Shown: positions 1 through 64,000, counted from the stretch's first letter. The stretch is DNA of 64,000 bases from Planctomycetes bacterium TMED75 (GCA_002171655.1 NHEC01000016.1:3656-67655), one strand, 5' to 3'. Program-made: numbers and translations. The notes: generated from the letters alone by a model not told the origin.

Positions 1-919
1 AAACGACTCCACCATCTCTCAGGGTTGCTTTCTCGGACTCCGTGATCACGGGTGATTCCAGCATGAGCTCTCGATATTTCACAGGCTGGGCCGCATACCA
101 CAGCAGGGAGACACCCCATCCACGGACTTCGCTCCAGGAGAGCTCTGTCCGCTCAGGGTCGATCTCGCGAATAAATCGCAAGGCCACCTCTTCACCAGCT
201 TTTCGCCAGGCTTTTCTGCGTTCCGATTGAGAAGAGACTCCATCTAATCCCATGAGCACGCCCATGTGAAGCTCTTCGGGCGTCATCTTGGATTCCCTAG
301 AAATATCGATGATGATCGGAACCAGCACTTGCAGCCGGAAGAATTCATCCGGAGTCAGTTCTCCATCGGATTCCGGCTTTCGAAGTCCAAACCCCACACG
401 CTGGGAACCCATCACCGCTCCGGCACCAATGAATCTCAGGTATCCATCCACAACCCCGGGGATCACCCGGTCCTCGAAGAATGCCTCAATGACTTCTGAA
501 CGCCCGCTGCCAAACTCCTCGATTGCCCATTGTTTCATGATTCGAAGCCAGAGAATCCCGGATTCGACCCTGCGCACGAGTTCAGGCCAAGCAAACTTCG
601 AGCCGGTGGGGCGTTCAAACCAAAAGAGGGTGTCTCCGAGGCCACCCTCGAGACGACTCCATCCATTGACCCCTTCAAGCTCCACGGGCAAGGAGTCATC
701 GAACGTGGCTTCGAAGTACGCCCCTCCTCCTGTGGAATTGGCCAGAGGCTCATGTCCGTAACTTTCCTTCAGACTCCTCAGTTCCCGACTGGACGGGGCG
801 TTGTCACTGAACATGCGCTGCGGACTTCCGGACTGTTCGCGCATTGTCACCCGGTACTCCCTCTGTTTGCACGAAGACAGTACCGCCAGAAGCCCAACTA
901 ACAGAAGAACCTTCTTCAT
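1..919 (-). CDS. Hypothetical lipoprotein; C-terminus runs off the window edge
   Basis: Absent from the supplied ORF track because the window truncates it. Manual reverse-complement translation from the ATG at 919-917 gives MKKVLLLVGLLAVLSSCKQREYRV..., a signal peptide plus an LSSC lipobox. The frame stays open for 306 codons down to position 1. Its start lies 3 nt after the stop of the upstream NUDIX gene. Confidence 0.6.
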   Translation of the reverse strand, partial: MKKVLLLVGLLAVLSSCKQREYRVTMREQSGSPQRMFSDNAPSSRELRSLKESYGHEPLANSTGGGAYFEATFDDSLPVELEGVNGWSRLEGGLGDTLFWFERPTGSKFAWPELVRRVESGILWLRIMKQWAIEEFGSGRSEVIEAFFEDRVIPGVVDGYLRFIGAGAVMGSQRVGFGLRKPESDGELTPDEFFRLQVLVPIIIDISRESKMTPEELHMGVLMGLDGVSSQSERRKAWRKAGEEVALRFIREIDPERTELSWSEVRGWGVSLLWYAAQPVKYRELMLESPVITESEKATLRDGGVV

Positions 920-921
920 GT

Positions 922-1497
922 TCAAACCTCCTCCGATAGGAAGTGCGGCAGAAGCCTCACCTTGAAATCAATCAACATCCCCTCATCAATCCGCTCATGG
1001 ATCCACGGGTTCAGTTCAACCAGGGGAACCAGGTGGACCCTGATCCGCTCGTCTCCGACTCCACCTCCTGCGGACGCTTTCACCAGGTCTTTAGCCCGCA
1101 CGATGTCAACCAGTTCATTGGTGAGCCCGCTGCTGCTTGGCCCTGCCATCAACCATTCAAAATGGCTGAGCGGCGCGGTGTACCCCGTTTCTTCGAGAAG
1201 TTCCCGACGTGCGGCCTCAAGTGGGGTTTCCTCATGCTCGTCACCAACCAAACCTGCCGGCAACTCAATCACAATCGCGCCCAGTGGCGGTCGCAATTGT
1301 TCGACCAGAAGGACTTCTCGTTCTGGAGTCATCCCGGCCACGCCAACGACTCCGGCCCCCTTCGTCCGGCGGACAAACTCCCAGGCACCCACTCGGGCCA
1401 GTTCCAAGTGGTTCCCGGTGAAGAGGGAATCAGGGCTGGATGTGCGCGATGAACTCATCAGCAGTACCCTATCCTGCTGATCGACAGCGAGGAACAA
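922..1497 (-). CDS. NUDIX hydrolase (ADP-ribose pyrophosphatase-like)
   Basis: Nudix box GLVGDEHEETPLEAARRELLEETGY fits GX5EX7REUXEEXGU. An alternative start is the ATG at 1458 (MSSSRTS...). Confidence 0.8.
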   Translation of the reverse strand: MFLAVDQQDRVLLMSSSRTSSPDSLFTGNHLELARVGAWEFVRRTKGAGVVGVAGMTPEREVLLVEQLRPPLGAIVIELPAGLVGDEHEETPLEAARRELLEETGYTAPLSHFEWLMAGPSSSGLTNELVDIVRAKDLVKASAGGGVGDERIRVHLVPLVELNPWIHERIDEGMLIDFKVRLLPHFLSEEV

Positions 1498-1599
1498 TTC
1501 TCAGGGTTTTCGCCTGATCGACATCGTAAAAAGCGAGTCTGTCGGCAGTTCACTACACGGATCACCTGATTCACGGGCACTTCTGAAGGAATCACCAAC

Positions 1600-2205
1600 A
1601 TGCTCGACACGTCTCCGCGCACCGTGGTCCTTGTTGATGGAAGCATCGAATCGCTCACCTGCGCGGCGATCGCGATGGATCGCATCGAGGCCAACAACCA
1701 ATCGGCAAAGGTGCTCGCCCTCTCATTCTTTGAACGCAGCGAAAGCGCCGAAAATCATTCCCTTCAGCAGGCAATTGAGCGACAGTTCGAATTCCTCGGA
1801 TGCACCCCCTCATCTACCGAACTTCAGGCTTCAGTTGGACGCCTGGGGCTGGTGAAAGCGCTTGACTTGGCCGGGCCTCAAGGAACCATCCTGTGGGGGC
1901 ATCGCTGCACAATGAACCCTGACGCCATTGCCGACACCCTGGCCTTGGTGGACCACCTTGCCGGAGTTGCTCGATACAGCCAGCCTTCCTACCTGGTTCA
2001 CTTCGACCTCCCGTTGTTGGATCTCACTGCAGGGCAGGTACTTGATCTCGCTTCGGCTCTGGGGGCCCCCCTCGGAGCATGTTGGAGCTGCCAGCACGCG
2101 GGTCACGCACCCTGTGGCGAGTGCCCCAGCTGCTCGAGTTGGCTTGAGGCCTCAAAAGCCTCGGGCAGGCCACTTCCCTGGGTTGAAACCCCCACAGTGG
2201 GGTAA
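1600..2205 (+). CDS. QueC-family (7-cyano-7-deazaguanine synthase-like) protein with a degenerate PP-loop
   Basis: The N-terminus VVLVDGSIESLTC aligns to QueC VVVFSGGQDSTTC, but the SGGxDS motif is not conserved. The C-terminal Cys cluster CWSCQHAGHAPCGECPSC resembles the QueC zinc site. Confidence 0.6.
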   Translation: MLDTSPRTVVLVDGSIESLTCAAIAMDRIEANNQSAKVLALSFFERSESAENHSLQQAIERQFEFLGCTPSSTELQASVGRLGLVKALDLAGPQGTILWGHRCTMNPDAIADTLALVDHLAGVARYSQPSYLVHFDLPLLDLTAGQVLDLASALGAPLGACWSCQHAGHAPCGECPSCSSWLEASKASGRPLPWVETPTVG

Positions 2206-2297
2206 TCAGCAGTGGGCCTACTTGAGTTGCGGGCCCAGAAGCGGTACCCTTCTCGATTCACCGTCGGTTCAGACGGCCCAGCCATCAGGAGCAGAAC

Positions 2298-2618
2298 GTG
2301 TACGCGATCATCGAAGACAGTGGCACTCAGATCAAGGTATCCGAAGGGGACGTGATCGAAATTGATCACCGCGAAGGGGAAGAGGGTTCTACTCTGCTCT
2401 TCGATAAGGTCCTGGCCATCGGTGACAACAGCTCGGATGATGCGGCTCGAGTCGGTCGCCCCTACCTCGATGGAGCCTCGGTTTCCGCTGAGGTGGTCGA
2501 GGAATTCAAGACTGACAAGCTCCATGTGATCAAGTTCAAGCGTCGCAAGGGCTACCGAAGAAAGATTGGTCATCGCCAGGACATGCTCCGAGTCAAGATC
2601 GACTCGATCTCGGGCTGA
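2298..2618 (+). CDS. rplU: 50S ribosomal protein L21
   Basis: MYAIIEDSGTQIKVSEGD...KFKRRKGYRRKIGHRQ is typical L21. GTG start, with an AGGAG about 7 nt upstream. Confidence 0.93.
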   Translation: MYAIIEDSGTQIKVSEGDVIEIDHREGEEGSTLLFDKVLAIGDNSSDDAARVGRPYLDGASVSAEVVEEFKTDKLHVIKFKRRKGYRRKIGHRQDMLRVKIDSISG

Positions 2619-2667
2619 ACCGGACCTCTTCCAGTTTCGACCATGTTTTCAAATCCAGCACGAACCA

Positions 2668-3672
2668 CTAGGTTCGCGCGAGGAGTTCCTGCACCTTCTG
2701 GGTCGATTCAGGCTCCCGAGTCCGGCAACTCAAGCGGGTCGCCTCGCAGGTAGCGATCGTCAGTCCAGCATCAACTTGATGCAGTGGCTCCCACTGACCC
2801 GAACTCCAAAGATCGACTTCTTCCGCGGCTTGCACGGTCGCCGACTGGAATTCGTCAGTCTTTGAGACATGTTCCTCTATGGGCTTCCCGTCAGGTCCCC
2901 TCCAGGAGACTCCGTCCTGGCCGATAGAGACGGTTCCGCTCGGCCCCAGGACCTGCACCCGGCGGTCCCAGCAGGCGTGATCGCTGGCAGAAATGGTCGC
3001 CAATCCCAGAGGTTGGCAGCGAATCAAGGCGCCGATATCTCCGGTCAGTTGCGAAAGGCCCTCCGGCAGTTGCTCGCTTTGGACTCGCGCTCCTTCGGAG
3101 CTTGGCGTGGCGGGGGGAGGAACCAGCATTGCATCGATCATGTCGGGGCCACCCAGAACCGTCAGGACCGTAGTGACCGCGTCATACAGACGCGCATAGA
3201 GACTCCCCTGGCCGCTCCCACAGTGGGACCTCACGTGAAGTGAAGTAATGGGACCGAAACCATCAAAGATCTGCATCGCGGCCTTGAAGCCGTTTGATCT
3301 GACAAACGCCCCCATCAGCTGCACAGGCTGATTGACTGCCGTGGGGCGCTCCAGTGGCTCCAGAGTGCAGAGTCGTGGCTCACCCTGAAGCGTCAGGGTC
3401 GGATCAAATTTTCGGTCGGCCAGCAGGACCGCCGAGGCGCCACATTCGACCGGACCGGTTCGCAGGTCATCAAAGGCCGCAAACGACGCACCATCACTGA
3501 GAACTGGTGGCTCGGAGACTCCCGGGGTACCGACTCCCTTGACGGGCGTTCTCAGTTGAGAAACTACGCTCATGGCATAGCCAAGCACCTGGGGGCTGGC
3601 CCAGACGGCCAATCCAGGCATCGAGACCGGGTGAGAAGCTGGTGGTGAAGTGATTTCCGAAGTCATCGCCAT
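2668..3672 (-). CDS. Hypothetical protein (334 aa)
   Basis: This is the track ORF 2668..3972 trimmed to the internal ATG at 3672 (MAMTSEITS...). The upstream 100 codons are antisense to the RNase P RNA. I recognised no family. Confidence 0.5.
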   Translation of the reverse strand: MAMTSEITSPPASHPVSMPGLAVWASPQVLGYAMSVVSQLRTPVKGVGTPGVSEPPVLSDGASFAAFDDLRTGPVECGASAVLLADRKFDPTLTLQGEPRLCTLEPLERPTAVNQPVQLMGAFVRSNGFKAAMQIFDGFGPITSLHVRSHCGSGQGSLYARLYDAVTTVLTVLGGPDMIDAMLVPPPATPSSEGARVQSEQLPEGLSQLTGDIGALIRCQPLGLATISASDHACWDRRVQVLGPSGTVSIGQDGVSWRGPDGKPIEEHVSKTDEFQSATVQAAEEVDLWSSGQWEPLHQVDAGLTIATCEATRLSCRTREPESTQKVQELLART

Positions 3673-3715
3673 AAGTGTAGCTTCGCGATCAAAGCCCGGC
3701 ACCGTGACGTATACT

Positions 3716-4134
3716 CGTGGCGTGGAAGGGTGATCGCTCCGATGAATCCATCGGTGAGGAAAGTCCGAGCACGACAGGACACGGTGGTGGGTAACACCCA
3801 CCGGCTCATGGTTGCAAGTCAGGGAAAGTGCCACAGAGAAAAGACCGCCTACCCCGCTTCGGCGGGCGGCAAGGGTGAAACGGTGCGGTAAGAGCGCACC
3901 GCCCGTCCGGTGACGGCCGGGGCACGGCAAACCCCACCGCGTGCAAGCGCAAGCAGCTCCTTCGTCGGCCATGCCGGCGTACTCGTGGTCCGCGAGTGGA
4001 GCGGGTCGCGTGCTCGAATGGGTTCGTATTGCGAGCTCATTCGGAGGCTGTTGGCGACAACAGCTCTAGAGAAATGATTGCCAAGGCGTTCGCGCTGAAC
4101 AGAACTCGGCTTACATTCCACCGCAACCTTCCAC
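3716..4134 (+). ncRNA. rnpB: RNase P RNA, bacterial type A
   Basis: Universal motifs are present: GAGGAAAGTCCGAGC (P4 5' strand), ACAGAGAAAAGACCGCC, GGTAAGAGCGCACCG and ACAGAACTCGGCTTAC (P4 3' strand). A P3 hairpin ccgatgaatccatcgg is visible. P1 pairing joins cgtggaagg (3721-3729) to ttccac/ccttccacg (about 4116-4134). Ends are uncertain by about 15 nt. Confidence 0.9.
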
Positions 4135-4165
4135 GGCAGGGACTTCCTTGCCGTGGTTTTTCAAC

Positions 4166-4471
4166 TCAGCCCTTGCTGAACAACTGATTTCGAAGTTGCT
4201 CGACTGCGACCAGGGACCGCTCATCAAGCTCCGCACCCGCCACGGCTTGTTCGAAACAGCCTTGCCCAAGAAGTAATGGCAACGGATCGGTTTCCCCCAG
4301 GCTGTCTGAGAGAGTGCGCAGTAAACGCCTCTGTGAACGGTTGAGGCCCAGTCGTCTGGCAAAACGATCCCGGCGATGCACGACCGGTCGCCAGTACAGA
4401 GTGAGGCCCACCCCGCACATTCCAACAAGGATCAAGCCGATCGAGACAACATTGAGGGGATCAAGACTCAT
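4166..4471 (-). CDS. Small membrane protein, hypothetical
   Basis: One N-terminal TM helix (VVSIGLILVGMCGVGLTLYW). Its start overlaps the stop of the upstream 652-aa gene by 4 nt. Confidence 0.5.
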   Translation of the reverse strand: MSLDPLNVVSIGLILVGMCGVGLTLYWRPVVHRRDRFARRLGLNRSQRRLLRTLSDSLGETDPLPLLLGQGCFEQAVAGAELDERSLVAVEQLRNQLFSKG

Positions 4472-6426
4472 GAGGCTCGTTCTCCAACCTGGGATGCTCG
4501 AAGAGATCGCAGGGCGATTCGACCGGTTTCGTGGAGTTCGACTTCCGATGCCCCTTCAAGAAGTCGAAGGACTCGGGAACTGAACGTGGCTTCACCACTC
4601 AATCGTGCTCCTTCCAGAGCGGCGAGTCGTTCTCGAACGGTCGGGCCGGAGAACAGCGATTCAACCAGAGACATGAATCCCACGGGATCCCGCGAGTGAA
4701 GCGCCCGGAGCGCAACTCGACGGATTCTCGCGTCAGAAGTCCGCGCCAATCGCTCAAGCAGTGCCCGATCGATGACGTGGCAGCCAAGCTTGACGCAGTC
4801 TGACCCACTGAGCGACGTCGCCGCCTCGAGTGCTGACTGCTGAACTGCGGGCGAGGTATCTGCAAGCCCACGAAGGATCGCCCGAGCGGACTCGCTGGAG
4901 GTGCCATGCGCCAAAAGTCGCAGGGCACGACTACGGACTTCGTTGCCGTGCTGGGAGGACTGAACACCGCTGAGATTCAAGAGCTCATTCTCGAATTCCC
5001 GGGCGATTCCTCTTCGGTTGATGATTTCAAGCGCTGACGTGATCGACGAGGCATTTCCCGTCGTCAGTACGCGCCGCAGCATGGATGCAAGCGCATTGGG
5101 CCGGTCGCGATGATGGACGAGAGAACACGCTGCCGCCTGCCCGGGAGTGAGCGAGGCCAGTGCGGCTTCCAGCTGTTGCAGAGTCGGGCGCCATCGAGTC
5201 CCTTCGATGGTGCGAGCACCAGAAGACTCCGACCGATGCAGATCTCGAAGGGCTCTTGATTGTGACTCGGAAGGGGGCATGCGTTGGAGAAACCCACGCG
5301 CCAATGAGTGCGTCAGGGGATCTCCACATGTTCCCAGAAGCCCGAGACGACTGGCAACCAGCTCCCGGTCATCGTGGCAATCAAAAAGAATTCGTGGAGC
5401 CTGGCGAAGGAGTACGGGATCCACCGAGGCGGTCTTGCGCAACAGGCCTGCAAGGCGAGCTGGAACTCGGGAACCGATGAGATGCCTCCGCAAGGTGGGA
5501 GATGCCAACAGGTGCCCACTCTCGGTCAAGATTGCACTGAGTTGCGAGGGGCGTGCGGATTCGAGCGCTTCCAGAGCTGGCTCTCCCAACAAGGGGCATT
5601 CAAGCAGTCGGATCAACTGCTTGCGTATGGCTCCAGACCGGATGGTACGAACCGCCCTTTGCATGAGGGCACGTACCGGAGGCGCAAGGGTCGAGCAGTT
5701 GAGGCCATCCCCCGAATCAAAGGACGGGCTGGAGCAGTCCAGATCCCCGGCACGAAGGAGAACTGCCGACAAGACGGCTTCATCTGGACAGGTATCCAGT
5801 GGCTGCCCCAAAGACGCCTCGAGTGCACGACACAGGTGGACCCGATTTGATCCGAATTGATACTGGAGCTCCAGAGCCTCAAGGAGAAGGCATTTGTGCA
5901 GGATCGGGGCAGCGGAGGGGGTGGTGGCGAGCAGGAGACCCAGCAAGGCGGGCCGATCCGGAGTCGATCGATCAGCCAACACGCAGGCGACTTCCGGAAT
6001 CAGATCATCCGGGCAGTCCGAGAGCACCCGAGCAAGGGTTTCGGCTGAGGCATCGAGTCGTGGGAGCTGCGCCCTTCGAGCCTGGACCTGATCCAGATCA
6101 TCATCCAATCTCAAGGCACCTTTTTGGTCCCTTTGGCGAAGCAGCTGCAACCCCAATGAGATCGCTTTCGAATGGTCAGATCTCAACAACGTTTGGATCA
6201 GTTCCTCGGCCTGAGTCTGGTCCGAATGCCGCAAGGCAGTACGGACCCCAGACTCAACCACTCTCAGCTCAGACGGATGGTCGAGCTCGAAAAGCAAAGA
6301 AACACGATCAGCCGCGCTCCAGGGCTTGGAAGGTGACCGTGAAGAGGAGAAAAAGGGCAGTAATTGCGCAATAAACCGCCTCAAACCGCCATCATGATGT
6401 CTGTCTTGAACTGTGGCCATACGCAT
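4468..6426 (-). CDS. Hypothetical alpha-helical repeat (HEAT/ARM-like) protein
   Basis: A 652-aa Leu/Ala/Arg-rich helical repeat sequence with recurring ...RxRALRALxxx... units. No catalytic motif seen. Confidence 0.55.
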   Translation of the reverse strand: MRMATVQDRHHDGGLRRFIAQLLPFFSSSRSPSKPWSAADRVSLLFELDHPSELRVVESGVRTALRHSDQTQAEELIQTLLRSDHSKAISLGLQLLRQRDQKGALRLDDDLDQVQARRAQLPRLDASAETLARVLSDCPDDLIPEVACVLADRSTPDRPALLGLLLATTPSAAPILHKCLLLEALELQYQFGSNRVHLCRALEASLGQPLDTCPDEAVLSAVLLRAGDLDCSSPSFDSGDGLNCSTLAPPVRALMQRAVRTIRSGAIRKQLIRLLECPLLGEPALEALESARPSQLSAILTESGHLLASPTLRRHLIGSRVPARLAGLLRKTASVDPVLLRQAPRILFDCHDDRELVASRLGLLGTCGDPLTHSLARGFLQRMPPSESQSRALRDLHRSESSGARTIEGTRWRPTLQQLEAALASLTPGQAAACSLVHHRDRPNALASMLRRVLTTGNASSITSALEIINRRGIAREFENELLNLSGVQSSQHGNEVRSRALRLLAHGTSSESARAILRGLADTSPAVQQSALEAATSLSGSDCVKLGCHVIDRALLERLARTSDARIRRVALRALHSRDPVGFMSLVESLFSGPTVRERLAALEGARLSGEATFSSRVLRLLEGASEVELHETGRIALRSLRASQVGERAS

Positions 6427-7005
6427 CCTGCCTCTGGCTATGGACTTCCGTCCTGAAACCCTATTTCGGCTCGATCAGGCCGGAAACTTCAATATCCTCT
6501 CACCGGCCCAGCAAAGCGCCCAGAACCTCGCACGTGACTGAAAAACGTTTTACGAACTTTGGCTGTTTATGCTTGTCTCGAACGAGAATCTGTAGAGAAT
6601 ACGTGCTTGATCAACCGGGCAAGAGCCTGGTGGACAATCCGAAACTCACCCAAACTTTTAGGAAGAAGATGGTGAAAGGTGAAGACCCGTGGGACTTGCG
6701 GGTGTTTTGCGACACTCGACGCATGGATGCGACGAACGTTTCGTCACACGAAGGACCGCGGAACCGCCACTCGGAAAAAAAGCATGCCACTGAAGAAGGA
6801 CGGTGGCATCGGTGAATTCGGAGCGAAAGCAGTACGGCTACATGAAGTTTGATTGCATCCACAACGCCTCTTGACTGTTCAAGGGGTCACATGTTGAGTT
6901 TCTGCGCCGGGCAGAGCCAACACACCCGACCGGCACGGCTCACCCCGCGCCTCAATCGGGCTGACTAGACAACTGCCGCTTGAAAGCGGACGTAGGAGAA
7001 AAACA

Positions 7006-7650
7006 ATGGTTCATTCCTCCTGCGGCAAACGGCCACGGAACTTCGGCCAAGGAAAAATCATGACCGTTCCATCTCGCAGTACATCACTACAGGCCTATTC
7101 GATGCTTGTGTATCGCAAGGCACTTCACCCAGAATTCTTCGGTATTGAAGGTCGCTCGCACCTCTCCCATGATGGCATGGATTTCGAGGGTTGGATCTTC
7201 CGCGGCGGCCACGTCGCACGTTTCCAGATCGATGGACAGTGTGTTTGTGAAGTGCTCATTGAACAGACCGATACCCTCCCGGAGCGTGGCCTCGTCACCT
7301 CGATGCCATGCGCCGGCGAAAAAGACTTCGAGGAGCAGTTCTCGAAGAGGCTCGTCTACATGACGAGCATGCAGACTGAGACTCTCTCCGAACACCTCTT
7401 TCTGAGTACTTACAAGGAAATGATCGAACACGCCAGGGAATCTGACGCGATCATGTCCGCTTGGACCGATGAACTCGGTCGACCAAATCTTTCCCTGATG
7501 GATACTCAGCGATATCGCAATGAGGTCCACCTTCAGGGTTACCATCTTCGCTCTGACTGCGGACTGGTTCTGAGAACCCAGACCCTTTTTCAGGTCGATG
7601 CCAAGAATGAGGAAGCCGACGCGGAGGCTGAAAAGGCTGGCAGCTCCTGA
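7006..7650 (+). CDS. Conserved hypothetical protein (DUF2617-like)
   Basis: AGGAG lies 7 nt upstream of the ATG. The motif LVYRKALHPEFF resembles the DUF2617 signature as I recall it. The family assignment is tentative. Confidence 0.55.
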   Translation: MVHSSCGKRPRNFGQGKIMTVPSRSTSLQAYSMLVYRKALHPEFFGIEGRSHLSHDGMDFEGWIFRGGHVARFQIDGQCVCEVLIEQTDTLPERGLVTSMPCAGEKDFEEQFSKRLVYMTSMQTETLSEHLFLSTYKEMIEHARESDAIMSAWTDELGRPNLSLMDTQRYRNEVHLQGYHLRSDCGLVLRTQTLFQVDAKNEEADAEAEKAGSS

Positions 7651-7740
7651 CCGGGCCCCGCCGACAGGCCGCATCAAACCCCTCCTGGGGTACACTCATG
7701 AATTCAGACAGCAGGCGACTCGGTCGCCTGCTGTTTCTTC

Positions 7741-8859
7741 ATGGCCCATCCATTGGACTCGCCCCGTATGAGCTGCCTTGCGACAACCTCCTTGATTCCC
7801 ATGCCGACCGATCCCGCATGGCGAACCGCGATGGGCATTCTGGCGGCCGCAGGCTCGATGGCGTGCTGGGTCTTCACTTCGCTGTCATTCACCACCGCAG
7901 GCAAACGTTTTGGGTCAACCAGCGTCAACGTTGTCAGAAGCGTGCTCGCGGCGCTGATCCTGGTCGCCGTGGTCTGGAGCATTGGCGACGCAGCGTTTCC
8001 CTTTCCATCTGACAGCAGGCTGTGGCTTCTGGGTGTTTCCGGTGTCTTTGGACTGGCGGTGGGAGACCAGCTGATCTTTTCGGCTTTTAACCGCATCGGT
8101 CCACGAATCACACTGCTCATCCTCAACTTGGTTCCGGTACTGACCGCATTAATCGCGTGGCCAGGACTTGGGGAAGAGCTTGCTCCAATCGCATGGTTTG
8201 GAATTCTCATGACTCTGGTAGGAGTGGGGTGGGTGCTTGCAGACGGCCAACCTCCTGCCTCTGAGCGTGATGGCTACAGCCGCCCGCGACTGGGGCTCTG
8301 GCTTGCACTCTTTGGTGTTCTTTCCGTGTCCATAGGAAACGTCCTTGCCAAACATGGAATGCTGGTTCCATCGGTCAGTGTCGAGGGGGGACCACCTCAG
8401 ACAGAAGTCGGGCCCTTGGTGGCTCAGGAAATCAGAATGCTTTTTGGTGCAGCGGCAATCGTGTTGCTTCTCGGGTTCGCCCGGATCACCGGCCAAGCCA
8501 TCGGGACCCCTCCGACCGATGTTCCCGAGGCGATGCCCCGACGATCGACCGCAATGGCTGTTCTGCTTTTAGGCACGGTGCTGGGGCCAATTCTTGGCAT
8601 GATTCTCTTTCTGTACTCGGCATTACTCGTGAAGCTAGCGGTAACCACCACGATTCTTGCACTCACTCCCGTGGCGGTCCTGCCGTTCAATCGATTGGTT
8701 GATCGCACTCCCATTACCAGACGAGCCCTTGCGGGCGCCATACTCGGTGTGATTGGAGTCACCATTCTCGCATTTGCCGAACCGGGAAAGGTCGACCCCT
8801 CTGCAAGCCAGCCGCAAGGGTCCGTACCCCCAGATCAGCCGCTACACTCGATGCCATGA
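7741..8859 (+). CDS. EamA/DMT-family transporter
   Basis: About 10 predicted TM helices in two EamA-like halves. Typical Gly/Leu/Val-rich composition. Confidence 0.75.
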   Translation: MAHPLDSPRMSCLATTSLIPMPTDPAWRTAMGILAAAGSMACWVFTSLSFTTAGKRFGSTSVNVVRSVLAALILVAVVWSIGDAAFPFPSDSRLWLLGVSGVFGLAVGDQLIFSAFNRIGPRITLLILNLVPVLTALIAWPGLGEELAPIAWFGILMTLVGVGWVLADGQPPASERDGYSRPRLGLWLALFGVLSVSIGNVLAKHGMLVPSVSVEGGPPQTEVGPLVAQEIRMLFGAAAIVLLLGFARITGQAIGTPPTDVPEAMPRRSTAMAVLLLGTVLGPILGMILFLYSALLVKLAVTTTILALTPVAVLPFNRLVDRTPITRRALAGAILGVIGVTILAFAEPGKVDPSASQPQGSVPPDQPLHSMP

Positions 8860-9680
8860 GCGAACTCCAGGAGAGCAGTGGAACAACTGGACGCGCCGCG
8901 GTGCAGGCGGTCAGGACCGATCAACTCCTGGGAATCGACCAGGTTCTGGTCACCGCTTCGCCAATCAGCCCTTCCAGTTCTCATTCGAGCACTCAACCAG
9001 GCTCCACAGGCATGCCCTTGCGTCAGGATCCGCCAGTAGAACTGGCCGAGGCATTCCCACCGGGCCCGGAGATCACCCTTCTCGACAACGGAACACCGCA
9101 GCAGCAGCTCGAACACCTGCGAGTGACGCACGAACGAGATTGCCCGCACTGCACCCGATCGACTACCCACCAGCACGTTGTCTTCGGAGAAGGAGCTCCT
9201 GATGCCGAGTTGATGTTCGTGGGCGAGGCACCCGGAGCGGAGGAAGACAGGACCGGCCGGCCATTTGTCGGCCGAGCCGGAGCCAAGCTGGATGAGATGA
9301 TCACGGCAATGGGGTTTCGTCGAGAACAGGTCTACATCGCCAATGTGCTCAAGACAAGACCCCCGGAAAACCGCACCCCACTGCAGCATGAGGTTGAAGC
9401 GTGTGGACCCTATCTGGCGGCTCAAACGCGAATCATCCGGCCTCGTGCAATCGTGGCCCTTGGTGGACCCGCTGCGAAATTGTTGCTCCAAACAGAGACC
9501 GGCATCACCCAGCTCAGGGGGGTCTGGGGACACTATCAGGCGGGCAACGATTCTGTTCCCATCATGCCGACCTTCCATCCCGCATACCTGCTCAGAAACC
9601 CCACCCGCGAAGTGCGGGGGCAAGTGTGGAACGACCTCAAAGCCGTCCTGGCTCGCCTGGGACGTGAGGTGCCCGGCTGA
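8856..9680 (+). CDS. Uracil-DNA glycosylase, family 4, with an N-terminal extension of about 90 aa
   Basis: Family-4 motifs are [23 protein letters not shown] and HPAYLLRN, plus CPHC cysteines. ATGA start/stop overlap with the transporter gene. Confidence 0.85.
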
Positions 9681-9829
9681 TCGGCGAGTTCAACTCAGTT
9701 TTTTTTTTCAATTGGGGGAACCTTTGACGTCGGGATACGAATTAACTGATGAACACCCCCACGAAAGTTCCACCGAATCTGCTGCATTTGGTGGAATTTT
9801 TTTATGAGCCCTGCTCGTGAATCCGGGCC

Positions 9830-10297
9830 TCAGTGGGAATGAAGCCCCATGTCAGATGAATCAAGAAGAACCGTGACAGGTCCGTCGTTTTCGAGCCGGA
9901 CCTTCATCGATGCGCCAAATCTTCCTGTTTGAACCGTCAGCCCATGGAAGGTCTGGAGCTTCTCGACAAACTGCTCCAGCATGGGCGCCGCATCTTGAGG
10001 GGCCGCAGCACTGGTGAAACTCGGGCGGTTTCCCTTTCGGCAGTTCCCTGCCAACGTGAACTGACTGATCACCAGCACTTCGCCTTCGACCTCACGGATA
10101 CTGAGATCAAAGCGCCCTGCATCATTGGAGAAGATCCGCATTCGAGCGATCTTCGACGCCACCCAGTCGAGGTCACGATTCTCATCACCCTCGACAATGC
10201 ATGCCAGCACACAGAGCCCACGATTGATTCGACCGACCACCCCGACCTCCGAGACCTCCACGGAAGCCTCGTTGACCCGCTGGACCACTGCGATCAT
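9830..10297 (-). CDS. dtd: D-aminoacyl-tRNA deacylase
   Basis: MIAVVQRV...SQFTLAGNCRKGNRPSF is a canonical Dtd signature. Confidence 0.9.
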   Translation of the reverse strand: MIAVVQRVNEASVEVSEVGVVGRINRGLCVLACIVEGDENRDLDWVASKIARMRIFSNDAGRFDLSIREVEGEVLVISQFTLAGNCRKGNRPSFTSAAAPQDAAPMLEQFVEKLQTFHGLTVQTGRFGASMKVRLENDGPVTVLLDSSDMGLHSH

Positions 10298-10315
10298 CCG
10301 GCACCTCCAACGGAT

Positions 10316-11557
10316 TCAAATGACCGCACAGGTTGATGCCGAGACCAGCCAGTGGTTGGAATCGTCGTATGCCTGACGGTAATCGAGCAGCTCAAGCTCT
10401 CTTGGCCCATCAAGAACTCGAAGCAGTGTCGACATGTTTCCAACCGAACACCAGTGAGTCGAGTTGTCGTGCGCCCCGATTGCACTCACGAAAGACTCCG
10501 CATCTCCCGACAGGAAATGACCCAGCATTTGGCGATCATGCATTTCAACGGCTTCACGACGCGCATCATCGATGGGCTCGGGCTCTCCGAATTGTGGGCC
10601 GACGTGGCTCAAATCACTCGAGGCCACGAAGTAGGTGGTACCACCGAGTGATTCGATCGAATCACGACAGGCCGTGACAAACTCATTCACCGAAGTGCGG
10701 TTTCCATCATCTGCAATCATCGGCTGCAGCGGATCCGGGATCAGAAAGCCACTGACCGGAACATCACCGAACAGATGCTGAATCCATGGCAGGTGGAGCT
10801 GGATCGAGTGCTCGGGAACATGATCAAGCTGATCGGCAATCAAGCCTGCTCCGAGCCGATCGGAAAATTCGCCCATCAGGTCAAGATCCGGCGTGGTCAT
10901 CCCCAGGGGCGTTTCCCAGTTCCACCGGGTTCCCACCACACCATCACCAATTCCATGATGGTTGGTACCAAGCACGATGACCCGATCAGGCCGCGCTGAT
11001 TCAGTCCAAGCCTTGTATCCCGCCGCGTACAAAGGCCAACCACGGTGGTAATCAAGGTGGGGGACCACAAGACCAGCTGGTGTCACCTCGAGTTCAGGGT
11101 CTTCCGCCTGCTCCAGCCAGGTTCCCAGCTGCGCCCGCATGGCCTCCCCGTCCTCTCCCAGCATGAAGGCGGCACCGCGTGGCAAGTAGCCCAGCTCGTC
11201 AATCTGACGCTTTTTCTGAGCTTCCATCTCTGTGAAGGTCGGGCCCCACAACATGCAATGCACCTCGAGAGCCATCACCAGGTTCTGAAGGTTCTCCAGT
11301 GGGATCTGAAACTTTTCAGAGACCTCATCAACTGTCTGCTGGCCTTGAAACTGCGCGAGAATGGGCATTGCCTGTGCTGGCACCACCATTTGCTGCTTGT
11401 GCAGTCGCAGAGGATCGGCCAGGCAGAGCACCTGAGTCCCGTCGGGCTGTTTTCCAGGCTGGGGCAGGAAGCGCCTCAGATGGGGCTTCAGCAAATGCGG
11501 CTGGGAGGGGTCGTAGGGGGGAAGCGCCTCTTTGGCGGATTGTTTATCGTCACTCAT
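10316..11557 (-). CDS. MEMO1-family protein (AmmeMemoRadiSam system protein B-like) with an N-terminal extension
   Basis: VVPHLDYHRG, VIVLGTNHHG and SSDLSHVG match the Memo/dioxygenase-like fold motifs. The start was set at MSDDKQ; the track ORF extends to 11665. Confidence 0.75.
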   Translation of the reverse strand: MSDDKQSAKEALPPYDPSQPHLLKPHLRRFLPQPGKQPDGTQVLCLADPLRLHKQQMVVPAQAMPILAQFQGQQTVDEVSEKFQIPLENLQNLVMALEVHCMLWGPTFTEMEAQKKRQIDELGYLPRGAAFMLGEDGEAMRAQLGTWLEQAEDPELEVTPAGLVVPHLDYHRGWPLYAAGYKAWTESARPDRVIVLGTNHHGIGDGVVGTRWNWETPLGMTTPDLDLMGEFSDRLGAGLIADQLDHVPEHSIQLHLPWIQHLFGDVPVSGFLIPDPLQPMIADDGNRTSVNEFVTACRDSIESLGGTTYFVASSDLSHVGPQFGEPEPIDDARREAVEMHDRQMLGHFLSGDAESFVSAIGAHDNSTHWCSVGNMSTLLRVLDGPRELELLDYRQAYDDSNHWLVSASTCAVI

Positions 11558-11845
11558 GACATGAGTGTACCGACTGTTGCCCCATGGGTTTGCAGGCAGA
11601 GAAACGGCTTTCTTGGACAGAAGACAGCGATTCCACCAATCTTGATCGAGTTTCAGACGTAGCAATCCGATGAGATTCTGCCTCCATTGCTTGGTTGGGA
11701 GGTAGGCAAAGAAAACGGCCCTTTCGGTGGGCTAGCGTGTATCCTTGGGATCCCCATACGCAGGACCTTGCGAGAGAATTGACTCGATGAAGGGTCCGAC
11801 CTGAGACCGCCTCAGAGAAACGACACTTGGAGCAACAAGAACATC

Positions 11846-13633
11846 ATGGCCCCTACTCATAAGAATTCGTGCGCCACTCCCATTCGCAATGTCCCGATCC
11901 TTGGGAGAGCAGCCCTCATCAGTGCCGCGACCCTGTCGGTTCTTTTCGTGGGCTGCGGTGATTCTGGAACTGACGCCACCAAAGCTGCAGCGAACCCCGA
12001 AGTTTCTGCTCCGGCCCAAACTGATGGCGGCGCGGTGGCAGCGCCCACCGTGGTGGCTGCCACAGATGAGAAGCGTCTGAACGCAACCAATCTGAATGCA
12101 ACCAATCTGAAGACCAAGCCCGTTCCAGCACCCGGTGCCACCGTCGGAGCAACTGCCACCAAGGGAGCTCCTGCCAAGCCAGTCGACCCTTCCAGTGCTT
12201 CACCCATTCGGTTCGAACCAGATCCACTGGATCTTGGTGAAATGACCGCCGACGTCGCCAAGACCGGCACCGTGACCATTGTCAATACCTCGGACGCTCC
12301 GGTGACCATCACCAAGGCAGTACCAGGGTGCGGTTGCACCACCCTTGGCTGGCCAAAGGAACCGATTGCACCCGGGGCTTCTGCGGATATCGACATCACT
12401 CTCAAACCAGGACCCAAGCAGGGCGTCACGCTGCGAAAGCGTGTGACCTTCCAGCTCGATGGCCAGCCCTCCCAGGTTCTTCAGGTTCAGGGCAATGTTG
12501 CTGAATACGTTTCCATTAAGCCGGACATCCTCCCCGCTCGGGTCGAGGAAGAACCCCTCAGCTCGGAAATCGTGCTTGCCTCGGTCGATGGAACACCCTT
12601 CACGATCACCTCCACGAATCCCGATGTGATGTCAGGCCTTGCCACCGAACCCGCACTCGTTCAGACCGTCCAGCTTGACTGGGCTGCTTGGGAAGAAGCG
12701 GGCCGACCGGTGAAGGTGGCGTTCATGCTTGACCACCCCAAGTCAGCGCAGGTGTCCACCCTGGTGAAACGACGATCACTGAATTCCCGGCAACCCAACG
12801 CGCCGACCCCCAGCAACGTGAACAGCCAACAGATCAACGATCTCAGTGGAGCCGCTCGGTCCGGTGACCTGACCCGTGTCAAGCTGCTCATTGCCAATGG
12901 GGCCGATCCCGATTCGCCTGATACCAACGGAGGCCGCACGCCTCTGCACTGGGCGGTTAAGGGAAACCACATGGAAGTTGTCACCTACCTCCTTGAGTCA
13001 GGGGCCGACATCGACAAGGGCGAGCGAGCTGGAAAGACTGCTCTTGACTTCGCAGCAGAGTCCGGCCAGGTTGAAATGACCCAATTCCTGGTCGACGCTG
13101 GAGCCGATGTGAACAAGCGGGACCTCATTGGTGGCAACTCCGCCTTGTGGGCCGCCGGCCTCGGAACGCCTCAGACACTTGAGATTCTCGTGAAGGCCAA
13201 CGCCGACATCGAGGTCAAGGACATCAATGGACTGACTCCGCTTGCCTGGGCCGCGCAAACCGGCGAAACCCAGTCAATGCAGATTCTCATCGATGCTGGC
13301 GCCGACGTGAATGTGGTGGATCTGCTCAACGGAGAAAGCATTCTCATGCGAGCAGCTCGCAGCGGCAAGGTCGAATCAGTCCAGCTTCTGCTCGACAAGA
13401 AGGCCGACACCACCACCAAGACCAAGATGGGTGCAAGCACCCTCCAGATCGCATCCGAATACGGCAATGTGGACATTGTGAAGGTCCTTGTCGAATCAGG
13501 CCTTGACCCCAAGGCCAAGGACGCACGCGGCTGGACTGCACTCGATTACGCAAACAACCGAGTCGATGACTCACGTTTCGCCGTGATTGAATACCTCACT
13601 CCGATGGTTGGCAGTGAGGATTCATCAGACTGA
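11846..13633 (+). CDS. Lipoprotein with a DUF1573 domain and C-terminal ankyrin repeats
   Basis: Lipobox LFVGCG. The DUF1573 signature is DLGEM...TVTIVNTSDAPVTITKAVPGCGCTT. At least 6 ankyrin repeats follow (GRTPLHWAVKGNHMEVVTYLLESGADI...). Confidence 0.8.
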   Translation: MAPTHKNSCATPIRNVPILGRAALISAATLSVLFVGCGDSGTDATKAAANPEVSAPAQTDGGAVAAPTVVAATDEKRLNATNLNATNLKTKPVPAPGATVGATATKGAPAKPVDPSSASPIRFEPDPLDLGEMTADVAKTGTVTIVNTSDAPVTITKAVPGCGCTTLGWPKEPIAPGASADIDITLKPGPKQGVTLRKRVTFQLDGQPSQVLQVQGNVAEYVSIKPDILPARVEEEPLSSEIVLASVDGTPFTITSTNPDVMSGLATEPALVQTVQLDWAAWEEAGRPVKVAFMLDHPKSAQVSTLVKRRSLNSRQPNAPTPSNVNSQQINDLSGAARSGDLTRVKLLIANGADPDSPDTNGGRTPLHWAVKGNHMEVVTYLLESGADIDKGERAGKTALDFAAESGQVEMTQFLVDAGADVNKRDLIGGNSALWAAGLGTPQTLEILVKANADIEVKDINGLTPLAWAAQTGETQSMQILIDAGADVNVVDLLNGESILMRAARSGKVESVQLLLDKKADTTTKTKMGASTLQIASEYGNVDIVKVLVESGLDPKAKDARGWTALDYANNRVDDSRFAVIEYLTPMVGSEDSSD

Positions 13634-13664
13634 TCCGCTCTCACGAGCCTTGAAGAGACCACCA

Positions 13665-13698
13665 GGGAGCTCGTCCAGCTGGACGAGCTCCCTTTCTG
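13665..13698 (+). terminator. Rho-independent terminator after the ankyrin gene
   Basis: Perfect 28-nt palindrome gggagctcgtccagctggacgagctccc, followed by tttctg. Confidence 0.7.
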
Positions 13699-13762
13699 AT
13701 TACCCCGTGCGATCTCATCCCTGGGATTGGTATCATTTGCTCACGAAATAACAGGAGTACCC

Positions 13763-15286
13763 ATGACCACTCAGACTGAAGAAACCACCACCGCCTATTC
13801 CAAGCTCATTGAACTTTCACGTGAGCGCTCATTGCTCAGCTCCACCGCCGAGATCATGGGCTGGGACAACGAGACGATGATGCCCAAGGGAGGGCTGGAT
13901 TATCGAAGCAAGCAGATGGCGCAATTGGCCCGATTGACTCACCAGATGGCGACGGATGAACGCCTGGGCGGACTCATTGATGAAGCAGAAGCCGAGTGTC
14001 AACCAGAATCGGAAGATGCCGCCAACGTCAGGGAGCTTCGTCGTGACTATGAGATCTCAACCAAACTACCGGCCGCGCTCGTTGAGGAATTCGCACTTGC
14101 CTCATCGATTGGACAACATGAATGGGCCGTCGCCAGAGAGCGCGATGACTTTGAACACTTCAGGCCGCACCTCGAGCAGCTCATCAACCTGAGTCGACGA
14201 AAAGCGGACTGCCTGGGAATCCCCGAAGGCGGCGAGCACTGGGATGCACTTGCGGACACCTATGAGCCTGGAATGAATGCAGCAGATGTCGAGGCCGTCT
14301 TCACTCCATTGCGGAAGCGCCTCTCATCCTTGATTCTCGACCTCGCCAACAGCTCGAATTCTCCAAGCAATGCATTCAACGAGGCCGAATGCCCCATCTC
14401 GAACCAGGAGACCTTTGTGCGCCGTGTGGCCGAAACCCTTGGCTTTGACTTCTCTCGTGGCCGACTTGATCGCTCTGTGCACCCGTTCTGCGGCGGAAGT
14501 CACTGCAACGACGTTCGCATGACAACCCGCTTTCATGACAACGAAGTGAACGATGCACTCGGCTCAACGATGCACGAGACCGGCCATGGTCTCTACGAGC
14601 AGGGGCTGCCATACGACTGGGTGGGGACGCCTCTCGGTGAGGCTGTCTCCCTGGGCATTCATGAAAGCCAGAGTCGGATGTGGGAGAATCAAGTGGGGAG
14701 AAGTCGGGAATTCTGGCAGTGGTGCGCCCCAATTGCTCGAGAAACACTCGGAGGCCAGATAGCGAAACTTTCGGATGACGAGCTGTACCAGGGGGCAAAC
14801 ATAGTTCGTCCTGGATTCATACGAGTGGAAGCCGATGAAGCCACCTACAACCTGCACATCATGATTCGGTTCGAACTTGAAAGAGCGATGATTTCAGGAG
14901 ACCTCGAAGCTGCCGACATTCCCAGTGAATGGAATCGCTTGTACAAGGACTATCTCGACCTGGAAGTACCCGACAATCGCCGTGGCTGCCTGCAGGACGT
15001 TCACTGGTCAATGGGGGCAATCGGCTACTTCCCCACCTACACGCTGGGCAACCTCTACTGCGCACAATTCTTCCAGAGTGCGTGTGCGGAACTGCCAGGA
15101 ATGACTGAAGCCTTTGCGGATGGGCAATTCAAGCAACTCCTTGATTGGCTGCGCACCAACATTCATGCCCATGGCCGACGGTTCCAGGCCGGTGAACTCT
15201 GTGAACGTGTCACCGGACGTACTCTGACCGCACAGCCATTGATGGAGTATCTGGAGGGCAAGCTGCGTCCTCTCTATGGGGCCTGA
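13763..15286 (+). CDS. Carboxypeptidase M32 (Taq-type metallocarboxypeptidase)
   Basis: HETGHGLYEQG (HExxH), HPF and IRVEADE motifs. AGGAG lies 5 nt upstream of the ATG at 13763. Confidence 0.88.
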   Translation: MTTQTEETTTAYSKLIELSRERSLLSSTAEIMGWDNETMMPKGGLDYRSKQMAQLARLTHQMATDERLGGLIDEAEAECQPESEDAANVRELRRDYEISTKLPAALVEEFALASSIGQHEWAVARERDDFEHFRPHLEQLINLSRRKADCLGIPEGGEHWDALADTYEPGMNAADVEAVFTPLRKRLSSLILDLANSSNSPSNAFNEAECPISNQETFVRRVAETLGFDFSRGRLDRSVHPFCGGSHCNDVRMTTRFHDNEVNDALGSTMHETGHGLYEQGLPYDWVGTPLGEAVSLGIHESQSRMWENQVGRSREFWQWCAPIARETLGGQIAKLSDDELYQGANIVRPGFIRVEADEATYNLHIMIRFELERAMISGDLEAADIPSEWNRLYKDYLDLEVPDNRRGCLQDVHWSMGAIGYFPTYTLGNLYCAQFFQSACAELPGMTEAFADGQFKQLLDWLRTNIHAHGRRFQAGELCERVTGRTLTAQPLMEYLEGKLRPLYGA

Positions 15287-15289
15287 ACA

Positions 15290-16153
15290 ATGAAATCCGA
15301 TCCCAATCATGCATTCGTGGTTGAGCGGTGTTCGCACCAAACTCTGCTCGATCATGTGACGGCCATTCACCAGGGCCAGCCCGAGCGATTCACCCTGCCT
15401 TGCGGCTTCCGTGCAGAAGGTGGCCAGAAGAGCCATGCATTGCTTCTCCGGAATGGGGAAACAGTGGCGGTCGGAAGCGCTGCCCAGAATGGGACAGGGG
15501 CCCGATTAATCACCAGCAGGCTTGATCGGATAAAGCCGGATTCAACTGAACTTGCTGCCTTGATTGAAGCACTGGGGGGAGCGGGCGAACTGGTGATCGA
15601 ACAGGCCCTTGAACAGGCGGCACACGAAGCCACGGCACTGCTGTCAGAGCTCTCATTGCACACCAAGTTTCAGCTCACCTTGTATCGATTTGATGTAGAC
15701 TCCGATTCGATTCCCGGTTCTCACAAGTCGATTCGATCCGCCACCGACTCCGACATACCGCTTCTAGCAGAATGGCTGTGCGCATTTGGGACTGAAACCG
15801 GCTACCAGCATCCTAAAAATGACGTCAATTTCGAAGCAATCGCTCAAGGAAACATCAACACCTGCGCCGTTAGGCTTCTGGAAATCAACGGGGCTCCAGT
15901 CGCTCTTGGCCAGAGAGCACGCAGCTCAACGGTCGGACAGAATCGAATCGGATTGATCTTCGTCCCTGAAGAGCATCGGGGACACGGCCATGCCAAGCAG
16001 CTTGTACGGGCTCTGGTGGGTGAAGTACTTTCAGAAGGCGCAATCCCTTGTCTCTTCTCCGACCGGAAGAATCCGATCAGCAATCGCTTGTATTCAGGGC
16101 TCTCGTTCATTGAAAGTGATTCACTTGTCCACCTCGCACCCGAACAGTCCTGA
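15290..16153 (+). CDS. GNAT-family N-acetyltransferase
   Basis: The C-terminal half carries an acetyl-CoA-binding-like motif (HRGHGHAKQLVRALV). Confidence 0.6.
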   Translation: MKSDPNHAFVVERCSHQTLLDHVTAIHQGQPERFTLPCGFRAEGGQKSHALLLRNGETVAVGSAAQNGTGARLITSRLDRIKPDSTELAALIEALGGAGELVIEQALEQAAHEATALLSELSLHTKFQLTLYRFDVDSDSIPGSHKSIRSATDSDIPLLAEWLCAFGTETGYQHPKNDVNFEAIAQGNINTCAVRLLEINGAPVALGQRARSSTVGQNRIGLIFVPEEHRGHGHAKQLVRALVGEVLSEGAIPCLFSDRKNPISNRLYSGLSFIESDSLVHLAPEQS

Positions 16154-16937
16154 GGAATCCTTTCCCGGAAGCCCCACACTTGTCTGGGCCCAACTCATAG
16201 TCGTCCTCACTGCTCCATCACTGGGAGCACTTTGTGGTCTTTGGTTCTGGCCTGGCCCGTTGGGAGCGACTCTGTACGCTCTTTGCAAGCTGATTCTCTA
16301 CGGCATCCCCGTGTACATTTTGATCCGGCAACTCGGATTCGCAGGCTGTGTGTCCTACCCTTTCCAAGGCCTTTTCACTCAAAACGCTGCGATCGGACTG
16401 GTGAGCGGTCTGGTCATCGGCTGCGTGATTTTGCTCCTCTGGGTGCTCGTGCTTGCCGGCCGGGTCAACGTCGCACCGGTACTTGACGCAATGCGTGACA
16501 ATGGCATGACCAATGCTTTGAAGTTCCTCGCATTCGCTGCCTGGCTCTGCCTGGCCAACAGCCTGCTCGAAGAAATCGTCTTTCGCTGGTACGTTGACAC
16601 TCGACTACGAATAATCGGGCTTCCCTTTGCCATCGCAGTACCTGTTTCAGCCTTTGTCTTCACCCTTCACCATGTGATCGTGCTGAGCGCTTTTTTCCAT
16701 TGGCCACTGGTGCTCACAGGCTCATTGGGCGTCTTCGGTGGGGGGGTTCTTTGGTCCCTGCTGCTTCGCTACAGCAAGTCCCTCAGTCCCAGCTGGATCA
16801 GCCATGCCCTGGTTGATGCAGCAATCATGCTGATCGGTTGGTGGGTCCTCAGTGCCGCCCAAGTACCACACCAAGTACCACACCAAGTACCACACCAAGT
16901 ACCACACCAAGTACCACACCAAGTACCACAGGCATGA
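16116..16937 (+). CDS. CPBP-family intramembrane glutamic endopeptidase (CAAX protease-like)
   Basis: EEIVFRWY and a later HH motif sit within a multi-TM protein. The start is uncertain. The track ORF begins at 15990, inside the GNAT gene; in-frame TTG 16110 and GTG 16116 are more plausible. Confidence 0.65.
   Translation: MIHLSTSHPNSPEESFPGSPTLVWAQLIVVLTAPSLGALCGLWFWPGPLGATLYALCKLILYGIPVYILIRQLGFAGCVSYPFQGLFTQNAAIGLVSGLVIGCVILLLWVLVLAGRVNVAPVLDAMRDNGMTNALKFLAFAAWLCLANSLLEEIVFRWYVDTRLRIIGLPFAIAVPVSAFVFTLHHVIVLSAFFHWPLVLTGSLGVFGGGVLWSLLLRYSKSLSPSWISHALVDAAIMLIGWWVLSAAQVPHQVPHQVPHQVPHQVPHQVPQA
16860..16930 (+). repeat. Tandem 12-bp repeat (caagtaccacac), about 5.9 copies
   Basis: Read directly from the sequence. 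It encodes (QVPH)n at the extreme C-terminus of the CPBP protease. Confidence 0.95.
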
Positions 16938-17056
16938 ACAAAGACGCCATGAGAGGCTCATAACCGCACAATTGCTTGTCTTGACGAAAAGACGGTTCAA
17001 GGTGAACCGAGCGTTGTCTGCGGGCGTAGATTTCGTAGCTCTGAGGAAGCTATTCA

Positions 17057-18301
17057 ATGACTCGAATATATGTGCAGAAATTTGGTGGTTCATCCCTCGC
17101 AACTCCCGAACGGCTGCAGGAATGTGCAGAAATCACCCATCGGAGGATGGAGGGTGGTGACCAGGTCGTCGTAGTGGTCAGCGCCATGGGATCCACCACC
17201 GAGCAACTCATTTCTCTGGCTCGATCTCTGGGCATTGGTCACGACTCAAGCTCCCACGATCTGCTTCTCGCTTCGGGTGAGCAGATCTCTGCCGCTGCAA
17301 TGTCGCTCGCGCTCTCGCGATACGGGCACGACTCCGTACCACTCTCTGGTGGAGCCGCCGGACTCGTCACCGATGGACGTCCCGGATGTTCGGAGGTGGT
17401 CGAAATCAATCCAGAGCGCGTGAATCATGAACTGAGTCATGGGAGAATTCCTGTGGTGATGGGATTTCAGGGAATGAGTCGCCAGGGCACACTCACTCTT
17501 CTTGGACGTGGCGGATCCGATACCACCGCCGTGGTTCTCGCGGGGGCACTCCAAACCCATCTCAATTCACCACGGTGTGAGATCTATACAGATGTTGACG
17601 GGGTGCACACGTCCGATCCCAAACTGGTGCCGCACACCAGCTTGTTGGCGTCAATCGGCTACAAGCCGATGCACACCCTGTCACGACTGGGAGCGCAGGT
17701 GATGGCCAGCACTGCAGTACACTACGCAGATTGTCTTCAAGTTCCTGTCCGAGTGTGTAATTCGCGTACTCCGGGGAATGGAACGATGATCGAACCTCAA
17801 TACGATTCGTTCGCACCTCAAGGAATCATCGCATGTGCTGTAACCGAGGAACTTAGTCGGATTCAGTTGGACCTACCCCAAGCCTCGCCGGCGTTGATCA
17901 GCGATTTTCTCCACGCCACCTCCGAATCAGAACTCGTTTTCCATCAGCGTGAGTACAACGAATCCGAAGATTCAACCCGGCTTGAATACACCGCATCCCC
18001 ACTGGTGATCGACGACCTCGCCTCCACCATCACACATGAGCTTACTCGTACTCCATCAGAAACCGTCAAAATGACTATTGAACGAAGCCTTGCACGAATT
18101 GCGGTGGTCGGCAACGATCTCACACGGCACTCCTCAACACTCAATCGCTCTCGCAAGTACCTTGGATCCGTTGGAATTGGAACCAAAGCATGGTCACTGG
18201 TGGATGACACCCATTGCACCTTCTTCGTTCGTTCAGAAGATGCACATGAAGCCTTGCGGGCGACGCACAGATCCCTTGACCTTGAATCCACGCCCCAATG
18301 A
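17057..18301 (+). CDS. lysC: Aspartate kinase
   Basis: MTRIYVQKFGGSSLATPERL...VVVVSAMGSTT, with C-terminal ACT-like regions. Confidence 0.9.
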   Translation: MTRIYVQKFGGSSLATPERLQECAEITHRRMEGGDQVVVVVSAMGSTTEQLISLARSLGIGHDSSSHDLLLASGEQISAAAMSLALSRYGHDSVPLSGGAAGLVTDGRPGCSEVVEINPERVNHELSHGRIPVVMGFQGMSRQGTLTLLGRGGSDTTAVVLAGALQTHLNSPRCEIYTDVDGVHTSDPKLVPHTSLLASIGYKPMHTLSRLGAQVMASTAVHYADCLQVPVRVCNSRTPGNGTMIEPQYDSFAPQGIIACAVTEELSRIQLDLPQASPALISDFLHATSESELVFHQREYNESEDSTRLEYTASPLVIDDLASTITHELTRTPSETVKMTIERSLARIAVVGNDLTRHSSTLNRSRKYLGSVGIGTKAWSLVDDTHCTFFVRSEDAHEALRATHRSLDLESTPQ

Positions 18302-18413
18302 CGCCCCCAATGACGCCCTTGCAGCCCACGGGCACCACTGAGCAGGGGTGGATGAGGTGCCCTTCATCGGGTTTGCCACTTGGAATGCCTCGCGCTTTGC
18401 ATAGGATGGAATC

Positions 18414-18965
18414 ATGAAGGATCCACCTTCGACTCAATCCCTGGTTGCAGACGCCCTGTCTGGATCTTCCGATGGATGGTTCGGGGTGGTGGATCGCTTT
18501 TCCCCGCTGATCTGGTCCATTGCCAGATCTTGTGGTCTGAATCAGTCTGATGCCGAGGATGTTGCCCAGACCGTTTTCACCAAGCTGGTCGTGCACATCC
18601 AGAGCATTCGAAACCATGAGTCAATTCCGAGCTGGATAGCAATCACCACCAAGCGAGAAGCGTGGAGAACCAAGGCACTGACCGACCGATTCAAGCCTCA
18701 CTCGGAGCTTCATCTCGAGCCCGCCCCCTCCAAAGAGGATCCGGACCCGCTTGCCCGGCGACAAGATGCTGTTCGGCAAGCGCTTATGAAGGTTCGTCCC
18801 AGATGCCGAGAGCTTTTTACTGCCTTATTTGGCGCTCAGAACGCCAGCTACGAACAAGCAGCCGAGCAACTTGGACTCCAAGGCAACTCCATCGGAGCCA
18901 CTCGAAACCGCTGCCTTCAGGAGCTCATGAGGCATTTGGAGGACCAGGAGATTGATTTTGAATGA
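18414..18965 (+). CDS. ECF-type RNA polymerase sigma factor
   Basis: Region 2 is DAEDVAQTVFTKLV...SWIAITTKREAWR. The region 4 HTH is ASYEQAAEQLGLQGNSIGATRNRCLQEL. Confidence 0.85.
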   Translation: MKDPPSTQSLVADALSGSSDGWFGVVDRFSPLIWSIARSCGLNQSDAEDVAQTVFTKLVVHIQSIRNHESIPSWIAITTKREAWRTKALTDRFKPHSELHLEPAPSKEDPDPLARRQDAVRQALMKVRPRCRELFTALFGAQNASYEQAAEQLGLQGNSIGATRNRCLQELMRHLEDQEIDFE

Positions 18966-19030
18966 TTTACCGCCTTTGAGGTACGGATTTCTCAGATCAC
19001 TGCTCATCATCTATAGAGACGGAGTTCTGC

Positions 19031-19645
19031 ATGCAAAATGACAACACTGAGCTGGCCAGCCTGCTCTCTCTCGCCCTGGAAGGCGGAGACGAGTCAAATC
19101 TTTCAAGAAGTCAGCGGGCGGCACTCAATCGGCTGAAGCAAGTCATTGAAACGATACGCTCCGATACCGCCGACCCTGTTCCGGCAAGGGTTCTGGAGCG
19201 CGCTCGATCACTTGAATCGAGACTTCCTCGACCGGTGAGCTGGCTCGATCGCACCGTCGCGTTCGTCATGAACCCCTTGCTTGACAGTCTCCATCGACCG
19301 GAACCAGGCTTGAGAGGTCACGAACTTCGTCAATGCACATTCGAGACTGAAGGCTATCGCCTCGATCTTGAAATCGCGCAACCTGCAACCGAGCACCCAT
19401 CTGGCGATCAGACAGAGACAGAGACAGAGCTCGAAGTTGAAGTCAGAGGCCAACTCGACAGCGAACAACCCATTGAATTCCCCCTGCGGGTAGCGCTGAT
19501 TCGAAAAGGGAGCGATGCCTCGGTTCTGAACCTGGAGACCACCCAGGATGGTGGTTTCGTCTTCCAGGCTCCCGCAGGTTCGTACGAGCTTGCGTTTGAG
19601 CTCTCCACCGGAAATCAGATGATCGGGAGCATCGAACTTCCGTGA
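19031..19645 (+). CDS. Hypothetical sigma-associated protein (possible atypical anti-sigma)
   Basis: 204 aa with no TM helix and no zinc-finger Cys/His motif. A helical N-terminal half is followed by a beta-rich C-terminal half. Its stop overlaps the GTG start of the CHAT gene. Confidence 0.55.
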   Translation: MQNDNTELASLLSLALEGGDESNLSRSQRAALNRLKQVIETIRSDTADPVPARVLERARSLESRLPRPVSWLDRTVAFVMNPLLDSLHRPEPGLRGHELRQCTFETEGYRLDLEIAQPATEHPSGDQTETETELEVEVRGQLDSEQPIEFPLRVALIRKGSDASVLNLETTQDGGFVFQAPAGSYELAFELSTGNQMIGSIELP

Positions 19646-22476
19646 TCAACTACGAACGACATCCGCAAATACGTCGTTTCCTCGAGGCTTCACAAGAGTC
19701 TCGACACGCGCTGTCACTCCCCAACACAGACGAAGACACCCTCCTCGGAGTGATAGAGGAACTCGAGGTTCTGGTACGGGATGATGCGCAGGCGGCAACG
19801 ATGGTCGCAGGGGAAATTGAATTGATCGCCCCAAAGGCAGGCAGAGGAGCAATGGCTGCCCGGGCACTCCGCACTAGGGCAGCAGCCGAATCATGCCTGG
19901 GTCAATTCAGTGATGCCATCCAAAGTGCTCATCGTGCAAGGGAGTACGCACAGCATGCTGACAATCCGGTGGAGGCGGCGCGGGCATTGATTGCCGCGAT
20001 GCAACCCATGTGCAACACCGGTCGGATGGAAGAAGCAATAAGCCACGGAACGCAGGCACATGACGAGCTGATGTCTCTTGATCAGCCAGAGCTTGCGGCT
20101 CGCGCGAACCTTAATCTTGGAAATATCTTCAAAGCTCAGGGAAAAGCCCCCAAGGCAATTCCGTACCTGCAACAGGTGATCGACCTGCTGCCTTCTGATG
20201 ATCCTATTCTTCCGCACGCCCTCAATGCACTCGGCGAGTGCATGGCTCAGGACCATCAACTCGAGTCTGCCGACCAGGTCTATCTGCGTGCCGAAGGAAT
20301 GCTGCCGGACGGAGGATTCGAATCAGCGGTTGTCACTGGCAACCGAGCCGAACTCGCAGCCCGACAAGCCCGCTATCAAAGTGCCTTGGACCTCTTCAAT
20401 CAATCGATAAAGACCTGTCGCGCTCTTGAAATACGACCGCATCTGTGCCGAATGACAGTGGAACTCGCAGAAGTCCTTGAGTCCTGCGGGCTCTTGCAGG
20501 ATGCAGCGGATCACCTCATGTCCACTCTTCCTGAACTGGAAGAACTTGAGATTGCCGCGGAGCTGGCAACCGCACGCCACGCTCATGGACGAATTCAGAT
20601 AAGGCTTGGAAAGTCCGCCTCCGCAATCGACACTCTGGACCTCGCGCGTCGTGCGTACCACCAGATTGGAAATGATCGCTTCGCAGACAGGGCTCTTCTG
20701 GCATCAGTTGAAGCTTGCATCGAAGAAAATCGTCTTCTGGAGGCCGCGACTCGACTCTCGCTTATCGACCCCGCCGGAGATGACTTGCTCGTGCAGTCAT
20801 TGCGATCGTTCCATCACAGCCTTCTTGCAGAGGCGAACCAAAGTCTCGATGAAGCTCTTGGGCACGTGGAATCCTCACTTCGGATCGCCAGCGAGATCGG
20901 GCTGCGACCCCTTCAGATTGAATCAGGGGCACGTCGTGCACATCTGCTGCTTCGAACAGGCAAGATTGATGATGCAATTTCCGAATCCGTCGAGCTCGTT
21001 CAACGAATCAATCAGATTCGTGGAGATTTCAACAGCCAAAGATTCCGGGCTGCATTCCTGTCCACCAACTTGGTCGCACACCAGACTGCCGTCACTGGGT
21101 TGGTTGCAAAGGGAGGATCGAAGTCACTCGAACAGGCCTTCGAGATTGCCGAACAGGCGAAAAACCGCGGTCTCATCGAACGCCTTCTCCACCAACTTCC
21201 GGAACCGACCCTAAACCCCGAAGCGGGACCGGAAATAGAGCTGATCAAAAGCAAGCTCAACGCACTCTACAAGTCACTTGAACAGGACGGTTTTCGTGAG
21301 CAGCGAACCTCGGCACGTTCCGATCGACAGCACGAAATTGACCAGCTTGAAAAACAGCTTGAATACCTGATCGACTCCACTCTTTTGAGCGCACCGGCCA
21401 TCGACCAGCCACTGAGTTACAGCGAGATCGTTTCTGAACTTCCCGATGACACATCACTGGTGGAATATGTTGCCTGTGGCGAGGAGCTTACTGTCTTCAA
21501 CATCGGTAGGGGGAAGATTGCAGCAACGCGTCTGAACTCCACGGTTTCTGAAATCACCGAATTGGTTGCCCAGCTGCACTTCCAGTGCCGGCGGAGACTC
21601 AGAGGCAACGTCGGTCCGGGGCTTGAAAAAAGCATGCTCCAGTCCACAATCCAGATTCTGCAGCAACTGTATGACCGCCTCTTCCAGCCGATCACCGATC
21701 AAGTCTCTGAATTTCGGCGCCTTGTCGTGGTACCACAAGGTCCGCTGTCGGGAATACCCTTCCATGCACTTCACGACGGCGAGGACTATCTGATTGACCG
21801 CCATGAGGTTTCAGTCTCAGCCAGTGCGGCAATGGCAGTTCGAACCGCCTCCAGCCCCCGCAGTGGAGAAGGCACTCTGGTGGCTACCGTTGGAGACGAG
21901 CTTGCACCTTCAATTGATCAGGAGGGCCTCAGCGTCACGGCGATGCACGCCCACCAGAGACCGACACAGCATGTCCGAGGAGATCAGGCAACGGTCGCAA
22001 GCGTATCCCATGCACTGAAAGGTGTGGAGATCGCACATATTGCCTGCCATGCTCGTTTTATGCCCGGCTCTCCACGATCAAGTGGCCTGCGTCTCCACGA
22101 TCGCTGGTTCACAATCCGTGATGTGCACGAACTCGGTCGGACCCCGACAGTCGTCATTCTTTCCGGATGCGAGACCGGACTGCATTCCGACAATGGCTCT
22201 GATGAACTGCTTGGACTCACACGTGGCTTCGCTTCCGGAGGCACCCGAGCCGTTGTCGCGAGCCTCTGGAGCGTCAACGATCAAGCCTCCACCCGTTTGA
22301 TGTCTGATCTGCATCAGCAATTGGCCGGTCTCCAAAATATTGACAATGGGGCAGTCACACTGCTCCTGAGTAAGTCCCAACGCACACTGCGCTCGACTCA
22401 TCCACACCCCGCTTTCTGGGCACCCTTCTTCTGCTCGGAAGGTATCGCACACCCCTCGTCCACACCTTCCGGGTAA
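19642..22476 (+). CDS. TPR-repeat / CHAT-domain (caspase-fold peptidase) protein
   Basis: The N-terminal ~600 aa are TPR-like helical repeats. The C-terminal CHAT domain contains VVVPQGPLSGIPFHAL, HIACHARF (His) and VILSGCETG (Cys). Confidence 0.85.
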   Translation: MINYERHPQIRRFLEASQESRHALSLPNTDEDTLLGVIEELEVLVRDDAQAATMVAGEIELIAPKAGRGAMAARALRTRAAAESCLGQFSDAIQSAHRAREYAQHADNPVEAARALIAAMQPMCNTGRMEEAISHGTQAHDELMSLDQPELAARANLNLGNIFKAQGKAPKAIPYLQQVIDLLPSDDPILPHALNALGECMAQDHQLESADQVYLRAEGMLPDGGFESAVVTGNRAELAARQARYQSALDLFNQSIKTCRALEIRPHLCRMTVELAEVLESCGLLQDAADHLMSTLPELEELEIAAELATARHAHGRIQIRLGKSASAIDTLDLARRAYHQIGNDRFADRALLASVEACIEENRLLEAATRLSLIDPAGDDLLVQSLRSFHHSLLAEANQSLDEALGHVESSLRIASEIGLRPLQIESGARRAHLLLRTGKIDDAISESVELVQRINQIRGDFNSQRFRAAFLSTNLVAHQTAVTGLVAKGGSKSLEQAFEIAEQAKNRGLIERLLHQLPEPTLNPEAGPEIELIKSKLNALYKSLEQDGFREQRTSARSDRQHEIDQLEKQLEYLIDSTLLSAPAIDQPLSYSEIVSELPDDTSLVEYVACGEELTVFNIGRGKIAATRLNSTVSEITELVAQLHFQCRRRLRGNVGPGLEKSMLQSTIQILQQLYDRLFQPITDQVSEFRRLVVVPQGPLSGIPFHALHDGEDYLIDRHEVSVSASAAMAVRTASSPRSGEGTLVATVGDELAPSIDQEGLSVTAMHAHQRPTQHVRGDQATVASVSHALKGVEIAHIACHARFMPGSPRSSGLRLHDRWFTIRDVHELGRTPTVVILSGCETGLHSDNGSDELLGLTRGFASGGTRAVVASLWSVNDQASTRLMSDLHQQLAGLQNIDNGAVTLLLSKSQRTLRSTHPHPAFWAPFFCSEGIAHPSSTPSG

Positions 22477-22512
22477 GGGCGTCTCTAGAAGACCAAAGAT
22501 GGAGATACCAAG

Positions 22513-24006
22513 ATGAAAAAACAAGTAGCCTGCCTAGCACTCATAGGTGCGATGAGCTATCCCGTGTTTTCAGAAAACGTGCCGGAAGATTTGCTGGTAG
22601 GGGGGTCCTACCTTGTCCAAGCCAATGGACAAGCGGGGATAGACGACTTGATCGTGGCCATCGAGGAACTCACTCCTGAGGGCAGTGAAGTTGCCGCCAC
22701 AGAGCTCATCCCGGGAAGCTTCATCTATCACATCACCTACTTGGAAGTCGATTCATTCATAGGCGACCAGGTGGGCGAGCGAATTGAACTGCTGACCAAC
22801 GGAACCACACTGAACTGGTCCGAGAGCGACTACCTGTTTGGCTACGACGAAGACAGTGAAGGGCAATCTGGAAGTCTCTGGGTCAGTGGGCTCGGTCTTT
22901 CAAGTGCCAATTTCTTGAACCAATACGCGTTCAACCAGTTGGAGCTGAAGAGTGCACACCAACGATCACAGGGAGAAGGAGTGTTGATAGCGGTCATCGA
23001 CACCATGCCTGATACCAGACATCCTGGCCTGAAACCGCTCTTGAAAACGATTGACCTGGTCAACATGGGCTCGGATCCCGGCGATCAACTGACAGGAAAC
23101 CGATTGGATGACGACGGAGATGGACACATCGACGAGGCACTCGGACATGGAACATTTGTCACGGGCCTCATACAGGCCACCGCGCCAAAGGCCGGGGTGA
23201 TGGCCATCGCAGTCCTGAACGATGACGGAATCGGTTCTGCTGCGAACCTCGCTCTCGGAATCATGCTGGCAATTGAAAACGGAGCACACATCATCTCACT
23301 ATCACTTGGTAGTGAGACGGAAAGCCTGGCAGTGTCGAGTGTCTTGGAATATGCCGCGGAATCCGGCGTGACCGTTTTTGCCGCAGTCGGCAATACCGGA
23401 ACCTGGGGATGCCTCTTCCCAGCTCGGCACCCCAAGGTGGTCAGCGTAGGGGCGAATGATCACGCGATGCAGTTGTCACCGGTTTCCAGCTACCACGCTG
23501 AAATGAACATGGTGGCTCCCGGATCTTCAGTAATCATTTACAACGGCGTAGACGACGAACGAATGGTCGTTGGCCCGACCGTCGGAGAACAATACGTGGC
23601 TGGCACCGGAACCAGCTTTTCAACTGCGTTTGCAGCTGGAACTGGCGCATTGATCAGAGCTCAGCTGACGGACCTCGAAAGCAACCAGATGAATCTTGGA
23701 GAGCTTGGAACGAAGATTCGAAAGCGGATGACTCAAGGTCCGAACCACGTGGAGTTCCCAAATGAAAGTGGGCAGACTCGAGCGGTACTGGAAGCCCTGC
23801 AAGCCACCGACTATGCAGACCCAGTACCACAGGACAGTGACGTCAATGGCGACGGTGTGGCGGATGGAGCCGACCTCGCGATGGTCCTTGGACGCTGGGG
23901 AGGATTGTTCAGCTCTGGTGAACTGCATCGAGAGGACATCGAGCGCGACGGAATAGTCGACGGACAGGATCTGGCGCGGCTTCTCGGTGGCTGGGGTTCG
24001 CCGTGA
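22513..24006 (+). CDS. Secreted S8 subtilisin-family serine peptidase with a dockerin-like tail
   Basis: Signal peptide MKKQVACLALIGAMSYPVFS. The catalytic triad sits in AVIDTMPD, GHGTFVTG and GTGTSFSTA. The C-terminus is DVNGDGVADGADLAMVLGRWG...DIERDGIVDGQDLARLLGGWG. Confidence 0.88.
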   Translation: MKKQVACLALIGAMSYPVFSENVPEDLLVGGSYLVQANGQAGIDDLIVAIEELTPEGSEVAATELIPGSFIYHITYLEVDSFIGDQVGERIELLTNGTTLNWSESDYLFGYDEDSEGQSGSLWVSGLGLSSANFLNQYAFNQLELKSAHQRSQGEGVLIAVIDTMPDTRHPGLKPLLKTIDLVNMGSDPGDQLTGNRLDDDGDGHIDEALGHGTFVTGLIQATAPKAGVMAIAVLNDDGIGSAANLALGIMLAIENGAHIISLSLGSETESLAVSSVLEYAAESGVTVFAAVGNTGTWGCLFPARHPKVVSVGANDHAMQLSPVSSYHAEMNMVAPGSSVIIYNGVDDERMVVGPTVGEQYVAGTGTSFSTAFAAGTGALIRAQLTDLESNQMNLGELGTKIRKRMTQGPNHVEFPNESGQTRAVLEALQATDYADPVPQDSDVNGDGVADGADLAMVLGRWGGLFSSGELHREDIERDGIVDGQDLARLLGGWGSP

Positions 24007-24130
24007 TAGGAACTCAGTGAATTCGACAAATCGTCAGATCGCTGCGTTGATCGACAAAGTCAATAGGCGCTGATCAAGAAAGAACGCCCGAGTTGGCTCA
24101 TATGGGCCAACCCGTGAAAAACAACAGCGG

Positions 24131-24409
24131 ATGCGACCAATGAAACCTGAAGACGCAACGAGCAGCGAGGATCGGCTGGAACGGATCGAATCCAGACTCG
24201 AGGAGCTCGGTCGAAAAGACAATGACCCAAGTATCGCGATTATTGCCGCAGGATTCCTGATCGGTGGAGCCCTCATGGTTGGTCAATGTCAGAGACAGAG
24301 CACACCAAGGATGAACGTCGGACTGAGCAACGCAAACTCCGTGCCCTTCAAAGTCCAGCTTGTTGACAAACAATGGAATGCCATCTCGTTCGACGGGACG
24401 AAGGAGTAA
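24131..24409 (+). CDS. Small single-pass membrane protein, hypothetical
   Basis: One TM helix (IAIIAAGFLIGGALMVG). Weak support only. Confidence 0.35.
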   Translation: MRPMKPEDATSSEDRLERIESRLEELGRKDNDPSIAIIAAGFLIGGALMVGQCQRQSTPRMNVGLSNANSVPFKVQLVDKQWNAISFDGTKE

Positions 24410-24643
24410 GGCGCTTGGAGGGCCCCCTCGGGAAGACTCCGTTTAACGTAACACCCATTATGAGACCTAGGGTGGGCTCAAAGGGGGGCTGGCGAGCTGG
24501 GAGGCGTGCATGATGGCCGTGGCCAAAGGCAAGCACGTTCCCTTTCTTTCTCCATGAGTACTGGATCGCCAGCGATGGAAAGTTCATTCGGATCATTGCA
24601 TCTCTCGTTCTTGTGGCAATCGTTGCGATCGCGTCGGCCCTGG

Positions 24644-25789
24644 TCAGAGAGCGCGGGTCCGAGTCTCACCGATCGCCGCCTCGATCGATGCGTCGATCCG
24701 CTTGACTGCGTCGTGCTCCCTGGCCGATGAGAGGTATTCCTTGAGTCGACATGAAACCTTCCGAGTATCAATGCCCGATACCCAGGGCGTCAGTCCCACG
24801 TATTCGCTTGGAATCAGCTCCGGATAGCTGAGTCGATCAGGAAGCCAAGGCAGACAACCGCAGGCGATCGCTTCAACCACCGCGATTCCGAAGAACTCAT
24901 GCCGTGCTGTCGAGGTTACCCAGTCACAACATTGCAGTATTTGCAGGTACTCCGCTCGATTCCGAGGCCCACCGAACCGGTCGAGCACATCAGCATGCTC
25001 CTCCTTGATCAGCTTCATCGCTTTGGGCGCTTCCTTGAACCGTCTACCGAGTATCGTCCACCTGAATTCGATCTCCGGATCCCCTTTGCAGCGTTCGATC
25101 AGACTCTTGAGCTCCTCACAGCCCTTGTCGTGTTCCCAGCGATGCGGCCAGGCGACGCGGACAATTCGACGTCGCCCGCTTTCTTGGTCCGCATAACCAT
25201 CAGGAACCAGGTTATGTAAAGCAGGGGGCGCCCATGCATCTTCCGGAACCGGCGGCCAGACCACATGGCTTCGCTGTTGCAGGCGTTCGATCCAACTGCC
25301 ACCCACGGTCCAGGGTGCCTTTCCGAGCAGGTCTTTCATCGCCTCGATGAACGAAACTCGGTTGTGTTCGCTGTTGAAGAGCACCACGTCCGCTGCTTCA
25401 ATCGATGCGAGATTCGTGAATGCCAGGTGTGCATCACGATCCCGAGTGAGCCCATCAATGTTGTCCGATACCGGATAGGCAGCCTGGTTTTCATGCATGT
25501 AGAGAACATGAGGAAGCGCACGCACCGCCCTGGGGGCACAGGCTCTGAAATCTGAGAGTGAACAGAGGCTTGAGACGAAGACGGCATCCCATCGCTCACC
25601 CCCCTTGACCAAGTCCCCCACCTCTTCTGCAAAGGTCAATGCCGACTGCCGCAAGCACCAACGCACCCCGCCTCCAGGGCGGGTCCGCCATGTCCAGCGA
25701 TGTGCCGAATGCGCCGTCAATGAGTCTGCGACAGACCGGTGGCTGCCCGCATACCAGGGCTCCAGGGCGAGGATGTCCAGTGCTTTCAT
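24644..25789 (-). CDS. DUF3524/GT4 glycosyltransferase, homologue of tRNA-queuosine alpha-mannosyltransferase (GTDC1/QTMAN)
   Basis: [33 protein letters not shown] and [35 protein letters not shown] match blocks of human GTDC1 as I recall them ([53 protein letters not shown]). Confidence 0.85.
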   Translation of the reverse strand: [381 protein letters not shown]

Positions 25790-25895
25790 CCTTCGATGTT
25801 AGTGTGCTGCACCCCGTAAGGGCACTTCCGCGTGCCAGAAGAGCCTCCGAGCCCTTTCTCCAGACAGCCAGCACTCCGCACCCTACACTGTCCAC

Positions 25896-26399
25896 ATGAG
25901 CTTCGATGCAGAACCACCCTTCAAACCGACCGACCCCACCGAAATGATGGCGCCCATCTGTTCAGTGTTTCGTCGCTTTCTCAAATCTCGAGGCTTGAAA
26001 TACACTCCTGAACGAGCGGCCATTCTCGACGCGATCATTGACCGTGACGAAGTATTCGAGGTTGAGGAGATCTTGCTCCAGATGACCGGCAGTGCAGCCC
26101 GGGTCTCCAAAGCGACAATCTATCGAACGATCATCCTGCTTACCGAGGCGGGAATAATCACTCAGGCGCTTTTCGACTCCAAGCAGTCCCACTACCGGCT
26201 GATCTACGGCCGAGAGCCTCAGGACCAGATGGTCTGCATGCGCACCGGAAAACTTGTGGAGTTCACCAACGAAGAAGTGATCGAGCTTCGCAACCGGATC
26301 TGCAAGGAACTTGGCTGGAACCCCATCGGACACCGAATGCATATCTATGCGCACAGTCCTGAAGATTCTGAAGAAGCCCCGCCTTCAACCCCTGAATAA
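25896..26399 (+). CDS. Fur-family transcriptional regulator (metal-site residues poorly conserved)
   Basis: Winged helix TPERAAILDAI...ATIYRTIILLTEAGII. The dimerisation domain has HYRLIY and VCMRTGK where Fur proteins usually have HHDH and CxxCG. Confidence 0.7.
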   Translation: MSFDAEPPFKPTDPTEMMAPICSVFRRFLKSRGLKYTPERAAILDAIIDRDEVFEVEEILLQMTGSAARVSKATIYRTIILLTEAGIITQALFDSKQSHYRLIYGREPQDQMVCMRTGKLVEFTNEEVIELRNRICKELGWNPIGHRMHIYAHSPEDSEEAPPSTPE

Positions 26400-26416
26400 G
26401 CTGGAGCGCCCGCTGC

Positions 26417-27067
26417 TCACGACAGATCGGGGTTCATCAGGTCATCTTCCTCAATCTCTCGGGATACCGAGTAGTTACCTGCGAACCAGTTTCCCAGATC
26501 AGCCATTCGACAACGCGTGCTGCAGAACGGAAAGCTCGATTCATCCTCGGCAACCGTCTTGTTGCAAGACGGACAACGCCGCGCAGCCATCGAAGCCTCA
26601 TTGCTGACTGGATCCATGCAACGGACAAAGCGACCGAGTACGCCATCTTCGCCCACTGCGCCGTGCATGAGCTCGATCACCACGGCATCGGAACCCAAGG
26701 CACCTGGTACTTTTTCCGGCCATTCCAGAACCACCACCGTCCGAGGATCAAGAAGATATTCTTCCCATCCGATTTCTTGGAGCTCTTCCATCGACTCCAA
26801 TCGATACGCATCTCCATGAACCAGACGGATGTCTCCCGTCCCCGATTCATGCACGTGCAGGATCGTGAATGTCGGACTTGAAACCTCCGAAGAGTCCACC
26901 CCGAGCCCTTCGGCAAAGCCACGCATGAACGTGGTCTTGCCGGCCCCAAGCTCACCGCGTAATGAAATTCGCTCGCCTCCGCGGCACAGACGTCCCATCT
27001 CACAACCGTACTGCTCGGTTGCCAGCGCATCCACGAGGAACCGTTCATGGGAGATGATCTTGTTCAT
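26417..27067 (-). CDS. tsaE: tRNA t6A biosynthesis ATPase TsaE fused to a YacG-type zinc finger
   Basis: The TsaE part carries the P-loop GELGAGKTTFMRGF and SPTFTILHVH. The C-terminus RRCPSCNKTVAEDESSFPFCSTRCRMADLGNW matches the YacG pattern CPxCxK...PFCSxRCxxxDLGxW. ATGA overlap with the thiL stop. Confidence 0.85.
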   Translation of the reverse strand: MNKIISHERFLVDALATEQYGCEMGRLCRGGERISLRGELGAGKTTFMRGFAEGLGVDSSEVSSPTFTILHVHESGTGDIRLVHGDAYRLESMEELQEIGWEEYLLDPRTVVVLEWPEKVPGALGSDAVVIELMHGAVGEDGVLGRFVRCMDPVSNEASMAARRCPSCNKTVAEDESSFPFCSTRCRMADLGNWFAGNYSVSREIEEDDLMNPDLS

Positions 27068-27978
27068 GTCCGATGCTCCCATCCCCTGCTGGAAAAGTCG
27101 ACCTCGACTCCATCTTCCAGTATCACCACTCCAGCACCAGAGTGAACCGAACCAATTCTGACGAGAGGTATCTCATCCAGGCAATCCGGCAGCTCGACGG
27201 AAGGATCGACCGTAAAGCACAATTCGTAATCTTCCCCATCAGAAAGAGCCTCGGCAGGAGTTGCTGCGCCTCGCCTGGGCAATGAATCGGATTCGAGAGT
27301 CATCTTGACTCCGGACTCAACCGCCAGATGCCCCACATCCGAAACGAGGCCATCGGAGAGATCGATCATTGAATGGAGTGATTCTCCGATGAGTCGGTGG
27401 ATGGCGAGCGCAAGACCGACCCTCGGTTCAAATGTCTCATGGTGACCCGAGCCATCGGATCGAAGCGATCCACCCAGGAAACCGCTCACCCAGATCTCAT
27501 CCCCGGGCTGTGCGCCGGATCTTGTGAGAAATCGACCGCTCATCGAATCGTCCGGAGACGCCAGAACCGTGGCCGTCACCAGCGGAGGTGCGGCTGAGTT
27601 CGCAAAGGCAGCCACATCACCTCCAAATACGGGGCAGTCATACTGAGTCGCAATACGGTTGAGAGCGTCGGCAAATCGAGGTCCCCAATCCGCGGAAAGA
27701 CCAACGGGTACTGCCGCCGTCACCAGGGCCCCTGCGGGGAGCGCCGCCATGGCGGCGACGTCACTGAGGGATCGGCAGATCACCTTGCGTGCGTATCGTT
27801 CCGGAGAAGCGTCTACGGGAAGATGCACGCCTCCAATGACTTGATCGACACCCGCCAGTACGACGACCCCCGGCCCGAAGCCAAGTCCTCCCAGGTCATC
27901 ACCCGGTGGAAGTACGACTCGGGAACCAAGAGTTTCATTCAGGGAGCGCACATGATTGATCAACTCGAATTCGTTCAT
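27064..27978 (-). CDS. thiL: Thiamine-monophosphate kinase
   Basis: MNEFELINHV...PPGDD..., in an AIR-synthase-like fold typical of ThiL. Confidence 0.85.
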   Translation of the reverse strand: MNEFELINHVRSLNETLGSRVVLPPGDDLGGLGFGPGVVVLAGVDQVIGGVHLPVDASPERYARKVICRSLSDVAAMAALPAGALVTAAVPVGLSADWGPRFADALNRIATQYDCPVFGGDVAAFANSAAPPLVTATVLASPDDSMSGRFLTRSGAQPGDEIWVSGFLGGSLRSDGSGHHETFEPRVGLALAIHRLIGESLHSMIDLSDGLVSDVGHLAVESGVKMTLESDSLPRRGAATPAEALSDGEDYELCFTVDPSVELPDCLDEIPLVRIGSVHSGAGVVILEDGVEVDFSSRGWEHRT

Positions 27979-29228
27979 GGAGTCTTTCGTCCCTCGAGTT
28001 GCCGGCTGATTATTTCCAGAGTTCGGGAGGTCGCCCCCTGTTGGGCGATGACGACTTCCCTGGCTCGTTTCGAAAGATCCGACCGAAGATCGGCCCGGCT
28101 GATCAAGGTGGCGAGATCTTCGGCAAGACGTTCCTGACTCGACACCAGAATCCCACCAGCCTGACTGAGCGCATCAACTGTCAGTTGAAAATCACCGGTA
28201 GCAGGACCCACCACCACCGGCTTTCCAAGTGCCGCAGGCTCCATCATGTCACTCCCATGAAGCTCTCCGAAACTTCGCCCCACGACGACCACGTCCGCCA
28301 GTGCATAGGCGGCTCGCAACTCTCCCATGGTGTCTAGAAGATAGCGATCGGTGGCACTTCTGGAATCCGAACGGCTCCGTCGAGCGCATCCCTTCAGAAT
28401 GTGCGCCGCTTGATCGAACCACTCAGGACGCCGAGGGGCGCAAAGCAATTGAACGCCTTTGGGGGTCGCCTGATGCAGCAGCAGATGCTCATCCGGAGCC
28501 GTGGATCCAGCTACGATTAATGGGCGAGAGCGGTCTATGCCCATTGATTCGGCGAGTTCCGATGAGCCTGAAACGTCATCCTCCACCCGTGCCGTGTCCC
28601 ATTTCATGGTTCCAGTGATGACAATCGAATCAGAATCTGCCCCCAATTGCCGGAAACGATCCGCATAGACATCGTCCTGAACACCCACCTGATCGACGCG
28701 CTTGAACATGGGACGTATGAGTGGACGTACCCGTCGATACCCACGAAAGCTTCGTTCACTGAGACGGCCGTTCACCACGATCTGCGGAATGCCCCGACGT
28801 ACGCAGGCACGGGTGAAATTCGGCCAGAGTTCCAGCTCCACGGAAGCAAAGAGATCAGGCTGTATGCGGTCCAGAAATCTGCTGACCGATGAAGAGAAGT
28901 CAAGGGGATACTGAACGACAGAGCAACGCTCCGAATACAAGGTACGAGCTCGCGCCAGTCCGGTTGTCGTAGTCGATGCGACCACGACTTCTCGGGCAGG
29001 CGTGTCAGTGAGCAGACGGTCGACAAGCTGCCGAATGGCATTGATCTCCCCCACCGATACCCCATGAATAAGGATCCGAGGAGCCGCTGCCTGAGGAAGC
29101 GATTCTCCGCGGCCCAGGCGCGCTTTCCAGTCGATTCGGTGTTTCCCACGTCTCAGCATCCGAGGGACCAGGACCGGAGAGCTTGCAAGGAGTCCGACCA
29201 GATAGGCAGCGTCGACGATCGCACCCAT
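27975..29228 (-). CDS. waaA: 3-deoxy-D-manno-octulosonic acid (Kdo) transferase
   Basis: IHGVSVGEINAIRQLV and a GT30 layout. The start was trimmed to the ATG at 29228, 10 nt after the upstream stop. Confidence 0.85.
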   Translation of the reverse strand: MGAIVDAAYLVGLLASSPVLVPRMLRRGKHRIDWKARLGRGESLPQAAAPRILIHGVSVGEINAIRQLVDRLLTDTPAREVVVASTTTTGLARARTLYSERCSVVQYPLDFSSSVSRFLDRIQPDLFASVELELWPNFTRACVRRGIPQIVVNGRLSERSFRGYRRVRPLIRPMFKRVDQVGVQDDVYADRFRQLGADSDSIVITGTMKWDTARVEDDVSGSSELAESMGIDRSRPLIVAGSTAPDEHLLLHQATPKGVQLLCAPRRPEWFDQAAHILKGCARRSRSDSRSATDRYLLDTMGELRAAYALADVVVVGRSFGELHGSDMMEPAALGKPVVVGPATGDFQLTVDALSQAGGILVSSQERLAEDLATLISRADLRSDLSKRAREVVIAQQGATSRTLEIISRQLEGRKTP

Positions 29229-29238
29229 TAGTGGCCAC

Positions 29239-29919
29239 TCACCCGCCGGAGCTTTCGGAGGGAGCCATGGCCTTGAGGCGATTGACGATCCAGCTTGGAT
29301 CCACCTCTCCGTACTCAATGTCGATGACATCGCCACCAGCTGAGATGTAGATGAGCTTGGGTATCGTGGGACGCTGGTCGTGCGGTCGGATCACACTCCG
29401 AAACGCGGGGTCAGTCGCCAGAAGCTCGGTCCAGCGGGAGTCACCAGCATGTTCCTTCTTGAGGTAGGCGCCAACGACCGGCGCTCCCCCCTGATCGACC
29501 GAAAGAGCCAAGAGGTTCGCATGGTCTGCCAGGAGGTCCTGCGCCTCGAACAGGACCTTGCGGTTTCGGCGACAGGGAGCACACCAAGTCGCCCAGACCT
29601 CGACCAGCACGGGCTTTCCCAGATAATCGGACATCTGGACCGGGGTGCCATCGACCTGATGAAAGGTGAGCGTGGAAAATGCGCCCGCAGCGGAATCCAT
29701 CTGAGCAGAGCCATCACGGACCGGGGTCGTGGAATCCCCGGTTGCAATCGCCTTGCCACTGACCGCACCCAGAATGGCGGAGCAGGTCGGACAAAATCCG
29801 GTACTGCCGGCCACCAACACGTAGGTGCTGAGACCGATCACCAAAAGAATCGGCCAGAGCAACCAAGGCAAAACAGCTCCGGGACGTGGTCGGAAATGAT
29901 TGTGTCGTGAGTCGGTCAT
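29239..29919 (-). CDS. TlpA/thioredoxin-like thiol-disulfide oxidoreductase, membrane-anchored
   Basis: WATWCAPCRRN is a CxxC active site, preceded by an N-terminal TM helix. The start was set at MTDSRHNH to avoid overlap with the divergent gene. Confidence 0.8.
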   Translation of the reverse strand: MTDSRHNHFRPRPGAVLPWLLWPILLVIGLSTYVLVAGSTGFCPTCSAILGAVSGKAIATGDSTTPVRDGSAQMDSAAGAFSTLTFHQVDGTPVQMSDYLGKPVLVEVWATWCAPCRRNRKVLFEAQDLLADHANLLALSVDQGGAPVVGAYLKKEHAGDSRWTELLATDPAFRSVIRPHDQRPTIPKLIYISAGGDVIDIEYGEVDPSWIVNRLKAMAPSESSGG

Positions 29920-29963
29920 GGAATCCTCATTAGGGTGTTGGACATGGTAGCTTCTGTCTCGGA

Positions 29964-32900
29964 ATGAATCATCATCAAGCGAGTAAGAAACCCTCCTGGC
30001 GCGTCGCAATCGACACCGGCGGCACCTTCACGGACGGTATTGCCCAGTCCCCTGATGGCCGAATCCACCGGAGCAAGGTCCTTTCAAGCTCCGCGATTCG
30101 AGCCACCATTCGAGCATGCCCAACCTCCGGCCTTCATGGACTGGACCTTCGTGACGTTCATCCACCAAGCGGACTCTTCAAGGGCTTCATGATTGCAGCA
30201 CCCGGCGGCGAGCCGCTCGACACGATTGCAGAACACCCTCGCTCCGATGAAGTGGCACTCGAATCGAGTCTCAGGCTTCCCCCCGGGAGTTTGGTCGAAC
30301 TTCGAGCTCCCTACGACGCTCCCCGACTCGCGCTGTACCTGATGCTCAATACGACACCAAGCGATCCGATTCCGCCACTCGAACTGCGCGTCGCGACGAC
30401 CCGGGGCACCAATGCATTACTGGAGGGCAGCGGAGCCTCATTTGCCCTGGTTCTCGACGAAGGACTTGAGGATCAACTCGAGATTGGAGATCAGTCACGA
30501 CCCGATCTCTTTGCACTCGATATCGACCGCCAGAGGTTGGTCCCGTCGAAAATCATCGGTGTCCAGTCCCGACTTGATCAGTCCGGCTGCATGCAGCGGC
30601 AACTATGCGACGAACAGATCGATGAGATCGCCTCCGAACTTCTTCAATCGGAGGTCGGGGCAGTCGGAATCTCCTTGGTGCATGCCTGGAAGAATCCAGA
30701 TCATGAACGACGGCTTGCGGATGCGCTGGTCGCGCGAGGGATCCCAACGGTCATCACCGCCACCGAGCTCTCACTGTCAGAAGGGTTGACATCCAGAACC
30801 GAGACCCTGGCCGTTGAAGCCTCCATACGATCCTTGCTCGGACGTTTTCTGGACGGAATACTTGATTCAGATGGAGCTGATCAATGCCAAGTGTTGGTGA
30901 TGACCAGTTCAGGAGGACTCACCCCGACTGAACGGTTTCAAGCAAAGGACGGACTGCTCAGTGGACCAGCCGGCGGCGTCGTCGGGGCCGCGCGGGCTGC
31001 TGAATCGATCGGGATCAGGAGAATCCTTGGATTCGACATGGGAGGCACCAGCACCGACGTGTCCAGATACGACGAAGAAATGCTGTATCGCTTTGAAACG
31101 AGAGTGGGCCCGGCACGAGTTCAGGCGCCTTGCGTTGCAATAGAGACGGTGGCCGCTGGCGGAGGTTCCATCTGTCATTGGGGCCCGAACGGTCTTGCGG
31201 TCGGGCCCCAAAGCGCAGGGGCGGATCCCGGCCCTGCCTGCTACGGCGCAGGAGGACCGCTCACATTGACCGACGTGAACCTACTACTTGGTCGTGCGGA
31301 CTCCGACAGCTTTGGCCTGCCATTGGACGAAGCGGCTGCGCGGAGCGCCCTTGACGACCTTCTGGATGTGATCGAAAGCTCCGAGGTCGCACGCCCGGAA
31401 CCCACGGCAGTACTTCTGGGCCTGCTCGACATTGCCAACGAACGGATGGCGGAGGCCATGCGCGCCATCTCCATTCGCGAAGGCGCCGATCCAGAAGGAC
31501 ACGTACTTGTTCCGTTTGGTGGGGCGGGAGGGCAACATGCATGTGCCATTGCAGGCCGACTGGGTATCAAGCGCATTCTTTTGCCAAACGACACCGGGAT
31601 CCTGAGTGCACGTGGCGCACTACTGGCACGCAACGAACAATTCAGTGAGCGCACTCTGAACCAGGCACTCGATTCTTTCGAGAAATGCATGTCGAGTGTA
31701 CGAAATGAACTTGAAAGGGAAGCCGCCTCCAGACTTTCAAACCCGGAACAGGCAGCCATTCGGACTCTTCTAGGGATGAGGCTTCATGGCCAGGATGATG
31801 TGATTCAAATCGACCTGGCCGAAAATCAGAATCTCCGCGAACGCTTCACAGCTCGTTTCCAGGAGGTGTACGGATACCCACCGCCTGATCGTCCGATCGA
31901 AGTGGCGTGGATCCGTGCCCGTGCAATGGATGATGAGAAGTTCGAACTTCACGATTTCGTGTCAGATCCCTCTCCCCCGCCACAGCACTCCCGATCAACT
32001 CGCATGACTCTTTCCGAGGGAAACTGCACCGTAGAGATCATTCGGCGCGATCAACTTCAGCCTCAGGTTCCCCGCTTCGGACCTTTGCTGCTGGTCGAGG
32101 ACGGCGCAACCACTGTCATCGAACCGGGCTGGGAGCTCCGTCTGGACCAATTTGGAATGATCACCTGCAAAGAAATCACCGAAACCCGCGACACCCCTCG
32201 GCTGGAAGGAGCCGAAGGCATTGCAGGCTCCGAGCTGGTCTCTGCGCGACTTGAATCGATTGCAGTGGCGATGGGTCGCCTGCTCGAGCGGACCGCACTG
32301 TCAGTGAATGTGAAGCAGAGACTGGACTTCTCCTGCGCACTGCTCGACGACAAGGGGCGCCTTCTGGTCAACGCTCCCCATATGCCCATCCACCTGGGCT
32401 CGATGGGCATCTGTGTACGACGTACGCTGGAGGTGATCACAGCCCTCCCCGGGGATGTATTGATCACCAACCACCCCGGGTGTGGTGGATCGCACCTTCC
32501 CGACATCACGACGATTGCTCCAATCCACGAAACCGATTCGGGGGGGACACTGCTGGGCTTTGCTGCAGTACGAGCACACCACGCGGAACTTGGAGGTGCA
32601 CGCCCGGGGTCAACCCCTCCCTTTGCATCCAATCTGGCCGAAGAAGGCGTACTGATCACTCCGAGACACCTCGTACGCGGTGGGGTACCTGAGTTCGATC
32701 AGATAGAGAACCTGCTGACTTCGGGACCGTGGCCCAGCCGGCAACCCCACGAGAACATTGCCGATCTCCGTGCGCAACTTGCCGCTACCTATCATGGAGT
32801 CGAGCACCTCAGACGCCTCGCTCGAGGACTTGGAACCGCAGGCTATCTGGACCGATCGACTCAGGTCCGAGACAATGCCAGCCGAATTGCTCGACGTTCC

Positions 32901-33758
32901 ATTCGGGAACTGGGAAGCTTCAATCGCACCGTACGACAAACGCTTGATGACGGTGCACTTATTCAACTGCATGCCTTCACCCGTGACGAACGACTGATAC
33001 TCGACTTCACCGGCAGTTCGGACGTTCACCCTGGCAACTTCAATGCCCCCATTGCCATCGTCACCGGAGCCTGTGTCTACCTCATGCGCCTGCTGGCAGC
33101 TATCGAGGTCCCCATGAATGAGGGCCTCCTGGAACCAGTGGACCTCATCGTGCCCGAGGGAATGCTGAATCCCAGCTTTGGAGATGATCCGGACTGTTGT
33201 CCGGCAGTATGTGCGGGCAATACCGAGACCTCCCAGCGAATCACGGACACCCTCCTGCTTGCATTTGATTTGGCCGCCTGCAGCCAGGGCACCATGAACA
33301 ACCTCCTGTTCGGCAACGAGCATCTGGGCTACTACGAGACAATTTCTGGAGGATCCGGGGCCACAGCCCGGGCTGCAGGATGCAGCGCAGTGCATACCCA
33401 CATGACCAATACTCGAATCACTGACCCGGAGATTCTGGAGACCAGATTCCCCGTACAACTAGATCGATTTTCAATCCGGCGAGGCTCAGGTGGAAGCGGC
33501 CAGCACCCCGGTGGTGACGGAGTCATTCGATCCATTCGTGCACTTGAACCAATCGAGATTTCATTCGTTTCACAACATCGCAATCAAGGGCCCTACGGAC
33601 TGCATGGCGGCAGTGACGGGACGCCCGGAACTCAGTATCTCGTACTCGAAGACGGCACCAGACATGTACTCTCAGGCTGCGACCAGTACTCACTCGAAAC
33701 CGGCGATGCGGTGATTGTGGAAACCCCCGGTGGCGGAGGATGGGGGACGGCTACTTGA
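29964..33758 (+). CDS. Fused hydantoinase A/B family protein (5-oxoprolinase-like, ATP-hydrolysing)
   Basis: 1264 aa. The N-terminal HyuA-like part (IDTGGTFTD, FDMGGTSTDV) is followed by a HyuB-like C-terminal half. Confidence 0.85.
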   Translation: MNHHQASKKPSWRVAIDTGGTFTDGIAQSPDGRIHRSKVLSSSAIRATIRACPTSGLHGLDLRDVHPPSGLFKGFMIAAPGGEPLDTIAEHPRSDEVALESSLRLPPGSLVELRAPYDAPRLALYLMLNTTPSDPIPPLELRVATTRGTNALLEGSGASFALVLDEGLEDQLEIGDQSRPDLFALDIDRQRLVPSKIIGVQSRLDQSGCMQRQLCDEQIDEIASELLQSEVGAVGISLVHAWKNPDHERRLADALVARGIPTVITATELSLSEGLTSRTETLAVEASIRSLLGRFLDGILDSDGADQCQVLVMTSSGGLTPTERFQAKDGLLSGPAGGVVGAARAAESIGIRRILGFDMGGTSTDVSRYDEEMLYRFETRVGPARVQAPCVAIETVAAGGGSICHWGPNGLAVGPQSAGADPGPACYGAGGPLTLTDVNLLLGRADSDSFGLPLDEAAARSALDDLLDVIESSEVARPEPTAVLLGLLDIANERMAEAMRAISIREGADPEGHVLVPFGGAGGQHACAIAGRLGIKRILLPNDTGILSARGALLARNEQFSERTLNQALDSFEKCMSSVRNELEREAASRLSNPEQAAIRTLLGMRLHGQDDVIQIDLAENQNLRERFTARFQEVYGYPPPDRPIEVAWIRARAMDDEKFELHDFVSDPSPPPQHSRSTRMTLSEGNCTVEIIRRDQLQPQVPRFGPLLLVEDGATTVIEPGWELRLDQFGMITCKEITETRDTPRLEGAEGIAGSELVSARLESIAVAMGRLLERTALSVNVKQRLDFSCALLDDKGRLLVNAPHMPIHLGSMGICVRRTLEVITALPGDVLITNHPGCGGSHLPDITTIAPIHETDSGGTLLGFAAVRAHHAELGGARPGSTPPFASNLAEEGVLITPRHLVRGGVPEFDQIENLLTSGPWPSRQPHENIADLRAQLAATYHGVEHLRRLARGLGTAGYLDRSTQVRDNASRIARRSIRELGSFNRTVRQTLDDGALIQLHAFTRDERLILDFTGSSDVHPGNFNAPIAIVTGACVYLMRLLAAIEVPMNEGLLEPVDLIVPEGMLNPSFGDDPDCCPAVCAGNTETSQRITDTLLLAFDLAACSQGTMNNLLFGNEHLGYYETISGGSGATARAAGCSAVHTHMTNTRITDPEILETRFPVQLDRFSIRRGSGGSGQHPGGDGVIRSIRALEPIEISFVSQHRNQGPYGLHGGSDGTPGTQYLVLEDGTRHVLSGCDQYSLETGDAVIVETPGGGGWGTAT

Positions 33759-34560
33759 ATGGCGGTTTGGAGTAGTCAGCGTCGTATTGAATACGCTCGA
33801 TCGATACGGCAAGCCCCGTCTGCCGTCGAATCGTGACCACACACCCGCACATCGACTCTCCACCGGAGGCCATATCGAATGGTGCGTGCATGCCGGTTCG
33901 CATGTGCTGCAACACCGCATCCTTCCGACGGCCAATCACAGAATCATAAGGACCGCACATGCCCACATCGGTGATGAACGCAGTCCCACCGGGAAGTACG
34001 CGTGCATCGGCCGTTGGGACATGGGTATGCGTCCCAAGCACGGCGGCAACTCGACCATCGAGGTGATGCGCAAGGGCGATCTTTTCGCTCGTGGCCTCCA
34101 TGTGCACCTCGACCATGACCAGGGGATTTTGTTCAGGAATCGAATCCAGCAACTCATCAACACAGGCAAAGGGATCGTTTGCCGGCAGGTTCACGAAGAT
34201 TCGGCCCAGAACAGTGAATACCCACAGAGAGCCACCCCCCGGAATCGGCACCCGAATGAGTCGCTTTCCAGAGGCACTGGTGGAAAGGTTTGCGGGACGA
34301 GAAATGGGTTCATCAGGATCTTCGAGCTGAGGCAGGATCCGTTGATCCCGAAAGACATGATCACCAAGAGTCACCGCGTCCACACCCTGCTTGCGAAGCC
34401 AGGCATACAGATCCGGAGTAATTCCACTTCCAGATCGAATATTCTCACCGTTGACGACCAAAAGATCCGGTGCGTGGTCAGTTCGGAAATCTGCGAGCCG
34501 CTGCAGGATCACGTTTCGTCCGGGAACACCGTTCACATCCCCGAGAAAACCCAGCTTCAT
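33751..34560 (-). CDS. YmdB-like metallophosphoesterase (TIGR00282 family)
   Basis: MKLGFLGDVNG...VVNGENIRSGSGIT...GDHVF. The upstream 185 codons of the track ORF look spurious. Confidence 0.85.
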   Translation of the reverse strand: MKLGFLGDVNGVPGRNVILQRLADFRTDHAPDLLVVNGENIRSGSGITPDLYAWLRKQGVDAVTLGDHVFRDQRILPQLEDPDEPISRPANLSTSASGKRLIRVPIPGGGSLWVFTVLGRIFVNLPANDPFACVDELLDSIPEQNPLVMVEVHMEATSEKIALAHHLDGRVAAVLGTHTHVPTADARVLPGGTAFITDVGMCGPYDSVIGRRKDAVLQHMRTGMHAPFDMASGGESMCGCVVTIRRQTGLAVSIERIQYDADYSKPPFK

Positions 34561-34881
34561 CGTATCTGTGCTCACCTGTGACTCACTTTCGACCCGGGCC
34601 GACCCGGTAACTGGTCTTTTATTGCGATCCTGAGATCCGATGGTACACTGGTCGTGACCGGAAGCGGGAGTTCGACTCCCTGACCTGTCACCCACGAACC
34701 AGAGCGAGCCAGAACGATTTTGCACCGTCGAAGCGACGGCTGCGATGATTGGCAGTTCACGTTCAGAATGACGCCTCTGAACCAGAGGTACTTCATACCA
34801 AGCACGACTGCTCTCTCTTCCACAGAAGAAGCAGCTGCCTCGGCCATTACCGCCACTCCTTCTACCGGACGGACTAAATCG

Positions 34882-35493
34882 ATGTTCAGACAAGACGACG
34901 AGATCAGACTGCAAGCCCGACCGGAATGGGGCATTGGAACTGTGCAGAAGGTTGAGTTTGTCACTCGCGAAGGAGCAAAGGACCAGCGAGTGTGGATTCG
35001 GTTCCCAAATGTAGGGATGAAGACCATCCTGGCCGGCGCAGCACAGGTGGAAGTAGTCACTCGAGCCAACGACGAAGAGGACGTGGAGCACACTTTTGCT
35101 GCCCAAGAACTGGCACACGAATCGGGTTGGTTGGGCGAGATCACGAAGCGAAAGCCGGAAGACGCGATGACCAATCTGCCCCCGGAAGTACTCGACCCTT
35201 TCAGCTCCCTGAGAGGACGACTTAAAAAAACCCTCGAACTCTTCCGATTCACGTCCGACGGCGCCTCACTCATCGACTGGGCCGTCGCTCAGACCGGCCT
35301 GGATGATCCGATGAGTCGATTCAATCGACATGAACTCGAAGAGTTCTTCAAGCACTGGGCACGAGGTCGTGACGAACAATTGCGTTCCTTGATGAGCGAA
35401 GCCAGGCGAAATCGAGAACCGGTGAACGACCTCATGAAGTCAGCCGCCCCAGGCGCCCAAGCCGCCCTCGAAGGATGCCACGGCAGGGCTTGA
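34882..35493 (+). CDS. Hypothetical protein with a DUF3553-like N-terminal domain
   Basis: DDEIRLQARPEWGIGTVQKV...VWIRFPNVG resembles DUF3553. The start is uncertain; the ORF is open from 34720. Confidence 0.5.
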   Translation: MFRQDDEIRLQARPEWGIGTVQKVEFVTREGAKDQRVWIRFPNVGMKTILAGAAQVEVVTRANDEEDVEHTFAAQELAHESGWLGEITKRKPEDAMTNLPPEVLDPFSSLRGRLKKTLELFRFTSDGASLIDWAVAQTGLDDPMSRFNRHELEEFFKHWARGRDEQLRSLMSEARRNREPVNDLMKSAAPGAQAALEGCHGRA

Positions 35494-35621
35494 GCACCCC
35501 AGGTCCGATACCTGCACAACCTGCGTAATTCCTACTCCTGAGCACCTTCAGGGGGGAATTCGTCAACCCGGTCTTTTCCGGGCTCGTACCTGTGGTCTCT
35601 TGATGTCGTGCCCGGTGAATC

Positions 35622-35972
35622 GTGAACCCGGAGCACGAAACAACCCAAGAGTGGAAGACAGACATGGACGAAAACACGTTCCAGAAGAAGATGGCAGAGC
35701 TCATTGAACGCATTCGGGAGCTCCCCGGATCGGAATCAAAGGGTCACAAGACGAAAACTCCTGAAACATCTGGTGGAGAGGAGCTTCAGACCTCGCTTGG
35801 TGAGCTCCAGGAATCCCTTGACTACCTCAGATTAAGCGTCAAATACCTGGTTTTCGACCTCGAGGCGACACGTCGGGAAAACGCCTACCTGCGCCGATTG
35901 GTGGAACAGGCGAATCAAGAACGAAATCAAGCCGGAGAGCCTGAAGAGGAAGCCGACGACTTTTTCGAGTGA
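35622..35972 (+). CDS. Hypothetical coiled-coil protein
   Basis: A charged, heptad-like sequence. The start is either GTG 35622 or ATG 35664. Confidence 0.4.
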   Translation: MNPEHETTQEWKTDMDENTFQKKMAELIERIRELPGSESKGHKTKTPETSGGEELQTSLGELQESLDYLRLSVKYLVFDLEATRRENAYLRRLVEQANQERNQAGEPEEEADDFFE

Positions 35973-36065
35973 TGACCGAAGAGTGACCATGCCGAATCGG
36001 AATCGGTGATGAAGGCGAGCTCGAGATCTCAGTTCGTGCGGAACAGGTGATGCTCCGTTAGCATC

Positions 36066-37814
36066 ATGACTCAAGGAGGCTGGAATTCCGTGCTACTGGC
36101 AAGTCAGATCAGAAACCTGGGCCGATACCGGCAGATTCTCACCGTACTGATCAAGTACGGATTTGCAGACTTCGTACGCCACACCGGTCTCTCCGCCGTG
36201 GTGAGTCGATCACTTGGTGCACTGGGCCATCGCGGAAGGGTCGAAGCAGATTTCATCAGACAGAAAAAGGAAGTCCGCCTGCGGCTGGCCCTCGAGGAAC
36301 TCGGGCCCACCTTCATCAAGCTCGGTCAGGTCCTCAGCACGCGTCGCGACCTGGTTCCCGATGATGTGGCTGCTGAATTTGCGAAGTTGCAGAGTGAATG
36401 CCCCGTTGTTCCCTTTGCCAAGATTCGCGAACGACTGGAACAGGAATTTCCCGGCCAAGTCGACGAAATCTTCCAGTCAATCGAAGAAACACCCATTGCA
36501 GCGGCCTCCATGGCTCAGGCACACCGTGCCGTACTTGCCGACGGCAACACCGTCGTACTGAAAATCCTGCGCCCGGGAATCGAAGAGACTCTTCTCGCCG
36601 ACATGGAAATTCTTCGGTTCATCGCCACAGTGGTTGATGACTACTTCGAGAACATGGGATTTGAACCGACCGAGGTTGCGGCTGAATTCGCTCGCGAACT
36701 GAGCCGTGAAATCGATCTTCTTCAGGAAGGACGCTCAACCGAGAACCTGAAGTCCGCTTTTGCCGACGATCCTGAGATCGATTTCCCCGAAGTATTCTGG
36801 AAAGCCACCACCAAACGCGTGCTTTGCATCGAGGAAATCAAGGGCCAGCTCCTGGCCCGAGCTGACCTCAGCAAGCTCACCAGCGAAGTGCGGCAGAAAA
36901 TTGTCGAGAACGGCTCCCGGGCTGTTTTCAAGATGACCCTCGAAATGGGTTTTTTCCACGCCGATCCGCATCCCGGCAACATCTTCATCAACCCGGATGA
37001 CGGATCGATCGTCTTCATCGACTGCGGAATGGTCGGGCACGTCGACCTCGATACCCGGATGCACATCGCCGAACTCGTCTACGGGGTGACCAAGAACGAC
37101 TCCGACGAGGTCATGAACTGCGCACTCGCGCTTGCCGATATGGATCCCGACAAGATCGACATCCGGCGTGCACGCGGCGATGTCCAGCAGATGGTTGATC
37201 AGTTTCTCGGGGTACCGATGGACCGGATCGATCTTGGCCAGCTTCTGGACGACTTTTTCCAGACCCTGCGAAGGTACGGACTTCAGTGCCCCGCGGACGT
37301 GGTACTGCTGATCAAGGCGATGTCAACCATCGAAGGGGTCGGCGCAAAGGTTGATCCGAAGTTCGACATGGTGACCTTTGCTCACCCCTACATTGCGCAC
37401 CTACTCAAGGAGCGGTATTCCTCGAAGGCCATCTTCCGACGCATCAAGAGCACGTCGAATTCCTACCTCCAGGTCTTCGAAAGTCTTCCGCAGGACATCA
37501 GTTCGATTGTCCGCAAGATACGCAGGAACGAATTCAAAATCGACTTCGATCTGGGCAAGATGGAAGAACTGATCGAGACCGCAGAAGCCTCAACCGACAA
37601 CGTTGCTCATTCACTGCTGATCAGCGCAATCGTAGTGGCCAGTTCAATTCTTGTTCACGCCGCACCGGATGATCGCTGGAGCATCCAGGGAACACTTGGA
37701 ATGCTGGGATTCATCACCGCGGTGGTGATGGGCGCTGGACTGCTCTTCAAGAGCTGGAGACATCGAAGAGGATCCAGGGCAATGCTCAAGAAGGCTCGCA
37801 AGCGACGCCGGTGA
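36066..37814 (+). CDS. ubiB: ABC1/UbiB-family atypical kinase
   Basis: FIKLGQVLSTRRDL, AAASMAQAHRA and HADPHPGNI, with C-terminal TM helices. Confidence 0.85.
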   Translation: MTQGGWNSVLLASQIRNLGRYRQILTVLIKYGFADFVRHTGLSAVVSRSLGALGHRGRVEADFIRQKKEVRLRLALEELGPTFIKLGQVLSTRRDLVPDDVAAEFAKLQSECPVVPFAKIRERLEQEFPGQVDEIFQSIEETPIAAASMAQAHRAVLADGNTVVLKILRPGIEETLLADMEILRFIATVVDDYFENMGFEPTEVAAEFARELSREIDLLQEGRSTENLKSAFADDPEIDFPEVFWKATTKRVLCIEEIKGQLLARADLSKLTSEVRQKIVENGSRAVFKMTLEMGFFHADPHPGNIFINPDDGSIVFIDCGMVGHVDLDTRMHIAELVYGVTKNDSDEVMNCALALADMDPDKIDIRRARGDVQQMVDQFLGVPMDRIDLGQLLDDFFQTLRRYGLQCPADVVLLIKAMSTIEGVGAKVDPKFDMVTFAHPYIAHLLKERYSSKAIFRRIKSTSNSYLQVFESLPQDISSIVRKIRRNEFKIDFDLGKMEELIETAEASTDNVAHSLLISAIVVASSILVHAAPDDRWSIQGTLGMLGFITAVVMGAGLLFKSWRHRRGSRAMLKKARKRRR

Positions 37815-37825
37815 GCCCCTCGGGT

Positions 37826-38887
37826 TCAACTTTCGGGCAGATCGTTGTAGACCGGCTCCGGGGGAGCCTCTGAGTTCGAGAGTGCGGCTGCTATGCGCCG
37901 GGCATGTACGTGCGAATTCTCGATATAGACACGGAATTTCGCCTGAGTTCCCGCCACCACGGTTCCCGCCACGTACATTCCCGGAACGTTGGTTTCCATG
38001 GTCAACGGATTGTGTTCGACCGCTTCTTCGGAACCCAAGAGCTGCACGCCGGTCTTCTGCAGCAAGGTCTGATCGCTTTCGTAACCAATGGCAATCAAGA
38101 CGTCATCGACTTCAACGGTACGCGTTGCATCATTCTCCAGAGAGCGCAACACCACTCCATCAGGCTCGATTCTCAGGGGAACCATCCCAAAGCACCCTTC
38201 GATCTGACCGCTTCTGAGCATTGCCTCAAGCTCTGGCTTGATCCAGTACTTGACCCGGTCATGAATTGCCTGCCCGCGATGACACAGAGTCACCCGCGCC
38301 CCGCACCGATAGGCCAGGACCGCAGCGTCACATGCAGAGTTCTTCCCGCCGATGATGAGCACCCTTCGCCCGTGAAAACGATGCGGCTCACCGATCGAGC
38401 GATGCACGTGAGGACTGTCTTCGCCGGGAATACCGAGTTGGCGCGGGCGAGCAGTCCCTCCAGTGGCGATTACGACCGTGGGAACATCGATGACGTGCTG
38501 CAGGCCGCTGAGTGACGTACTGGTCACTCGATGTCCTGACTGATCTGCGAGTGGGACGATTGTTTCCACCCGCTGGAAAGTCCGAACCTCCACCTTGCAG
38601 GCATCAACCACTTGCCGCAGATACGCGAGGTACTCCTCCCTCGTCCCTTTTTCGGCCGAAGGCGTCGTGAAGGGGATGCCACCAATGCTCAGGCGCTCAG
38701 GAGATGAGAACCAGCGAGTGGCAGGCGGAAACTCGAGAATCTGTTGCCCGATCGCACCGGCATCAAGGACCAGTGCACGAAGATCACGCCTCCCCAATTC
38801 GATCGCAGTCTCGATTCCAATAGGCCCCGCACCGACAATCAGTACGTCAGGGGCATCATTGCGGGTGGTTTGGGAAGAAGGAATCAT
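37826..38887 (-). CDS. YpdA-family FAD/NAD(P)-dependent disulfide oxidoreductase
   Basis: DVLIVGAGPIGIETAIEL, then a second dinucleotide fold at VLIIGGKNSACDAA. The overall layout is like YpdA (putative bacillithiol disulfide reductase). Confidence 0.7.
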   Translation of the reverse strand: MIPSSQTTRNDAPDVLIVGAGPIGIETAIELGRRDLRALVLDAGAIGQQILEFPPATRWFSSPERLSIGGIPFTTPSAEKGTREEYLAYLRQVVDACKVEVRTFQRVETIVPLADQSGHRVTSTSLSGLQHVIDVPTVVIATGGTARPRQLGIPGEDSPHVHRSIGEPHRFHGRRVLIIGGKNSACDAAVLAYRCGARVTLCHRGQAIHDRVKYWIKPELEAMLRSGQIEGCFGMVPLRIEPDGVVLRSLENDATRTVEVDDVLIAIGYESDQTLLQKTGVQLLGSEEAVEHNPLTMETNVPGMYVAGTVVAGTQAKFRVYIENSHVHARRIAAALSNSEAPPEPVYNDLPES

Positions 38888-40254
38888 TAGGTGGTACTGA
38901 GAAAAGGGAGCTGAAGGATGTCCTCAAGCGCTCGATAGGCCGCGGTGGTCTCGGAAACGAGCGAAGGATCGGCAAGGTCCGGAATCGTAAGCGTCTCTCG
39001 ATAATGCGTGTCGACCCACTTCAGCAGCCGGTCGTGGAGCGTATCGGTGAAGCGGATCCCCTGATGCATGTGAGCAAGCTCGTCTTCCGTAAGCGCCACT
39101 CGAAGACGAAGACAGGCAGGTCCCCCGCCGTTACGCATCGACTGCCGCACATCGACGAATTCAACCTTCGTAATCGGATTTTCTTCACGAAGCAGGCGAT
39201 CAAGGACGCGTCGGGCCCGAACGTGCTCCTCGCATTCACTGGGAACAAGCAACAGCATCGATCCAGCTGAATCCGGGAGGGTCAGAAGCTGAGAATTAAA
39301 GACATAACATTCCGCAGCCTCCTCCAGGGTCAATTCCTCCTGTTGAACGCACAGTGGAAGAAAGCCCTCGGAGTCGCCACCTGCAAGCGATTGGATACTC
39401 GCCCGCAACTGCGCGAGAATTTCACCGGTGCCGACGAATGCCTGCTCGTGGTACAGCAGCACATGCCCGTTTCCCACCGAGATGACGTCGTTGTGGAAGA
39501 CGCCGGCGTCGATTGCCTCCTGGCTCTGCCGTGCGAAAACAACCCTGGCCGGATCAAGCTCATGAAGTCGTGCAACCGCTTCGGAAGCCTCGCGAGTCTG
39601 TCGCCCCACGAACCTCCGGGTGACCAAGGACGTCTCTTCGGTGCTCGCGGTCACGCCTTCTCGCCCGTACACAAAGAATTCAACTCCGGACTCGTCATGT
39701 GATGCGGCGAATCGAGTGTGATTTGCCGCTCCTTCATCTGAAAAGGCCGATGCCCCAGGAAGTGGATCGTGGATTTCAAAGTGCGAGCGGCTCTGAAAGA
39801 TCTCGCGCAACAGGTGCCCCGTCCAATCCGCCTCGATCGATCGATGAAAGAGCGAAGAGAGATTCGCGGGTGTGAAATGAACCCGGCGATCCTTGGTATC
39901 CGCCGAGGGTGAAACCGTTGCAGCATTGGCCGTCCACATCCCGCTTGCCGAGCAGCAGGCCGTGAGCAGAGCAGGGTCCACCTGAGAAGCCTGCTCGATC
40001 ACATCTGACTCGGAACCGATGAAGCCGAGACGGTTCAACCATGAAATACTGGGTCTGGGATGAGGAGGCAATACCCCCTGCTCGATGCCGAGGCTCGCCA
40101 CCAGCTTCATCTTCTCGAGGCCTTGCCGAGCCGCTGCCCGAGGGTGGGAGACCGAACGAGCATGTTTCGCCGAAAGGAGGTTCCCGGGGGACAGTCCCGC
40201 ATAGTTGTGCGTTGGACCAACCAGTCCGTCAAGATTCAATTCGATGGGGTTCAC
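38887..40254 (-). CDS. astB: N-succinylarginine dihydrolase
   Basis: The N-terminus NLDGLVGPTHNYAGLS and the full-length layout are typical of AstB. Confidence 0.85.
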   Translation of the reverse strand: MNPIELNLDGLVGPTHNYAGLSPGNLLSAKHARSVSHPRAAARQGLEKMKLVASLGIEQGVLPPHPRPSISWLNRLGFIGSESDVIEQASQVDPALLTACCSASGMWTANAATVSPSADTKDRRVHFTPANLSSLFHRSIEADWTGHLLREIFQSRSHFEIHDPLPGASAFSDEGAANHTRFAASHDESGVEFFVYGREGVTASTEETSLVTRRFVGRQTREASEAVARLHELDPARVVFARQSQEAIDAGVFHNDVISVGNGHVLLYHEQAFVGTGEILAQLRASIQSLAGGDSEGFLPLCVQQEELTLEEAAECYVFNSQLLTLPDSAGSMLLLVPSECEEHVRARRVLDRLLREENPITKVEFVDVRQSMRNGGGPACLRLRVALTEDELAHMHQGIRFTDTLHDRLLKWVDTHYRETLTIPDLADPSLVSETTAAYRALEDILQLPFLSTT

Positions 40255-40346
40255 AACGCCATGGTCTCAGGACAGGGGAGGTGGTGTCAACCAGCACAGG
40301 GAGGCATAGAGCCGTCCAAGGGAGGAAACCCCTGGGACGATATGGT

Positions 40347-41975
40347 TCAGCAGTCTCCCCACCCACCCAGCAGTGCGGCCAGGTCTGCCCCATTTGCAAC
40401 GCCATCACCGGTGAGGTCCAGGTCTGGGCTGGATGAGTTCCACCCGCCCAGCAGTGCCGCCAGGTCCGAACCCCCCACTCGCCCATCGCCATCGAAGTCT
40501 GCCGGACAGCAGGCTCCCGCGCAGTCGATGCTCAGGATTCCTTCACCTCGAGCTCCCTGATAACCCGCGACACGAACCAGGTAGGTCGATCCACAGGTCG
40601 CGTCAAAGCTGACTTCGGAGGTGTATCCCTCGCAGCCCTCACCATCGTCATTGCAGGCGATCATCGCTCCAGCACAATCTCCGCCCCAGATCTCAAGACG
40701 CGTGTCGAAGTTTGCTGTTTCGCACACTGAAGCAGTCACCTCACCAGAACAGGAAGCCTCGTAGGCGAACCAGACATCCGCCAGAATGATGGGACCGTAT
40801 TCACTGCATTCGGTGGGAGCTTGCCCCGGACCGTCAGTTGTCGAATAGAAATTGGTGAAGGAATGAGCCCCATCTGCGACCAAGGTCGCGTTGGCGCAGT
40901 CGTCATTCTCAGGAATGGGAACGTCGTATTCCCGCTCTGAAACCAGAAGTTCATAGTCGCCGCCGGTCCCACCAGGGCCACACTGAGCAATCGATTCGAA
41001 TCCCGGGGCGACGATCGCCCGGTATTCACCGGGAATCAACCATTGCTCAGGAATGCTGGTGAGGCACTCGCCATACTTGTAATCGATCAGCTCCAGTGGA
41101 CACCCGGTCCGAGCGAGGTACAGGTAGCCCACGACGAGATCACTGGTATGCAAGTTGACGGACATCATCGCCCCTGGTTCAGGGACTGAAAACATGAACC
41201 AGTCGGTGTCTCGAGTGGCGCCGTCACAGAACCAAGTCCCGCAGAGGGGGACGTCAATGGAAAGCATTTCGTGAAACATGCTGAGATCTGCGTCCGCGGA
41301 ATAAGCGGCCGTATTGCACCCGTCGTTGGTGCCCATGCCACAGGGTTCGAGCTCAAGCTGGTTGACTTCTGAACAGCCCTCGAAGCACGGAGGTTGAACG
41401 GTCAGTTCGAAGCTTCCCGATCCAGTGGCTCCATCAGCGAAGCCACCAATCCGAACGAGGATTGACTGCCCCTCGGTACAAGCGATCACGACGGTTGATG
41501 AGTAGCCGGCACAGCCTGGGGCATCGTCATTGCAACCTATTTCGACCAAGCTTCCACCGGCACCCTTTTCACCAGACTCCTCCGAGCAGGCACCCTCGTA
41601 GAGAGCAATGCGGCTGTCAAAGTCAATCAGGTTGCAGGTGGAAACACGAAGGATTCCATCGCTCTCAACCACATAACGAAACCACACGTCGTTCCAGGTC
41701 ACCTGGTTTCCGAAGGTCGAACACGATGAACTCGTCGGACCATCGGTACCGGCATCAATGGAAGTGAAAGCATGGATTCCCTGGCCAATGGGCTGAGCAT
41801 CAATGCACAGGTCATTCGCTGGCGGAGCAGCGGCGCCAGCAGAGGCCGCGACTGGGCTGGCCAGATAACAGATAAGGGACGCCCCAAACAGGGCAATGGT
41901 CACCGCGATGGACCGTTTCGGTCCACCTGGTCCAACCGTATGCAGTTCAGTGATTTTCAGCTGATCCAAGCTCAT
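40347..41975 (-). CDS. Secreted Cys-rich protein with an internally duplicated domain, a PPC-like domain and a dockerin-like tail
   Basis: Signal/TM at the N-terminus. Two homologous ~150-aa modules begin NDLCIDAQPI... and NDDCANATLV.... The middle region is DTDWFMFSV...GDYELLV. The C-terminus is CPADFDGDGRVGGSDLAALLGGW...LTGDGVANGADLAALLGGWG. Confidence 0.7.
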   Translation of the reverse strand: MSLDQLKITELHTVGPGGPKRSIAVTIALFGASLICYLASPVAASAGAAAPPANDLCIDAQPIGQGIHAFTSIDAGTDGPTSSSCSTFGNQVTWNDVWFRYVVESDGILRVSTCNLIDFDSRIALYEGACSEESGEKGAGGSLVEIGCNDDAPGCAGYSSTVVIACTEGQSILVRIGGFADGATGSGSFELTVQPPCFEGCSEVNQLELEPCGMGTNDGCNTAAYSADADLSMFHEMLSIDVPLCGTWFCDGATRDTDWFMFSVPEPGAMMSVNLHTSDLVVGYLYLARTGCPLELIDYKYGECLTSIPEQWLIPGEYRAIVAPGFESIAQCGPGGTGGDYELLVSEREYDVPIPENDDCANATLVADGAHSFTNFYSTTDGPGQAPTECSEYGPIILADVWFAYEASCSGEVTASVCETANFDTRLEIWGGDCAGAMIACNDDGEGCEGYTSEVSFDATCGSTYLVRVAGYQGARGEGILSIDCAGACCPADFDGDGRVGGSDLAALLGGWNSSSPDLDLTGDGVANGADLAALLGGWGDC

Positions 41976-42466
41976 TCACATTCCCGGCAATGCCCACCTC
42001 GAGCGAAGTCTTCGACTCCACTGTATTCCACCAGTCCCGGCCTGGAACAAGGTTAGCGTGAAAGGGGAAAATATCAACGTTCGTTTTTATTCTTGGCCGG
42101 TGTATTTCAAATCCAGCCGTTGCTGGGCTTGAAAAGGCCTGGATTGCACAAAACCCTCCCAAGAGCAAGAAAAAGGGCATTGCAGCACACTTCGACGCTA
42201 AGCCGGTAAAAACGAGCGTATTCGAACGCCCGCTTGATGGTGGCGGCAGGGCCCAACTCAGAGTGGGCGTTTTCGCAACACAAATCTAATTCTCTTTAAA
42301 GTTTGTATTTGCAAGCACCTGTTTGGTGTGATCAAATGAGATTGCTTCCAGAAATGCAGTCCCTTAACTCGCTTCTGGAGTCACACCTTAAGGCCCCCTC
42401 TAGGGGCATCATGATTCCCTAGTTTGTATTCTGAATACGTGTGTACCTTATATGGAGAGAAGACTT

Positions 42467-42991
42467 ATGTCTAAAAGATTTGCGCTTACTGCAGCTGGAG
42501 TCGCAACCGCGGCTGTCGGCAGCACCGCGGCCGCTGAACTGATTTCGTTCACCGTCCACAATGATTATTACATCAGTGAGAACAGATGGCAGCTGATTGA
42601 CAGCAACAGCAACACCATCGCCTCGATGTTCGTCCAAGGCGGTTACATCTACGCTGGTACGAGCCAGTCCGGGACCTACCCGGTCAGCTTCGGCCTGTGG
42701 AGCACCTCCGCACAGCTCAGCGGCTACCTCACCACGTTCCAGATGGACCTCGCTGAAGGCTCCTACACCGTCGCCATGCAGGACTCCTGGGGTGATGGCT
42801 GGGTTTGGAACGACGCCACTGGCGAAGATGCGTTCAACGTCGCCGGCAACCTTGGCAACGATGAGACTTCGGTCACCTTCGGCATGGTTGGCACCGCAGC
42901 GGTCAGCGGTACCTTCACCGTCGTCCCCGCTCCGGGCGCCCTCGCACTGCTCGGACTTGCTGGCCTCAGCTCACGTCGCAAGCGAAAGTGA
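42467..42991 (+). CDS. PEP-CTERM sorting-domain protein
   Basis: Signal peptide MSKRFALTAAGVATAAVGSTAAA. The C-terminus VPAPGALALLGLAGLSSRRKRK is VPxP plus a TM helix plus a basic tail. GGAGA lies about 9 nt upstream of the ATG at 42467. Confidence 0.85.
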   Translation: MSKRFALTAAGVATAAVGSTAAAELISFTVHNDYYISENRWQLIDSNSNTIASMFVQGGYIYAGTSQSGTYPVSFGLWSTSAQLSGYLTTFQMDLAEGSYTVAMQDSWGDGWVWNDATGEDAFNVAGNLGNDETSVTFGMVGTAAVSGTFTVVPAPGALALLGLAGLSSRRKRK

Positions 42992-43057
42992 GAGCTGTCG
43001 AAGAACCTTTCAGGACGACACCTCGTTTCTGATCGGTGACTCGACCATCAGTCAGAC

Positions 43058-43096
43058 GAACAGGCCGGCTCCTCGAGCCGGCCTGTTCACTTTTTG
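43058..43096 (+). terminator. Strong hairpin terminator between convergent genes
   Basis: gaacaggccggctc-ctc-gagccggcctgttc, a stem of about 14 bp, followed by actttttg. Confidence 0.7.
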
Positions 43097-43139
43097 AGAC
43101 ACCAAGAGAGACCAGAACCTCTTTGAGTGCAGAAGCGAG

Positions 43140-44675
43140 TCAGAGGTAGTCTGAGAGCTTGTCCGCCAAGGGGCCGAGGTGCTTCTCGTAGTTCTTCCAG
43201 CGACCATCGGAGGTGGTGTACATCTTTCGGTTGACCTGGTCGTAGCTGATGGTGCGGGCCACGAACTTCGACTTGTAGAACTCCAGGCAGGACTCGTCCC
43301 ACTCCAGGCCAAGGAATTCGATCAATCGCCGAGTCTCGTACTCCTGATTCTGGACCAGGCCCTCATAGTGCAGCTCCATCAGTGGCATCTCGATCCGGTC
43401 GAACCAGTGCTCCATGATCTTTCGACGCGCCAGCCAGACATTCGCGAGCTCGTCGAGGTCGGAGCAGTAGAGATGCCCGGAAGTGAGGAGGTTGGTCGTG
43501 TAACAGGACACGCAGTTGTCCAGAGGATAACGGTAGAGCATGATCGCCTTGGCGTTCGGCGTCACCAGGGAGAGGAACCCCAGCTGGGCCTGGAGGTTCA
43601 GCGCCTTGTTGGAGACGATCTTCTTCCCGGCACTGAAATGCGCGAGTGCGGACATGTACATTCTGCCCAGTGCATTGGCATCACCCACCTGCATGTCGAG
43701 GACCGAATTCGGCCAACCATGGTAGGAGTCGGTCAGTCGTGGCAGGTCCTCCATCAAGCGCAGGCTGATCGACATCTCTCCCCCATTGGCGATGTCTGGA
43801 TGCATACTCAGGATCTGCTCGAGCAGGCTCGTTCCGCTGCGAGGGTTGCCGACGATGTAGAGTGGCTCCCACTCGAGGTCCTCCTGGGCGTGAGCGAGGG
43901 AGGCCAGGGTCTCCTTGTCCATGAGTTCCATGATCGATTCGAGGTTCTGGCGGTATTCCTCGCTGCTGAAGTTGGATGGCAAAGCCGCCTGATGATCCTG
44001 GTGTGCCCTGGTGGCCGCCGCCCAGGCACTGTCGTAGTCACCCATTCGATCGTAGGCCTTGCACATCTGAAAACCGCAGTCGACCATTCGGGTCAATCGA
44101 ATGTCCTCGCCGACATGACTGTCCGCATCAAGCCGGGTGCGGATTTCGTCAAAGAGCTGAACCGCGCTCTCGTACTCCTTGTCCCGGAGCAGAAGGCGTG
44201 CCCGGCTGTAATCACGGATCAGTTCCTCCACCGGGCCCTTGGGGGCCATCCGGTCCACCAGTTCGCGAAGGTCGTCGGTTCGGCTGGTGGTCTCATACAG
44301 CTCCGCGAGCAGCCCGAGGGCGTGGAAGCTGCCTTTGCCAAGTCGCTCCTGGAGCTCGAGAGCACGTTCGATTCCCTCATCTGGCCGACCTGCTCCGAGG
44401 AGTACCTGCGGATACAGGCTGAAGAGCCGATCATTGTCGGGAACCTCGACCAGCAGCTCAGTGAGCAGCCGGCAGGCTTCCTGGAAGTCCCTGATCTCGT
44501 TGTAGATCTCGACGAGCTTTACACGAAGGGGGATGTTCGCGGGATCTTCCGCGAGCTCGCGGTTGAGCACCTCGCGCGCCATGGTGAAATACTTGTTGCG
44601 TACGAGCTCACTCACCCGTGCGAGTACGGTATTCTGCTCAGGAGTCTGTTCCATGATGGCCACAGTGTACTTCAT
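43140..44675 (-). CDS. TPR-repeat / sulfotransferase-family protein
   Basis: N-terminal TPR-like repeats. The sulfotransferase PAPS-binding motif is VGNPRSGTSLLEQIL. The start is 44675 or 44654. Confidence 0.8.
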   Translation of the reverse strand: MKYTVAIMEQTPEQNTVLARVSELVRNKYFTMAREVLNRELAEDPANIPLRVKLVEIYNEIRDFQEACRLLTELLVEVPDNDRLFSLYPQVLLGAGRPDEGIERALELQERLGKGSFHALGLLAELYETTSRTDDLRELVDRMAPKGPVEELIRDYSRARLLLRDKEYESAVQLFDEIRTRLDADSHVGEDIRLTRMVDCGFQMCKAYDRMGDYDSAWAAATRAHQDHQAALPSNFSSEEYRQNLESIMELMDKETLASLAHAQEDLEWEPLYIVGNPRSGTSLLEQILSMHPDIANGGEMSISLRLMEDLPRLTDSYHGWPNSVLDMQVGDANALGRMYMSALAHFSAGKKIVSNKALNLQAQLGFLSLVTPNAKAIMLYRYPLDNCVSCYTTNLLTSGHLYCSDLDELANVWLARRKIMEHWFDRIEMPLMELHYEGLVQNQEYETRRLIEFLGLEWDESCLEFYKSKFVARTISYDQVNRKMYTTSDGRWKNYEKHLGPLADKLSDYL

Positions 44676-44693
44676 CAACGACCAAATAGGCTG

Positions 44694-44721
44694 ACCCGAG
44701 ACCCGAGACCCGAGACTCGAG
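44694..44721. repeat. Tandem heptamer (acccgag x3 plus actcgag) in a divergent intergenic region
   Basis: Read directly from the sequence. It lies between the sulfotransferase start and the GTG start at 44758. Confidence 0.9.
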
Positions 44722-44757
44722 ATCCCCCATACACTCCCACCGGAGGGACCCGACACA

Positions 44758-46053
44758 GTGCAGACTCCAGCGATCAATACCGAGGAAATTAAGATTGACG
44801 TCGAGCCACTCGATCATTTCGACCAGAAGCTCACTGTCGTACTGCCCGCCCATTGCATCAAGCAGATCACTGACCGACTTGCCGAAGGCAACATGGAACA
44901 AAACGACAAGCAACTCGCCCAGCTTCTGACAAACATCTGCGTCGAGGAGTCGATGGGACGACAGGAATCTCCACCCCTCTGGGGCCCCGCACTGCCCATC
45001 GGCGGAGCTCCCCCGCTTCCGGCTGAGGGAGAGGACTACTCAATCGAATTCCTGATCGACCGCATGCCCGATTTGAGCCTGCCTGAATTCTCCGAGCTCA
45101 CGATTCGAAAGCCCACGCGTGAAATTGATTCGGCAATGGTGGAAGCGGAGCTGGCCCACCAATGCATTGAATCGGGCACCCATACGGCATACGACGGCCC
45201 CCTGGACACCACCGACCGATTCAGGTGTTCGCTCACGATCACCAACCCAAAGGATGGCACCGTGGTTGCGTCGTATCCGAATCTCACCGGTCGAATTCCG
45301 GAACCCGATGGAAGACTCCTGCTGGATGGAATCTTTTTCCCCGGTCTTGGCGAAGCCATTCGAGGGAAGTCCCAGGGAGACACGATCAGCTGCCAGCTCC
45401 CCGTTCCTTCCCAGGTCATGAGCGGAGCACTCAGCACCGACATTCACCAGATAGATGTCGTGCTTGGCGAGACCGAGCGAACGGTTCCGGCTCAACTCGA
45501 AGACGTGGTGAATCTTTATGGAAGCCCAAGCGCCGAGGTTCTTCGCAAGCAGGTACGAGCCTCACTGGAAAATCGGTTCTCTTTCGAACAAGCGAGCTTC
45601 ATGACCGAGGACCTCTTCGCCCAGTTGATGAAGGACCTCGACTACACCCCACCGCGGCGGATCGTACATAAGGCCCTGCAGGATCAGGCCAGCAGCATTG
45701 CCAAGTCCATCCAGCAGGATGGCGGCTCAGCGCGGGAAGTTGAAGCGGCCTTAGAAAAAGCGCGTCCCGATGCGACGAAAAAGGTTCTGGCCATGCTTCG
45801 CAGACGTGCCGTCAATACCGTCTTGCGAAACCGGCTGAAGATCGGGGTCAACGAACAACACATCCAGGCCCGCATTCGACAACTCGCGGCTCTTCAGAAC
45901 AAGCGTCCTGAAGACTTTCGCAAGGAACTGATCGATACGGACCTGATCACCAGCATCTCCGCCCAGGCAGTCGAAGCACAGATCACCGAGCAGGCCCTGG
46001 CCGATTGCAAGGTCGTCGAGGTCGACGCGGACTCTCTTGAACAGGACGGCTGA
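44758..46053 (+). CDS. Trigger-factor-like protein (paralogue lacking the GFRxGxxP signature)
   Basis: The layout parallels the authentic tig in this window. EFLIDRMPDLSLPEFSELTIRKPTREIDSAMVEAEL aligns to EVSIEVTPEFEMPELEGVDIKKPIFEIEDSHIDDEI. The C-terminal arm is IQARIRQLAAL...FRKEL...AVEAQITEQALADCKVVEV. Confidence 0.65.
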   Translation: MQTPAINTEEIKIDVEPLDHFDQKLTVVLPAHCIKQITDRLAEGNMEQNDKQLAQLLTNICVEESMGRQESPPLWGPALPIGGAPPLPAEGEDYSIEFLIDRMPDLSLPEFSELTIRKPTREIDSAMVEAELAHQCIESGTHTAYDGPLDTTDRFRCSLTITNPKDGTVVASYPNLTGRIPEPDGRLLLDGIFFPGLGEAIRGKSQGDTISCQLPVPSQVMSGALSTDIHQIDVVLGETERTVPAQLEDVVNLYGSPSAEVLRKQVRASLENRFSFEQASFMTEDLFAQLMKDLDYTPPRRIVHKALQDQASSIAKSIQQDGGSAREVEAALEKARPDATKKVLAMLRRRAVNTVLRNRLKIGVNEQHIQARIRQLAALQNKRPEDFRKELIDTDLITSISAQAVEAQITEQALADCKVVEVDADSLEQDG

Positions 46054-46258
46054 CTCCCCAAAGAAACCTGACCGAGCGGCAGGAAATGAACACCCCCGGT
46101 GAAGTATCGGGCTGTTGGTTTCAATGGGCGCACTGCACCCAGAAGCTGGCATCTGAAAACCGTCAACTCCGAGAGCTCATCTCTGAGATGGCAGCGCACA
46201 AAAACGACACCACCGACGAGCTGAAGCTGGTCGGTGGTGCAGAGGAGGCAAATCCTAA

Positions 46259-46332
46259 TGGGCCATACTGGATTTGAACCAGTGACCTCTTGTGTGTCAT
46301 ACAAGCGCGCTAGCCAACTGCGCCAATGGCCC
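46259..46332 (-). tRNA. tRNA-Val (anticodon GAC)
   Basis: Manual cloverleaf fold. Acceptor stem GGGCCAT/ATGGCCC, D stem GCGC/GCGC, anticodon stem CTTGT/ACAAG with loop ATGACAC, T arm ACTGG-TTCAAAT-CCAGT. CCA is not encoded. Confidence 0.92.
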
Positions 46333-46398
46333 TTGAATAGGACAGGATAGCTTCCCACCCGAGAGACGCAAGCACTGCGAAGAATGAAGCCGGGCGGC

Positions 46399-47481
46399 TC
46401 AGCAGCTCCCCCAGAAGGCAAGCAGAATCGTGAGGTCCGCTCCTCCGACCACTCCATCCTCATCAAGGTCCGTCATCGGCCCCGCAGTTCCCCACTCAGC
46501 CAGAAGCAGTGTCAGGTCCGCTCCCCCGACCATTCCGTCGCCATCGAAGTCTGCCGGACAGTCGATGGTTCCTAGGTCGACCAGAGCACTGTTCGACCCG
46601 CCCGCACAGACCTGCAGTGCAAATTCAAAACCGTTCACACTGGCTACCTGACCCTCGGCATCATCACCCCATGCGGACACCGTTCCGAAGACATCGAGCG
46701 CGACCGAATGACCGGAGCCTGCTGAAACAGAAACCAGTTCGACCGTTCCCAGGGAATTGGGAACCACCAGCTGGCCTGAAACATTGGAGCCCCACGCAAT
46801 CACTCCGTTCTCGCTGGAGGGGACGACCGCAAGGGTATGTCGGCCACCCGCAGCAACCGCCGTGGCACCGATGACTTCGCCTGGCACGTCCGACTCACCA
46901 AAGCTGTTACTGCCCCAGCAGATGACTGCACCGGTCTGCTTGAGGGCGACCGTATGGAACAACCCGGCATCGATCCGACTGACCGAAATCACGCCTGAGG
47001 GCAGCTGACATTGGCCGAGAGAATCGTCTCCCCAACAGGCAACCGATCCGTTTTCACGGAGTGCGACCGTGTGTCGACCGCCGCAACTGACGGCCAAGCA
47101 TGGGCCAAGATCGCCAGGCACGTTGCATTGGCGAAAGTCATTGCTTCCCCAGCAGTACACTTGGCCGTTCTCATCCAATGCCGCACTGTGCTGATTCCCT
47201 GCAGAAACCTGAAGCGTGACCACCCCCACCAGGTCTTCCGGAATCGTGGACTGACCAAAGTCATCACTCCCCCAGGCATGGATCAAACCGAATTCATCCA
47301 CGGCCAGGGAGTGCGTCGGCCCGATATCGACTTGAACGATTCGAGGCAGGCCCACCGGAACATCACACTGGCCCTGGCTGTTGTTCCCAAAGCAGAGAAC
47401 GCCTCCCTCCTCGGCGACAGCCATCCCGAGCGGGGCCAGCCAAAAACATCCGAGCGCAACCAATAAGGGGGTTTGTCTCAC
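46399..47481 (-). CDS. Secreted RCC1-repeat (beta-propeller) protein with a dockerin-like tail
   Basis: Repeats of the form CWGSNDFRQCNVP, CWGDDSLGQCQLP and CWGSNSFGESDVP. The C-terminus is CPADFDGDGMVGGADLTLLLAEWG...DEDGVVGGADLTILLAFWG. GTG start at 47481, with GGAG 7 nt upstream. Confidence 0.8.
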   Translation of the reverse strand: MRQTPLLVALGCFWLAPLGMAVAEEGGVLCFGNNSQGQCDVPVGLPRIVQVDIGPTHSLAVDEFGLIHAWGSDDFGQSTIPEDLVGVVTLQVSAGNQHSAALDENGQVYCWGSNDFRQCNVPGDLGPCLAVSCGGRHTVALRENGSVACWGDDSLGQCQLPSGVISVSRIDAGLFHTVALKQTGAVICWGSNSFGESDVPGEVIGATAVAAGGRHTLAVVPSSENGVIAWGSNVSGQLVVPNSLGTVELVSVSAGSGHSVALDVFGTVSAWGDDAEGQVASVNGFEFALQVCAGGSNSALVDLGTIDCPADFDGDGMVGGADLTLLLAEWGTAGPMTDLDEDGVVGGADLTILLAFWGSC

Positions 47482-47608
47482 GCAATAACTCCATCCACTG
47501 CATTCAAGATACGAGCTCTGCACGCAAGAGATCGGGTCAATCCAGAAGTTTGAGCGACTCCCGCGTGGAGCCGCCTCTCTGAGCAACAGACCAGCCCCTG
47601 GAGGGTCC

Positions 47609-47642
47609 CAAAACGACGCCAGCGACCCCGAAAGGTCGCTGG
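47609..47642 (-). terminator. Hairpin plus T-run terminator (minus strand)
   Basis: A 9-bp stem ccagcgacc/ggtcgctgg with loop ccgaaa. On the minus strand it is followed by cgtcgttttggg. A second imperfect hairpin at about 47651-47680 spans the stop at 47651. Confidence 0.6.
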
Positions 47643-47650
47643 TGTCCGTC

Positions 47651-48358
47651 TCATCGTTCGTTCAGGACGAACAACGATGTGTGGCCGGCGAGTGCCTGAT
47701 TCAAACCGAAGCTTGACCAACGGCATTCCTGGCGTGGGTGAGCACGCCTCCAGCTTCGTACGGAATTCGGAACGAGTCCTATTGCCAGCGTCCTGCCGAC
47801 AAGTCCGTACCTGGAAGCTCGTGTGCTTCCAGCGGCCGCATCATCCACACCCCCTGGAGGGTGTATCAGAATCAGTGGATGTCGGTCCTCGAGAGGACCG
47901 CCCACCGTGGCCTGGTCGAATCTCGATCTTTGGAAGTGCCCGAAGGCGATCTCCTGACGATCGGAACCCGACGTGCCCGCCTCCAGAAGGAGACAGGTGA
48001 TTCGCCGCAGGCACGTACTTGCGAACAAATACGGGCCGGCGGACGGTGTTTTCGTCAAAACACCTCGAAGGGCGCTGGGTGATCGGTGAGGAACCCCGCA
48101 GCGCTTGCATGCATGAACGACGTGAATCGCATCATGCTCGTACACCCGACGGTGCACGGTTCCGATCAGCTTCAGCCCCGGCTGCCTGGACAGTCGGTGA
48201 ATCAGCCTGTGATTCGACCCGTCAGCCGAACCTCGGTCGATTGCACATTGGTCGAAGCAGGCTCCAGCCAACGGACAATCTCATCCGTGCAAGTGGTACT
48301 CCTGGCAGTTACTGCCAAAGGGACCCTGCTTGCACGCCGCCCACCAAGGCGGACACAT
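47651..48358 (-). other. Unassigned locus: a long minus-strand frame interrupted by one in-frame TGA (48281-48283); coding status unresolved
   Basis: Track ORFs 48281..48769 and 47651..48271 share one frame, separated by TGA plus 3 codons. The translation is Cys/His/Arg-rich and matches nothing I recognise. See the findings. Confidence 0.25.
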
Positions 48359-48540
48359 CGACTCGCTGCCGTGCAGCCCGTTTCCGAGCGACTCGTCAAC
48401 CAGCGATGAGACTGTGCAAAGACTAGCCACCTTGCGATTCAAACTGAGCGAGAGAACAAGTTCTGCACAGAGCCCGCTGCACCCTGGCTGAAAGCCTCTG
48501 AAACCTCTTTTTTCGATCCATGGAGGCTCCTTGCCATTCA

Positions 48541-48554
48541 CAATTTTAAAATTG
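48541..48554. promoter_or_regulatory. Perfect 14-bp AT-only palindrome caattttaaaattg (candidate operator)
   Basis: Read directly from the sequence. It sits about 105 nt upstream of the GH81 start, in the only AT-rich patch of that intergenic region. Confidence 0.4.
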
Positions 48555-48658
48555 CACCTTTTCCACAACCTCGTATCCTGAACTGCGTAGAAGTTCATCC
48601 TGGGGGCAACGTGCGCCGGTTCCACGAAGAGAGAACCTGAAAGACGCAAGGACATCCG

Positions 48659-51523
48659 ATGATCAGAGTGACCCCCTCCAACTGTGTGGGCATTGTGAGT
48701 CTTGCCCTCTTGCTCACTTTCCCCGGACAAGCCCAGGACACCCTTGAAGCGGGAGCTGGCACCTACCACTCTGATGTCCCCGAAGGACGTGAACGTCCCT
48801 CAAACTCTTCCGGCCAGCCAGTCAGCCCGAGACTTTCCGGAGAATTCGAAGGACCAGTCCCAACCAACGACTGGTCCAGCTCGATCGCCTTCCCCCGATA
48901 TGCCGGGAACGCCCACGGCGAACCGATGTTTCCCTGGCCGTTTTCCGTTCAGTCTTCAGACGACGGGGTGCTGCTGAATGCCTCCCCACCACTGATCCCC
49001 GGTAACGGGGGATACTTCGCCTACTTCAACTCGGCGGAACCTGACCTCGTGGTGGGAATGAGTCAGTTCAACGCCGTAGAAACCAGACTCGCTGCAGCCG
49101 GAGACTGGTCGATCACGGCGGAACTGACGGACGGTGTCCGACAACTGCGCTGCACCCTGGTCCGCGGGCTCCCCTTTGCAGCATTCAAGCTCGACAGCGC
49201 TCAGGCAGAACTTCGAATTCGCCCCGGTGCGACGATCATCGCTCAAGCACCGGGGTACATCATCTTCCAATCAGGTGGTGCGATATTCGGAGCGTTTGCC
49301 CCGGACCAATCGGAATGGATCGTCGACGGGCAGCTGATCCGATCTCAACTGGAAACCGGCGACTGGTTCAGTCTTGCGACACTTCCCGATTCTTCAGAAG
49401 CCACGATCGAAGTATTCCGTGCGCACGCAGGCGTTGAAGTCACGGGAACGCAGGTGAGCTGGAACTACGACCCCCAAGCCTCACGCGTTGAAGCAACCTA
49501 TGACTTTGAAACCGTGCTCCATTCGGGAACTCAGAAAAAGGTGCTCACGGGCCTGCTTCCCCATCAGCAACTGCACTGCGATGAGCCCAGACTCGGCCTT
49601 TCCTACGAGAGTGCCCGAGGTCGACTGGAACTCATCTCCGCCGAATCCTTCACACTCTCACTGCCGATCGCTCCGATTCTGCCCGGGCTCCCCGCCACGG
49701 ACCTCCTCGATCGAGAGGAGATCAGAGTCTTGCTGAGTGAAATCGGAAACGAAGACAATCCGATCAGCGCACCGGATTCCTACTGGGCCGGCAAACAACT
49801 CGGACGAGTGGCGGCAGCGGCTCAGACCGCGCACGATCTGGGCGAACCGCAACTCAGGGATCAATTCATTGAACAGCTGAAGCGCGAGCTTGAAGACTGG
49901 TTCTCGACGGGCACCGTTTCGAATGCAAATCGCATCGAAGCCGAGTCCTACACCGCCGAATCCGGAACCGAGTTCGAGTCTGGAGAAGACGACGGAACGG
50001 CAGTTGGTTCGATTGGCGGGGGCGACTTCATGCAGTACGACGGCGTGAACCTCGGCGGCATTCAACCGAGCAGAGTCCTGGTGCGCTTCGCCTCTGGAGT
50101 CGGCCAGGGAGGCAGTGCCATGATTCGCCTTCGGCTGGATGACACCAACGGACCAGTCATCGCGGAAGCGGCGGTCGGAAACACCGGCGGATGGGACGCC
50201 TGGACCACTGTCCCCCTCGGGGTCGCCGCCAACACCGGCGTCTCACTCGACGGAACACGTCCGCTGATCTTCAGCTGTGAGACCGGATACCCGGGCGAGG
50301 TACTTGCATTGGAGTGGATCGAATGGGACCTACCGGGCAGTGGCGTGGCCTCTCCGAAGGACCTGGCGTACTGCCCCGAGTGGACCACCCTCTTGGCCCA
50401 CCCCGGCAGCTACGGCATGGCAGGCGAACTCAATGACCACCACTTTCACTACGGATACTTCATCGCAGCCGCTGCAACCATCGCACGGTTCGATCCCGCC
50501 TGGGCATCCCCCGAACGCTGGGGCGGAATGGTCGATCTGTTGATCAAGGACGCGGCAAACTGGGATCGCAGCGATCAACGCTTCCCTTTTCTGCGCAACT
50601 TCGACCCGTATGCCGGGCACGCCTACGCCTCCGGGCATGCTGGATTCGCTGCTGGGAACAACCAGGAATCCTCCTCTGAATCAACACACTTCGCTCAAGC
50701 CGTTGTTCTCTGGGGAGAAGCAACCGCTCGCCCGGTGATCCGGGACCTTGGGTTGTACCTTCATGCACTCGAGACCCAGGCGATCGAGCAATACTGGTTC
50801 GATGCCGACCAGACCGTGTATCCCCCGGGTTCCGAACACCCCCTGGCCGGGATCGTGTGGGACTCGGGTGCGACCTACGCCACCTGGTGGACAGGGAACC
50901 CCGAGGAGATTCAGGGCATCAACCTGCTGCCAATCACTGGAGGATCGTTCTATCTCGGACGCCGAGCAGCGACGATGGAGCGTGCCTGGTCACACCTGCT
51001 GGAGCAAAATGGCGGGCTTCCAGTCGAATGGCGAGACGTCATCTGGGCCTGGAGGGCCCTGGTGGATCCCGCCGGAGCGGAAGCCTGGCTGGAATCCGAA
51101 TCTGCATGGAGTTCAGAACCCGGCCACTCCCGAGCGTTCATCACCTACTGGATTCGAAACCTCGCGAAGCTGGGGGTGCTGCAGCACCAGATCGTTTCCG
51201 ACTGCCCGACCGCCGCGGTGTTCGAGCTCGACGGAATACGTTCCTACGTCGCACACAATGGATCAAATGAGGAACGAGAGGTGCGCTTTTCAGACGACAC
51301 CAGACTGTGCGTGGGCCCCGGGCAGACTCTTCTGAGTCGTTCTGCTTCGGCCTGTTCAAGCTCCATTGCAGATCTTGACGGGGACGGATTCGTTGGTGGC
51401 TCGGATCTGACGCTGCTCATCGGATTCTGGGGAATTTGCGAGCGTGACTGTGCCGCTGATTTCGACGGCGACGGCGTGGTCGGCGGCGCCGACCTCACCC
51501 GCCTGCTGTCGGAATGGGGCTGA
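48659..51523 (+). CDS. Secreted GH81-family endo-beta-1,3-glucanase with an inserted CBM6/35-like module and a dockerin-like tail
   Basis: ELNDHHFHYGYFIAAAA, FDPYAGHAYASGH and NNQESSSES fit GH81 signatures as I recall them. An insert at about 49927-50330 (IEAESYTAESGTEFE...GDFMQYDGVNL...LEWIEW) looks like a CBM. The C-terminus is DLDGDGFVGGSDLTLLIGFWG...DFDGDGVVGGADLTRLLSEWG. Confidence 0.8.
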   Translation: MIRVTPSNCVGIVSLALLLTFPGQAQDTLEAGAGTYHSDVPEGRERPSNSSGQPVSPRLSGEFEGPVPTNDWSSSIAFPRYAGNAHGEPMFPWPFSVQSSDDGVLLNASPPLIPGNGGYFAYFNSAEPDLVVGMSQFNAVETRLAAAGDWSITAELTDGVRQLRCTLVRGLPFAAFKLDSAQAELRIRPGATIIAQAPGYIIFQSGGAIFGAFAPDQSEWIVDGQLIRSQLETGDWFSLATLPDSSEATIEVFRAHAGVEVTGTQVSWNYDPQASRVEATYDFETVLHSGTQKKVLTGLLPHQQLHCDEPRLGLSYESARGRLELISAESFTLSLPIAPILPGLPATDLLDREEIRVLLSEIGNEDNPISAPDSYWAGKQLGRVAAAAQTAHDLGEPQLRDQFIEQLKRELEDWFSTGTVSNANRIEAESYTAESGTEFESGEDDGTAVGSIGGGDFMQYDGVNLGGIQPSRVLVRFASGVGQGGSAMIRLRLDDTNGPVIAEAAVGNTGGWDAWTTVPLGVAANTGVSLDGTRPLIFSCETGYPGEVLALEWIEWDLPGSGVASPKDLAYCPEWTTLLAHPGSYGMAGELNDHHFHYGYFIAAAATIARFDPAWASPERWGGMVDLLIKDAANWDRSDQRFPFLRNFDPYAGHAYASGHAGFAAGNNQESSSESTHFAQAVVLWGEATARPVIRDLGLYLHALETQAIEQYWFDADQTVYPPGSEHPLAGIVWDSGATYATWWTGNPEEIQGINLLPITGGSFYLGRRAATMERAWSHLLEQNGGLPVEWRDVIWAWRALVDPAGAEAWLESESAWSSEPGHSRAFITYWIRNLAKLGVLQHQIVSDCPTAAVFELDGIRSYVAHNGSNEEREVRFSDDTRLCVGPGQTLLSRSASACSSSIADLDGDGFVGGSDLTLLIGFWGICERDCAADFDGDGVVGGADLTRLLSEWG

Positions 51524-51540
51524 GCCCGTTGAATGGAGGC

Positions 51541-53220
51541 CTAAGAGGCCGGTGAAGCAAGCGCTTCGAGGCACCGGGTGATTCGACGGACCGTTCGCGC
51601 CCGTCCCAGCATGACCAAGGTGTCGAAGATCGGGGGACTCACCGGCCCCCCCGTGACCGCGATGCGCAGTGGCTGTGCGATGCGCCCAAGATTTCCATCG
51701 CAATGTTCGGCCGCCCAGTCCCCGAGCTGCTGCTCAAGAGCCCCGCTTTCGAATGGTTCGATCGTCTCGATCAGTGGCTGCACTTTCGCGAGCAGCTCAA
51801 GCCCAGTCGGATCTCCCTTGAGCATCGCCTTGCGGACGGGCTTGCTCACCGGCCAGACGACATCCTCCTCATCAAGCAGCAGCCAGTTGTTGCTTCGAAA
51901 GAGTTCATCAAGAGTCTTCGACCGTTCGCGACTGGCCTCCACCAGCAGTTCGAACTGTTCAGGCGTCAGTTGCTCGATAAATTTCGGATGAAATTGCCGA
52001 CCGTGGGCAAGTGCCCGTTCATGGAATTCTTCGGGAGTCATGGCCTGGATGGCGTCGAGATTGAAGGCGAGCAACTTGTCCCGATCAAATCGGGCAGCGG
52101 TCTTCTGGACTCGGCCCAGATCGAAATGCTCGGAGAGAAAGGTCGTGTCGAACTTCTCCAGGTCGTCCCCCGGTGACCAACCATTGAGTGCCAGAAAATT
52201 ACACAGCACCTCCGGAAGGTACCCTGACCTGCGGAAGTCCTGGACGTTGATTTCGGGGAGCTGGGCACCGACGGCTTCGGCCAAGCGAGTCAGCTGATCG
52301 TGGTCCAACTGGGCCTTCTTGTCACCGAGCCACGCGGAGAACACCGCCGGATCAATGGATCCCTCAGGGGGCGCTTCCAGGCCCGCGGCCTTCACCGCCG
52401 CCCGAACGGCCTTGTCCTTGTCGCGCTTGGACATCTTCGAACCATCGGGATTCATGATCAACGGAAAGTGCGCGTAGATCGGATGCTCGAATCCAAGCGC
52501 GTCCTGAATCAGCAGGTGCTTCGCGGTGTTGTTGAAATGCTCCTGCGCCCGAAAGACGTGAGTGCAACCCATGAGTGCATCATCGACCACCACCGCGAAA
52601 TGATAGGTCGGGAACCCATCGGCCTTGCGAATGATGAAGTCATCGACCTCACCCGCCGGAAGGGTGGCCTCGCCGAGGACCGCATCCTTGATCACGACCG
52701 GCTGGTCAGGCGTTCGGAATCGAACCACATGGGACTCGCCCGCCTCCGCTCGCGCAAAGCGCTCCGCACGAGGCACCTCGAGACCGGCACGGTCGTATCG
52801 ATAGGCCTGCTTGGCCGCACGAGCCGCGCGCCGCTTCTCGTCCAGTTCAGCGGACGTATCAAACGCATGGTAGGCCAGGTCCTGCTCCAGCAGATCAGCG
52901 AGGTAGCGTCCGTAAAGATCCAGCCGTTGTGACTGAAAATACGGTCCGTGCTCCCCACGCTCACCCTCGGACTCATCCGGGCCCTGATCCCAGTCGAGGC
53001 CCAGCCAGCTGAGGTCTTTCATCGCCTCTCGCGCCGCGCCCATCGAGGACCTCTTCTGATCGGTGTCCTCGATCCGCAGAACGAATTCACCCTGATGCCC
53101 CTTCGCATACGCCCAGCAGAACAAGGCGGTTCGGGCCCCTCCAACGTGCAGGTCTCCCGTGGGGCTGGGGGCAAATCGTGTGACGGCGGCAGAATGAGTG
53201 GATTGGTGTGGAGTGGGCAT
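51541..53220 (-). CDS. gltX: Glutamate--tRNA ligase
   Basis: [20 protein letters not shown] (HIGH-type motif) and KMSKRD (KMSKS). Confidence 0.9.
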
Positions 53221-53460
53221 TCTGGAAGCCTACCCGCTTCAGGAACCCGGTGCCCTCAACATGGGCGGTGCCACCGGCGCCGGGCGAGATTGAACTCGAT
53301 GCATTTCCATCAATTCAGGGGAAAGATCCCCAGATATCTTGCGGGCCGCTCGCACCTCAGGGATAGTGCTGGTGCATTGGGACCCAGAAGAGCGGAAGGA
53401 CACGCCAAGGGAACCAAATTGTTGGAAACAGTCACTCCGAAAGGATTTTGGGTGCCGACA

Positions 53461-55653
53461 ATGTATGAAAACAACACGCGGGGAATCATTGATTCGTTCA
53501 TCATCGAAGAGGAGTCAGGCGTGACGAGTGCAAGCGATTACCCAGCGTCCGAAATCTTCGGAGAACTCACGTTCACCGGAGACGTCATGCTCAAGCGGCT
53601 TCCCCCTGAAATCTTCATGAATCTCGAGCAGACGGTGAAGGCAGGCAAGCGCCTGGATCCGATGATCGCCAACACGGTGGCAGCGGCCATGCGGGAGTGG
53701 GCGCTCGAGCACGGGTGCACGCACTACTGCCATTGGTTCCAACCACTCACCGGGGCCACTGCGGAAAAGCACGATGCTTTTCTTTCGCCATCAGGTGACG
53801 GGAATGCCATTGAGAAGTTCTCTGGAGCGGAACTCATTGAAGGTGAACCCGATGCCAGCTCGTTCCCCTCCGGTGGAATACGAGACACCTACGAAGCCCG
53901 TGGCTACACCGCATGGGACGCGACCAGCCCCGCATTCATCCTGAAGACTTCCGACGGCGTAGCCACCCTCTGCATTCCAACCGCCTTTGTTTCGTGGACC
54001 GGCGAAGCTCTCGACAAGAAAACGCCCTTTCTGCGCTCGATCGAAGCAGTCAACCGACACGCGGCCCGCATCATCGAGTTCTTTGGCAACGGAGCCGGCA
54101 GCGATCAGATCATCACCACCCTGGGATGCGAACAGGAATACTTCCTGGTGGACCTCGACCTGGCTCGTGAACGACTGGATTTGGCCATCTGCGGCAGGAC
54201 CCTCCAGGGACACCCTGCGCCCAAGGGCCACCAGCTCGACGACCACTATTTCGGAGCCATTCCAGATCGAGTCCTGGCGTTCATGGCCGAAGTCGAGCAC
54301 CGACTCTTTGAACTCGGGATTCCGGTCAAGACCCGACACAACGAAGTTGCGCCCGGCCAATTCGAGATCGCGCCGACCTTCGAAAGCTCCAACGTCGCCG
54401 CCGACCACCAGATGATCACCATGCACGTGCTGCGCCAGGTGGCTGGCCAACATGGCTTTGCTTGCCTGCTGCACGAAAAACCGTTTGCCGGCATCAACGG
54501 CAGTGGCAAGCACAACAACTGGTCGATCTCGACCGACTCCGGGGTGAATCTCCTCGACCCTCGGGATGAAACCCACTCGAACATGCAGTTCCTGGTGTTC
54601 CTGTGCGCCGTGATCCGGGCGACCGATCTCCATGCGGACCTCCTCCGGGCTTCGATCGGCACCGCAGGCAATGACCATCGACTCGGAGCCAATGAAGCCC
54701 CCCCCGCGGTGATGTCGATCTACCTCGGTGAGATGCTGACTGACATTCTGGACCAGGTCGAATCCGGTCGCGCCAAGACCACCAAGCATGGAGGCAAGCT
54801 CGACCTGGGAGCCGACTCACTTCCGCTGATTCCTCGCCACTCCAGCGATCGCAATCGAACCAGCCCCTTTGCATTCACTGGAAACAAGTTCGAACTTCGT
54901 GCCGTGGGCGGGAACACCTCGGTGGCGTGGCCCAACACCGTACTCAACACCATGATCGCGGAAAGTCTCGACTGGTTTGCTACGGAACTGACGAAAAGAG
55001 CAGGCGCTCAACCCACCAACGCCAAACGAAACACCGCCGCGAGGGCCGTTCTGAAGGAAGTGGTTCGCAAGCACCGCCGAGTCTGCTTCGATGGAGATGG
55101 CTACAGCACCGACTGGCTGGAAGAAGCCCAGCGGCGGGGACTGCCGAACCTCGAATCGACCGCGGACGCCCTCCCGGTACTCAAGAGCAAGAAGAGTCTG
55201 GACCTCTTCAAGAAGTACAAGGTCCTCAACAACCGCGAGCTCAAGGCACGGTATGAGATTCTGGTCGAACAGTACGTCGCGATTCTCCAGATCGAGACCA
55301 ATACCCTTTGCACCATGTTGCGCACTCAGATCCTGCCCGCAGCGCTGCGCACCCAGGCACAGTTCGCCGACGCGGTGGCTGCCACGCAGGCCACGGGCGC
55401 CAGCTGCACGGCCAGCGAGAAGCTGCTCCAGGAGCTGCTGGCGGCCACCAACGAGGTCCATGAATCCCTACTCATTCTCGAACAGCAGCAAAAGAGGGAA
55501 TTCAAAACTCCGGAAAAAGCGATGAAGAGCCGGCATGAAGACCTTGTGCCAGCGATGAACGCCGCACGAGAGGCCGCGGATCGCATCGAAGGCTTGATTC
55601 CTGCCGATCTGTGGCCACTCCCAACCTACGCCGAGATGCTTCTGCTTCGCTGA
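53461..55653 (+). CDS. glnN: Glutamine synthetase, type III
   Basis: About 730 aa from MYENNTRG.... [11 protein letters not shown] and [20 protein letters not shown] are typical of GSIII. The upstream 171 codons of the track ORF overlap gltX antisense and look spurious. Confidence 0.88.
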
Positions 55654-55798
55654 AAAGCAGCCCACATCCTGCCTCCGCCAACTGGAGAGGATTCGGGGCG
55701 TTTGGTACGATTGCATGCTTCGACCCTGCAGCTCCGAGTCAGAGCGGCTCCAGCCAGGGCTCAAGCGCTCACGATCAACCCCAGACCAGAGGGCCCCC

Positions 55799-57328
55799 AT
55801 GGACACTGCCGCCGAAGAACTGAACATCGACGTCTCGATTGAAGAGGATGGCCCTTCGGCCAGGAAGCTGTCCATTACGGTCCCGGCCGAAACCGTGGAT
55901 GAACGGATCGAGTCCGCTTACGGCACGCTCCAGATGCAGGCGGAACTTCCAGGCTTCCGAAAGGGGCGGGCACCTCGACAGCTGCTCGAGAAGCGATTTG
56001 GCTCCCAGGTCATCGACGAGGCTCGAGGGCAGATGATCATGGCCGCCTACCAGCAGGCGATACAGAGCCACGAGCTCAAGGTCGTTGGCGATCCGGAATT
56101 CCCGGATGAACTGATGGACAAGAAGCTCGAACGCGGCACTGCCTTCGCCTTCGAAGTCTCGATCGAGGTCACTCCTGAATTCGAAATGCCCGAGCTTGAA
56201 GGCGTCGACATCAAGAAGCCGATCTTCGAGATCGAGGACAGCCACATCGACGATGAAATCGAACGACTTCGCTATCGCTTCGGTTCCCCAGAACAAATCA
56301 CCGATGGATTCCAACCTCTGGATCGAGTGGTCGGCAAGGCCGTCGTCGATGTCGAGGACCACGAAGGCGTGTTCTTCGAGACCGACAAGGCTCTGGTCGT
56401 CTATCCCCCGAAGGAAGACGACGGCAAGGGACCCGTCCTCGGGCTCATGTTCGATGATCTCGAGAAGACCATCAAGGGAAGCAAGGTGGGAGACGAGGTC
56501 GTCTTCAAGACCGTCGGCCCCCCCGCACACGAACGACAGGAACTTCGTGACAAGAACGTCACCATCACCTTGACCATCGAAGATGCAGAACGGATCACTC
56601 CACTGGAGCTCGACACCCTCACCGCCACCCTTGGCCTTGAGGATGAAACCATGCTCAGGGAGCGAATACGTCTTGAAACCGAGACACGGCGGGACCAGGA
56701 GCAACGAGCAGCGGAGCGCGAGCAGGTCTTTGAATACCTCCTCGACCAGACCAGCCTGGAGCTTCCCAAGCGAATCTCTGAAGCCCAGGTCGCCAGATCA
56801 ATCGAGCGCCAGCGAATGGAGCTGCTCTATCGGGGAGAAGACCCCGAAGCGGTCGAAAAACAGCTTGCCGAGATGCGAGAGCAGACTCAAGACCAGGCAA
56901 TCAACCGGCTCAAGTTGCTCTTCATCATGGACAAGATCGCACGCCACTTCGAGATCGACGTCAATGACCAGGAAATCAACGGCCGCATCGCGATGATCGC
57001 CCGGCAGAGAAACGAACGCCCCGAAGCCGTTCGCGCAGAGCTCCAGAAGACTGGTGGTATCCAGGAAGTCGCTCGCCAGATCGTTGAACACAAGGCTGCG
57101 GACCGAATCGTTGACCAGGCATCGGTGACGGAAATCCCCGCTGAAGAGTGGAACAAGATCGCCCAGGAAAAGAGCAAGCAACGCAAGGCCGGTTCCGGCG
57201 GTGATGACTCCAAACCCGCCGCGAAGAAGAGCACTTCCAAGAAGAAGTCCACCAAGAAGGCGGCCTCCAAGGACGCCAGTGCCAAGAAGAAGAAAACCAC
57301 CAAGAAGACCACCAAGAAGAAGTCCTGA
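55799..57328 (+). CDS. tig: Trigger factor with a Lys-rich C-terminal tail
   Basis: LPGFRKGRAPRQLLEKRFG is the TF signature GFRxGxxP. PPIase-like and C-terminal arm regions follow. The tail is KKSTSKKKSTKKAASKDASAKKKKTTKKTTKKKS. Confidence 0.9.
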   Translation: MDTAAEELNIDVSIEEDGPSARKLSITVPAETVDERIESAYGTLQMQAELPGFRKGRAPRQLLEKRFGSQVIDEARGQMIMAAYQQAIQSHELKVVGDPEFPDELMDKKLERGTAFAFEVSIEVTPEFEMPELEGVDIKKPIFEIEDSHIDDEIERLRYRFGSPEQITDGFQPLDRVVGKAVVDVEDHEGVFFETDKALVVYPPKEDDGKGPVLGLMFDDLEKTIKGSKVGDEVVFKTVGPPAHERQELRDKNVTITLTIEDAERITPLELDTLTATLGLEDETMLRERIRLETETRRDQEQRAAEREQVFEYLLDQTSLELPKRISEAQVARSIERQRMELLYRGEDPEAVEKQLAEMREQTQDQAINRLKLLFIMDKIARHFEIDVNDQEINGRIAMIARQRNERPEAVRAELQKTGGIQEVARQIVEHKAADRIVDQASVTEIPAEEWNKIAQEKSKQRKAGSGGDDSKPAAKKSTSKKKSTKKAASKDASAKKKKTTKKTTKKKS

Positions 57329-57340
57329 TCGGATTCACTC

Positions 57341-57709
57341 GTGCGTTCTTCCAAGATCAGCCCGGAGCTCGCTGCAATCAACCAACAGGGTGGCTCCTTT
57401 GCCGAGCTGCTCCCTTGGCTCCTGCTGCTGGTCGGCATCGTGGTGGTCGGAGCGGTGGCGATCTCATTCGTCCGACGATGGATGAAGGACGACGGCCGCC
57501 CTCGCCAGATCGGATTCACCCTCACGGACCTTCGCCAGATGCATGCCGACGGCCGACTTTCCAAGGAGGAACTCGATAAGGCCGAGCAACACCTCATCAA
57601 GAAGGTCCGATCAACGATGAGCCCCGAAGACCTGGCTCGGAGGGACGAAATCCGGGCTTCCAGCTCATCCAACTCCTCCAAACGGAACAACCCGACTTCT
57701 GAGGGATGA
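57341..57709 (+). CDS. Small membrane protein with a SHOCT-like C-terminal motif
   Basis: TM helix LLPWLLLLVGIVVVGAVAISF. LRQMHADGRLSKEELDKAEQHLI resembles the SHOCT pattern. GTG start. Confidence 0.5.
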   Translation: MRSSKISPELAAINQQGGSFAELLPWLLLLVGIVVVGAVAISFVRRWMKDDGRPRQIGFTLTDLRQMHADGRLSKEELDKAEQHLIKKVRSTMSPEDLARRDEIRASSSSNSSKRNNPTSEG

Positions 57710-57815
57710 CTTCGCTGAATACTTGAGCGACCTGAAGACGGAAGGCTCTGCCTCCGATACACTAAAAATCGCGTCGACGAACCCTCCCGACCACTGATTC
57801 CCCCCCACCCAGCGT

Positions 57816-59261
57816 GTGCCACACGGAATGGATCTGATGTACCCCAAGAAGAGCGAGCGAGGACCGGTCGGTACCCCCCAACCCGTGGCAAACACCGGCG
57901 TTGGTGGAGGTGGTGGTGGATCCACGACCGGCAGCGGTGGACCACAGGGCGGTGGACCTGATGGAGGAGCCGGCGGCGGCAACAGCGGTGACGGCGGATT
58001 CCGCGGACGCAAGGTGACGACGTGCTCCTTCTGCGGCAAGACTTCACGCGAGGTCGGGCCCATGGTCGAGGGTCCCAACGATGTCTACATCTGCAGCAAC
58101 TGCACCGATCTCTGCCAGAATATCTTCCGACAGGAACGCCGACGAGTCTCGTCAGCTTCCCCTCTGTTCCAGAAGATTCCCGCGCCACGCGAAATCAAGG
58201 AATTCCTCGACGAATACGTGATTGGACAGGACCAAGCGAAACGGGCACTGGCCGTCGCCGTCCACAATCACTACAAGCGCCTGGTCGAAGCCGAGAAGGA
58301 AGACATCGAGGTCGAACTCGACAAGAGCAACGTGCTGTTGATCGGTGGTACGGGAACCGGCAAGACGCTTCTGGCCAAGACTCTGGCTCGCGTGCTCAAC
58401 GTACCGTTTGCCATCGGAGACGCCACGACCCTGACGGAAGCGGGCTACGTCGGCGAAGACGTGGAGAATCTGCTGTTGAAACTGCTCCAGGGCGCGGACT
58501 ATGACCTTGAAAATGCCCAACGTGGCATCATCTACATCGATGAGATCGACAAGATCGGCAAGACCTCCCAGAACGTTTCGATCACCCGCGACGTCTCTGG
58601 AGAAGGGGTCCAGCAATCACTGCTCAAGATGCTCGAGGGCACCGTCGCCAACGTCCCCCCCCAGGGCGGACGAAAGCACCCCGAACAGCAGTACATTCAG
58701 ATGGACACCTCACACATCCTCTTCATCTGTGGTGGCTCGTTCGTCGGAATCGACGAGATCATTCGTCGGCGCCTCGGCCAGAGCCGGATCGGTTTCAATG
58801 ACCTCGAAGCAGCGAGCGATGACACGATTGATGAAACCCGCGAACTGCTCGCCCAGATCACCCCGGATGACGTGCTTGAATTCGGACTGATCCCCGAACT
58901 CGTGGGTCGACTCCCCATCGTCTGCCCCCTGATGCCTCTGGACGTGCCCGCCATGATCAGGATTCTCACCGAGCCCAAGAACGCTCTGGTCCGTCAGTTT
59001 CAACACCTCTTCAGAATCGAAGGCGCTGACCTGGAATTCACAAGTGACGCCCTCGAGGAAATCTCCAATCGAGCTCTGAGGCGTGAAACCGGGGCTCGTG
59101 CACTGCGAGCAGTCCTCGATGAGCTGATGATCGACAAGCTCTACGACCTGCCAGAGAACGATCACAACGGGCTGACTTTCATCATCGATGGCAGTTCGGT
59201 GCGCAACAACACCGGCCTGACCGATCTTGAAGTCAGAAATAACAAGAAGGAAAGCGCCTGA
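57816..59261 (+). CDS. clpX: ATP-dependent Clp protease ATP-binding subunit ClpX (Gly-rich N-terminal extension)
   Basis: Zinc-binding CSFCGK...YICSNC, Walker [12 protein letters not shown], and the rest is canonical. About 70 codons upstream of the zinc finger are Gly-rich. The true start could instead be the GTG near 58012. Confidence 0.9.
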
Positions 59262-59403
59262 TTCGTCCGAAAGGTGCCCTTGGAACCTGATTCCAGCCCT
59301 TCGCACGAGATCCCCCCCTCCTGAGCCTGAGCGCTTGCTCAGCGGCGCAGGGCGGTGTATCCTTTCCGGTTCGACTTGTCTTCCTAGATTCAGGAGCTTC
59401 ACG

Positions 59404-59676
59404 ATGCCACGTGTCTGCCAATTCACCGGCAAGAGTACCCGTACCGGGAACAAATATCGCCTGAGAGGTCGCCCCAAGTACCTCGGTGGTGTTGGTACGA
59501 AAATCACCTCCTGCACCAAGCGCAAGTTCAAGCCGAACATCCAGACGGTCAATGCCTTGATCGAAGGTCGCTCGCAGAAGGTCAAGGCCTCTGCCAAGGC
59601 GATCCGACTCGGTTTCGTTGTGAAGCCTTCCAAGCGCAAGTACACCTGGACCCGCAAACAGAACGCGGAAGCCTGA
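59404..59676 (+). CDS. rpmB: 50S ribosomal protein L28
   Basis: MPRVCQFTGKSTRTGNKYRLRG... Confidence 0.9.
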   Translation: MPRVCQFTGKSTRTGNKYRLRGRPKYLGGVGTKITSCTKRKFKPNIQTVNALIEGRSQKVKASAKAIRLGFVVKPSKRKYTWTRKQNAEA

Positions 59677-59705
59677 CCGAGACCGGTCCCGATAATGCCA
59701 AGAAT

Positions 59706-59740
59706 GCGGCCTGCACCCCCCGGCCGTCCTTATTTTGGTT
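59706..59740 (+). terminator. Possible intrinsic terminator after rpmB
   Basis: A short GC stem cggcc/ggccg, followed by the T-rich tccttattttggttatttctc. Weak stem. Confidence 0.35.
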
Positions 59741-60058
59741 ATTTCTCAAAGAAAAAGCTATGAAATCTCCGCCTGAGTTGACGCAGCCGGCGGGTGGGCT
59801 ACAGTTCAATGTTCTGACTGGAAAATCAGCTTCCGAGAGGGCGCGACCACTGCGGCACGCCCCGGAGCAAACACCTCTTCCAGTCTGAGGACCAGTACAT
59901 CTCATATGGAAGGTCCGTTCCAAAAGAATGTCTGATCGGGATGACGCGGTCTGATTCCGCCCATGCCTGGCACCATCCACTGAACGGATCGTTTGCGCAA
60001 CGGGCTGTCCCCGTATCTGTCCTCGAATGTCGACTTGCCGTATCCAGCTGGAACCCAG

Positions 60059-62059
60059 ATGCCGTCCACCAGAATCGACAACCATGATCGCGAGCGAGTC
60101 ATCGAGTCAACCGATCTCGTCGAGCTCATTGGTGAGCATCTCGAGGTACGACAGAAGGGTCGTGAGCACATCTGCGTGTGCCCCTTCCACGATGACAGCA
60201 GTCCCTCACTGACCATCGTCACCCACCGGGACCGGCCTTTCTACCACTGCTTTGCGTGTCAGGCCCACGGCGATGCCATCAGCTTCATGATGGAATTCCA
60301 CAAGATGTCGTTTCCCGAGGCGCTGCGGGCCCTCGCAGAACGTGCCGGCATCGAACTCAAGGAATCACCCGAATCACGAGAACACCACTCTCGCAGAAGT
60401 GACCTGCTTCGGGCGACGGACGCCGCCAGTAAGTGGTTTCGACGCCACCTGTTGGATGAGCAGTCCGGATCGATTGGCCGCACCCTGCTCAAAGAGCGTG
60501 GTATCAGCGATGAGATCGCCGAGACCTTCATGATCGGCCTGGCTCCCGATGACTGGGAGGGGCTGGGTTCCAAGGTTCGAGAGCTTGAGCGGCACGCCAA
60601 GGGATCAGAGCGAACTCCGGTCCCGTTCGATGCCTTCATCGAGGCAGCCCTGCTCAAGCCTCGCCGTGAGGGCAAGGGCTACTACGACGTCTTTCGCAAT
60701 CGACTCATCTTCCCGATCTGCGACGAAATGGGACGCCCCATCGCCTTCGGAGCACGTCGCTTGAGTCCGGAGGACGAACCCAAGTACCTCAACAGCCCTG
60801 AAAGCAGCCTTTTCGATAAGTCACGAACGCTCTATGCGCTCAATCATGCCCGAAAATCAATTCTCGACCAGGGCCATGCAATTGTGGTTGAGGGGTACAC
60901 CGACGTCATCGCCTGCCACCAGGCTGGCTTCACCAACGTGGTCGCAACCCTGGGGACCGCCCTGACCAAGGAACACGCGAAGCGACTGCAACGGCTCTGC
61001 GGAAAAGTCACCCTGCTCTTTGATGGCGATACCGCAGGAATGCGCGCCGCCGACCGGGCGGCTGAGGTCTTCTTCGATTCGGAGATCGATGTTCGGATCT
61101 GCTCGATTCCTGGAGGATCGGATCCAGACGACCTGCTGCGCACCGAAGACGGACGATCCAAGTTCAATGACCTCCTGGCCGGCAGCCGCGACATTCTCGA
61201 ACACCTCACCGTCAACTTCCGCTCCGATTTCAGATCTGCAGATGGAATATCCGCACGACAACAGGCCATTCGAAAGCTTCTGGACCGACTTGCAAGCCTT
61301 GGATTCAACCAGGCGAGTGGACTGCGCAGACACCTCGTGCTCGATGCCATCAGCTCGATCACCGGGATGCCTGAATCGGAACTTTCGGTCGAGCTCAATC
61401 AGAGGCGCCGACGTGGCACCCCCACCTCGAATGTGATCCCCGACTCGGTGGCTGACCGTTCTGATTCGAACTCCCAACCTCAAGAATCCTACTCCGAACC
61501 GGAAGATGCACCAGCCTCTCCGCGGCGAAACGAGGCCGAACGCCGAGTGCTGGCACTCTTCATCACCTGTCCGGAACTGGCCGCAGAACCGGTTGATGCC
61601 GGAGAAGGGATGATGCTGCCCGCTTCGGAACTCTTTCCCTGCGAGCAGTTCATCGTGCCAGCCCATCGGCGACTGGCCCAGGTCATCGTCCCGGCGATCG
61701 AATCCGGAGCGCGCCCCAGCGTGGATCAGCTCCTGCTCGCGGTCGAGGACCGCGAAACCGCGAGCCTTGTTGCAGAACTCTTCCGTTTCGGCACGCAGAT
61801 GATCGAGAATTCTGAATCGACCGAACGCGAGCTGCTCGAACAGATCTGCGATGACCTCGCCAATACCGCTCGCATGGAGCGATTCGCGGTGGAACGGCAC
61901 TCGGCGGGCCTCGATCGCCGCCCCATGAACCTTTCAGACGAACTCGAACGGCTCCGCCAGCGAGGCTCCGATCGGAGCATCCTTCCCAAGGTGGATCGTC
62001 CCAAGAAACCCATGAGTCCCCCACAATTCAAGAAGACAGACCGTCGAACACGACGCTGA
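60059..62059 (+). CDS. dnaG: DNA primase
   Basis: Zinc finger [13 protein letters not shown]...[17 protein letters not shown] region [10 protein letters not shown]...LLFDGDTAG. The start was set at MPSTRIDN; the track ORF begins at 59993. Confidence 0.9.
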
Positions 62060-62087
62060 AGCCCCCTTATTTTCGGAGATCATCAAA

Positions 62088-63977
62088 GTGACTGCAAGCA
62101 TCGATTCCCTTTCCGGCTCACTCCGTGGGCTGCTCGAGCACGGAAGCAAACGTGGCTGGATCTGCTACGAAGAAATCAATACCGTTCTTCCGGACTGCTT
62201 TGTGGATCCCGATCGGATCGATGAGCTGCTGGTACTGCTGAAGTCCAACCAGATTCGAGTGGTTGATCAGATCGAGGTTGATCGGCACAACTGGAAAAGC
62301 TTCGATGCACCACTCGAAACCGACCTCAAGTTCCAGCGTGACGATCCCAAGCGTCCCGCCCGAACTCCTCGAATGCAGATGCTCGAGGAAGAGGAATCCA
62401 CTCCTGATGACCAGGAAAACAACAACAATCGCAGCAACAATCGGAACAACAACACCGGTGATTCGATAGAAAGCCGGAATCAGGAAGATGGGGGCTCGAG
62501 CTCTAATCAGACTGCGGACGGTGAAGAGGAGATCATCGATGCCGCTGATGCACAAGCCGCAGTGGAACAAGCGATCAATGAACAGGGCTCCAAGCGGATC
62601 GACGATCCCATTCGAATGTACCTGACCCAGATGGGAACGATTCCGCTGCTGACCCGAGAGGAGGAGATCCGGCTTGCCAAGAAGATCGAGACCACTCGCA
62701 TGATCTTTCGACGCATGGTGCTGGAATCAGACTACGCAGCACAGCAGGCGGTCAATACCTTGGACCAGGTCCACCGAGGCGAGCTTCCCTTTGACCGAAC
62801 CATGCGGATTTCCACCGCGGAGGAGAATGCAAAGGAAAAGGTTGCCGCACGCATCCCCTACAACACCCAGACGGTCAAGCGACTCCTTGAGCTCAACTGT
62901 GAGTCCTGGGAAGAACTCGCCGTCGCACCGAACGATAAAAAACGAGAGTCGATCATCGAGGACATGGACGGCCGACGCCGGAAGATTGCCACCCTCCTGG
63001 AGGAATGCTGCATTCGAACCGGCCGGATCCAGCCACTGCTTCGAAAGCTTCAGGCGATCAACCGAAAGATGCACGATCTCAAGCGACGCCTGGAGAAGGC
63101 CGAGAAGCATCCTGACCGCTACGATCCAGAAGACACCTTCGTGATGGGCGAGGAATTCGCTGGCCTGCGCTCACTGATGGTCGAGGAACTCCCGGCGATG
63201 ACGAACCGCATTCGCGGCATCGAGCGGGTCTTCAACGAATACGAACAAGCGAAGCGGGATCTTTCCGGCGGCAACCTGCGACTGGTGGTTTCCATCGCCA
63301 AGAAGTACCGGAATCGCGGACTCCCCTTCCTCGACATCATCCAGGAAGGCAACACCGGACTGATGCGTGCCGTCGACAAATACGAGTACAAGCGAGGCTA
63401 CAAGTTCTCGACCTACGCCACCTGGTGGATTCGGCAGGCGATCACCCGTGCCATCGCGGACCACGCGAGGACCATCCGGGTTCCCGTCCACATGATCGAG
63501 ACCATGTCGAAGCTTCGAAACATCCAGAAGAACCTGCTTCAGGAACTGGGACGCGAACCCACCGTGGAAGAGATCGCCCTCAAAGCAAAGATGCCCATCG
63601 AGGAGACTCGAAGAGTCATGAAGATCTCCCGGCATCCGATCTCACTCGACCGCCCCGTGGGCGAGAGCGAAGATTCCCAGTTCGGCGACTTCATCGAGGA
63701 TGAGCGCCAGGAATCTCCCTCGGACAGCGCCACCAGTGACATGCTCCGCCAGCGCATCAATGACGTGCTCAAGACGCTGACGTACCGTGAACGTGAGATT
63801 CTCAAGCTTCGCTACGGGATCGGTGATGGCTACACCTATACCCTCGAAGAAGTCGGCCGGATCTTCAAGGTCACGCGCGAACGCGTGCGCCAGGTGGAAT
63901 CCAAGGCCATTCGCAAACTGCAGCACCCCGTCCGACGACAGCGCCTGTCGAGCTTCGTCGGTGGTGCCGAGGACTGA
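62088..63977 (+). CDS. rpoD: RNA polymerase primary sigma factor (sigma-70)
   Basis: [21 protein letters not shown], the region 2 motif [41 protein letters not shown], and the region 4 motif [27 protein letters not shown]. Confidence 0.93.
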
Positions 63978-64000
63978 TCGTCCGTTCCGACGCGAGTTGA

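Follow-up and report, generated by a model that had tools for sequence, protein, structure and literature searches.

In Planctomycetes bacterium TMED75, an ECF sigma factor gene forms a real four-gene operon with the genes for a predicted soluble anti-sigma factor, a TPR-CHAT protease and a secreted S8 subtilase. The operon spans positions 18,414 to 24,006 of the 64,000-nt stretch of DNA that was analysed, hereafter called the window. The best model for this cassette, which we put forward with a little less than even confidence, is a cytoplasmic, CRISPR-independent and protease-gated sigma switch that has the secreted subtilase as its output. Within this model we infer that sigma and anti-sigma bind each other, that and where CHAT cleaves the anti-sigma, that the promoter depends on sigma, and what kind of signal is sensed.

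All four genes lie on the + strand, in the order ECF sigma gene (18414-18965, 183 aa, ATG start), anti-sigma candidate gene (19031-19645, 204 aa, ATG start), TPR-CHAT gene (19642-22476, 944 aa, GTG start), and S8 subtilase gene (22513-24006, 497 aa, ATG start). They follow one another with gaps of 65, -4, and 36 nt, the negative value reflecting a 4-nt GTGA in which the stop of the 204-aa gene overlaps the start of the CHAT gene. None of the first three products has a TM-like segment, as the best 19-residue Kyte-Doolittle means are 0.73 for sigma, 0.76 for the 204-aa protein, and 1.08 for CHAT. The ORF and domain calls agree with the initial annotation, which had described four tightly packed same-strand genes, their domain content, a soluble small partner, and a locus devoid of a membrane anti-sigma gene.

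The initial annotation had also treated the four genes as one module and asked whether their synteny is limited to close relatives. Gene order is conserved far beyond these. Of 58 genome loci that are fully flanked, 47 have the full order of sigma, ~200-aa protein, TPR-CHAT, and S8, and the complete-order loci come from at least five phyla (Planctomycetota, Chloroflexota, Acidobacteriota, Actinomycetota, and beta-proteobacterial MAGs). The small gene is located upstream of CHAT in 59/62 genome loci, sigma upstream of the small gene in 57/62, and a same-strand S8 gene directly downstream of CHAT in 63/75. This order is kept at 35% identity, where the flanking genes are different. Since an identical order recurs in dozens of unrelated genomes, a chance arrangement is ruled out. 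The module occurs widely, in at least 562 species-level genomes. Actinobacterial versions are present as well; the loci L007 and L008 comprise sigma, a small CarboxypepD_reg-like protein, and CHAT, and only L008 has an adjoining S8 gene.

The 183-aa product is a small sigma factor with sigma2 (residues ~26-83, nt 18489-18662) and sigma4 (residues ~118-176, nt 18765-18941) regions only, as is characteristic of the ECF (group IV) type. It matches Pfam Sigma70_r2 (1.3e-8), and scores 51.9 bits against TIGR02937 (ECF; cutoff 42.9) over residues 26-173. The sigmas of the module form one family, with E <= 1e-45 to the module HMM compared with >= 1e-15 for other ECFs encoded in the same loci, and the window sigma shares this HMM family with those of the actinobacterial CHAT loci L007, L008, and L069. 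It also carries the family signature GSIG(P)TRxRC. Two cysteines, C131 and C167, are family-invariant (conservation 0.97 and 1.00 among 67 module sigmas), and this sigma4 pair could supply a second layer of control, by redox or metal.

For the 204-aa protein, the AF2 model (pLDDT 82.7) predicts a helical anti-sigma domain (residues 3-77, nt 19037-19261), a low-confidence linker (residues 78-98, nt 19262-19324), and a CarboxypepD_reg/transthyretin-like beta-sandwich (residues 99-203, nt 19325-19639). The helices at 3-17, 26-45, 52-64, and 71-77, the first three with a pLDDT of 77-97, would make up a three-helix bundle plus a fourth helix, which is the class I ASD layout. Despite a pLDDT below 60, the linker is conserved in the small-protein family: it contains D85, S86, G93, R95, and G96, with conservation values of 0.99 for D85, 0.89 for R95, and 0.85 for G93. 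The window protein itself matched no Pfam or NCBIfam family and gave no significant Pfam anti-sigma match, and a Foldseek search with its model returned generic beta-sandwich matches only. A profile search yielded 295 matches, including full-length relatives of ~200 aa, and the N-terminal consensus E.L.AYA.GEL....A..vE......P..A..V is ASD-like. Among 81 members, zf-HC2 was matched by 18 (best 1e-5), RseA_N by 2, and CarboxypepD_reg by 40. In a PDB profile search with the family, anti-sigma factors accounted for 7 of the top 20 matches; these are weak (E 0.03-0.7) and include RskA (0.033), RseA (0.035), RslA (0.12), ChrR, and MucA. Of 68 orthologues, 13 retain the canonical HxxxCxxC; they belong to Chloroflexota and Acidobacteriota modules. 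This zinc-binding motif was not found in the window protein, which therefore would be a non-zinc ASD. The family-level profiles and the predicted fold together make a soluble class-I anti-sigma factor the most likely identity of the 204-aa protein. The initial annotation had described it only as a soluble small partner, which calls for revision. P0220, the only relative in which the small protein seems to be fused to TPR-CHAT, looks like a frameshift artefact and therefore lends no Rosetta-stone support.

The 944-aa protein starts with a TPR/helical superhelix (residues ~32-507, nt 19735-21162) and ends with a CHAT caspase-fold domain (residues ~604-933, nt 21451-22440). Pfam (TPR_12, 9.8e-14; CHAT, 1.1e-48 over residues 672-932), the AF2 model (pLDDT 87.2, pTM 0.84), and Foldseek all recover this architecture, and the best Foldseek matches of the model are separase (5e-15), craspase TPR-CHAT/Csx29 (1e-14), and DdvA (3e-12). 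The His/Cys dyad is intact, as initially annotated, with H803 in HIACHARF (residues 799-806, nt 22036-22059) and C843 in SGCETG (residues 841-846, nt 22162-22179). An alignment of 32 full-length homologues, with identities as low as 25%, shows no variation at H799, H803, and C843, and neither does a second one of 17 sequences, some of them actinobacterial. Invariance of the dyad in at least 32 homologues from several phyla argues that catalysis is under selection. CHAT may cleave the 204-aa protein or sequester it, both of which the initial wording allowed. If it were sequestration, the TPR or CHAT part would bind the sandwich or the linker of the anti-sigma and act as an anti-anti-sigma, while the dyad would serve autoprocessing or another substrate. 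TPR arrays are protein-binding scaffolds, and the additional domain of the anti-sigma, conserved and cytoplasmic, has no obvious role; both would suit such partner switching. The invariant dyad speaks against it, however, and we know of no CHAT protein that acts by non-catalytic sequestration of an anti-sigma. We regard this non-catalytic mode as quite unlikely and keep to a proteolytic CHAT.

The intergenic region between sigma and anti-sigma genes contains a bipartite promoter-like sequence, GTACG-N17-CTCATC (18981-19008), composed of a -35-like part (GTACG, 18981-18985) and a -10-like part (CTCATC, 19003-19008). A Shine-Dalgarno-like GGAG (19021-24) lies ahead of the ATG at 19031. The promoter-like sequence is the single exact match within 64 kb, and its 17-nt spacing is kept exactly, with variable spacer sequence, in six loci (L001, L003, L004, L009, L010, L089). 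The family-wide motif (C/T)GTAT(C/T)-N16-18-CTC(T/A) occurs 5.43 times per kb in this intergenic region and 0.12-0.15 times elsewhere, i.e. it is enriched about 40-fold. Upstream of sigma, the strict motif was found in 0/61 cases and a loose form in 2/61. Some relatives have extra copies ahead of genes that include a second S8 and those for secreted FG-GAP/dockerin proteins. Because of the enrichment, and since the motif variants track the sigma tree, transcription of anti-sigma, CHAT, and S8 from this motif is probably sigma-driven. The AAC core that is typical of many ECF -35 elements is missing from it, and a different factor might bind there instead.

A promoter in this position could also belong to an ordinary sigma/anti-sigma pair with some other input (such as general ClpXP or Lon proteolysis, or redox via the sigma4 cysteines), in which CHAT is not the gate. 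TPR-CHAT and S8 would then be members of the regulon, a pair of output proteases with different substrates, in processes such as cellular remodelling, developmental proteolysis, or cell death. With the motif upstream of them, anti-sigma, CHAT, and S8 all look like targets, another input is hinted at by the invariant cysteine pair in sigma4, and it has been cautioned that conserved neighbours may be regulators or targets (PMC7826278). On the other hand, the small gene and CHAT are closely tied, as 38/72 loci allow a 4-nt overlap and 67/72 have a gap of no more than 30 nt. This start/stop coupling, together with co-occurrence in 59/62 loci, suggests a stoichiometric anti-sigma/CHAT partnership rather than a generic target. 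Moreover, CHAT is on the input side in both TPR-CHAT/sigma systems that have been solved or tested (PMC10028731, PMC11506125). We consider the ordinary pair unlikely, albeit a serious contender, and retain CHAT as the gate.

The 497-aa protein has a signal-like N-terminus (residues 1-20, beginning MKKQVACLALIGAMSYPVFS), a putative pro-region (residues 21-153) assigned by eye from the sequence, an S8 catalytic domain (residues 154-393), and a dockerin-like tail (residues 443-490). Peptidase_S8 (5.8e-31, residues 154-393) and Dockerin_1 (24.3 bits, cutoff 22.9, residues 443-490) were matched, in keeping with the initial assignment of an S8 protease with signal peptide and dockerin-like tail. With D163 in VIDT, H212 in GHGT, S368 in GTSFS, and a predicted export signal, it has the features of a secreted S8 subtilase. 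Of 70 S8 orthologues, 65 begin with a signal-like hydrophobic stretch. Across loci, the S8 start is often coupled to the CHAT stop. The earlier proposal that S8 is the output fits the internal sigma-type promoter and this tight downstream gene coupling. Translational coupling of an exported subtilase to a cytoplasmic protease is an observation that counts against the switch model.

The neighbourhood as such is already known from sigma-factor surveys as ECF54. This actinobacterial group is reportedly covered by Huang et al. 2015 and Casas-Pastor et al. 2021, and its planctomycetal sister group, ECF58, is said to go back to Jogler et al. 2012. For ECF54, a context of "carboxypeptidase, subtilase and CHAT domains" has been described and proteolysis proposed as control (PMC8999054), so that the CHAT neighbours of ECF groups mentioned in the initial annotation do appear in such a survey. 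ECF54 and ECF58 adjoin in the ECF tree and are listed among the few ECF groups without a known regulator (PMC7826278). Our search of the literature found no experimental study of any member of an ECF54/ECF58-type module. The window module is likened to these groups by context and sigma family; the common context with ECF54 consists of a CarboxypepD_reg-like small protein (at the family level, 40/81), CHAT, and S8. In contrast to these groups, which are called anti-sigma-less in the literature, the window module has an anti-sigma candidate, and the "carboxypeptidase" neighbour of the ECF54 type is read here as a cryptic (Z)ASD anti-sigma. In addition, ECF54 is known from Actinobacteria, whereas the window stems from Planctomycetota. 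The planctomycetal and chloroflexal modules have the sigma-type promoter between sigma and anti-sigma genes; in the actinobacterial loci there is no such intergenic region, as the genes overlap or abut, a point against the switch model.

The view expressed initially, that no mechanistic description exists for such systems, is outdated. In type III-E craspase (Cas7-11/gRAMP, Csx29, Csx30, Csx31, CASP-sigma/RpoE), it has been shown experimentally that Csx29, a TPR-CHAT protein, cleaves Csx30 and thereby relieves inhibition of the ECF-like CASP-sigma (PMC10028731). The likeness lies in TPR-CHAT and a soluble sigma inhibitor. Beyond the fold match, the active-site sequence of the window CHAT matches that of Csx29 (about 2e-5), but its score against the Csx29 NCBIfam model is 33 bits, with a cutoff of 300. 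Cas7-11, a CRISPR array, and homologues of Csx30 or Csx31 are all missing from the window. Activation cannot be RNA-guided. The inhibitor in the window module is a predicted classical ASD protein, and the output of the module would be a secreted subtilase. In DdvA of Myxococcus xanthus an anti-sigma is fused to TPR-CHAT, and the DdvA-DdvS structure has been solved; dyad mutants of DdvA have no phenotype without signal, and autoproteolysis is hypothesised only (PMC11506125). As DdvA is the closest fused analogue, this speaks against the switch model. Both systems pair an anti-sigma domain and TPR-CHAT with an ECF sigma, and DdvA has the highest TM-score to the window CHAT model (0.43; 8rw5, 8rot). 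DdvA, however, is one polypeptide with cytoplasmic ZASD, TM helix, and periplasmic CHAT, is a dimer, and lacks three active-site helices, whereas the window has ASD and TPR-CHAT as separate predicted cytoplasmic proteins with no TM segment and is thus not of the DdvA type. Furthermore, DdvA controls a CBASS/CRISPR island, and the downstream gene of the window module is S8. Eukaryotic separase (separase-securin), the best fold match, has a TPR/helical superhelix and a CHAT caspase fold in common with the window protein, but sequence identity is only ~12% and its biology, cohesin cleavage, is unrelated. Signal-activated anti-sigma proteolysis also frees an ECF sigma in CalpL-CalpT-CalpS (type III CRISPR) and RseA/DegS/RseP. 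These pathways employ protease families other than CHAT (Lon-SAVED; S1 and S2P membrane proteases) and respond to other inputs (cyclic oligoadenylate; envelope stress).

All experimentally studied protease/anti-sigma/ECF triads with CHAT or Lon-SAVED are linked to defence. By analogy with craspase, CalpL/T/S, and DdvA-DdvS, the module could be of an anti-phage or abortive-infection type, in which an invader cue activates CHAT and sigma turns on defence or suicide. Paralogous modules, which are found in pairs in several MAGs (L013/L023, L012/L026, L024/L030, and a tandem pair in L061), would be compatible with this idea. Against it, PADLOC-DB v2 gave no system match: there was a hit to a generic subtilase model (3.9e-16) and a marginal one to BovA (0.0028), and sigma and the small protein did not match any model. 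No CRISPR-like tandem arrays were found in the window, in line with the initial statement that a CRISPR partner is missing. The flanks are of the housekeeping kind (Asp kinase, Fur, TsaE, KdtA, dnaG-rpoD), relatives carry the module in the same chromosomal neighbourhood, and a search of 2.9 M viral contigs revealed no relatives. What the modules have in common as output is a secreted pre-pro-subtilase rather than a nuclease or toxin. A defence function, and with it the conflict or abortive module that the initial annotation had named as an alternative, found no support in PADLOC, flanks, or viral contigs, and we deem it very improbable.

In the proteolytic switch that we prefer, the 204-aa anti-sigma would keep the 183-aa ECF sigma inactive, and TPR-CHAT, a putative separase/craspase-type caspase-fold protease, would be made in step with the anti-sigma via translational coupling. 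A cue sensed via the ~500-residue TPR superhelix would activate TPR-CHAT, which would then cut the anti-sigma; the most plausible place is its conserved disordered linker (...FDS(R)..A.AG.R95-G96...). Degradation of the anti-sigma fragments would free sigma to use the promoter between its own gene and the anti-sigma gene. Firing of this promoter would raise the anti-sigma, providing negative feedback and a reset, along with CHAT and the co-transcribed pre-pro-subtilase, and the exported subtilase would be the physiological output. In some relatives, more secreted proteins are encoded behind the additional motif copies. A more far-reaching proposal, which we rate as less likely than not, is that a stand-alone TPR-CHAT senses an intracellular cue and cleaves a soluble anti-sigma not recognised before, that the freed sigma acts on the intergenic promoter, and that such CRISPR-independent, wholly cytoplasmic modules were the stock from which the craspase (Csx29/Csx30/CASP-sigma) and DdvA defence regulators arose.

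Should the small protein prove to be the anti-sigma, with TPR-CHAT as its protease, direct tests would become possible of how an entire class of sigma factors is regulated, a class occurring in several hundred species of at least five phyla including the ECF-rich Planctomycetota. Experiments could start from the predicted promoter (GTACG/GTATC-N17-CTCxx), from the candidate linker for cleavage, or from the secreted subtilase, and the sigma/promoter variants of the module may serve as orthogonal parts in synthetic circuits. Proteolytic gating of transcription by the CHAT caspase fold, so far known only from CRISPR-linked defence (craspase) and proposed for DdvA, would then be a general bacterial signalling device.

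The cassette comprises four genes on the plus strand. The first encodes an ECF sigma factor of 183 aa (18414-18965) with a Sigma70_r2 domain in Pfam and a TIGR02937 match above its cutoff in NCBIfam, the second a small protein of 204 aa (19031-19645) without a Pfam or NCBIfam family, the third a TPR-CHAT protein of 944 aa with a GTG start (19642-22476; Pfam CHAT, 1.1e-48), and the fourth an S8 subtilase of 497 aa (22513-24006) with a Pfam Dockerin_1 match barely over threshold. Intergenic gaps amount to 65 nt and 36 nt, and a 4-nt GTGA overlap joins the 204-aa gene to the CHAT gene. All four ORF coordinates, strand, gaps and overlap in the initial annotation were reproduced exactly, and its domain calls (ECF sigma, TPR-CHAT, S8, dockerin-like) match the Pfam and NCBIfam results. 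No TM-like segment was found in the sigma factor, the 204-aa protein or the CHAT protein. The window sequence is identical to the marine MAG 'Planctomycetes bacterium TMED75'.

The four genes form a real, conserved unit. The initial annotation had regarded its reading as refuted if synteny were limited to close relatives; the order is kept at 35% identity and in several phyla. A locus with a small-protein homologue of 35% identity shows the order sigma, 198-aa protein, CHAT (with a 4-nt overlap), S8, S8 between different flanks, and the same gene order surrounds full-length CHAT homologues of 44-30% identity. Actinobacterial loci carry sigma, a 161- or 170-aa protein and CHAT, with S8 adjoining in one of them (L008). 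With each GTDB species represented by one genome, a scan yielded 562 CHAT relatives, and in their 80 best loci we compared stop-to-stop ORFs with HMMs built from our own alignments. Within these 80 loci, CHAT is directly preceded by the small gene in 59 of the 62 with enough flank, a module-type sigma gene lies upstream of the small gene in 57/62, a same-strand S8 gene directly 3' of CHAT in 63/75, and the full order sigma, small protein, CHAT, S8 is present in 47/58. The loci belong to Planctomycetota (Phycisphaerae, Isosphaeraceae, Planctomycetaceae, Ca. Kuenenia), Chloroflexota, Acidobacteriota, Acidimicrobiales and beta-proteobacterial MAGs. At the junction of the small gene and CHAT a 4-nt overlap is possible in 38 of 72 cases and the distance is ≤ 30 nt in 67 of 72; an overlap of the S8 start with the CHAT stop is likewise common. 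Several MAGs hold two paralogous modules each (L013/L023, L012/L026, L024/L030, L038/L053), and a further locus has a tandem module pair (L061, 2641-12756).

Several loci have peculiarities of their own. The cassette lies downstream of the aspartate kinase gene in the window (17057-18301) and in the related locus L089, whereas in L003 it is located upstream of that gene (11633-13006), between the Rce1-like gene and the Asp kinase gene; the whole four-gene block is thus locally rearranged between the window/L089 and L003. The public gene call at L003 4604-5353, a 249-aa minus-strand ORF without a Pfam match, masks the true sigma gene (185 aa, plus strand, 4790-5347), which was missed by the gene caller, and the sigma gene of L089 was called but has no recorded Pfam match. 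Annotation-based surveys can therefore miss the module sigma. In L005 (8526-14259) S8 is split into two ORFs of 213 and 291 aa with IS110- and IS3-type transposase genes directly downstream, and this module looks as if it were decaying. A second, unrelated ECF sigma factor, paired with a giant VIT/VWA-domain protein, adjoins the module in L004 (10604-14850) and L006 (1-2294), and a similar minus-strand sigma match lies beside it in L027, L045, L048 and L072; the window does not contain the second sigma and VIT/VWA pair.

The initial annotation had also considered a conflict or abortive-type module. This reading finds no support, since no PADLOC system matched, the window holds no CRISPR-like array, and no relatives occur among 2.9 million viral contigs. 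Moreover, the cassette sits in a stable chromosomal neighbourhood flanked by housekeeping genes: upstream lie genes for an M32 carboxypeptidase, a GNAT protein, an Rce1-like protein and aspartate kinase, and downstream those for a glycosyltransferase, Fur, TsaE, a ThiL-like protein and KdtA, with dnaG-rpoD farther on. The Rce1-like ORF (CAAX protease family, 15990-16937) has at its 3' end a perfect 12-nt tandem repeat, CCAAGTACCACA (16859-16930, 6 copies, 100% matches). Elsewhere in the window, a 652-aa minus-strand ORF (4468-6426) lacks a Pfam family at E ≤ 1e-4.

The small protein has 13 relatives by word-indexed search and 295 by profile search of 1.84 billion representatives. Many of the 295 matches are end-to-end with proteins of 200-220 aa; others are confined to the C-terminal third and fall in large multi-repeat proteins. 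An alignment of 81 sequences gave the N-terminal consensus 'E.L.AYA.GEL....A..vE......P..A..V', which we read as the opening typical of class I anti-sigma domains. A Pfam scan of these 81 members returned CarboxypepD_reg in 40, zf-HC2 in 18 (best 1e-5) and RseA_N in 2. Profile matches of the N-terminal part to PDB sequences are weak but very consistent, with RskA (0.033), RseA (0.035) and RslA (0.12) as well as ChrR, MucA and another RseA_N; anti-sigma factors make up 7 of the top 20 PDB matches. The C-terminal part matches the transthyretin-like domains of NOMO (4e-9). The canonical HxxxCxxC zinc motif survives in 13/68 module orthologues, which come from Chloroflexota, Acidobacteriota and unassigned MAGs. 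In the AlphaFold2 model based on the 81-sequence alignment (pLDDT 82.7), helices at residues 3-17, 26-45, 52-64 and 71-77 and a confident beta-sandwich at 99-203 are predicted. The low-confidence stretch 66-98 (< 50 at 89-95) holds some of the most conserved residues of the family, among them D85 (0.99), S86 (0.81), G93 (0.85), R95 (0.89) and G96 (0.75). A Foldseek search of the model against the PDB gave only generic Ig-like beta-sandwich matches, none at E ≤ 0.001, and was uninformative for the helical N-terminus. From profiles and model we infer that the 204-aa protein belongs to the class-I-type anti-sigma factors, is cytoplasmic and non-zinc, and carries an additional beta-sandwich domain as well as a flexible linker that contains a conserved linear motif. 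The 'carboxypeptidase' that the ECF54 literature lists as a neighbour is almost certainly this protein. A metagenome protein of 1149 aa (P0220), in which the small-protein N-terminal part is joined to TPR-CHAT, was rejected as a Rosetta-stone fusion; its Arg-rich junction, typical of the out-of-frame translation of GC-rich sequence, is followed by a normal CHAT N-terminus, and we regard the protein as a probable artefact of frameshift or assembly.

The AlphaFold2 model of the CHAT protein (pLDDT 87.2, pTM 0.84) has about 13 helical hairpins at residues 32-507 and an alpha/beta domain at 604-933, with a partly disordered insert of helices between them. Fold comparison against the PDB ranks human separase (5e-15) first, followed by the craspase TPR-CHAT protein Csx29 (~1e-14) and the anti-sigma factor DdvA (3e-12); DdvA has the highest query TM-score (0.43). 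At the sequence level none of the three is closely related to the CHAT protein: the NCBIfam score for Csx29 is 33 bits versus a cutoff of 300, and PDB profile matches to Csx29 (~2e-5) are found only around the active site. The motifs HIACHARF and SGCETG occupy residues 799-806 and 841-846, and H799, H803 and C843 do not vary among 17 diverse homologues or among 32 full-length ones. The initial annotation put forward a protease-gated ECF switch in which the CHAT protein cleaves or sequesters the small partner; in our reading it would cleave the putative anti-sigma factor, and a rival to cleavage is non-catalytic sequestration.

The module sigma factors are one family, with E ≤ 1e-45 against their own module HMM versus ≥ 1e-15 for other ECF sigma factors at the same loci. 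Common to the family is the -35-recognition-helix signature GSIGPTRxRC. Placed within it are two sigma4 cysteines that are near-invariant among 67 module sigma factors from at least five phyla, C131 (18804-18806, 0.97) and C167 (18912-18914, 1.00); the pair may have a redox or metal function.

Upstream of the sigma genes, a de novo bipartite k-mer search of 61 regions revealed no shared motif, only GC-rich noise at shuffle level. In the window, a terminator-like hairpin in the gap between Asp kinase and sigma (18330-18362) was discarded, as it folds no better than shuffles (z = 0.46); a consensus promoter and terminator scan of 17900-24700 stayed at chance level, and no Rfam RNA element matched in 17800-24700 at E ≤ 1. 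The intergenic region between the sigma and anti-sigma genes, compared between the window and its relatives, contains two conserved blocks at a fixed distance of 17 nt with an unconserved spacer. In 64 such regions the consensus of the element is (C/T)GTAT(C/T)-N16-18-CTC(T/A). GTATC is present in 35 of the 64 and the GTATC...CTC pair in 23, versus a shuffle maximum of 9. The loose pattern reaches 5.43 per kb here, compared with 0.12-0.15 per kb elsewhere in the loci, whichever the strand, and 0.12 upstream of sigma; the strict pattern reaches 2.47 per kb versus 0.04 and 0.016 per kb. An autoregulatory promoter before sigma was rejected, as the GTAT motif occurs in 2/61 upstream regions in its loose form and in 0/61 in its strict form. 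The window-clade variant GTACG-N17-CTCATC (18981-19008) is the only exact match in 64 kb. In actinobacterial loci the sigma and small genes overlap or abut, leaving no such region between them.

The motif lies 20-45 nt before the anti-sigma start, and on a neighbour-joining sigma tree its variants fall into clades (GTACG...CTCAT; GTATC...CACAT; GTATC...CACTCC; GTAT(C/T)...CTCT). Paralogous modules of one MAG have different -10-like variants, CTCT versus CACAT (L013/L023, L012/L026, L024/L030), as would be expected if the modules were insulated from each other. Fixed spacing, position and covariation with sigma would be expected of a cognate ECF promoter, and they suggest that the sigma factor drives anti-sigma, CHAT and S8, and not (only) itself. 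Extra copies of GTAT(C/T)-N17-CTCT occur 3' of S8 in L014 (6355), L030 (9162), L039 (9100), L059 (10357), L076 (10042), L040 (7184), L026 (7283) and L029 (9164 and 10238). The genes behind them, encoding FG-GAP/dockerin proteins that bear a signal, another S8, a porin-like and a DUF5666 protein, and GT28-like glycosyltransferases, are candidates for further regulon members. Another rival reading is that CHAT and S8 are no more than regulon members.

The catalytic motifs of the S8 protein are intact, and a signal-like N-terminus is found on the window protein and likewise in 65/70 orthologues. In many of them the signal is followed by 'IV.L.PG'-type segments, presumably a subtilase pro-region. 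The dockerin-like tail is lineage-specific; the HMM covers this tail in S8 proteins of planctomycetal origin and not in those from Chloroflexota. We therefore take S8 to be an exported pre-pro-subtilase and the module's constant output.

We propose that the soluble anti-sigma factor sequesters sigma. Upon a cytoplasmic cue sensed by the TPR array, TPR-CHAT would cleave the anti-sigma factor, probably in the conserved flexible linker. Sigma would then fire the internal promoter, which would raise the levels of anti-sigma (a reset) and of CHAT and yield the secreted subtilase. Supported by the conserved module, the intact dyad and the internal promoter-like motif, this switch model of the initial annotation is the best, though hypothetical, reading, with cleavage as its presumed step. 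In the craspase system, Csx29 cleaves Csx30 and thereby relieves the inhibition of the ECF-like CASP-sigma (PMC10028731). In contrast, the window module is CRISPR-free and fully cytoplasmic, has separate genes for the putative anti-sigma factor and the protease, and is coupled to a secreted subtilase. DdvA, which controls DdvS, combines a ZASD, a TM helix and a periplasmic TPR-CHAT in one protein, and its autoproteolysis has been proposed, not shown (PMC11506125); in the window the putative anti-sigma factor and the protease are encoded by separate genes, cytoplasmic and coupled to a secreted subtilase.

The gene context of the cassette (carboxypeptidase-like protein, CHAT, subtilase) matches that described for ECF54 (PMC8999054); the window sigma may belong to ECF54, to ECF58 or to a new group. 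The module neighbourhood is already in the ECF literature, and the window holds a planctomycetal member of the kind noted in ECF surveys; our literature search found no experimental papers on stand-alone sigma/anti-sigma/TPR-CHAT modules. The analysis adds a probable identity for the small partner, a cryptic anti-sigma factor, together with the predicted internal sigma-type promoter and its covariation with sigma, the breadth of the module's distribution, and a link by fold to separase, craspase and DdvA. While the module itself will not surprise ECF specialists, it makes the regulation of ECF54/58-type sigma factors directly testable.
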